From Bacillota bacterium (GTDB lineage: Bacteria; Bacillota; Clostridia; Acetivibrionales; DSM-1351): DNA of 32,000 bases. The number at the start of each line of letters is the position of its first letter. Positions within the stretch are counted from its first letter, which is position 1. Location of the stretch: assembly GCA_023460955.1 (NCBI GenBank), contig JAEWOH010000048.1, positions 79,346 through 111,345 on the forward strand. The letters are read 5' to 3'. Position numbers and translations under genes: made by a program. Shown here piece by piece: positions 1-32,000 of the stretch. Under the pieces are notes generated by a model that saw only the letters and a program-made list of their open reading frames with translations, did no database searches and was not told where the DNA came from.

Positions 1-1
1 A

Positions 2-592
2 GCAAAGACAGCTAACAAGGTTAGAAAAGAACCACTTCAGGTTATACTGAACGGTCTTGGTAAGGATGCAGCATTTATTATTTCAAGAATCAACGGCTTT
101 ACATATGTTGAAACTGATTATGATTTCTCAACAAATACTCTTAACGTTGTTAGAACAAAAGCTTACTCAAACGGCGACAAGGCTAAGGTTAGAGTATACG
201 GTGCAAATGATGTTCTTGAAGGCGTTGCCATCATGATGCATGAAAATGTTGATGTATCAATCACTGGTAACTCAACAAACCCAACAAGATTCCAGCACTT
301 GGTTGCAGGTACATACAAGAAGTGGGCAAATGAAAATGGTAAGACATACTTCTCAGTTGCATCAGGTGGAGGAACAGGAAGAACCTTGCACCCAGATAAC
401 ATGGCTGCTGGTCCTGCTTCCTATGGTTTAACTGACTCAATGGGTAGAATGCACGGAGATGCACAGTTCGCTGGTTCTTCTTCAGTTCCTGCTCACGTTG
501 AAATGATGGGTCTCATCGGAGCTGGTAACAACCCAATGGTTGGTATGACAGTTGCTGTTGCAGTTGCTATCGAAGAAAGCTCAAAGAAATAA
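2..592 (+). CDS. GGGtGRT family protein (5' end outside window)
   Basis: Frame 2 is open from the window edge to the TAA at 590-592. The translation contains the literal family signature ...VASGGGTGRTLHPDN... A strong terminator follows. Confidence 0.75.
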   Translation, partial: AKTANKVRKEPLQVILNGLGKDAAFIISRINGFTYVETDYDFSTNTLNVVRTKAYSNGDKAKVRVYGANDVLEGVAIMMHENVDVSITGNSTNPTRFQHLVAGTYKKWANENGKTYFSVASGGGTGRTLHPDNMAAGPASYGLTDSMGRMHGDAQFAGSSSVPAHVEMMGLIGAGNNPMVGMTVAVAVAIEESSKK

Positions 593-631
593 GTTTTACC
601 TAGATTCACACAAGTAAAGATTTACAAAAAA

Positions 632-681
632 ACAGTACACGTCATTTTAATGATTTTTATTATGACGTGTACTGTTTTTTT
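632..681 (+). terminator. Rho-independent terminator
   Basis: Stem acagtacacgtcat (632-645) pairs with atgacgtgtactgt (662-675), followed by a T-run at 675-681. Confidence 0.75.
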
Positions 682-953
682 GTACATTTTTTTGAAGGAT
701 GGATAGGGTAGATATAGAAACGTATACCGATGCAAAGTTAAGGGTACTTTTGAAGAAACCAGAAGTACAAAAAGGGCTATGGTTGGAAGGTCGTGGTATG
801 GTAATATAAATAGGTGAGAGCCATAAGAATAAAATTTACCGATTTATATATGGATTCTCAATATGGCTCTTTAGTTATCCAATGCCATATGCAAAACATA
901 AAGTTACTGTGAAACATTTAGCGCAAATAATTAATGTGTAGTAATAATATTGT

Positions 954-1448
954 ATGGAGTGCAATCGAAGCATGTATAAAGAAAAAAGTAGAATTGGAAT
1001 TAAAGAAATGATTATAGGAAGCATAATTGCACTATTTGCTATATTAATTATAGCAAATTTTATACCTGTAAAAATTAGCTTTAATCAAAATAAGCTAAAT
1101 CAACCAGAGAATAATGAAACAATGGTACTTTGTGAATATGGTCAAACTACAGGTCCTAATTGGGTAATTATTGGTGATTATAAGGGTGAGTTTAGCTCAG
1201 ACAAAATTGAATTTATAGATGTAAAATGGAGTGTTTCAGGGAAATTACCTAATTCAAGTATCTTCATTGGACATAATAAATATGCTCTTTATGGTAAGTT
1301 TAATGGAGTTGAAACGATTGATGGATGTAATTATAGGGTTTTTGAGGTAAAGAGATGGGAAATTTTATACCCAATTGATAGGTTTTCACTAAGGTCATAT
1401 ATTACTCCTAAAAGATATTTAAATTTGTTTGATTTTTTGGATAATTAA
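954..1448 (+). CDS. Hypothetical protein with N-terminal membrane anchor
   Basis: 164-aa ORF with one hydrophobic helix (IIGSIIALFAILIIANFIPV) near the N-terminus. No recognisable catalytic motif. Start is uncertain: 954, or ATG 972 which has GGAG upstream. Confidence 0.5.
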   Translation: MECNRSMYKEKSRIGIKEMIIGSIIALFAILIIANFIPVKISFNQNKLNQPENNETMVLCEYGQTTGPNWVIIGDYKGEFSSDKIEFIDVKWSVSGKLPNSSIFIGHNKYALYGKFNGVETIDGCNYRVFEVKRWEILYPIDRFSLRSYITPKRYLNLFDFLDN

Positions 1449-1881
1449 GTGCTTATAGCCTTAACATAGAGTGAGTTTACTTTAGTGTAAGGCTTTTCTT
1501 CTTTAGCAGCATGCCTTTACCACACTTAAGTAAACAGTGTATAGGCTATTTATGAAAATTACAGTTAAGGCAAAGGACGAGGCATATAAGGATAAAAATA
1601 TAGGACACTATGAGAGACATATAACAATAATAGTAGGTATAGGTAGTAACAAAAATACAAAAAAGAATTGAAAATCAAACAAAAGTCGTTCTCGGGGAAT
1701 GATACAGGAAGAAACGAATAACTGTATGGCCTGTGGTGATGACTGTTGATTAACAGGTTTTGAATATTAAAAGCTATAAAGCTTGAGTTTTATTGAATTT
1801 AGATTACTTTGTTGCGGCTTCACCAATTGAGAAGGTATTATAAATTGTTAATGACAAATTAAAAAAGGGGGTATTACTTCA

Positions 1882-2298
1882 ATGGATATTGAAAAAAAGG
1901 TTGTAAAGTTATTTGATAGTGAAAATTGCATACTTTATGGTAATCTTATTTTATACGAAGAAGCTCCAGATGATATTGATTTGGTAGCGGTTGAATTAAC
2001 CTTCGGTAACTGTAAGATTTCTTTGGTAAGAGAGAACTTCTTTTCAGCACTTATAGCTGTAAGAAGGATTTTGGAGAAGCAAAACATTCAGATTATTTGT
2101 AATGGTGCTTCTAAAACAGTGTATCCTTCACCAATGCAATTGTCCATGGGAACTGGTAGAGTAGCTTATAAACTGTATACTGGACAAAAAGCGAGTATGG
2201 CGGATGTCGTTGACATATTTGATTGCGATGAAAATATGGAGTTTGTGAGTATTGAGGAACAAGAAAAATTCTATTCTGATTGGTTAAAGGGGTTTTAG
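1882..2298 (+). CDS. Hypothetical protein
   Basis: 138-aa ORF preceded by the RBS aaagggggt 8 nt upstream of the ATG. I recognise no family. Confidence 0.6.
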   Translation: MDIEKKVVKLFDSENCILYGNLILYEEAPDDIDLVAVELTFGNCKISLVRENFFSALIAVRRILEKQNIQIICNGASKTVYPSPMQLSMGTGRVAYKLYTGQKASMADVVDIFDCDENMEFVSIEEQEKFYSDWLKGF

Positions 2299-2454
2299 CA
2301 TAATTACATTAACATGTAATCGGAGGTTTAAATAAATGGAAAATTTCAATATAAAATGGTATCATTGTATAAAGAAAGTTTGAGGAAAATTTCAGTTTTT
2401 CATAAATAAGCAAAAATGAAGTATTCATAATATTTACTACAACAAAACGAGGAG

Positions 2455-3300
2455 ATGTATATAGTGATATTAGAATCAAATACATTATTTTCACCAACTC
2501 AGATTAAAAATGATTTTAGTAAAAACAGAAAACTCTTTATGGAATTTGCTCCTTGTTGTAGATTAAGACAATATATATATTGTTATTGGATATCTCCAGT
2601 TGACTTAAGCAGCGAGAATAATAAAAAGCCGGATATTAATAATGAATTAGTTATTCCGGATGGATGCATAGATATTTTATTTAGAATCAATACAAAAACC
2701 AAAGAACTCCAAGTATTAGTTATTGGAATAATGGATGCTCCAACAGAAGTAAACTTTGAGTACGATATATTTCAAACTTTTGGTATAAGGTTTTTTCCAG
2801 GTGTACTTTATCCATTCTTTAAATATCCTCTAAATGATTTTACAAACAAAATTACATTATTAGATGATGTAATTGATGATGTAAGACGAAAGTTGGGAGA
2901 AGAGTTAATAAATGCTTCGACTATAAATGAGATGGTTTCTTCTGCAGATAAATACTTTTCTATGCTTTTGAATAATTCAGTGTATAATGTTACCCTAAAT
3001 AATGCTCTTCATTTGATATATAAATCGAAAGGTAATATATCTATTAAAGATATTTCAAATAGTGAAGTAATAAGTGAGAGGCAAATCAGGAGAATTTTTA
3101 ATAATTGGATTGGAATTAATCCAAAAACTTTCTGTAGAATAGTTAGGTTTCAAAATATCTTAAAGAATCCAATGTTGTCACAAGAAATAAATTGGATAAA
3201 CCTTTCACTGGAAAGTGGATATTATGATCAAACACATTTTATAAAAGAATTCAAAGAATTTAGTGGTTTTACACCTGATAAATTTTTCGAAATCAAATGA
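2455..3300 (+). CDS. AraC family transcriptional regulator
   Basis: C-terminal double HTH typical of AraC/XylS (ISIKDISNSEVISERQIRRIFNNWIGINPKTF...ESGYYDQTHFIKEFKEFSGFTPDKF). Start is ambiguous: ATG 2455 abuts GGAG; GTG 2464 or ATG 2539 are possible. Confidence 0.85.
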   Translation: MYIVILESNTLFSPTQIKNDFSKNRKLFMEFAPCCRLRQYIYCYWISPVDLSSENNKKPDINNELVIPDGCIDILFRINTKTKELQVLVIGIMDAPTEVNFEYDIFQTFGIRFFPGVLYPFFKYPLNDFTNKITLLDDVIDDVRRKLGEELINASTINEMVSSADKYFSMLLNNSVYNVTLNNALHLIYKSKGNISIKDISNSEVISERQIRRIFNNWIGINPKTFCRIVRFQNILKNPMLSQEINWINLSLESGYYDQTHFIKEFKEFSGFTPDKFFEIK

Positions 3301-3394
3301 TTATGTCCGTTTTTTATGATACAGGGGTTTTCTTAATGACATATAATTTAAGAAAATACAATAATTATTATGATAAATAACGGAGGACATAAGG

Positions 3395-4525
3395 ATGTTT
3401 AGTGATTTTGATTTAATATTAGTCAATGGTTATCTTATAGATGGTACTGGTACAGAGCCAGTTAAAAATGCAGTTGTGGGAATTAAGGATGGGAAAATTG
3501 CATCAGTTATTAAAGATGACGAATTTAAAATAAAAGCTGAAAACTGCAAAGTGATTGATTTGGAAGGTAAAACAATTTTACCAGGATTTATAAATACTCA
3601 TGTCCATATTAATTTTGCTGATCCTGATTATATTAAAAAATGGCTTTATTCAGGGATTACAACTGTAAGGGATATGGGTATATTAGATACCTTAGAGGTT
3701 ACAGATGTACTGGAAAAAAGGGATACAATACTTAATACTAATGAATTCCCGAGGATTATTATAGCAGGTAAGTTTATCACAGCATTGGGGGGATATGGTG
3801 GATGCAACCCAATTGGAATTATCTCTGAGGAAGAAGCAGTAAAAAAAGTAAATGAACTGTTAGACATGGGATGTGATCTTATAAAGACAGTTTTAGAAGA
3901 TGGGTATGATCCAAGTACTTTTGGACTCCCTAAATTGAGTAAGGAGTTACTAAAGGCTATATGTGATGAAGCACATAGTAAAGGTGCCTGGGTTTCGGCA
4001 CATGTATCACAGGCAAAGAATTTAGAGATATTAGTTGATGCTGGAATTAATGAAGCAGCCCATAATGTATGTGATAAAATATCTGATGAGCTTATAGAAA
4101 AAATGGTTAAGAAAAATGTTTATATGGTTCCTACTATGAATTTATATAAGGCATTTAGTGAAAAGTATGGTGCTGCATTTTATGATACTTGTGTTGATAA
4201 TCTTGTAAGGTTCATTCAGGCAGGAGGGCAAATTGCAATTGGAACTGATTTTATTGAAGAGGATTTACCTTGGTTTGAATTAGGATTACCATTTTATGAA
4301 TTACAATTATTAAAAGATTCAGGGTTAGACAATAAGAAGATAATAACTGCCTTAACTAAAAACGGAGCTGAGGTAATAGGCTTAAGTGACAGAATAGGAA
4401 CTATAGAAAGAAATAAAATAGCTGATATAATTGTGGTTAACGGTAATCCTTTAATGGATTTAGAATGCTTAAAGGATATAAATCTTATTATTAAAAATGG
4501 AGAGATTATCAGAAATGAAAAATAA
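3395..4525 (+). CDS. Amidohydrolase family protein (metal-dependent hydrolase)
   Basis: N-terminal beta-sandwich followed by the HxH metal motif (GFINTHVHI). C-terminal ...GTDF... and ...ADIIVVNGNPL... are typical of the amidohydrolase superfamily. RBS ggagga upstream. Confidence 0.85.
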   Translation: MFSDFDLILVNGYLIDGTGTEPVKNAVVGIKDGKIASVIKDDEFKIKAENCKVIDLEGKTILPGFINTHVHINFADPDYIKKWLYSGITTVRDMGILDTLEVTDVLEKRDTILNTNEFPRIIIAGKFITALGGYGGCNPIGIISEEEAVKKVNELLDMGCDLIKTVLEDGYDPSTFGLPKLSKELLKAICDEAHSKGAWVSAHVSQAKNLEILVDAGINEAAHNVCDKISDELIEKMVKKNVYMVPTMNLYKAFSEKYGAAFYDTCVDNLVRFIQAGGQIAIGTDFIEEDLPWFELGLPFYELQLLKDSGLDNKKIITALTKNGAEVIGLSDRIGTIERNKIADIIVVNGNPLMDLECLKDINLIIKNGEIIRNEK

Positions 4526-4607
4526 TAAGATGTAATTACATAGGCGGAATGACAATAAATATTGTTAAAACGAATTAAGTTTTGCTGAACATAATAGAGC
4601 TTAATAT

Positions 4608-4659
4608 AGGCTGAGCAGCCAAGAAGGGTTTCCCGTTCAAGACTGCTCAGCCTTTTTTA
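4608..4659 (+). terminator. Rho-independent terminator
   Basis: aggctgagcag (4608-4618) pairs with ctgctcagcct (4643-4653), then TTTTTT. A second small hairpin, cccttg/caaggg, follows at about 4674-4692. Confidence 0.6.
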
Positions 4660-4810
4660 TAGTGTAAGGCGTGTCCCTTGAACAGCAAGGGGTTTTATTT
4701 AACATTGAAGTAACAAAATACTTGCTGTAAAATTAATTATTGAATAGGCAAACATTTGATTGAAATTAACGTAATATATTATGTCGGAATAATAATTACA
4801 ACAGGAGATT

Positions 4811-5500
4811 ATGATGAATACAGATTTGTTAAAGTTAAATGGAAAAAGAGGGTACTTTTATAGGATATTATTCATATTGCTGGTGCCTATGGCTCAAGGT
4901 TTATATTTTTTAATTAATCTCACTACCACAAGAGCTTACGATATTACCATATATTTAGACAAGTTTATACCTTTTAATGAGTGGTTTATTTTACCTTACG
5001 TGTTTTGGTACTTCTATACCTTCGGAGCACTACTTATTTTGGCCTATGTAGATTACAAGACCTTTTATAAGCTGTTGTTCAGTATTGTAACAGGAATGCT
5101 GGTATGTTTTACAGTATACGTGATTTTTCCTACAACTGTCCCAAGACCACATGTTGAAGGCACAAACCTGCTTCAGAAACTGGTATTATATATATACGGC
5201 AATGACAAGCCTTATAACTGTTTCCCAAGCATTCATATGATGGATACTTTGCTTATCACAATGTTCATATTTAAACACTTTAAAAGCCGCCTATTAAAGC
5301 TATCGACAGGAATCATATGCGTATGCATTTATCTTTCCACATGGTTCGTTAAGCAGCACAGCATCCTTGATGCGGTTGCATCGACAATATTAGGAATAAG
5401 CTTGTTCTTTGTATTTGAAAATGAATATGTAATAAGGAAGCTTTCGGAGCTAAGAGAAATCCTCAGTTTCAGGAAGAGGGTTAAAGAGGTTTCAGAATAA
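4811..5500 (+). CDS. PAP2 superfamily membrane phosphatase/transferase-like protein
   Basis: Polytopic membrane protein with PAP2-like motifs (CFPSIHMMDT resembling PSGH; KQHSILDAVAS resembling HxxxD). The second ATG at 4814 is an equally good start. Confidence 0.65.
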   Translation: MMNTDLLKLNGKRGYFYRILFILLVPMAQGLYFLINLTTTRAYDITIYLDKFIPFNEWFILPYVFWYFYTFGALLILAYVDYKTFYKLLFSIVTGMLVCFTVYVIFPTTVPRPHVEGTNLLQKLVLYIYGNDKPYNCFPSIHMMDTLLITMFIFKHFKSRLLKLSTGIICVCIYLSTWFVKQHSILDAVASTILGISLFFVFENEYVIRKLSELREILSFRKRVKEVSE

Positions 5501-5652
5501 TTTACCTGCTTATAAAAATATTATATAATTTTGTCTGTTGTATAAATATAAATTATTTGTATAATTAGATATTATATAATATTTTTTTATTATGAGTAAT
5601 CTGGACAAATGCTTAAAAAGCAAAGTTCCAATTTCCATACATGGAGGTTAAA

Positions 5653-6471
5653 ATGAGCTTTAAAAGACAAGAGTTAAAGGACGCACACCGGATTGTAATT
5701 AAGGTTGGAACATCGACATTAACATATGATACAGGAAAAATTAATTTTACAAGAATTGATAAGCTCGCAAGAATTATTTCAGATCTTTCAAACCAGGGCA
5801 AAGAGGTAATACTTGTTACTTCGGGTGCCATAGGCGTCGGTGTAGACAAGCTTAAGCTTCCCGAGAGGCCGAAAACCATACGTGAAAAGCAGGCTGTTGC
5901 TGCAGTAGGGCAATGTGAGCTTATGCACATGTATAGCAAATTCTTCTCAGAATATGGTCATATTGTAGGTCAGATTCTATTGACTAGAGATATTGTCGGT
6001 GATGAAAGCTGCTGTAAAAATGTTGTTAATACATTTGAAACTTTATTGGCTAAAGGAATTGTGCCGATTGTTAATGAAAACGACTCAGTATCAATTGTGG
6101 AGCTTAAGGTAGGGCAGATTGATACCTTTAGTGAAAATGATACTCTATCGGCTATTGTTGCAAAACTTATTCGTGCTGACTTGCTGATAATTCTATCGGA
6201 CATAGACGGGTTTTATGACAGTGACCCAAGAAAAAATCCAAACTCAAAAATGTTATCAGTTATTGAGGACATTACACCTGAAATTGAATGTTGTGCAGAC
6301 GGAGCTGGAACAAAACGCGGAACAGGGGGAATGGTAACTAAGCTCAAGGCGGCTAAAATTGCCACTAAAGCCGGCGTTAACGTAGTTCTTACAAACGGCA
6401 GTTACCCTGAAGCAGTTATGAATATAATTAATGGGGATGAAATTGGTACTGTTTTTGTTGGAAGGGAATAA
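5653..6471 (+). CDS. proB: Glutamate 5-kinase (short form, no PUA domain)
   Basis: RIVIKVGTSTLT..., LVTSGAIGVG and GTGGMVTKLKAA are amino-acid kinase / ProB signatures. The ORF opens at 5641, but GGAGG at 5643-5647 favours ATG 5653. Confidence 0.9.
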   Translation: MSFKRQELKDAHRIVIKVGTSTLTYDTGKINFTRIDKLARIISDLSNQGKEVILVTSGAIGVGVDKLKLPERPKTIREKQAVAAVGQCELMHMYSKFFSEYGHIVGQILLTRDIVGDESCCKNVVNTFETLLAKGIVPIVNENDSVSIVELKVGQIDTFSENDTLSAIVAKLIRADLLIILSDIDGFYDSDPRKNPNSKMLSVIEDITPEIECCADGAGTKRGTGGMVTKLKAAKIATKAGVNVVLTNGSYPEAVMNIINGDEIGTVFVGRE

Positions 6472-6523
6472 TTATTACTTGATTGCACCACACAAAATTA
6501 AATATAGAATTTAATATAATAAA

Positions 6524-6551
6524 TAAAAACCCCGCCACAGCGGGGTTTTTA
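6524..6551. terminator. Bidirectional rho-independent terminator between proB and the PBP gene
   Basis: ccccgc (6530-6535) pairs with gcgggg (6540-6545), flanked by an A-run upstream and a T-run downstream. Confidence 0.8.
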
Positions 6552-6595
6552 TTTGTATTGTTCTAAATATACATAATTAACCAATATTATCTTTC

Positions 6596-9145
6596 TTACG
6601 GTATTGTTTCCATTCCGTCGTCCGGCTGCTTTTCAGGTATATTTGTAACAGGTGCCGTAGGCTTTTGAGGTCCTTTTGACGCTCCGTTATTTTGCAACGG
6701 TGACGGGTTAATAGGCTGTACAGTTGAAGAGCTGTGGATTGTACAGTATTCTTCCTGAGGTACCTCGTACATCCAGTCCTTGATTTGTGCGGCAAGTGAT
6801 TTATCACTTGGATCCTTTGGCAGGTATGGCACAGGACGCTTTATAAATACCTTTTCCTGAACAAGTGCCGGAGGACAATAAGGTCCAGCCAACAAAGGCC
6901 TGCCATATAAATCTTTACTTGATATATCAACCTTTGCGAGTACGTGAACGTTACAGAAATCGGTACTGCTTGGTTCAGTACCCTTCACAAAATATTCAGA
7001 GGTTAATCTGCTTCCTCTCGGATCATTAGCACAATTTGGTCCCGGTACCTTTCCCGAATCCACACACACAGTTTTCTTCACAATGTTTTCAGGCATCGGG
7101 TTAAAGTTCTTCACATCAAGATTTGAATGTATACGGTTCATAACTTTATTCCACAGTAAAAGTGCTTGGTTCCACTCGGTTTTCTTAAGTGATTTTGGAG
7201 TATTATAGCCATACCAGGTTGCACCTACATAGTAGGGGGAGTAGCCAACAAACCACTTATCCTTATAATCATTGGTGGTACCGGTCTTACCTGCCGAAGG
7301 AATTGTTTTCCCAGACTTGTTTTTAATCTGTCCATACCGGAGGCCGTTACTACCCGGAACTGCTCCTGCAGCAGTTCCGTTTGTAACAACGTCCTGGAGC
7401 ATGCTTGTCATTATAAAGGCGGTACTTTCCTTGTAGGCGACATTGCTTTCCTGCTCCTGCTTTTTATCCAGAAGCACATTACCCTTATCATCGGTTACTT
7501 TTGTATATGCAATAGGTTCCAAATACATACCCTTATTGACAAACGGAACATATGCCGACGCCATAATAAGAGGATTTACACCCTCATTAAGACCTCCGAG
7601 AGCCATGGAAACATAACCCTCCTTAGGTCTGTCTATATGAACCTTTTTCAAATATTCCAATGATTTACCAGCACCCAGATAATCTCTGAACAATAAGGCC
7701 GCAACTACGTTCTGGGATTTTGTAATAGCTTTTCTTACAGTTAATAAACCTTGATAAGTTCCGGACTCGGCATTTGTAGGATATGGTGTTGTGGGTTTTG
7801 TATTATCCATATAAACCGGCACATCATCCACAACGGTTGCTGCTGTGAAAAGACCGGTATCTATACCCGGAGCGTAAACTGCTATTGGTTTAAAACTGGA
7901 GCCGGGCTGTCTGTGCATCAGCTCGGAGGCCGCTTTATTTAGTGTAAAATTAGCTGTTTTTTGACCGTATCCCCCATACATTCCGCGAATCTGGCCGTTG
8001 TTAGGATCGAGTACCAGCATGGCTCCCTGGGCCTGCATATCAGGATTGCTTATCTTTGCATTTGCAGGGAAGTTGTTTATGTTTGTAAATTCCTCAGTCA
8101 TTATTTTTTGAACATTGGAATCCTGAGTAGTATATATCTTCAAGCCGCTGTTGTATATTTTAATGCTGGCAGCATCGCTTGAAAGGTTATACTGCTTCAT
8201 AAGGTCTTTCTTAACTTGGGTCAGCACATAGTCAACAAAGTAGCTCTGTACATTTGTTACCTTTTTTGTTTCTTCATCCTTGGGCTGATAAAATTTTAGC
8301 TTTTCGGCTACAGCTTCGTCATATTCATTCTGGCTGATGTAACCCTGCTTAAGCATTTCTTTAAGAATAATTTCCTGACGATCTTTATTTCTATTTTTGT
8401 TTTTTTCACTAAGTGTCGGGTCATACAAGCCCGGTGATTTGGTTATTCCGGCTATGCAGGCACATTCTGCAAGTGACAGATCATCTACATCCTTATTAAA
8501 GAATTTCTTTGCTGCGGCCTGAACACCATAAACACCAGAGCCGGTAGTAATACGGTTCATGTAGTTGTCAAGTATCTGGTCTTTTGATAGAACTTTTTCA
8601 AGTGCCATGGCCTGCCAGGCTTCCTGAACCTTTCTTTTTATTGTTGACTCTTCATTTCCTGTAATATTTTTTACAAGCTGCTGAGTTATTGTACTACCGC
8701 CATAAGAGGCATTACCAAAGGTAATTATATACTCGAAAGCAGCTCCTACAAAACGTTTAATGTCCATACCATTATGTGTTTTAAAACGTGAGTCTTCAAT
8801 AGCAATAAAAGCATTTCTCATATTATCGGGTATTTCTGAATGTTCAACCAGCACTCTGTTTTCACTACCCTTTATCTGGGCTATTTCGTTTCCATCTTTA
8901 TCATATATGAAAGAGGTAAGCTTCGTTATATCCAGCTGATCGGGAGTTATTTCAGGAGCATTTTTTACATAGCCAAATACAGCTCCTCCTAAAATTCCAC
9001 CAAAGACACACCCTAAAGATATGAGGATAACCATTACTGTCTTAATAACTGCAAGTGTAAATTGAACATAAGGAGAAGAACGTTTCTTTTTCTTCTTCAC
9101 CGGCTGCTCTTCATTACTTTTTGCAGCTTTTTCATTAGGTCTCAT
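6596..9145 (-). CDS. Class A penicillin-binding protein (PBP1A family transglycosylase/transpeptidase)
   Basis: GT51 motif EDSRFKTHNGMD. Transpeptidase motifs SSFKP (SxxK) and KTGTT. N-terminal basic tail plus TM helix. Start set at ATG 9145 (MRPNEK...) because AAGGAGG lies 5-6 nt upstream. Confidence 0.9.
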   Translation of the reverse strand: MRPNEKAAKSNEEQPVKKKKKRSSPYVQFTLAVIKTVMVILISLGCVFGGILGGAVFGYVKNAPEITPDQLDITKLTSFIYDKDGNEIAQIKGSENRVLVEHSEIPDNMRNAFIAIEDSRFKTHNGMDIKRFVGAAFEYIITFGNASYGGSTITQQLVKNITGNEESTIKRKVQEAWQAMALEKVLSKDQILDNYMNRITTGSGVYGVQAAAKKFFNKDVDDLSLAECACIAGITKSPGLYDPTLSEKNKNRNKDRQEIILKEMLKQGYISQNEYDEAVAEKLKFYQPKDEETKKVTNVQSYFVDYVLTQVKKDLMKQYNLSSDAASIKIYNSGLKIYTTQDSNVQKIMTEEFTNINNFPANAKISNPDMQAQGAMLVLDPNNGQIRGMYGGYGQKTANFTLNKAASELMHRQPGSSFKPIAVYAPGIDTGLFTAATVVDDVPVYMDNTKPTTPYPTNAESGTYQGLLTVRKAITKSQNVVAALLFRDYLGAGKSLEYLKKVHIDRPKEGYVSMALGGLNEGVNPLIMASAYVPFVNKGMYLEPIAYTKVTDDKGNVLLDKKQEQESNVAYKESTAFIMTSMLQDVVTNGTAAGAVPGSNGLRYGQIKNKSGKTIPSAGKTGTTNDYKDKWFVGYSPYYVGATWYGYNTPKSLKKTEWNQALLLWNKVMNRIHSNLDVKNFNPMPENIVKKTVCVDSGKVPGPNCANDPRGSRLTSEYFVKGTEPSSTDFCNVHVLAKVDISSKDLYGRPLLAGPYCPPALVQEKVFIKRPVPYLPKDPSDKSLAAQIKDWMYEVPQEEYCTIHSSSTVQPINPSPLQNNGASKGPQKPTAPVTNIPEKQPDDGMETIP

Positions 9146-9254
9146 AATATCCTCCTTAACTTTCTGAATAACAGTTGTTCTCAATATTATACCACAGTAG
9201 GAAAAGAGCCGCAACAAATTGCCTTGTCAGCAGGTTTCAAGCTAGTTTGTAATA

Positions 9255-9290
9255 TTATTAAACCCCGGTCCACATATGTGAAACGGGGTA
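9255..9290 (-). terminator. Hairpin downstream of the bactofilin gene (possible terminator)
   Basis: accccg (9262-9267) pairs with cggggt (9284-9289), enclosing the inner palindrome cacatatgtg. A T-rich tract follows on the minus strand. Confidence 0.4.
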
Positions 9291-9304
9291 AATAAATTAA
9301 CTGA

Positions 9305-9730
9305 TTAGGACTCCTCTTCGCCGGCAGCTGCACTTTTTCTGAAGTCCTTTTTCTTTCCCAATAAAATTGGTTTAGCCGCGGGGGCTTCAAGCATTTTGCA
9401 ATTCCCCTCAAAAAGACTTCCTTCTTCACAGACAAAGGATTTTACCTGAATGTCTCCAACTACCCGTGAGGTTGATAAAAGCTTGAGTAAGCCTGATGTA
9501 AATACGTTTCCTTCTATGGTACCTGAAACGTGAATATTTGAAGCTGACACATCGCCTTTGATTACTGAGGCATTCCCCAGATACAAATCACCTTGAATGA
9601 TGACATTCCCTGTTACCTTACCATCAATTCTCACAATTCCCTTGGAGTTTATATCACCCTTCATCTCAGTGTTTGTACCTATAAGAGTGTCAAATGTGGC
9701 TTTCTCGTAATCTGTTTGCTTTTTAAACAA
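9305..9730 (-). CDS. Bactofilin (polymer-forming cytoskeletal protein)
   Basis: Repetitive beta-helix pattern G.V.I.G.V.G.. throughout (GIVRIDGKVTGNVIIQGDLYLGNASVIKGDVSASNIHVSGTIEGNV). TTG start with a GGGGG RBS. Confidence 0.85.
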   Translation of the reverse strand: MFKKQTDYEKATFDTLIGTNTEMKGDINSKGIVRIDGKVTGNVIIQGDLYLGNASVIKGDVSASNIHVSGTIEGNVFTSGLLKLLSTSRVVGDIQVKSFVCEEGSLFEGNCKMLEAPAAKPILLGKKKDFRKSAAAGEEES

Positions 9731-9808
9731 GTTTTTTTCCCCCTTTAATGTAAATCAAATCGGTGTTTATAGTAATTTAAATGTAGCTCCTATATGCCTA
9801 TGCTCAAA

Positions 9809-10768
9809 TCATTTACCAGTATCCAAGGTGACATACTCAGTCGGATTAACGGGTGTGTTTCCAATTCTTATTTCAAAGTGGAGATGGGGCCCTGTACTAT
9901 TCCCGGTACTGCCAACCAATGCAATCTTTTGTCCCTTTTTAACCTTTTCTCCTTTTTTAACAAGGAGTTTTGAGGAATGACCGTAAATTGTTCTAAAGCC
10001 ATTCTGATGATCGATCTTTACATTATAACCATAACCCTGTGAGTAACCGGAAAACTCAACAACACCTGATGCTGCAGCATAAATCGGATCCCCCTTTGAG
10101 GCTGATATATCAACACCTTCATGAGGTTTGTAAACTTTTTTTATGGGGTGGTTTCTCATGCCGAAGGGCGAAGAAATGAGCCCTTTGGCAGGAACAAAGT
10201 CAGGTATTGCAGCCATACAGCTTTCCAGCATTTGATCTGTTTTCTGTAACTGCTCCGAAAGATTAGGGTCAGAACTTGTAAAGCTATTAAGTTCCTTAAC
10301 TAACTTACTTAGCTGTGTAAGGTTAATAAGCGTAGCTTTGTTTTCTTTATTTGTAGCAGAGCCTCTGCTGGTTTTAGTTACATAATCTTTAGCTACGTCT
10401 GTATACAGTCTTGAAAATTCTTGTATTTTTTCTTTTGCTTTAATATTTTCGGTTTTAAGCTCCTCCAGCTGATTGTTGCTAAGATTCAGCAGCTGGTTTT
10501 GCTGTCGTATTGTATCTGTCAAAGCTGCTATTTTTTCTTCCAACTCGACACTGCTTACTTCAGCGATTTTATTTGAAGAGTTTTCCTTATTTTTCAGATA
10601 ACTATATGTAAAAAAGGACGCTGAAATTGATAGTATAATTAACGCTGTAATAAGGAGCTTTGCAAAAGGTGCCATAAGTGAAACCTTTTTTACAGAGTCA
10701 TTTGTATTGGGTATGATTACAATAGAATAGCTCTTATTAAGTTTTTTCATAAAGCTTTTAAATTTCAT
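9809..10768 (-). CDS. M23 family peptidoglycan metalloendopeptidase with N-terminal TM and coiled coil
   Basis: HEGVDI (HxxxD) and GPHLHFEIR (HxH) zinc motifs. N-terminal hydrophobic helix and a long coiled-coil region. Confidence 0.9.
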   Translation of the reverse strand: MKFKSFMKKLNKSYSIVIIPNTNDSVKKVSLMAPFAKLLITALIILSISASFFTYSYLKNKENSSNKIAEVSSVELEEKIAALTDTIRQQNQLLNLSNNQLEELKTENIKAKEKIQEFSRLYTDVAKDYVTKTSRGSATNKENKATLINLTQLSKLVKELNSFTSSDPNLSEQLQKTDQMLESCMAAIPDFVPAKGLISSPFGMRNHPIKKVYKPHEGVDISASKGDPIYAAASGVVEFSGYSQGYGYNVKIDHQNGFRTIYGHSSKLLVKKGEKVKKGQKIALVGSTGNSTGPHLHFEIRIGNTPVNPTEYVTLDTGK

Positions 10769-11184
10769 TCTTACGTACCTGCCATAAATTAATTAGGATT
10801 GAAACCTAAGCCACCATAAAAAAGGACAATAAAATACCTTATATCGAATTATTTCCAATATAATGATATTTCTATACAATTGAGTTCTTTACTTTAACAA
10901 GTTATACTTTAAATGTGAATATTTTGCGACACTTTATGGTGGCTATCTTTTGTAGAATTAATAAGAAAAAACCAGAAGCGACAATTTGCAAATTATAATA
11001 TTCTACATTAATTTAAAATATCCTTTTTTTGAGGACAATTGAGATAAATTATTTAAATCATTCATTAATAATATCATAATATTTCAATTGTCAGACTATT
11101 TGACGAAATATGACAGACTGTAGAGGATTTTTAAAAGTTATATCGAATTAAATCATATAACTGACTTTTATTTCGGAGGTTGCC

Positions 11185-13503
11185 ATGAAAAACGTCAAGA
11201 GCACTGTTATTGGTGCTTTCAGTATTGTAATTGTTATATCGTTGCTATCAACAGCCATTTCATTTTTTGGCTATAATAAAGTAATAGATTCGGTTAATAA
11301 CATTCAAGTGAATAAGGCAAATCAGGACATGCTCCAGGAGCTTCTCAAGCTGTCATATCAAAGACAGCAGCTGGCGAATGACAGCGTGACTTCTCTGACA
11401 TTGAGCGGTCAAAAGGAGTTTGAGGCTTCCGGAAACAGTATTGACAAAATAGCAAATAATTTGCTTGATACCGGAATTACCCAACAGGATAAGGAAATGG
11501 TGAAAAGGCTCATTTCCATAAACAAAGAGTATTCTGATATATTTTTAAATACAATATCTCCTGACATTAAGAAGTTTGATAACATTTCTCTTGCACAAAG
11601 CTCAGCAGATGCTCAGAAGCTTTATGATACGCTTTATAAAAGCCAAGTGAGCCTAAGAGACCTTGTTGCTGCTGACCTTGATCCTAGACTGAACACTGCT
11701 CTCTCAGATGTTGTTGATATAAACAGACGATTAAAAATGATTAACGCAGATTCAAAGGAAATGGACGATAGTCTGACAGAAGTAAAAAACCTGTTGGGTG
11801 ATGTTCTTATGGAGCTTCAGGATAACGGAACTGAAGAAACGGTTTATAAGGAAAAGCTAAATAAAGAGATTGATGCCTTAAAACAGGGAATAACAAACGT
11901 ATCAGGAAATGGTCAGCTTATTTTAGACAACTCAGATGTGTTGGCTTTTGACAGGGTTTATAATCTGAAACAGGTAAAAACGCAGCTTAATCAGTATCAA
12001 ATACTGTCCAACCTGCTATATAATTCGGCACAGCTTAATTCTATTGTGATGTATTCGGCTGCCACATATGAAGAAGATACAGTAGCAGGTTTTAATAGTA
12101 CAAAAGCTAATATTGACGGGCTTATGAAGGATCTCTCGGCTGCAGGCTTGAATACGGAAGATATGGATTCTTTAAAAACCCAGCTCAATGCTTATTATGA
12201 TGCGGCTGATAAGGTTTTGGACAGAAGTGCAATCATGCGGAGAGGTCTACTTGTCAAAGGTTCAATCCAGCTTAGTGATTTAAGCCGCGAATTTACCGAC
12301 AACCTTGAGAAGTTGAGAAATTCTTTTAATGGATACCTGTCTGAGGATATTAAGACCTCCGAAAAAATTAAGACCACAATAATATGGATTCTTGCAGCGA
12401 TAACTTTATTCTCAATTTTAGTTGGAATGCTGATAGCATTTGTTCTGGCAAAAAAGATAACTAACCCTATAAACTCTTTATCAGCAATACTCTCACGGGT
12501 TGAAAAAGGTGACCTTACGGTAAGAGCGGATATCAAAGCCGATGGAGAAATAGGCGGGCTAACCAAAAAGGTAAACAGTGTCCTTGAAGGCCAGCAGAAA
12601 ATGGTTGAACAGTTCAAAGATACAACCCATGAAATAAGCAATCTTAAACAGCGCTTAACACTACTTGTCAAACAAAATCGCGATAGTGTAAGCAAGATTT
12701 CAAATTACAAAAGGAATCCGATTGTTTCCGAAGGCACTCACTTGGATACTGAAAGTATTATTACCGATGTTAAGACAGTTTCCATGCAGACCCAAAAGGC
12801 CGCTGATGACAGCCGTAAAGCAATTGAACTTGCAAAATCGCGCGGAAAAGCTGTTGAAGATGCTGAATTGGTCATTAATTCGGTAAATGAAACAGTTAAA
12901 TCTATTTCTGCATCTATTTCAAAACTGGAAGCATCTTCAGGCAAGATTGGTGAAATAACCAACACCATTACGCAGATTGCATCACAAACAAATCTTTTGG
13001 CATTAAATGCTGCAATAGAAGCTAACAGAGCAGGGCAACAGGGAAAAGGTTTTGCCGTAGTTGCAGATGAAATTCGAAAACTCTCAAATGCAAGTAATCA
13101 ATCTGCAACAGAAATTAAAAACCAAATAAAGGAGATTCAATCCAGTATAACTTATGCTGTGGAAAAAATGAATCTTGGTGTAATCGGGGTTGAGGACGGT
13201 GCTAACAGAATCAATAAAGTAAAAGAAGGGATATCCGAGATTATTGAATCTGTTAATCTGGTGGCGCAAGCTATCAAGGAATCTGCCGATAAAGCCCAAA
13301 ATCATTACGAAACTACTGTTCAATTTATCGAGGCAGTTGATAACATGTCCAGATCTGCTGTTGAAACAGCAGTATCGGGTGAAAGTATTAATGATATTAT
13401 AGAAATTCAGACAGATACACTGAAGGATTTGGACCAGATATCAATCCTCCTGCATGAGGCATCAGATGATTTAAAAAATATTTCAGAAAAGGTTAAAGTA
13501 TAA
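11185..13503 (+). CDS. Methyl-accepting chemotaxis protein
   Basis: Two TM helices flank a ~370-aa extracellular region, followed by HAMP. The signalling hairpin [31 protein letters not shown] is highly conserved. RBS ggaggt. Confidence 0.9.
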
Positions 13504-13604
13504 GAATTGTTTTTTATATAAGAAATTGTTGGAAATAGAGGTATAAATGCATTACTATGTGGAATAATTAATATAACGGCATACTGATTCAAAAATAATT
13601 TTTT

Positions 13605-13629
13605 GTCCCTTAAGGGGGACTTTTTTTTT
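13605..13629 (+). terminator. Rho-independent terminator after the MCP gene
   Basis: Hairpin gtccc/gggac at 13605-13620, followed by a run of 9 T. Confidence 0.65.
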
Positions 13630-13696
13630 GCTAATTTCATACTGAAAATTTATGTATTTAAGAAGCCAGAAAATGTTCCGGCTTCTTAAAAAATAT

Positions 13697-14056
13697 TTAC
13701 ATTCCACGTCCCGGAATTATAGCATCAACAACACCATATATAACAGCTGCAATTAAGGCTCCAAGAATTGTAACATTATAGCCAGGAACAATAAATTTAA
13801 TAGCATAGATTATAACAGCCGCAAGAATGAAGCCTGAAATACCTCTTCCAAAAGGTGCTGCATTTATACCGGTAATTTTATTTACCAACCAGTCAAGCAC
13901 GGCCAGTGCAACAGCAGCAAGGATTAATGAAAACCATGAAGAAATTGCAAAGCCCGGTGTTAAAAATGCTGTTATCGCTAATATAACCGCGCCAACAACC
14001 AATCGTAATAAAAACGAACCTAAGTCCGATCTTCCTCTTCTTTCAACTTTTTCCAT
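13697..14056 (-). CDS. Small 4-TM membrane protein, DUF360 / holin-4_2-like
   Basis: 119 aa, almost entirely hydrophobic helices. The LTPGF...PGY pattern resembles the DUF360 family. Assigned by eye only. Confidence 0.55.
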   Translation of the reverse strand: MEKVERRGRSDLGSFLLRLVVGAVILAITAFLTPGFAISSWFSLILAAVALAVLDWLVNKITGINAAPFGRGISGFILAAVIIYAIKFIVPGYNVTILGALIAAVIYGVVDAIIPGRGM

Positions 14057-14175
14057 ATTATTATTATCCTTTCTAAAAGAATTTTAATAATTATGTCCTG
14101 AACTAATCCATAAATATTAATCTTATAATTTATATTTTACATTAACTGATACGATATACTGTTAAATACTGGAAC

Positions 14176-14649
14176 TCACTTGTTCTGTCCCTGGGATTGT
14201 GACTGACTTTGCCCCTGCCCCTGCTGACTCTGTCCCTGTGATTGTCCGGCTTGCTTACCTGACATACCTGAAATAATTTGAGGTATTTTATCCATTAGCT
14301 GTTGACCGGCGGTACCGGTTGTATTAAGAGGCAACATGGACACGTTTTCCTTGTCTATAACAATTACTGCGTCAGTACATAATTTGGCTCCCAAGCCAAG
14401 TGCTCCTCCTGCCATGTTCCCGGCTCCTGACATTGAATTCATGCCGGGAGATATAGTGGATGAGGACCCCTGCTGTCCTTTAGTGGCTGAGTTCCCGGTT
14501 CCGTAACCGAGGGTAAGGGACACTACGGGTAAAAAAGTTTTATCACCATGAGTAACAGGCTTTCCTATAAGTCCCTCATTCTGGGTAAAACCTTCTAAAT
14601 TAGAGAATAATGCATCAACATTCTGTGTTAAGTTTACGTTCTGATCCAT
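14176..14649 (-). CDS. ytfJ: GerW/YtfJ family sporulation protein with Q/G/S-rich C-terminal tail
   Basis: LIGKPVTHGDKTFLPVVSLTLGYGTG...LGAKLCTDAVIVIDKENVSML matches the GerW/YtfJ pattern. Strong RBS aggagg. Overlaps the upstream ytfI-like gene by 16 nt. Confidence 0.8.
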   Translation of the reverse strand: MDQNVNLTQNVDALFSNLEGFTQNEGLIGKPVTHGDKTFLPVVSLTLGYGTGNSATKGQQGSSSTISPGMNSMSGAGNMAGGALGLGAKLCTDAVIVIDKENVSMLPLNTTGTAGQQLMDKIPQIISGMSGKQAGQSQGQSQQGQGQSQSQSQGQNK

Positions 14650-15161
14650 TGTAATTTCCTCCTGTTTTTAAGGTATTTTATTAAGTTTGTTAGTGAAGCC
14701 CCTAAGTTTACTCTTGCTCTTGCATCAAAATAAATATAATCGTGCGCTGACATAAAGTCAGGTACCTGGTTTAAGAAATCTATATTTATAAACTGCGAAG
14801 CTGCATTTATAGCACCGCAGGTGATGCCTGTCGAGGATGGATTTGTAAATCCGTATTTTGTGTTAATGGTTACATCTTTAAGGTTAAAAATTTTAAGCAG
14901 CTCTTTTTTTTTGATACCGCCTTTATTTTTCCCCGGTTTGATGGTTTTTTTAAGTAAATGCAAGCCAAAAAAATATATATTAACAACCGGGTGGTTATTT
15001 TCCAATTTACCAATACCCTTTATAAAGGGATTAATCCAGCTCACTGTAAAATGCATATCATTCCTGTCCGAGTCGAATAATAATTTTAATTTAGCATCAA
15101 TAGCAAAGAACAATAGAAGTATAAAAGCTATTAATATTAAAAGAATAAAAACAATACCCAT
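14634..15161 (-). CDS. ytfI: DUF2953 / YtfI-like sporulation protein
   Basis: N-terminal TM helix, 175 aa, translationally coupled upstream of ytfJ as in the Bacillus ytfIJ pair. The family call rests mostly on synteny. Confidence 0.6.
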   Translation of the reverse strand: MGIVFILLILIAFILLLFFAIDAKLKLLFDSDRNDMHFTVSWINPFIKGIGKLENNHPVVNIYFFGLHLLKKTIKPGKNKGGIKKKELLKIFNLKDVTINTKYGFTNPSSTGITCGAINAASQFINIDFLNQVPDFMSAHDYIYFDARARVNLGASLTNLIKYLKNRRKLQWIRT

Positions 15162-15298
15162 GAATGGACCTCCATTCTAAAAAGTTTATCAATATTAGAA
15201 TAACCACCTGCATTGGTTTTATGTTCACAATATTTGTATGAGGTAATGAATTAGTTTTTTAAAAATGCAGATAATATCTTTACGGAGGTGGAGCCTAA

Positions 15299-15514
15299 AT
15301 GTCAACATTGGATAATGAAGTTAAGATTACAACTTATGACAGATTGTTAAGAGCTTGGGAAAACTCTATGGAGCTTGTTCGTGATTATGAGATGTATTCC
15401 AAGAGAATTGAAGATGATGAAATCAAAGAAGTATTTAAAGAATTTGCCGAAGATGAAGGAATGCATGCTACCAAGCTTCGTGAGATGCTGCTGGATTACA
15501 GACGGGAGCACTAA
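15299..15514 (+). CDS. Small ferritin/rubrerythrin-like helical protein
   Basis: 71 aa with RBS ggaggtgga. FAEDEGMHATKL resembles an ExxH di-iron helix motif. Weak assignment. Confidence 0.4.
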   Translation: MSTLDNEVKITTYDRLLRAWENSMELVRDYEMYSKRIEDDEIKEVFKEFAEDEGMHATKLREMLLDYRREH

Positions 15515-15576
15515 TTCTTTATTTAGGCGTTATATAGTATCGCTGCAGTCTGAAAGCAGTAAATTATACATTGTAT

Positions 15577-15646
15577 AAAGGCATAAGGATGGGCTTCGGA
15601 GTAAAGCAACTCTGATAGAATATCTTATTATGCCTTTATTATTTTT
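15577..15646 (+). terminator. Long hairpin plus T-rich tail (possible terminator)
   Basis: aaaggcataa (about 15578-15587) pairs with ttatgccttt (15628-15637), followed by attatttttc. The loop is large. Confidence 0.35.
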
Positions 15647-15775
15647 CTCTTCTGAATATTAACCTTCACATTTAAATAAGACACTCCAAACTTTTATGAT
15701 TGCGACCCCGATTTGGGTTATGTTATTATAACGAGGAATAAGGTTAGTTAATATTGATAGTTAAAGAAAGGGCTG

Positions 15776-17170
15776 ATGGTAATTAAAATGAAGCAGGCTT
15801 CGCAAAATAAATTTTCCCGCTCTAAGGTTTATCAACTTGAAATTACAGGACTTACTCATGAGGGACAGGGAGTAGGTAAGATAGAAGGTTTTGTAGTATT
15901 TGTAGATTCAGCTCTTCCGGATGAGACAGTAACGGTCAAAATTATCAAAGAAACCAAAAGTTATGCAGTAGGAAAGCTTATTGATGTAGTTAAACCATCA
16001 CAAAACAGAGTTAAGCCCTTCTGTCCGGTTTTTGATAGCTGTGGAGGCTGCGCAGTTCAACACATGAACTATCAGACACAGCTGGAGTTTAAAAAAGATA
16101 CCGTCCTTCAGAATCTTAGAAGAATAGGCGGGTTGGAGAATATTATAGTTCATGACACCATTGGCATGCCCAGCCCTTTCAGGTACAGAAATAAGGTTCA
16201 ATATCCTGTAAGTCTTCAGAATAAGCAGGTTCAAATAGGTTTTTATGAAAACCGTTCTCATAATATAATTGACAGTACAGAATGTGATATACAGCCCGAG
16301 GAAAGTAATGTGATTAGAAGTCTTATAAGGGACTTCTGCAGCAGCAATAAAATAAGTATATATGATGAGGCCACAGGCAAGGGTCTGCTGCGTCATGTAA
16401 TGGTCAGGAAGGGCTTTAAGACAAATGAGCTAATGGTAGTGCTGGTAGTAAACGGTCAAAAACTGCCAGGTTCGGACAAGCTGGTACAGATACTGACTCA
16501 AAAATACCCGAACCTTAAAAGTATAATGCTGAATGTGAATACAAGGAATACAAACATAATTCTTGGAACAAAGAATGTATGTCTGTTTGGACAGAAATTT
16601 ATTTCGGACTACATAGGCAAATATAAGTTTAATATTTCACCGTTGTCCTTTTTTCAGGTCAACCCGGTTCAAACTGAGGTTTTGTACCGTAAGGCGCTGG
16701 AATATGCCCAGCTTACAGGAAACGAAAATGTGTTTGATCTGTACTGCGGAATTGGAACTATTTCATTGTTTTTATCCGAGAAAGCAAAGAAGGTTATTGG
16801 TGTGGAAGTAGTTCCTGAGGCAATAGAGGATGCCAAAGAAAATGCAGCTCTGAATAATATCACCAACACTCAGTTCATAGTGGGAGAAGCAGAGGTTGTG
16901 ATACCAAAGCTATACGCTGAGGGCATCAGGGCAGATGTGGTAGTGGTAGATCCACCTAGAAAGGGCTGTGACGAGGTGCTGCTCAATACACTTGTTGAGA
17001 TGAAGCCTCGGCGTATAGTGTACGTCAGCTGTAACCCGTCCACGCTGGCACGGGACCTGAAGTATCTGCACCTTCACGGGTACGAAGCCCGTGAGGTGCA
17101 GCCGGTGGATATGTTCCCGTGGACGGGGCACGTTGAGACGGTAGCATTGATAACAAGGGTAAAAGAGTAG
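15776..17170 (+). CDS. rlmD: 23S rRNA (uracil-C5)-methyltransferase, RlmD/RumA family; chimeric 3' end
   Basis: N-terminal TRAM domain, Fe-S cysteines (CPVFDSCGGCAVQH), SAM motifs (DLYCGIGT, VVVDPPRKG), and C-terminal DMFPWTGHVETV. GC content jumps at about 16.9 kb (see findings). Confidence 0.9.
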   Translation: MVIKMKQASQNKFSRSKVYQLEITGLTHEGQGVGKIEGFVVFVDSALPDETVTVKIIKETKSYAVGKLIDVVKPSQNRVKPFCPVFDSCGGCAVQHMNYQTQLEFKKDTVLQNLRRIGGLENIIVHDTIGMPSPFRYRNKVQYPVSLQNKQVQIGFYENRSHNIIDSTECDIQPEESNVIRSLIRDFCSSNKISIYDEATGKGLLRHVMVRKGFKTNELMVVLVVNGQKLPGSDKLVQILTQKYPNLKSIMLNVNTRNTNIILGTKNVCLFGQKFISDYIGKYKFNISPLSFFQVNPVQTEVLYRKALEYAQLTGNENVFDLYCGIGTISLFLSEKAKKVIGVEVVPEAIEDAKENAALNNITNTQFIVGEAEVVIPKLYAEGIRADVVVVDPPRKGCDEVLLNTLVEMKPRRIVYVSCNPSTLARDLKYLHLHGYEAREVQPVDMFPWTGHVETVALITRVKE

Positions 17171-17225
17171 GGGTTTGCAAAGCCCAGTATATAAACCGTT
17201 TGTGTGTTTTTGCATTTAAAAATAA

Positions 17226-17282
17226 GGGTATGAAAAATGTGATTATTTTGCTTCGTGGGAACATATCGAGACGAGCCATTAA
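17226..17282 (+). pseudogene. Degenerate duplicate of the rlmD C-terminal coding end
   Basis: Reading from 17226 gives GYEKCDYFASWEHIETSH* versus GYEAREVQPVDMFPWTGHVETV... in the intact gene. Order is conserved for G,Y,E,D,F,W,H,E,T, and a stop lies immediately upstream. Confidence 0.3.
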
Positions 17283-17286
17283 CCTA

Positions 17287-17406
17287 GTGACAGAGCGATT
17301 TAGATGTCGGTGCTTGGTGAGTGGTCAATATAGATATCAGAGGTTTGTGAGTGGCCGATTTAGATGTTTCTTTTAGGGGAGAGTAGGTTAGATGGCATTT
17401 ACGGGC
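17287..17406. repeat. Four imperfect direct repeats with 30-bp phasing (21-bp core GTGAGTGGYCRATWTAGATRT)
   Basis: GTGA (GGGA in the degenerate fourth unit) occurs at 17287, 17317, 17347, 17377. TAGAT occurs at 17301, 17331, 17361, 17389. Units 2 and 3 match at 17 of the first 21 positions, and units 1 and 3 share gatttagatgt. Confidence 0.65.
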
Positions 17407-17481
17407 CAATTAAAGTAGTGTTATTATAAAAATGTTGAAAACATCTCAAACATTAAGGTGGATGTAATGGCCCTTTTTTTC
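17403..17481 (+). terminator. Terminator-like structured element ending in GGCCC plus T7
   Basis: gggccaatta (17403-17412) pairs with one bulge to taatggccc (17465-17473). Inner hairpins atgtt/aacat. T-run at 17474-17480. The loop is long, so this is uncertain. Confidence 0.35.
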
Positions 17482-17508
17482 GACGAGATCCTTACTACAA
17501 GATATAAC
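17479..17508 (+). promoter_or_regulatory. Possible sigma-A type promoter of the cargo operon
   Basis: TTCGAC (17479-17484), 18-nt spacer, TATAAC (17503-17508). GGAG RBS at about 17520, 8 nt before ATG 17532. Confidence 0.25.
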
Positions 17509-17531
17509 ATAATATAAATGGAGTTGGTACA

Positions 17532-18647
17532 ATGCGTAGCGATATTCCTTCGCCATTAAAGAAAAATGCTTTATGTGATTTTCTTAATAAAATCTGGTCT
17601 GAAGGGTGGTTTAATGATTTCTCTGATAGCCACTTTATAATTCAAGCTATGGAAAATCGAATAAATGGTTATGTTGGAGAAAACCAGTTAAAAGAGAATA
17701 ATTTTAATATTTTTGATTTCAATGATAATTTTGCTTTGAACTTCTCGATCAATCTTTCAGCCAAACTATATCATCTTACAAAAATATTTGGTGAACAAAA
17801 CATAAAACGATTTGTTCAGGATCAGCTGTCAGCTGGAAAGGCACATTATGAAGAAGATCAATTTTTTCGTGCACTTTCAGAAATAAGTATTTTAAAATAC
17901 TTTGGGACTTTTGGACCGGACGTCTTTTCAAATGCTATTTATGAGCCACCAGTTGGAAAAAATGGGAGAAATCCAGAAGCAAGGTTTATCTACAAGGACG
18001 GCACTATCGTAGATGTTGAAGTAAAAACGCCGGGTTTTAAGCATGAACAGTATACTGAGAAAATTATAATTCCTACGCTTTTATTGGATGCAGATGGTAG
18101 AGATATTTTAAACCGCTATTGTCAGGAACAGAATGTTCGTTGCATACTTCCAAGAGTACATAAACTTATTGACTTTTTGAATAATGCAAACGAAAAATTC
18201 ATTACACCTATGGAGGACAATCACATTAATTTGCTGTATATAAATTGGACATATAGCGAATTCCCATCAAATAGCTTTCTAGAAGCATTTTCTTTGCTTG
18301 CAAATTCTCACAATGGAATCTTAACGAATAAAAAAATTGGTATTTCCATGGGGCTTCAGGAAAGTGTTTATGAGAAAATTTCTGCAGTAATCGTATATAC
18401 GGATTCGTTGAACGGCCTTGTTTTTAATGATTTTAGGTATTTATGGGCATTACGCAATTTTGCAATTATTCCAGTTAATCGATCGGATAATAAATTGCTG
18501 AGGATAACAGATATGGATTATAAACGAAATCCTGTGCCACCACGCTTGATGGTAGATTTTAAGTCGAAAAAATTGGAAGAACAAGCTGAAGCCGCAATGC
18601 TTTCTGTAAATATGATGCGAATAATTGAAGAACACATTCTGAAATGA
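17532..18647 (+). CDS. Hypothetical protein with putative PD-(D/E)xK nuclease core (cargo gene 1)
   Basis: 371-aa ORF. Motif NPEARFIYKDGTIVDVEVKTP (P148-E149 ... D161-x-E163-x-K165; nt 17973-18026) is preceded by the helix FFRALSEISILKYF. I recognise no other family signature. Confidence 0.6.
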   Translation: MRSDIPSPLKKNALCDFLNKIWSEGWFNDFSDSHFIIQAMENRINGYVGENQLKENNFNIFDFNDNFALNFSINLSAKLYHLTKIFGEQNIKRFVQDQLSAGKAHYEEDQFFRALSEISILKYFGTFGPDVFSNAIYEPPVGKNGRNPEARFIYKDGTIVDVEVKTPGFKHEQYTEKIIIPTLLLDADGRDILNRYCQEQNVRCILPRVHKLIDFLNNANEKFITPMEDNHINLLYINWTYSEFPSNSFLEAFSLLANSHNGILTNKKIGISMGLQESVYEKISAVIVYTDSLNGLVFNDFRYLWALRNFAIIPVNRSDNKLLRITDMDYKRNPVPPRLMVDFKSKKLEEQAEAAMLSVNMMRIIEEHILK

Positions 18648-18687
18648 ATATTCTGATTTATAAATATATTAAAAGGACTTGAGTACA

Positions 18688-20562
18688 ATGGAAGAGAAAA
18701 AGTATACACAAAAAGACTTTATGATAGAATATGAAAACACAAGGTTGAAAGAATTAGGAATAGATATAGAAAAAGATGAGTACTATAAGCATCCTAAATT
18801 TATTGAGTTGAAAAAGGGATATATCAGTGAATTTAAGCATTTTGTGACTGAAGCTTGGTGGATAGAAAAGAATATCGTAGGGCAAGAAAGATTAAAAAAA
18901 ATATATGGTATATATGCATTTGGGATTGAGGCAGAGTTAGATGAAAAAGAATTACAGGATATTGCATTGTATACCGCTTTAGCAGATAAATATCCTGAAA
19001 AGTGTAGGAATGAAGCTGATGTACGAAAATATTTTAATAGAAATGAACATTCTGAAAAGAATGGTGACAAATTAGGTTTGATAGCAAGGCTAAAAGAATG
19101 GGGATTCGATATAGAAGCATTTCCGGAAAGCAAAAGAGAAAGAATAAAATTATTGTATTTTCTATATTGTGTGGAAAATGAAAACAGAATGCTTCTTTCA
19201 CAGTTTTTAAAAAATCCTACGTTAGAGAATGTAGATAATGGATTTATTGGACATGTAACTAAAAATGGCGATATTATGTCAGAGATAAAACGAACTATTG
19301 CGAGAGAGATTAATCCAGAGTACATATATATGTTAAATGGAACTATGCTAACAATAGCACAAGAATGGGAAACCCAGATTCAACGAGTAATGTTAGCTGT
19401 GGATTTTTGTGATAACAAAACTAAATTACAAGATTTAGAACGGATGAATGAATATGTTAATATTGTAGCTAATATGGTTTGTCAGCATCCTGATAAATGT
19501 GGATATTATGAAGATACCTTATTAGAAACATTCTTATTGAAATTATCGCAGCATGAATATATCGGAATTGAGAATGACATTTTGGATATTGCAGAAATTG
19601 CAACGGATATACCAGAAGTTACTATTTCATATAGACCGCAAAGATATATAGAATTAGCATTTGAGACTGTGGCTAAGGACGCTGTAAAATTATATATAAA
19701 GGAAAATCGAAGAGAATTAGCCCAATTGGTGTTTGAAAAAGACAAGATTACTGGTAGTGACTATCAGAAGTTTGATACAGCTGCAGCAAAAGCTGAATAC
19801 TGTATTGATATATTTCATGCAAATACTTTTATGCGACAACACAATAATATTACTAAGTTATTAGTACTTGTAATCATACAGGAAATTGTGAGGCTAGATA
19901 GGAAAGAAATAATAGAAAATAAGTTTTATCGATATGAAAGAAATGATCAAAAGACACTTAATACAGAAATTATGAATTCTACAAGTGCATTTCGAAAAAA
20001 TCAATTTGCATGGATAGCTAAAGTTATGAGAAGGTATAATTTATATAAGGGGAAAAAGAAGGAGACTGTTCTCGCCAAAACAATAGAAAAAAACATAGAT
20101 AGAATAATGATTAAGATTTTTAACTGCAATTCATTAAATGGTATGATTTGCGTTCATAATTATGTAATGATATGGCTGGATGCAGTTTTTGTAGATTCTC
20201 AAATTGTTTTGAGAGACTTCAATACATTTAGAGAGAAAATATATAAAAGGAACGGATTTAATGTAGCGGTTAACTCGTTTAAGGCCCAAATGTTTTTTGG
20301 TACAAGTGTTAATTCCGAAATTCCGTTATTACTCGCTAATGTAATAATAGATAAAATTGAGGAAATGATTTCACTAGGCGAAGATGAAATGGTAATAAAA
20401 TGGCCGATTGGGATGGAAGATAATTATTTTCACGAGGAGGAAGAATTTTATATAGTAACAATTATAGATATCAAAAATAAGGAAGTTACTATATCAGATT
20501 TTGAAGCCGATCCTAAAGGGAAATATAGAGAGCGGCTTATAACAAACGGGATACCAATATAA
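18688..20562 (+). CDS. Hypothetical 624-aa protein, no recognisable motifs (cargo gene 2)
   Basis: Long clean ORF. ATG 18688 with RBS aaaagga 10 nt upstream; the ORF track opens at TTG 18679. No Walker A/B, helicase, HNH, HEPN or TM signatures seen. The C-terminus is acidic and beta-rich. Confidence 0.7.
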   Translation: MEEKKYTQKDFMIEYENTRLKELGIDIEKDEYYKHPKFIELKKGYISEFKHFVTEAWWIEKNIVGQERLKKIYGIYAFGIEAELDEKELQDIALYTALADKYPEKCRNEADVRKYFNRNEHSEKNGDKLGLIARLKEWGFDIEAFPESKRERIKLLYFLYCVENENRMLLSQFLKNPTLENVDNGFIGHVTKNGDIMSEIKRTIAREINPEYIYMLNGTMLTIAQEWETQIQRVMLAVDFCDNKTKLQDLERMNEYVNIVANMVCQHPDKCGYYEDTLLETFLLKLSQHEYIGIENDILDIAEIATDIPEVTISYRPQRYIELAFETVAKDAVKLYIKENRRELAQLVFEKDKITGSDYQKFDTAAAKAEYCIDIFHANTFMRQHNNITKLLVLVIIQEIVRLDRKEIIENKFYRYERNDQKTLNTEIMNSTSAFRKNQFAWIAKVMRRYNLYKGKKKETVLAKTIEKNIDRIMIKIFNCNSLNGMICVHNYVMIWLDAVFVDSQIVLRDFNTFREKIYKRNGFNVAVNSFKAQMFFGTSVNSEIPLLLANVIIDKIEEMISLGEDEMVIKWPIGMEDNYFHEEEEFYIVTIIDIKNKEVTISDFEADPKGKYRERLITNGIPI

Positions 20563-20572
20563 AGATTCAACT

Positions 20573-20630
20573 AAAAGCCAAAGAGTGTGATCTGTAAGGA
20601 TCATTCTCTTTGGCTTTTTATTATTTTGGA
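20573..20630 (+). terminator. Rho-independent terminator of the cargo operon
   Basis: Perfect 13-bp stem: aaaagccaaagag (20573-20585) pairs with ctctttggctttt (20606-20618). Inner palindrome tgatc/gatca. T-rich tail. Confidence 0.75.
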
Positions 20631-20730
20631 TGAAAAGTCTACGGCTAAGTGGTAACGAATTACCAGATTTAATATGTTATCTTATATTCATCGTTGGAAA
20701 GATATTTAGCGATAAGGAGGTGAATGTGTT

Positions 20731-20859
20731 ATGGCTTCATATATTGATGAAGATGAATTGGAATGCCGAGTTTGTGGTCATATAGGCATGCTACTAAATG
20801 GGGATTGGACAGTTGAATGTCCATCATGTGATGCGGAGTATAGTTTAATAGATGAATAG
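20731..20859 (+). CDS. 42-aa zinc-ribbon protein (below ORF-track size cut-off)
   Basis: AAGGAGG at 20714-20720, 10 nt before the ATG. Translation is MASYIDEDELECRVCGHIGMLLNGDWTVECPSCDAEYSLIDE, with CxxC...CxxC. Confidence 0.5.
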   Translation: MASYIDEDELECRVCGHIGMLLNGDWTVECPSCDAEYSLIDE

Positions 20860-20879
20860 GGAAATAAGAGATAGAAGGG

Positions 20880-21218
20880 ATGAAATTTATGAAATGCGAG
20901 AATATTTTTATTGAGTATGAACCATCAGATACTATTGAGAAGCAAGGAAAAAGGGGCGATATTCAGAAATATCTGAAAAAAGGTTATTATATCAAAGAAG
21001 AAAGAAATGGTTATTGGGTCTTAGTCAAAAGTTCAAAAGTAATTATTAATATTAGTAATTCTTCAGGAAATTGGACTTTTGACATAAAGCAAGATATACT
21101 TGATTTTTATGAAAAAAAGAAAATTTCTGAGAAATTAGTTGAAAAGTTCAAGCAGGATATTAAGGATGATAAGGTCAGTATATATATGGATGAAAAAGGT
21201 AATTATGATATTAGGTGA
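20880..21218 (+). CDS. Hypothetical small lysine-rich protein
   Basis: 112-aa ORF 20 nt after the zinc-ribbon ORF. ATG 20889 has better spacing to GAAGGG than ATG 20880. No family recognised. Confidence 0.55.
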   Translation: MKFMKCENIFIEYEPSDTIEKQGKRGDIQKYLKKGYYIKEERNGYWVLVKSSKVIINISNSSGNWTFDIKQDILDFYEKKKISEKLVEKFKQDIKDDKVSIYMDEKGNYDIR

Positions 21219-21321
21219 ATAAGGTTAACGGAAAAAAATATATTGGCAGCGCAGATATATGTAAATGTACGAATTAGTTTCCAAAGATGAAAACATCAAT
21301 TTATGTAAATCAATATAGATA

Positions 21322-21366
21322 AAAGGAACAAACCGTTTAGTCTAAAGATCTGCGGCTTGTTCCTTT
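21322..21366 (-). terminator. Terminator hairpin directly after the serine recombinase stop
   Basis: aaaggaacaaaccg (21322-21335) pairs with cggcttgttccttt (21353-21366). The one mismatch becomes G-U in the minus-strand RNA. A T-rich tail follows on the minus strand. Confidence 0.55.
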
Positions 21367-21369
21367 AGG

Positions 21370-22941
21370 TTATTCTTCCACGTCCACCGCAACGCCGGAC
21401 TTAAATTCCACGCTAAATCTGTCCTCATAGACGGTGACCTTTTCAATCAGTCGCCTAACAAGCTGCTCATCGTATTCGGTAAGAGTGGTAGGCTGCTCCT
21501 GCAGGAATGAACTCATGTCGGAAATTCGTTTCCTCAGTTCATCCCGTCCGGCGCTTTCCAGCTGAAGCTTCTGTTTTTCCTCGCGAAGATGGTAAATTTC
21601 ATCGCCAACTTTCTCATAATCGGCCTTGGAGCTGGCGAGCTTCAAAAGCTCGGCTTGCAGCTCCGACAGTCGTTCATCGATACCAGCCAGAGCATGATCA
21701 TTTCCGTGAGTTAAGACGGTTTCGATATTATTCTGCAGGGTCACAAGGAAGGAGTCCTTTCCGCAGAGCGTTTTATTTATGGCGGTAACCATTAGCTGTT
21801 CGATTGTGCTTTCCAGCACCGTTCGGGCATCGCAATATAATCCGGTGTTTTCTAACCTGCTGATGCAGCGCCAAACAACCGACTTTTTACCTCGGTTGTT
21901 CCAATGAATCCTGCGGTAAAACTCGCCGCAGCCTCTGCAAATAATCATGTTCGAGAAACAGTGAATGCTGCTGAAGGTTCGATTCTTCCCGTTCGGGCTG
22001 GTATGGACAATGCGGCGACGGATGAGTTCCTCCTGCACCTGCATGAAAATTTCTCGGGGGATGATGGCTTCATGGCTGTTTTCCACATAATACTGTGGAA
22101 CGATGCCATGGTTCTTTACCCGCGTCTTTGTGAGGAAGTCCGTGGTATATGTTTTCTGCAAGAGCGCATCGCCTATATATTTTTCATTACGCAGAATCTG
22201 GTTGATGTTGCTGGTGTGCCACTTTTCATGGCCTGCACCATTCAGAATACCGTCGGCCTCAAGGCCTCGGGCTATTTTCAACATACTGGCGCCTTCGAGG
22301 TATTCCCGGTAGATGCGCTTTACGATTTCAGCTTCCTCGGGAACAATGACCAGTCGCTTATTCTCATCCTTAGTGAATCCCAGAAACCTATTGCAATTAA
22401 CTTGAATTTCCCCTTGTTGGTATCGGTATTGCAGCCCCAGCTTTACGTTCTGACTCAGGGACTGGCTTTCCTGCTGGGCAAGAGATGCCATAATGGTGAG
22501 CATGACTTCGCCCTTGGAGTCCATGGAGTTGATGTTTTCTTTTTCAAAGTACACGGGGATGCTTTTTTCTTTAAGCTGCCGGATATACTTCAGGCAGTCC
22601 AGCGTGTTACGGGCAAATCGGCTAATGGACTTTGTGATGACCATATCAACATTGCCCGCCATGCACTCATCAATCATGCGGTTGAATTCCTCTCGCTTTT
22701 TGGTGTTGGTGCCAGAGATGCCGTCGTCGGCATAGATTCCTGCCAGCACCCAGTCCGGATGACCGTTTATGTAGGCAGTGTAGTGCTCAATCTGTGCTTC
22801 ATAGCTGGTGGCCTGTTCGTCGCTGTCTGTGGAAACCCTGCAGTAGGCAGCTACCCGCAGTTTAGCTTTTTCCTCATCTTCTTTATTTCCTCTGGCATTC
22901 TTCCTGGCTGGGAGCACAGTGACGTTTTTCTTTACATTCAC
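21370..22941 (-). CDS. Large serine recombinase (resolvase/invertase N-domain plus recombinase plus zinc-ribbon domains)
   Basis: Catalytic region [16 protein letters not shown]...ISRFARN, recombinase domain, and Cys-rich CRGCGEFY...WRC zinc ribbon. GTG start 3 nt after the upstream stop, with a GAGGTG RBS. Confidence 0.92.
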
Positions 22942-22944
22942 AAT

Positions 22945-23358
22945 TTACACCTCGCTTTCTATAAGACTGTAGGCATATTCCGCCTGCTGGAAGGGGTCGT
23001 CGAACTGTTTGGTACCCTCTTTGATGCGGAAGGCAGTGGGGAAGACGACCGCAGTAGCTTCTTTTGGTTCATGTATACGACCGAGCTTTATAGCCCGCTT
23101 GACGCGCTCAGCTTCAGCTTCGGTAAAAATTTCTGATTCAATAATTGCTGGGTAGTACTCATCACCGAGGTAATGCTTATTCCGGAGCATCTTTCCTATA
23201 GCCGCATGGGAGGTTAGGATTCCTGCCTTTTGGGATGCAGTCGCCAAGGAATCACCTGAAAGGTAAGCCTGAAATAGAGACTTTATCTGTTGGGCAGCAA
23301 GCTCATCTATCTCGGCTTTGCCGTTTTCTATCCGATAGCCATAGGGTGTGTGGCCCAT
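22945..23358 (-). CDS. Recombinase-domain-only protein (no catalytic resolvase domain)
   Basis: MGHTPYGYRIENGKAEIDELAAQQIKSLFQAY...KMLRNKHYLGD matches the segment after the catalytic domain of large serine recombinases (compare SSPYGYDAVDGELFVNEQQAEIVRFIF in the 24910-26481 protein). It lacks the RVST catalytic serine region. Confidence 0.7.
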   Translation of the reverse strand: MGHTPYGYRIENGKAEIDELAAQQIKSLFQAYLSGDSLATASQKAGILTSHAAIGKMLRNKHYLGDEYYPAIIESEIFTEAEAERVKRAIKLGRIHEPKEATAVVFPTAFRIKEGTKQFDDPFQQAEYAYSLIESEV

Positions 23359-23488
23359 TCATCTCACCAGCCTCGTATTATATAGTCGTAGTTATTTATA
23401 TCCCTCGCCAAGGATATGTAATATACTGTTTAAGATACTGTGGATTAGTTTCACCTACCTACCACTTTGATGGTTAAAGAAAGGCTCT

Positions 23489-23579
23489 AACCACAGTCTC
23501 TTTGTTACTTTGTTAATCAGTTAGATACCGCATGACGGTTTATTTAGAACGAGGTTACAACTGCAAAGAGCACTGTGGT
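23489..23579 (+). ncRNA. Structured element in the IS110 left end (candidate bridge/seek RNA segment)
   Basis: aaccacagtctctttg (23489-23504) pairs with caaagagcactgtggt (23564-23579) with one bulge, enclosing ~60 nt with the inner hairpin ccg-catga-cgg. It lies 5' of the transposase. Confidence 0.3.
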
Positions 23580-23616
23580 CCTAAAACAGTATCAATTTAT
23601 TTCAAGGAGTATTTGA

Positions 23617-24792
23617 ATGATATACGTAGGAATTGATATTTCTAAGGATAAGCATGACTGCTTTATCACTAACTCAGATGGAGAAGTGCTATTCAAAGTT
23701 TTTAACATCCAAAACAATCTTGAAGGGTTCAATTACCTTTTTCAAAGAATTAAATCCGTTGCATCAGATTTTGGCAAAGTAAAAGTAGGTCTTGAGGCCA
23801 CTGGACACTACAGCTACAATCTTCTGGGATTCCTTCTTGATAAAGGTCTGACCACCTTTGTTATCAACCCGTTACATACCAATCTTTACAGAAAAAGTCT
23901 AAGCCTTAGAAAGACGAAAACGGATAAAGTTGATGCCCGTACAATAGCTATGATGTTAATGTCTGATGTAAACCTTAAGCCCTACTCAGATACATCTTAC
24001 CACAATGAAGAGTTAAAATCACTAACTCGTTACCGTCTGGATAAAGTTCAGGAACGTGCTAAGCTAAAAACATCTATTTCAAGACTTGTTAACATTCTTT
24101 TCCCTGAATTAGAAAAGTTGGTTCCCACCTTACATATGGCTTCTGTCTATGCTTTGTTACAGGAATTCCCTGGTGCCTCTAAAGTAGCTACTGCTCATTT
24201 AACCAAGCTTACAAATCTTTTAAACGAATCTTCAAAAGGTCGCTATTGTAAAGACATGGCTGTTACTATCCGTGAAGCTGCTAGAACTTCCATCGGTTCA
24301 ATAATGCCAGCCAAGTCTCTAGAGATGAAGCACACCATTTCCTTAATTAAAGAATTAGATTCAGAAATTGATGATATCGAGGCTGAAATTAAATCTATTA
24401 TGGATGAAATATCTTCGCCGATACTTACTATTCCAGGGATCAATTATCGTATGGGAGCAATGATTATTGCCGAAATTGGTGATTTTAAAAGGTTTGATTC
24501 TCCTGATAAAATACTTGCATATGCAGGATTATCTCCATCAACCTACCAGTCAGGACAATTGGAATCCTCTTATTCTCACATGGAGAAGCGTGGTTCGAGA
24601 TATTTGCGCTATGCACTATTTAATGCTACCAAATTCGTTTGTCACTGGGATCCAACTTTTGTAGCATATCTTCAAAAGAAACGTAGCGAAGGTAAGCATT
24701 ACAATGTTGCAATCTCACATGCCGCCAAAAAGCTTGTAAGGGTTATCTACCATCTTGAGAAAACAAAGCAGGCATATATCAAAGCGGCTTAA
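23617..24792 (+). CDS. IS110 family transposase (DEDD N-domain plus Transposase_20 C-domain)
   Basis: MIYVGIDISKDKHD...GLEATGHY... N-terminal RuvC-like DEDD pattern. C-terminal IPGINYRMGAMIIAEIGDFKRFDSPDKILAYAGLSPSTYQSGQ. RBS aaggag. Confidence 0.9.
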   Translation: MIYVGIDISKDKHDCFITNSDGEVLFKVFNIQNNLEGFNYLFQRIKSVASDFGKVKVGLEATGHYSYNLLGFLLDKGLTTFVINPLHTNLYRKSLSLRKTKTDKVDARTIAMMLMSDVNLKPYSDTSYHNEELKSLTRYRLDKVQERAKLKTSISRLVNILFPELEKLVPTLHMASVYALLQEFPGASKVATAHLTKLTNLLNESSKGRYCKDMAVTIREAARTSIGSIMPAKSLEMKHTISLIKELDSEIDDIEAEIKSIMDEISSPILTIPGINYRMGAMIIAEIGDFKRFDSPDKILAYAGLSPSTYQSGQLESSYSHMEKRGSRYLRYALFNATKFVCHWDPTFVAYLQKKRSEGKHYNVAISHAAKKLVRVIYHLEKTKQAYIKAA

Positions 24793-24909
24793 ACTATTTC
24801 TTAATACTTCTTTTTGAGCACCTTAAAAGATGCTCTATTTGTCATGCAGTTTTCAAAGTTCAAATAAATCAATGAAATATTAAGTCATTTTTATTGTAAA
24901 ATATCATTT

Positions 24910-26481
24910 TTACACTTGACTTTTAATAGTTAGTCTTTCTTTTAATGTAATGCCGCATTTTAATTCAAATCCAATCTCTGTCCGGGAATATACAATAACC
25001 CGTTCTACAAATTTGTTGAAAACATCTTCATCAAAGCGTTTCAACATGGTCGCCTTGGTGGCATATTGCAGTAAGGTACTGACCTCACTTAAATGCTGGT
25101 TCCCACTCTGTAGTAGGCGGTTGATAGAATCCTTCTGACGTTTTAACAGATCAGCTTCCTGAAGCAGATTGTTGTTGCTTTTCTTGTAAACTACGCGGTC
25201 GAGATAGCCTTTGGTCATCAGATTGATTAGCACATTTTGCTGTTCAGTGTTTTCCTCCAGCTTTTTATCAATGTCTTGAATGCTCATGAGGCTATCGTCA
25301 GCATTCACATCTCGCAGGCCTATCAATAGAGGCTTCAGTACAGTTTGATGACTGAAGATAAGCTTGTTCATCATTGTGACGAAGGCATACTCAAAATCGG
25401 AATCCGGGACGTATTTCATAGAGCATTTTCTAATGTTTTCAATATGAGTGGAGCAGCACCATGCAATGTATTTGCTTCCGCTGGAGTGGGTTCGGCGCTT
25501 AAATGTGCCACCGCACTGACCGCAGATGATTTTCCCGGAGAAGGGGTAGCGGTTTAAGTATTTATCGCTGTACTTTTCTACACCCTTTTCCTTGGCGCGC
25601 TGCTCAATGATTTTCTGGGCAGCTTCAAAATCCTCCCGGCTAATAATCGCTGTATGATTATCTTTAACGTAGTACTGTTCTTTCGCACCATCATTTTTAT
25701 GCCTATTGTAGCAGGCATCAGTATAGGTCTTCTGAAAAATGACGTCACCGGTGTACTTTTCATTACTGACCATGCCTCGGATGGTCGTGGATGTCCAGCG
25801 TCCACCTTTCTTAGTGGGAATGCTGCGGCGGTTCAGCTCATCTGCAATCTTGTGAGTGCTTTTTCCAGACAGGAGCTCAGTAAAGATAAAACGGACGATT
25901 TCAGCCTGTTGTTCATTCACAAACAGTTCACCATCAACAGCATCGTAGCCATAGGGAGAAGACGCTATTTTGTAGGTACCGTTTTGGAATCGCCTTTGAA
26001 TGGACCATTTATTGTTCTCGGCGATGGAGGCTGATTCACCCTCGGCCAGTCCACTCAGGATTGACAGCATGAGTTCACTTTCCATTGACCCGGTGTTGAT
26101 GTTCTCGCTTTCAAAGTAGACGGAAATGCCAAGCTTGGTCAGTTTGCGAACCAGATCCAGGCAATCCATAGTGTTTCGAGCAAACCGGCTTATCGACTTT
26201 GTGACAATAAAATCTATTTTTCCTTGCTCGCAGTCGGCAATCATCCGAAGCAGCTCAGAGCGTTTTTCTTTCTTGGTACCCGTTATGCCCTCGTCATAAT
26301 AAAGCCCGGCAAACTCCCATGCCGGATTTGCCTTGATGTAGGATTCGTAATGGCTTTTCTGGGTTTCAAGACTAACCAGCTGATCGTTGTTGTCGGTTGA
26401 AACGCGGGCATAGGCAGCGACCCGCAGCTTTGAATACTTTACTTGGCCATTTGAATTTTGAGCGATTTTCGTTACTTTCAA
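24910..26481 (-). CDS. Large serine recombinase
   Basis: LRVAAYARVSTDNNDQ...ISRFARN catalytic domain, SPYGY recombinase domain, CGQCGGTF...WCC zinc ribbon, and coiled-coil C-terminus. TTG start with an AGGAGGTG RBS. Confidence 0.92.
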   Translation of the reverse strand: MKVTKIAQNSNGQVKYSKLRVAAYARVSTDNNDQLVSLETQKSHYESYIKANPAWEFAGLYYDEGITGTKKEKRSELLRMIADCEQGKIDFIVTKSISRFARNTMDCLDLVRKLTKLGISVYFESENINTGSMESELMLSILSGLAEGESASIAENNKWSIQRRFQNGTYKIASSPYGYDAVDGELFVNEQQAEIVRFIFTELLSGKSTHKIADELNRRSIPTKKGGRWTSTTIRGMVSNEKYTGDVIFQKTYTDACYNRHKNDGAKEQYYVKDNHTAIISREDFEAAQKIIEQRAKEKGVEKYSDKYLNRYPFSGKIICGQCGGTFKRRTHSSGSKYIAWCCSTHIENIRKCSMKYVPDSDFEYAFVTMMNKLIFSHQTVLKPLLIGLRDVNADDSLMSIQDIDKKLEENTEQQNVLINLMTKGYLDRVVYKKSNNNLLQEADLLKRQKDSINRLLQSGNQHLSEVSTLLQYATKATMLKRFDEDVFNKFVERVIVYSRTEIGFELKCGITLKERLTIKSQV

Positions 26482-26541
26482 GTTCTCACCTCCTTGGTCA
26501 GTATCACATATTACCTCTAAAACCTATTTATATCAACGGTT

Positions 26542-26754
26542 TTAAGGCATAATCTCTGCTAAGGCGGGAGAAAAAGATTGACGGTTCAACGCTGTTATCT
26601 TGTTGAACTCTGATTCGGATATAAACCCTTCATCAAGTAAGGCTTTGAGCAGCTTTTGAACTCTTACGTAATCATACTCACGTTGCAGTTGCTCCTGTGG
26701 AACTGGCTTTTTTTCAGCACTGCTTTCAGGAGTCTCATATTTAGTGTTTGTCAT
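26542..26754 (-). CDS. Small SHOCT-like protein upstream of the serine recombinase
   Basis: Start placed at the internal ATG 26754 (MTNTKYE...), which has AGGAGG 8-9 nt upstream. VQKLLKALLDEGFISESEFNKI resembles the SHOCT short C-terminal motif. Confidence 0.5.
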   Translation of the reverse strand: MTNTKYETPESSAEKKPVPQEQLQREYDYVRVQKLLKALLDEGFISESEFNKITALNRQSFSPALAEIMP

Positions 26755-26865
26755 TTTCTGTTTCCTCCTTTTGAAGAGAGGCACCCCTTCGATATCCACA
26801 GGACAGGAAAGGTCTGTTTGAGTACCGGAAGGTTCCTTTTTCCCGTGGCTTTTTTGCTGGGGGGG

Positions 26866-26907
26866 CAAAAAAACTCCCCTCACTTCCAAAAGGACAGTGA
26901 GGGGAGT
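26866..26907 (-). terminator. Rho-independent terminator after the endolysin gene
   Basis: actcccctcact (26873-26884) pairs with agtgaggggagt (26896-26907). On the minus strand the hairpin is followed by T7 (26867-26873). Confidence 0.75.
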
Positions 26908-26930
26908 AAATCCGTAGGAAAATTATTTCT

Positions 26931-27611
26931 TTATTCAGCTTTGATGTAAGCATCCACAAATCCTGCCGCCTTAAGCTTTGTAAGTAGCACCTCCGCATTG
27001 GATCTGATGTTATAAGCTCCGACCTGTACCCTGTAGCATTTAGCATTTGATTCAGGCTTTGGATTCGGTAGGACATATTGAATGCCGAAGTATTCAAGAA
27101 CTCCCTTGGACAATGCAATTCCAATGTCCTCAATGTGGTTAATAATCCATTGCGCATCTCCGGCATTGTCATGGAAGGCTGTTTCTACTAGTGCTGCTGG
27201 AGCATTTGTATAAGCCAGTTCATACATATGCTTGCCAGGTCCGTAAAAGTTGCAGCCTTCATGAACACCCCTGTCCTCCGTCGGAGTGAGTGGAGACAGC
27301 TTTGCATAGACTGCCCTTGCAAGCTTTTCCCCATGACCTCCGAACTTATGGCAATAAACCTCACAGCCACGACCGCCACCGGCATTGCTGTGTATGGCAA
27401 AGTGGATATCCGGTTTTTTGACATTGCTGTCCTCAACTACCTGCTGCAGTGACCATTCCGGTTTGTTCCTGAAAACCGTTAAGCCGTGACGTAGAAGCTC
27501 TTTCTCTGTGATATCGGCAATCTGATTCATCCTTGCTTCCTCAGTGCCGTAATTTCCGACGCCTATATTGTTTTCTTGTGTTGAAGGACTTAAATATACT
27601 GATTTATTCAT
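26931..27611 (-). CDS. Phage endolysin: N-acetylmuramoyl-L-alanine amidase (Amidase_3) with C-terminal SPOR-like domain
   Basis: VYLSPSTQENN...IHSNAGGGRGCEVY...ETAFHDN amidase_3 pattern. C-terminal YRVQVGAYNIRSNAEVLLTKLKAAGFVDAYIK is SPOR-like. Overlaps the holin gene by 8 nt. Confidence 0.88.
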   Translation of the reverse strand: MNKSVYLSPSTQENNIGVGNYGTEEARMNQIADITEKELLRHGLTVFRNKPEWSLQQVVEDSNVKKPDIHFAIHSNAGGGRGCEVYCHKFGGHGEKLARAVYAKLSPLTPTEDRGVHEGCNFYGPGKHMYELAYTNAPAALVETAFHDNAGDAQWIINHIEDIGIALSKGVLEYFGIQYVLPNPKPESNAKCYRVQVGAYNIRSNAEVLLTKLKAAGFVDAYIKAE

Positions 27612-28014
27612 CGGTTTTTTCCTCCTTGTTAAGCTGCTCCAAGGCCTTCTTTAACTTCTCGGGTATAGGTAATCCTATCTTGCCAGTGTTCTCCAAGATA
27701 CTGATCCCTTCATTTGAAAGGTAGAAAAAAATAACGGCGGTGCGGATTGCACTACCGTTCTTGATGAGATAAACATCTACAATATTTCCGATACCTACAA
27801 GTGTAAAAATCATGACCTTTTTAAATATCCCTCGGAAGCCCACCTCGCTTGACAGCTTTCTTTCCAGCACTGCCACCATCAAGCCCGTAATGTAATCAAT
27901 AACCACAAAGGCAATCAGTGCATACATAAAGCCATCAAAGCCTCCTAAAAACCAGCCGATATATCCGCCAAGTGCGCTAATAATCAGCTGTATAACGTTA
28001 AAAGTATTCTTCAT
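27604..28014 (-). CDS. Phage holin (holin_4_1 / TcdE-like family)
   Basis: Three TM helices, the ...FVVIDYITGLMVAV..KLSSEVGFRGIFKKV... pattern, and a charged C-terminus. Located immediately upstream of the endolysin. Confidence 0.85.
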   Translation of the reverse strand: MKNTFNVIQLIISALGGYIGWFLGGFDGFMYALIAFVVIDYITGLMVAVLERKLSSEVGFRGIFKKVMIFTLVGIGNIVDVYLIKNGSAIRTAVIFFYLSNEGISILENTGKIGLPIPEKLKKALEQLNKEEKTDE

Positions 28015-28041
28015 TTTCTTCGACCTCCGTTTCTTCTCATA

Positions 28042-29664
28042 TTATGGTTGGAAAGGGTCTACCCTTTGGATGTTGAAGTCATACTGTATCTTCATTGTAT
28101 TTGTCGGGGTCTTGGTTACCGGACTTGGGAGCAATGTCATTGCCGCTACCGGTTCCCATATATACCAACTCTGGCCCCACTGGTACACATTGTTTCCGCT
28201 TGTTTGATAATAATAAGTTTTTGTGGCTGAGCCTGCTGTGTCCTCAAGTACAGTGTTGTAATCAAAACTCATGCTCCTATAACTCAAGTCAAGGATATTA
28301 AACATATTGTCTACTATAAAAACATAGTTTCCATTATAGACAAACCAAGTATCAACATCCCTATACTGAAGTTTTAAATCATATCCGTTTAAAGTTGCAC
28401 CACTTGTGCCTGCAGGAACTGTTATTGTACTTAAGTCATATAGAGCCACCTTTGTTAGGCCTGAATCTGGGTTGCATACCAGAATAAAAGTTTTATTTAC
28501 AGAGCCTGACACATAATATCTTACCGGAATATAGAGCTTCCCATTTTTACACCCTATTGAGCCATTTCTCAGATAAGATTGCAATGTACTATCATAACTT
28601 GACGGTATCTCAGGAATCTGAGACCTTATTAGTACCGTATAACTGTTTGAAAGTGATATTTCCACCTTGCTGTTGTCATCAAGATTGAGCCTGTGTAGCC
28701 TATTGTTATAACTTTCATAAAACATATATACATAGTTGTTTTCCTGGGCCATCATCCACTGGCAAGGTGCGTAACTGGTGCTTGTTAATCCCATTGTTGT
28801 GTAAAGGTCAATTTCTGAGTATTCATCAGTATCAATATTTACTACACCCATACAAAGTTTGTTTGTTGTATAATTCCTTCCAACTATATACAGTTTGCTG
28901 TTGTACTTGAATATCTTGGGATAATAGGTTGGATTTGATCCAGTTACACCGGGAGTGAAGTTTGTGGGTGCCGGTAGATTTTTTGACTTGCTTGTATATC
29001 CATCGAGCTTATATCTTCTTGATATACCCTTCATTCCGTATATTGCTTCCTGTAAGCTTGTATCAATATTTAACTCAGCCCACCATATCTTTTGGAAAGT
29101 ACCGTTAGCAACACTTGTTGCGAAGTCAAATACAAAATGGAGGTTGCTTTCTGTAAATACTGTCTCACTGAGATTAATAGTGCCTTTTGCAGTATTAGTT
29201 CCAACATATGCTCTCGACTTATCAGCCCAACCGATTATGTTCCCTTTTATTGAGCGCGCAAAGGAGGACTCAGGGGTTGAATCATCTGTAAGCAGCAAGT
29301 GTCTGAAGGGTGCAGTGAAATATGAATAATTGTGATTGGAATAGTTGTAGCCCGCATCCCCCTCAATATAAGCATTATCTTTGTTTTGAGTTGTGCTCCC
29401 AACTTCGGAATCATTGTATTCCCACTGCCTTCCCCAAGGATTGCCCCTTATCCTGCAACAGAAATAATCCATGAAAGCCATCCTTGCAATTGCATCTGTA
29501 ATACGGTTCTCCGTCTTTATTTCTCTTTCAAGCTTTCCAGCTTCATTGAAGAGCTGGATTGTCACAACTCCCTTAATTTCCACATTCGGCTTCATCTTTA
29601 TATGTTCTTTTATAGTTCCATCGATAAAACTCTTGTCATAACCTTTAGTTTCACGCATTCTCAT
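28042..29664 (-). CDS. Phage tail protein, probable receptor-binding protein / tail fibre
   Basis: 540-aa ORF between the Tal-like gene and the holin, the canonical RBP position. The C-terminal half is rich in repeated aromatic beta-strand-like segments (KLYIVGRNY, YVYMFYESY, KLYIPVRYY, NYVFIVDN). No direct family recognition. Confidence 0.5.
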   Translation of the reverse strand: MRMRETKGYDKSFIDGTIKEHIKMKPNVEIKGVVTIQLFNEAGKLEREIKTENRITDAIARMAFMDYFCCRIRGNPWGRQWEYNDSEVGSTTQNKDNAYIEGDAGYNYSNHNYSYFTAPFRHLLLTDDSTPESSFARSIKGNIIGWADKSRAYVGTNTAKGTINLSETVFTESNLHFVFDFATSVANGTFQKIWWAELNIDTSLQEAIYGMKGISRRYKLDGYTSKSKNLPAPTNFTPGVTGSNPTYYPKIFKYNSKLYIVGRNYTTNKLCMGVVNIDTDEYSEIDLYTTMGLTSTSYAPCQWMMAQENNYVYMFYESYNNRLHRLNLDDNSKVEISLSNSYTVLIRSQIPEIPSSYDSTLQSYLRNGSIGCKNGKLYIPVRYYVSGSVNKTFILVCNPDSGLTKVALYDLSTITVPAGTSGATLNGYDLKLQYRDVDTWFVYNGNYVFIVDNMFNILDLSYRSMSFDYNTVLEDTAGSATKTYYYQTSGNNVYQWGQSWYIWEPVAAMTLLPSPVTKTPTNTMKIQYDFNIQRVDPFQP

Positions 29665-29673
29665 TATCCCTCC

Positions 29674-31284
29674 CTATGTTAATAGCACATTGACAGTTTC
29701 AGCAATTCTTCCGGCACTGACGTTTACAAAAAGAATATTTTCTATGCAGGCAGAAGCGGTTGGTGCTTTTGTCTGCACTATATAATTAAATGTCACCCTT
29801 CCCGAGCCAACATCAGTGTACTTAATCTCCTCGCGTACTTCGGCATGAGGTACTTCCGAGCTCAATCCGCCTGACAGGTTTCTTCCATCAATGGCAAGCT
29901 GTAGTCCATTTGGCATAATGGTAAGTGAGCCAGTATCTACCGAAAGCTTCACACTGAAGTAATGGCCACCTTCTGGTATCGCCACAAGTGCCATAGGAAT
30001 GGCAATCATGTTATCACCTACTTGAAGCTTCTGCTTCAGATTGGTCGGTATCACGCTGTTATCAAGACTGTATTTGACAGTCAGTGTTGCAACGGAAGAG
30101 GTATTAACACTAAGTACAAGATAGGACATAACATTAGTGTTTCTTACAGTACCAATGGGCATATAAATAACTTCCTTGTCTGCGGTACCGATAGTCAGTG
30201 TGCTTGGGTTTGTAAAATACAGCATAGAACTCATGGCCTGCGAAATGCTGCTTGCCATAGCTTCACTATTTCTTGAAACCTCTGCAATATACTGATCAAG
30301 AGTGGAAAGGGGCTGTCCAAGTTCTACCTTGGTATTTTTTGCACTCAGAATATCCTTTTCAAGGCTTATAACCTTAACCTTTATATCAACGCCGAGGATG
30401 CTGTGCTTTACAGTGACAATGTCTCCGACCTCCACAAGCTCCAAAGCCTTATAATTTTTATATTCCTCGGTCTGCCCAAGCAATATGAAATCAACCTTAT
30501 AGTTGACATCAGGAATTGCATTTGCATCAAGGTATTTTTGTGCTTCAATCCTGAGAATTCCTTCGCTTGTGGCATCCTTGAACTCAACCTTTTTAATCAC
30601 AGCAAAATTAGGATAGTCTGAATCCTCCCAAGCGGGATTGAGCAGGTATTTTTCCGGGAGGGTGATACCATTGGTGCCAACCGGGTAAATCCAGGTAGCT
30701 ACATTATCACAGTTCAGTTTCTCACTGATACCGATGATGTTTTTTCCGTAGCGGATGTGAACCCCTTTGTCAGATCCCTTGCTCGCATTGATTTTTATAT
30801 TGAAGTTATCCCTGACAAGTTCACCCTGCCACTCATTAACCAGAAGAAACACTGCCTCGACACCATTCTTTTTGACCACATACTGGGTAGCTGTTTTGGT
30901 TAAATCACTTCCAACAGAGTAGGTGGCTGAAAGCCCCAGCTCATCAATAATCATTTCTAGTGCTGCCTGGCAGGTTTTATTCTCTGCACGTCTGTCCGCA
31001 ACGATGAAGTTCGTGAGATCATAGAATATATGCCTGGCATTTGCAGTGATTGTTCCGGCTTTGCTGTCCTTGTCAGTGTTATATATCCTGAAAAGCTGCC
31101 CATCTGCCCGGATGACATTGAAGGGTTTGATGTATGCCGCTTTTTTTGAGTGTAGGGGATAGGAGAGGGAGAGCTCATATTCATTGTTAAGCTTTTCAGT
31201 TATCTTACATTCCCGGCATTCATTCAATACAGCAAGGCCATTGTGAATAAAGGCAGTTTCTTTTTTATCATAAATATTTATCAT
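29674..31284 (-). CDS. Phage tail-associated protein (Tal / prophage tail endopeptidase-like minor structural protein)
   Basis: N-terminus MINIYDKKETAFIHNGLAVLNECRECKITEKLNNEYELSLSYPL...FNVIRADGQLFRIY is typical of the siphovirus minor structural protein N-terminal region. ATG 31284 overlaps the upstream stop (TAATG); the ORF track opens at TTG 31299. Confidence 0.75.
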   Translation of the reverse strand: MINIYDKKETAFIHNGLAVLNECRECKITEKLNNEYELSLSYPLHSKKAAYIKPFNVIRADGQLFRIYNTDKDSKAGTITANARHIFYDLTNFIVADRRAENKTCQAALEMIIDELGLSATYSVGSDLTKTATQYVVKKNGVEAVFLLVNEWQGELVRDNFNIKINASKGSDKGVHIRYGKNIIGISEKLNCDNVATWIYPVGTNGITLPEKYLLNPAWEDSDYPNFAVIKKVEFKDATSEGILRIEAQKYLDANAIPDVNYKVDFILLGQTEEYKNYKALELVEVGDIVTVKHSILGVDIKVKVISLEKDILSAKNTKVELGQPLSTLDQYIAEVSRNSEAMASSISQAMSSMLYFTNPSTLTIGTADKEVIYMPIGTVRNTNVMSYLVLSVNTSSVATLTVKYSLDNSVIPTNLKQKLQVGDNMIAIPMALVAIPEGGHYFSVKLSVDTGSLTIMPNGLQLAIDGRNLSGGLSSEVPHAEVREEIKYTDVGSGRVTFNYIVQTKAPTASACIENILFVNVSAGRIAETVNVLLT

Positions 31285-32000
31285 TACAACCACCGCCAAT
31301 TCGGAGTAATTTCAAGCTTTGTAACTCCACCAGAAAAAGTAACGGTGTTGTTGCCTGTAGAAAGTATGGGGAATTCACCGGCCATAAGGTTGTTTGCATT
31401 CTTCATTTCACCGTTTACATGGTAATATGCTTCCTCAAGCTCACTATCCAGTGTTAAATACGGTACGGTTATATTGGAGAGCGCCACTTCGGCACTATTA
31501 ATTTTGAACTTACCGCTTCCAGTACAGTAGACCTTAATAACTGGCCTGCTTGCTACACTTCCCTGATTTACGATGGTTGTCCCTGCACCTGCGTTGACCG
31601 TTATGACTGTGTTGTTCACCCAATATTTAAATGGACGACAGTTAAAGAGGATCACAAATCTTGAGCAGATCTTAAATGCCTGCTTAAAGTCAATGGAGTT
31701 CACCACCTGCGCCCGGTACTTCTTGTCAGGCTGGAAGGAGAAGACCAAGTCACTCTCACCAGCGGAGTATAACCAAGCCTTGATGCTATCCAGCCTTTCC
31801 ATAAGGTTAGTACCTTTTATGGTGCAATCTACTGCAATGGTTATATCCTCATAGGTGCCTTCATCATAACGAAGGCTTGAATCCCTGCCCGGAACTTCGA
31901 TATATGAAATACGCCGTTTAGGGGAGGGGATAGAAGGTCTTACCGAAGTGATTATTCCAAAGTCGGTGCTGCTGTTTTTATTTCCAAGAGTAAATGAAAG
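31284..32000 (-). CDS. Phage distal tail protein (Dit, Sipho_tail family), 5' end outside window
   Basis: I translated the frame by hand upstream of 31802 and found it open to the window edge (...LSFTLGNKNSSTDFGIITSVRPSIPSPKRRISYIEVPGRDSSLRYDEGTYEDITIAVDCTIKG...). The IPGRDG-like motif is typical of Dit. Confidence 0.75.
   Translation of the reverse strand, partial: LSFTLGNKNSSTDFGIITSVRPSIPSPKRRISYIEVPGRDSSLRYDEGTYEDITIAVDCTIKGTNLMERLDSIKAWLYSAGESDLVFSFQPDKKYRAQVVNSIDFKQAFKICSRFVILFNCRPFKYWVNNTVITVNAGAGTTIVNQGSVASRPVIKVYCTGSGKFKINSAEVALSNITVPYLTLDSELEEAYYHVNGEMKNANNLMAGEFPILSTGNNTVTFSGGVTKLEITPNWRWL

Follow-up and report, generated by a model that had tools for sequence, protein, structure and literature searches.

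Large serine recombinases are prized for genome engineering and are believed to need two short sites and no auxiliary DNA. In other serine-recombinase systems additional sites are familiar: the half-sites of site II in Sin res are direct repeats, and the accessory sites of Tn3 double as operator. For the large serine recombinases that have been studied, sites of 40-50 bp suffice with no auxiliary DNA (PMC3783163). The gene rumA (rlmD) is an established insertion hotspot (PMC11578063), and serine-recombinase ICEs insert at rumA in streptococci (PMC4701971). The locus described here resembles these ICEs (PMC4701971) and SCCmec/SCC (ccrA, ccrB; 3' end of rlmH/orfX) in inserting at the 3' end of an rRNA methyltransferase gene that stays functional, in the tandem build-up of elements at one site and in having paired genes for large serine recombinases. 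It differs from SCC in the target gene and in the host clade, which here is that of Clostridia prophages, and from the streptococcal rumA ICEs in that their site lies inside the recombinase gene. In the literature searched we found neither a half-site repeat array nor a recombinase-domain-only gene for SCC or the rumA ICEs, and nothing relevant on prophages with paired recombinases or on serine-integrase sites of the accessory or arm type.

The locus lies within what we call the window, i.e., the whole 32,000-nt stretch of DNA that was analysed. The target of the element is rlmD (rumA; nt 15776-17170, plus strand), a 23S rRNA U5-methyltransferase gene (Pfam TRAM plus tRNA_U5-meth_tr) whose product is 85% identical in amino acid sequence to RlmD of Ruminiclostridium cellobioparum. 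Beyond it, on the same strand, lie four repeat units: U1, AGTGACAGAGCGATTTAGATGTC (nt 17286-17308); U2, GGTGAGTGGTCAATATAGATATC (nt 17316-17338); U3, TGTGAGTGGCCGATTTAGATGTT (nt 17346-17368), which is followed by a T-rich linker; and the degenerate last unit U4, TAGGGGAGAGTAGGTTAGATGGC (nt 17374-17396), for which alignment across loci gives the family consensus GGTTGTGTGGTCAGGTTGGATGT. A weight matrix of the unit scores them at 28.8, 26.5, 27.8 and 5.4 bits respectively. An earlier sequence-only reading of this DNA had placed GTGA at 17287, 17317 and 17347, GGGA at 17377 and TAGAT at 17301, 17331, 17361 and 17389, all of which is correct, and had described the units as phased at exactly 30 bp. 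The phasing is exact for U1 to U3 and fails for U4: in the family U3 and U4 are ~40-42 bp apart, and alignment of loci shows that the linker between them, T-rich throughout the family, is shorter in the window by ~13 nt, i.e., by a deletion. The weaker fifth copy suspected near nt 17255 is no copy of the unit; what is conserved there is another motif, the rlmD half-site GATATGTTCCC in inverted orientation.

Judged from the window alone, the array stands modestly above chance. Overall the repeats are 65-75% identical to one another; as 23-mers, U1 to U3 agree at 15-17 of 23 positions among themselves and at 10-13 of 23 with U4. The self-match at lag 30 (47-49 of 90 positions) falls in the top 0.06% of positions in the 32-kb window and is the second best among all lags from 15 to 60, and Tandem Repeats Finder did not call the array at this locus. 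The array is nevertheless not a product of chance, because the same array occurs at the same place in at least 82 distinct public sequences, a comparison on which we regard the repeats as real. These 82 distinct arrays come from pattern scans that returned 11 true viral stretches and 97 metagenomic stretches. A blastn search of GenBank phages gave no match. In the 82 arrays the consensus is position-specific for each of U1 to U4, with the conservation of TTAGATGT in this set being partly imposed by the search patterns. The 18 loci picked via their proteins form a small set that is free of this bias, and there the TTAGATGT unit cores are conserved as much as the crossover core.

Nucleotides 17172-17372 show 70-85% identity to the sequence directly 3' of rlmD both in genomes with an RlmD of only 55-73% identity and in IMG/VR viral contigs, while similarity to other loci stops immediately after U4. 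Compared with loci whose LSR2 recombinase gene (see below) is only 49-58% identical at third codon positions, U1 to U3 retain 66-83% identity. The spacer that runs from the rlmD stop to the box, the motif just inside the repeats, stands at 52-63%, close to the alignment baseline, and beyond U4 the figure is 45-52%, which is that baseline. We see in the sequences evidence of purifying selection on the array. Unit number varies among loci from one or two up to five (four in the window), U3 or U4 has been lost to cargo in a few (L032, L094, L119), several contigs carry two arrays in tandem, and the architecture is kept in diverged subfamilies (L203, L204, L273). U1 lies 169-174 nt from the CAYGT junction in rlmD in nearly every locus, and the orientation is constant.

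This junction can be placed to the nucleotide. The element supplies the last ~40 nt of rlmD (nt 17129-17170), and similarity in viral contigs begins within rlmD, at CAYGTTGAG. Four classes of left flank (rlmD and three phage or element arms) all meet a shared right side at the same point, immediately 5' of CAYGT, rlmD ends without the element diverge after CAY/GT, and one element is found in both states, integrated (L091) and unintegrated (L092). We infer that the crossover dinucleotide is CA (nt 17129-17130, plus strand), the leftmost bases common to the integrated and unintegrated forms. The rlmD sequence to its left, GTGGATATGTTCCCGTGGACGGGG (nt 17105-17128, plus strand), is the left (B) half of the attachment site and carries a motif that we call M2 (matrix match at 17108). 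On the right, the P' core half-site CACGTTGAGACGGTAGCATTGATAAC (nt 17129-17154, plus strand) re-encodes the RlmD C-terminus and mirrors the left arm in unintegrated forms, which are symmetric about CA (GACATCAA ... TTGATGTC). In class B contigs the imperfect inverted symmetry of attP extends over about 50 bp, GACATCAAyCTGATGCTATCGnGC-CA-yGTTGAGACGGTAGTATTGATGTC.

Next to the rlmD stop is a variable spacer (nt 17171-17246, plus strand) that holds a palindrome at 17170-17185 and has kept its length though not its sequence. It leads to the box (nt 17247-17270), an inverted copy of the M2 half-site that reads CTCGATATGTTCCCACGAAGCAAA on the minus strand and scores a median of 22 bits with the M2 matrix; on that strand and with that matrix it is found at a fixed position in all loci, and in the window it is the partner in an 11-nt inverted repeat (17108-17118/17257-17267). 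In the set of loci picked independently of the repeat, the box is strongly conserved and the P' core half-site is among the most conserved columns. By comparison between loci, then, the ~270-bp module from 17129 to 17396 has the anatomy of the right (P') arm of an attachment site. The window holds the attL form of the site, as the recombinase genes lie within the element and the hybrid junction has both of its sides found apart in other sequences, the attR end of the window prophage being beyond the end of the contig. Recombination at this site is predicted to be carried out by the linked recombinases.

Several other kinds of repetitive or terminal DNA were considered. A coding repeat is ruled out by 1-nt indels between units across loci, and a CRISPR remnant, on reasoning alone, by a 30-bp period that is too short for a repeat plus a spacer. 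The units are not replication iterons, since none of the loci examined has a linked replication gene and their neighbours are rlmD, variable cargo and recombinases. Gene order rules out a pac or cos site or an origin, the module lying between the recombinase/cargo region and the chromosome junction; and the end of a Tn7- or Mu-like transposon was set aside, as there are no transposase genes and the recombinases are of the serine type.

Each repeat resembles a right core half-site. Scored with the unit weight matrix, which was built from 111 distinct units, the core half-site in one fixed register ranks within the highest 0.016% against a background of 1.0 million 23-mers; this register was chosen post hoc, and allowing for about 50 registers brings p to roughly 0.01. 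The units come in two types, GACAGAGC and GAGTGGTC, in parallel with the two variants of the core, GAGACGG and GAGTGCG. The arm repeat also tracks the core motif in a second arm family that uses the same crossover, where the core is CTGATGAC and the distal arm copy ATAGATGACAT. On the other (P) arm there are 2-3 direct repeats of M2, and a weight matrix built from these repeats on the phage P arm matches the left half-site in rlmD with a median of 20 bits in a fixed register (background frequency 3e-5). The window's own core, a GATAAC variant, scores poorly with the unit matrix and is identical to the window's own units at 9-14 of 23 positions (14/23 for U2). At the level of sequence the repeats are what accessory sites would be expected to be, namely related to the half-site and fixed in position and orientation relative to the crossover.

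The recombination genes are all on the minus strand. LSR2 (nt 21370-22941), which faces the cargo, and LSR1 (nt 24910-26481) are large serine recombinases, each with the Pfam domains Resolvase, Recombinase and Zn_ribbon_recom. Between the two genes lies that of p137 (nt 22945-23358), a 137-aa protein consisting of a recombinase (DNA-binding) domain only, as judged by BLASTP matches to residues 172-262 of LSR1 (E = 2e-6) and to LSR2 (E = 2e-5). It also matches region 152-253 of the NCBIfam CcrA model (E = 9e-6), far below that model's cut-off, and a phmmer search of PDB gave no match. In other loci p137 is conserved at 47-77%. An IS110 insertion parts LSR1 from p137 in the window; the gap is about 3-10 nt in L010, L024 and others.

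The order that recurs in many loci is the array, 1-4 kb of cargo, and then, on the opposite strand, LSR2, p137, LSR1 and SHOCT, and the array usually occurs together with this recombinase module. In many loci an LSR2 homologue of 65-92% identity is found at a distance of 1-4 kb from the array. Among 27 viral loci picked by LSR2 (at least ~75% identity and at least 0.7 kb of sequence beyond the gene), 13 have the array on the expected strand, and those without it mostly have less than 3 kb of sequence on that side. For most LSR2 relatives at about 70% identity there is no array in the DNA available, and the lag autocorrelation 3' of such relatives is a blunt instrument, with even the positive controls barely above noise. 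In other recombinase elements that target rlmD (L011, L015, L017, L040, L088) the recombinase gene follows directly after rlmD and there is no array, so such arms are not a general requirement.

The explanation that we prefer, and to which we give an even chance of being right, is that the repeats form the outer part of the P' arm of a group of rlmD-inserting serine-recombinase prophages and small elements, where they would act as accessory recombinase-binding sites. The module would then read, in order, as a replacement 3' end for rlmD that is at the same time the right half-site of the core, a spacer of fixed length, the box, and the direct repeats. The box and the repeats are probably extra binding sites for LSR1, LSR2 and/or p137. 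With the two or three repeats that match them on the opposite arm, they would assemble protein and DNA into a larger complex about the crossover, which could determine how efficiently or in which direction integration and excision proceed, as do the accessory sites of resolvases or the arm sites of lambda integrase. The minimal-site rule for studied large serine recombinases (PMC3783163) counts against this reading. A more specific version, which we put forward tentatively and would sooner doubt than assert, is that the family uses, instead of the textbook minimal sites of 40-50 bp, an extended attP of ~450 bp whose two arms carry direct, half-site-like repeats in symmetrical orientation to either side of the crossover (on the left 2-3 copies of M2, on the right the inverted M2 and 3-5 copies of the unit motif M1), on which the two recombinases and p137 would form an intasome-like complex that sets direction or efficiency. 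Because the array lies between rlmD and same-strand cargo that often lacks room for a promoter, protein bound to it could also affect read-through into the cargo.

The cargo has to be considered in its own right, as the sequence-only reading had attached the repeats to it. In the window the cargo slot (nt 17532-21218, plus strand) holds gene 1 (371 aa), gene 2 (627 aa), a 42-aa zinc-ribbon ORF and a 112-aa ORF; genes 1 and 2 and the 112-aa ORF match no Pfam, PADLOC or NCBIfam family. Elsewhere the slot holds TIR, GGDEF, cyclase, AAA_15/21, RES or HTH genes, and the gene that follows the array differs in about 60 contexts. Cargo sampled at the rlmD hotspot includes TIR, nucleotide-cyclase, ATPase, RES and nuclease-like genes; it often consists of defence genes. 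The closest relatives of gene 1 (79%, 65% and 57% identity) are found elsewhere, without the repeats and without gene 2. Because these relatives lack the array, and because the downstream gene varies, the units are not operators specific to genes 1 and 2. Of the suggestion that they are same-face operator or iteron sites, the part towards which the evidence points is that of phased, putatively protein-binding DNA sites of the element, as the repeats behave as conserved DNA-level sites of its attachment arm; neither the link to this particular operon nor the iteron reading survives.

The sequence between U4 and gene 1 (nt 17397-17531, plus strand) is likewise a locus-specific leader. It has no match among 289 fetched loci and is, for that reason, not part of the conserved feature. 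The hairpin that had been described there is present as sequence, with GGGCC at 17403-17407, GGCCC at 17469-17473 and T7 at 17474-17480, but its sole stem is a long-range pairing of GGCCC with GGGCC that has no statistical support: the fold of 17395-17485 is no better than that of shuffled sequences (z = -0.44), nor is that of 17171-17485 (z = -0.45). A scan for promoters and terminators gave weak promoter-like matches and called no terminator. Across 52 sequences, RNAalifold gives -3 kcal/mol on the plus strand and 0 on the minus strand, with no covarying pairs, and no Rfam family matches nt 17171-17531 at E <= 5.

These results bear most directly on the proposal of a repeat-derived small RNA, i.e., a ToxI-like antitoxin or other processed RNA acting on the nuclease-like protein encoded downstream, which we now consider barely credible. 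The type III loci (ToxIN, CptIN, TenpIN, AbiQ/antiQ) do have short tandem repeats 5' of the protein gene with a T-run between them, as here, and gene 1 has a possible PD-(D/E)xK motif; its AlphaFold model (pLDDT 88.6) has no significant match among PDB folds, the weak, non-significant ones being enriched in PD-(D/E)xK nucleases. A profile search of PDB sequences with gene 1 gave no match. Type III loci have near-identical RNA units, one toxin family and a real terminator, none of which is seen here. ToxI repeats are near-identical units of ~34-45 nt, whereas the present units have a period of 30 nt and 15-17/23 identity; no ToxN, AbiQ, CptN or TenpN toxin lies directly 3' by Pfam, PADLOC, NCBIfam or comparison of the AlphaFold model with PDB; the array is not inherited together with gene 1, as its three closest relatives show; the stem before T7 is unconserved and does not amount to an intrinsic terminator; and neither Rfam nor covariation points to a structured non-coding RNA. 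The objections raised when the proposal was made, that the repeats are too dissimilar and that the downstream protein is unlike ToxN, both hold (the latter by Pfam and PADLOC). With no conserved RNA structure, terminator, ToxN family or gene linkage, the type III toxin-antitoxin reading falls, and the repeats are tied neither to the gene 1/gene 2 cargo nor to a role as RNA antitoxin. A rather unlikely alternative, though one that the near-universal same-strand orientation of the cargo fits at least as well as our preferred reading, is that the array is an expression platform or roadblock. Its units would be operators, bound by some regulator of phage or host or by the recombinases themselves in a repressor role, and would gate read-through into the promoter-less cargo from rlmD or from an unrecognised promoter, in the manner of Tn3 res doubling as an operator or of the Pc/attI region of an integron. 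In 58 of 60 distinct contexts the first gene 3' of the array shares its strand, it often begins 0-100 nt after U4, which leaves no room for a promoter of its own, the module sits directly 3' of the rlmD stop, and a weak A-rich motif, TAAAAW, occurs 8-13 nt after U4. There is, however, no conserved sigma-70-type pair of -35 and -10 elements in or near the array, the best shared candidate position occurring in at most 9 of 52 sequences and upstream of the box; no regulator gene is consistently linked except the recombination module; and in the window 135 nt of unrelated sequence, T7 included, separate U4 from gene 1. A purely transcriptional function would also leave the fixed distance to the crossover unexplained, and the units resemble a recombination half-site.

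That resemblance could stem from an origin by duplication instead of from present function. A reading that takes this further, and that we consider distinctly unlikely, is that the units are an evolutionary scar, decayed and functionless duplicates of the core half-site that arose by aberrant recombination or slippage and spread with the attachment module. Such an origin would account for units that include both codon variants of the rlmD end, for the variation in unit number and for the degenerate U4 of the window, but not for unit cores conserved like the crossover core while the intervening spacer has diverged to the baseline. Each unit position also has its own conserved flanks, and the architecture persists in the diverged subfamilies (L203, L204, L273) and, differently, in the second arm family. 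The abrupt break in similarity after U4, beyond which the cargo varies and its orientation is kept, raises the further idea of a landing pad, in which the array, and especially U4, would be a recognition platform for the site-specific insertion of gene cassettes by short (~310 aa) serine recombinases, resembling the attI of an integron with its accessory repeats that bind integrase. In L114, L184 and L109, cassettes with such a recombinase start about 20-35 nt after U4 at AATAGGCTAA and end in a U4-like unit set between two copies of AAATAGCCTAA, and the tandem double arrays of several contigs fit as well. We consider it very unlikely all the same. The far edge of the cargo slot has no partner site, just the LSR2 terminator hairpin, cargo boundaries also fall after U2 or U3, most loci, including the window, have neither a short recombinase nor the AATAGSCTAA motif, and homologous recombination at the hotspot explains the variable cargo equally well.

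Whatever the mechanism, the ~270-bp module is a sharp sequence marker for a site in Clostridia, the rlmD 3' end, that is a hotspot for cargo, and it can be used for mining metagenomes for new defence genes and for setting precise prophage boundaries. In this respect the locus is similar to the defence or moron hotspots of temperate phages such as those of P2 and P4, where conserved flanks close to the attachment site enclose a variable slot that carries TIR, cyclase, ATPase and nuclease-like genes that are expressed in the lysogen, with the difference that one flank here is an attachment arm with repeats and not a gene.

The reading as accessory sites has its closest precedents in two groups of recombination systems. 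The small serine resolvases (sites II and III of Tn3 and gamma-delta res, site II of Sin res) have extra recombinase sites beside the crossover, as proposed here, and these sites can be half-site-like and in direct-repeat orientation, as in the array. They differ in that the present recombinases are large ones, for which no accessory DNA is known (PMC3783163), in that the sites here are 120-270 bp from the crossover and on both arms whereas resolvase sites adjoin it, and in that resolvases perform resolution, whereas the accessory binding considered here is putative and would serve integration and excision. The attP of lambda (P1, P2, P'1-3) and attI1 of integrons (DR1/DR2) provide the geometry, an extended site of several hundred bp with direct repeats on the arms at fixed distances from the core, and attI1 is also adjoined by variable cargo on the same strand. 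The recombinases of those systems are of the tyrosine type and bind the arms through a domain of their own, and the arm sites do not look like the core, in contrast to the half-site-like repeats and serine recombinases found here, where p137 may act as the arm binder in place of that domain. If the version with an extended attP is true, large serine recombinases would here have their first known accessory system of the arm type, coupled to an expression slot for defence genes at the 3' end of rlmD; it would mean that large serine recombinases, too, can build regulated higher-order complexes, and would offer a new way of controlling the direction of recombination.

The four 23-nt repeat units recognised from the sequence alone lie where they had been placed, with U1 (AGTGACAGAGCGATTTAGATGTC) at 17286-17308, U2 (GGTGAGTGGTCAATATAGATATC) at 17316-17338, U3 (TGTGAGTGGCCGATTTAGATGTT) at 17346-17368 and U4 (TAGGGGAGAGTAGGTTAGATGGC) at 17374-17396. 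U1-U3 agree with one another at 15-17 of 23 positions, and U4 agrees with them at 10-13. Taken alone, the signal within the window is modest: the lag-30 self-match of the array falls in the top 0.06% of the window and is not distinct from every other lag, and Tandem Repeats Finder does not call the array there. The supposed weaker fifth copy near 17255 is a different motif, an inverted copy (17247-17270, the box) of the left half-site. The downstream region described as structured and ending in GGCCC plus T7 is present as sequence, but its fold is no better than those of shuffled sequences (z = -0.44), and the terminator scan makes no call in it.

Upstream of the repeats lies rlmD (15776-17170), whose product is 85% identical to RlmD of Ruminiclostridium cellobioparum, and 3' of them are four plus-strand ORFs of 371, 627, 42 and 112 aa without a family match. 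Then follow the large serine recombinase gene LSR2 (21370-22941, minus strand), the 137-aa ORF p137 (22945-23358, minus), an IS110 transposase gene (23617-24792, plus) and a second large serine recombinase gene, LSR1 (24910-26481, minus). Genes for a SHOCT protein, an amidase, a holin and tail proteins continue until the window stops, where the source contig stops too; the opposite prophage end lies outside it. From this order of rlmD, repeats, cargo, recombinases and phage genes, the repeats therefore sit where the chromosome meets a prophage that relies on serine recombinases. An IS110-family element (23359-24909) separates p137 from LSR1, which at many other loci (e.g., L010 and L024) are a few bases apart; its insertion probably splits an operon of recombinase genes and may have left this prophage unable to move. 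On its far side the variable cargo slot is bounded by a hairpin directly 3' of the LSR2 stop (21320-21369, and equivalent positions elsewhere), which reads AAGGCACTCTACG...CGTAGGGTGCCTT in most loci and differs in the window; a weak Rfam match to 'Plastid-psbA-2' (21320-21372) is this hairpin.

The repeats are not a possession of gene 1 (371 aa, 17532-18647), the first cargo gene. Its relatives are numerous, and the closest (79%, 65% and 57% identity) are all in unrelated contexts, either beside RhuM-like genes or within a conjugative element, where they are flanked by the relaxase gene and by a DUF5699 gene that itself comes just after one resembling NikA. Gene 2 (627 aa, 18679-20562), itself without a family match, is absent beside these relatives, as are the repeats from their ~100-nt upstream regions, and the one gene 1 copy found with repeats elsewhere is an identical fragment from the same strain. 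Gene 1 relatives are usually solitary, so genes 1 and 2 may not form one system. The AlphaFold model of gene 1 is confident (pLDDT 88.6, pTM 0.90) and has no significant match in the PDB; its weak matches are mostly PD-(D/E)xK nucleases, and E138, E149, E163 and K165 are invariant.

In a comparison with 80 rlmD loci of other genomes, the stretch 17172-17372 proved to be 70-85% identical directly 3' of rlmD in several of these genomes, where RlmD itself is only 55-73% identical. A repeat-pattern search found the same module in IMG/VR viral contigs, and two further pattern scans added 11 true viral and 97 metagenomic stretches. Removal of duplicates left 82 distinct arrays, a set in which part of the conservation was imposed by the search patterns themselves. 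The consensus differs by position: GTGACAGAGCGATTTAGATGTC or AAGTGGTCAGGTTAGATGTC followed by AGTGCTYGG for U1, GAGTGGTCRGKTTAGATGTCAG for U2, GAGTGGWCGATTTAGATGT followed by a T-rich linker for U3, and GGTTGTGTGGTCAGGTTGGATGT for U4. Successive units are spaced by 30, 29-30 and ~40-42 bp in the family, relative to which the U3-U4 linker in the window has lost ~13 nt. Four units are usual; diverged relatives have as few as one or two, and the largest arrays have five. Similarity among loci stops within about a dozen bases 3' of U4. In 18 loci picked via RlmD, LSR2 or p137 and not via the repeat, conservation of the TTAGATGT cores and of the box equals that of the crossover core, and it drops to nothing past U4. 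Assemblies often break inside or just after rlmD (L016, L018, L026, L033, L038 and others), which fits repeated or mobile DNA there and may cause under-counting of such elements in genome bins.

In every readable locus a junction, CAYGT, located 40 nt 5' of the rlmD stop, precedes the array by 169-174 nt. The left flank is either rlmD itself, the integrated form, or a phage arm ending AGACATCAAyCTGATGCTATCGnGC, a mirror of the right side ...GTATTGATGTC and the pattern expected of an unintegrated serine-integrase attP; two more left arm types occur, one of them 3' of a ~310-aa serine recombinase gene. One element is found both integrated (L091) and unintegrated (L092). The element therefore brings along a copy of the terminal ~40 nt of rlmD, which restores the reading frame and acts as the right core half-site. 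The stretch from the putative crossover CA (17129-17130) through the end of U4 (17396) is a single conserved module, the right (P') arm of the attachment site. Several contigs have two such modules in tandem, each with its preceding junction, which implies repeated insertion into an existing left junction; SCC elements build up at rlmH in the same way. The left half-site copied in the box, GATATGTTCCCGTGGACGG, is found in rlmD at 17105-17128, and it is because the element carries this conserved inverted copy of the left attB half-site that rlmD coding sequence and box share a perfect 11-nt inverted repeat (17108-17118 and 17257-17267, GATATGTTCCC and GGGAACATATC). The unintegrated phage arm has two or three direct copies of the motif at about -65, -107 and -140 to -148 from the crossover, and a matrix built from these copies gives the rlmD half-site 20 bits and the box 22 bits, for a background frequency of ~3e-5. 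The full attP thus spans ~450 bp, and the half-site-like repeats on its two arms are symmetric in orientation about the crossover. At L126 a second phage-type left core (AGACATCAATCTGATGCTATCGAAC directly before CA) lies ~190-250 nt left of the junction and adjoins sequence with an inverted repeat unit (AAAACATCCAAATCGACCACTCAAG), not the usual right half-site.

The units also resemble the core. Aligned to the core right half-site (GTTGAGACGGTAGTATTGATGTC), each unit (GGTGAGTGGTCGATTTAGATGTC) needs no gap. With a weight matrix from 111 distinct units, the core scores, in a single fixed register, among the top 0.016% of one million background 23-mers taken from these loci; the register was picked once the similarity had been noticed, so the true significance is closer to 0.01. 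Units come in two flavours, GACAGAGC and GAGTGGTC, which run parallel to the GAGACGG and GAGTGCG versions of the core. The likeness is moderate, and poor for the window's own core (a GATAAC variant). A second, unrelated-looking arm family (~170 nt past the crossover in L012, L025, L028, L035, L043, L048, L052 and L074) uses the same rlmD crossover; its core ends CTGATGAC, and its conserved arm has a palindrome, AACCACTATATGTAGTGGTT, and A/T-rich runs and ends ATAGATGACAT just 5' of the cargo or divergence. There too the arm copy tracks the core motif. In a third family (L011, L015, L017, L040, L088) a recombinase gene lies immediately 3' of rlmD, making at least three element families in competition for the single site.

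Where the DNA suffices, the commonest order is array, 1-4 kb of plus-strand cargo, and then LSR2, p137, LSR1 and SHOCT on the opposite strand. Among viral contigs with LSR2 at ≥ ~75% identity and ≥ 0.7 kb of sequence past the gene, the array is present in 13 of 27, on the expected strand; the remainder mostly offer <3 kb there, less than the 3.9-kb cargo in the window. LSR2 relatives at ~70% identity mostly show no array, except L273 and L203, which have the module in unintegrated configuration. The p137 protein is no gene fragment. It is kept at 47-77% identity, and its gene recurs between two large serine recombinase genes in dozens of viral contigs. It is made of a DNA-binding 'recombinase domain' alone, the one part of the large enzymes to which it is homologous (LSR1 residues 172-262, E = 2e-6; CcrA region 152-253, E = 9e-6), and is a candidate for an accessory DNA-binding protein or a directionality factor. 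Elsewhere the cargo includes a CAP12/Pycsar-type TIR protein, a GGDEF protein, nucleotide cyclases, an AAA_15/21 ATPase, an HTH protein and a weak RES-domain match just below the Pfam cut-off, the profile of a defence or 'moron' hotspot.

Comparison of loci shows the repeats to be a positioned, selected, DNA-level part of the P' arm in a serine-recombinase attachment site that targets rlmD, and to resemble core half-sites. We give about even chances to an accessory-site mechanism, in which the repeats would bind LSR1, LSR2 and/or p137 and the bound proteins would help build a higher-order complex that tunes integration or excision, with a possible secondary effect on read-through into the cargo. 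Other rlmD-targeting recombinase families do without arrays. The array might instead act mainly as a transcriptional operator or roadblock, a role that we consider unlikely. In 58 of 60 distinct contexts the first gene past the array shares its strand, often starting 0-100 nt from U4, and cargo transcription therefore probably passes through the module; within the array or 3' of it, no -35/-10 pair is found repeatedly at one shared position. A repeat-derived RNA, as in the toxin-antitoxin alternative raised earlier, is very improbable: for 52 non-redundant modules RNAalifold gives -3 kcal/mol and six pairs without covariation, and nothing on the minus strand, and the module has no Rfam match. 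Single-base indels between units rule out a coding repeat.

That the array is a functionless scar seems improbable. When the window is set against loci with 49-58% identity at LSR2 third codon positions, U1-U3 retain 66-83% identity and the core 70-82%, compared with 52-63% for the spacer and 45-52%, the alignment baseline, past U4. We judge a cassette landing pad slightly less probable again. Tandem modules at L114 400-2730, L184 6560-9370 and L109 5550-7860 have the order rlmD or phage arm, array 1, small cassette, second junction and array 2. The cassette encodes a ~310-aa serine recombinase without zinc ribbon and has near-palindromic AATAGSCTAA at both edges and an additional U4-like unit on the right arm; in L114, Pycsar-like cyclase and membrane protein genes follow array 2. 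The far edge of the cargo slot is no more than the LSR2 terminator hairpin.

Mechanistically, the array compares best with the accessory sites used by small serine resolvases, with arm sites of the lambda type and with integron attI and its DR1/DR2 repeats. In Sin site II, the accessory site of a small serine resolvase, the half-sites are in direct repeat. Large serine recombinases are currently described as needing no auxiliary DNA (PMC3783163), and in the literature searched we found no report of arm repeats for these enzymes. Biologically, the nearest parallels are SCC/ccrAB at rlmH and ICEs with serine recombinases at rumA (PMC4701971, PMC11578063).
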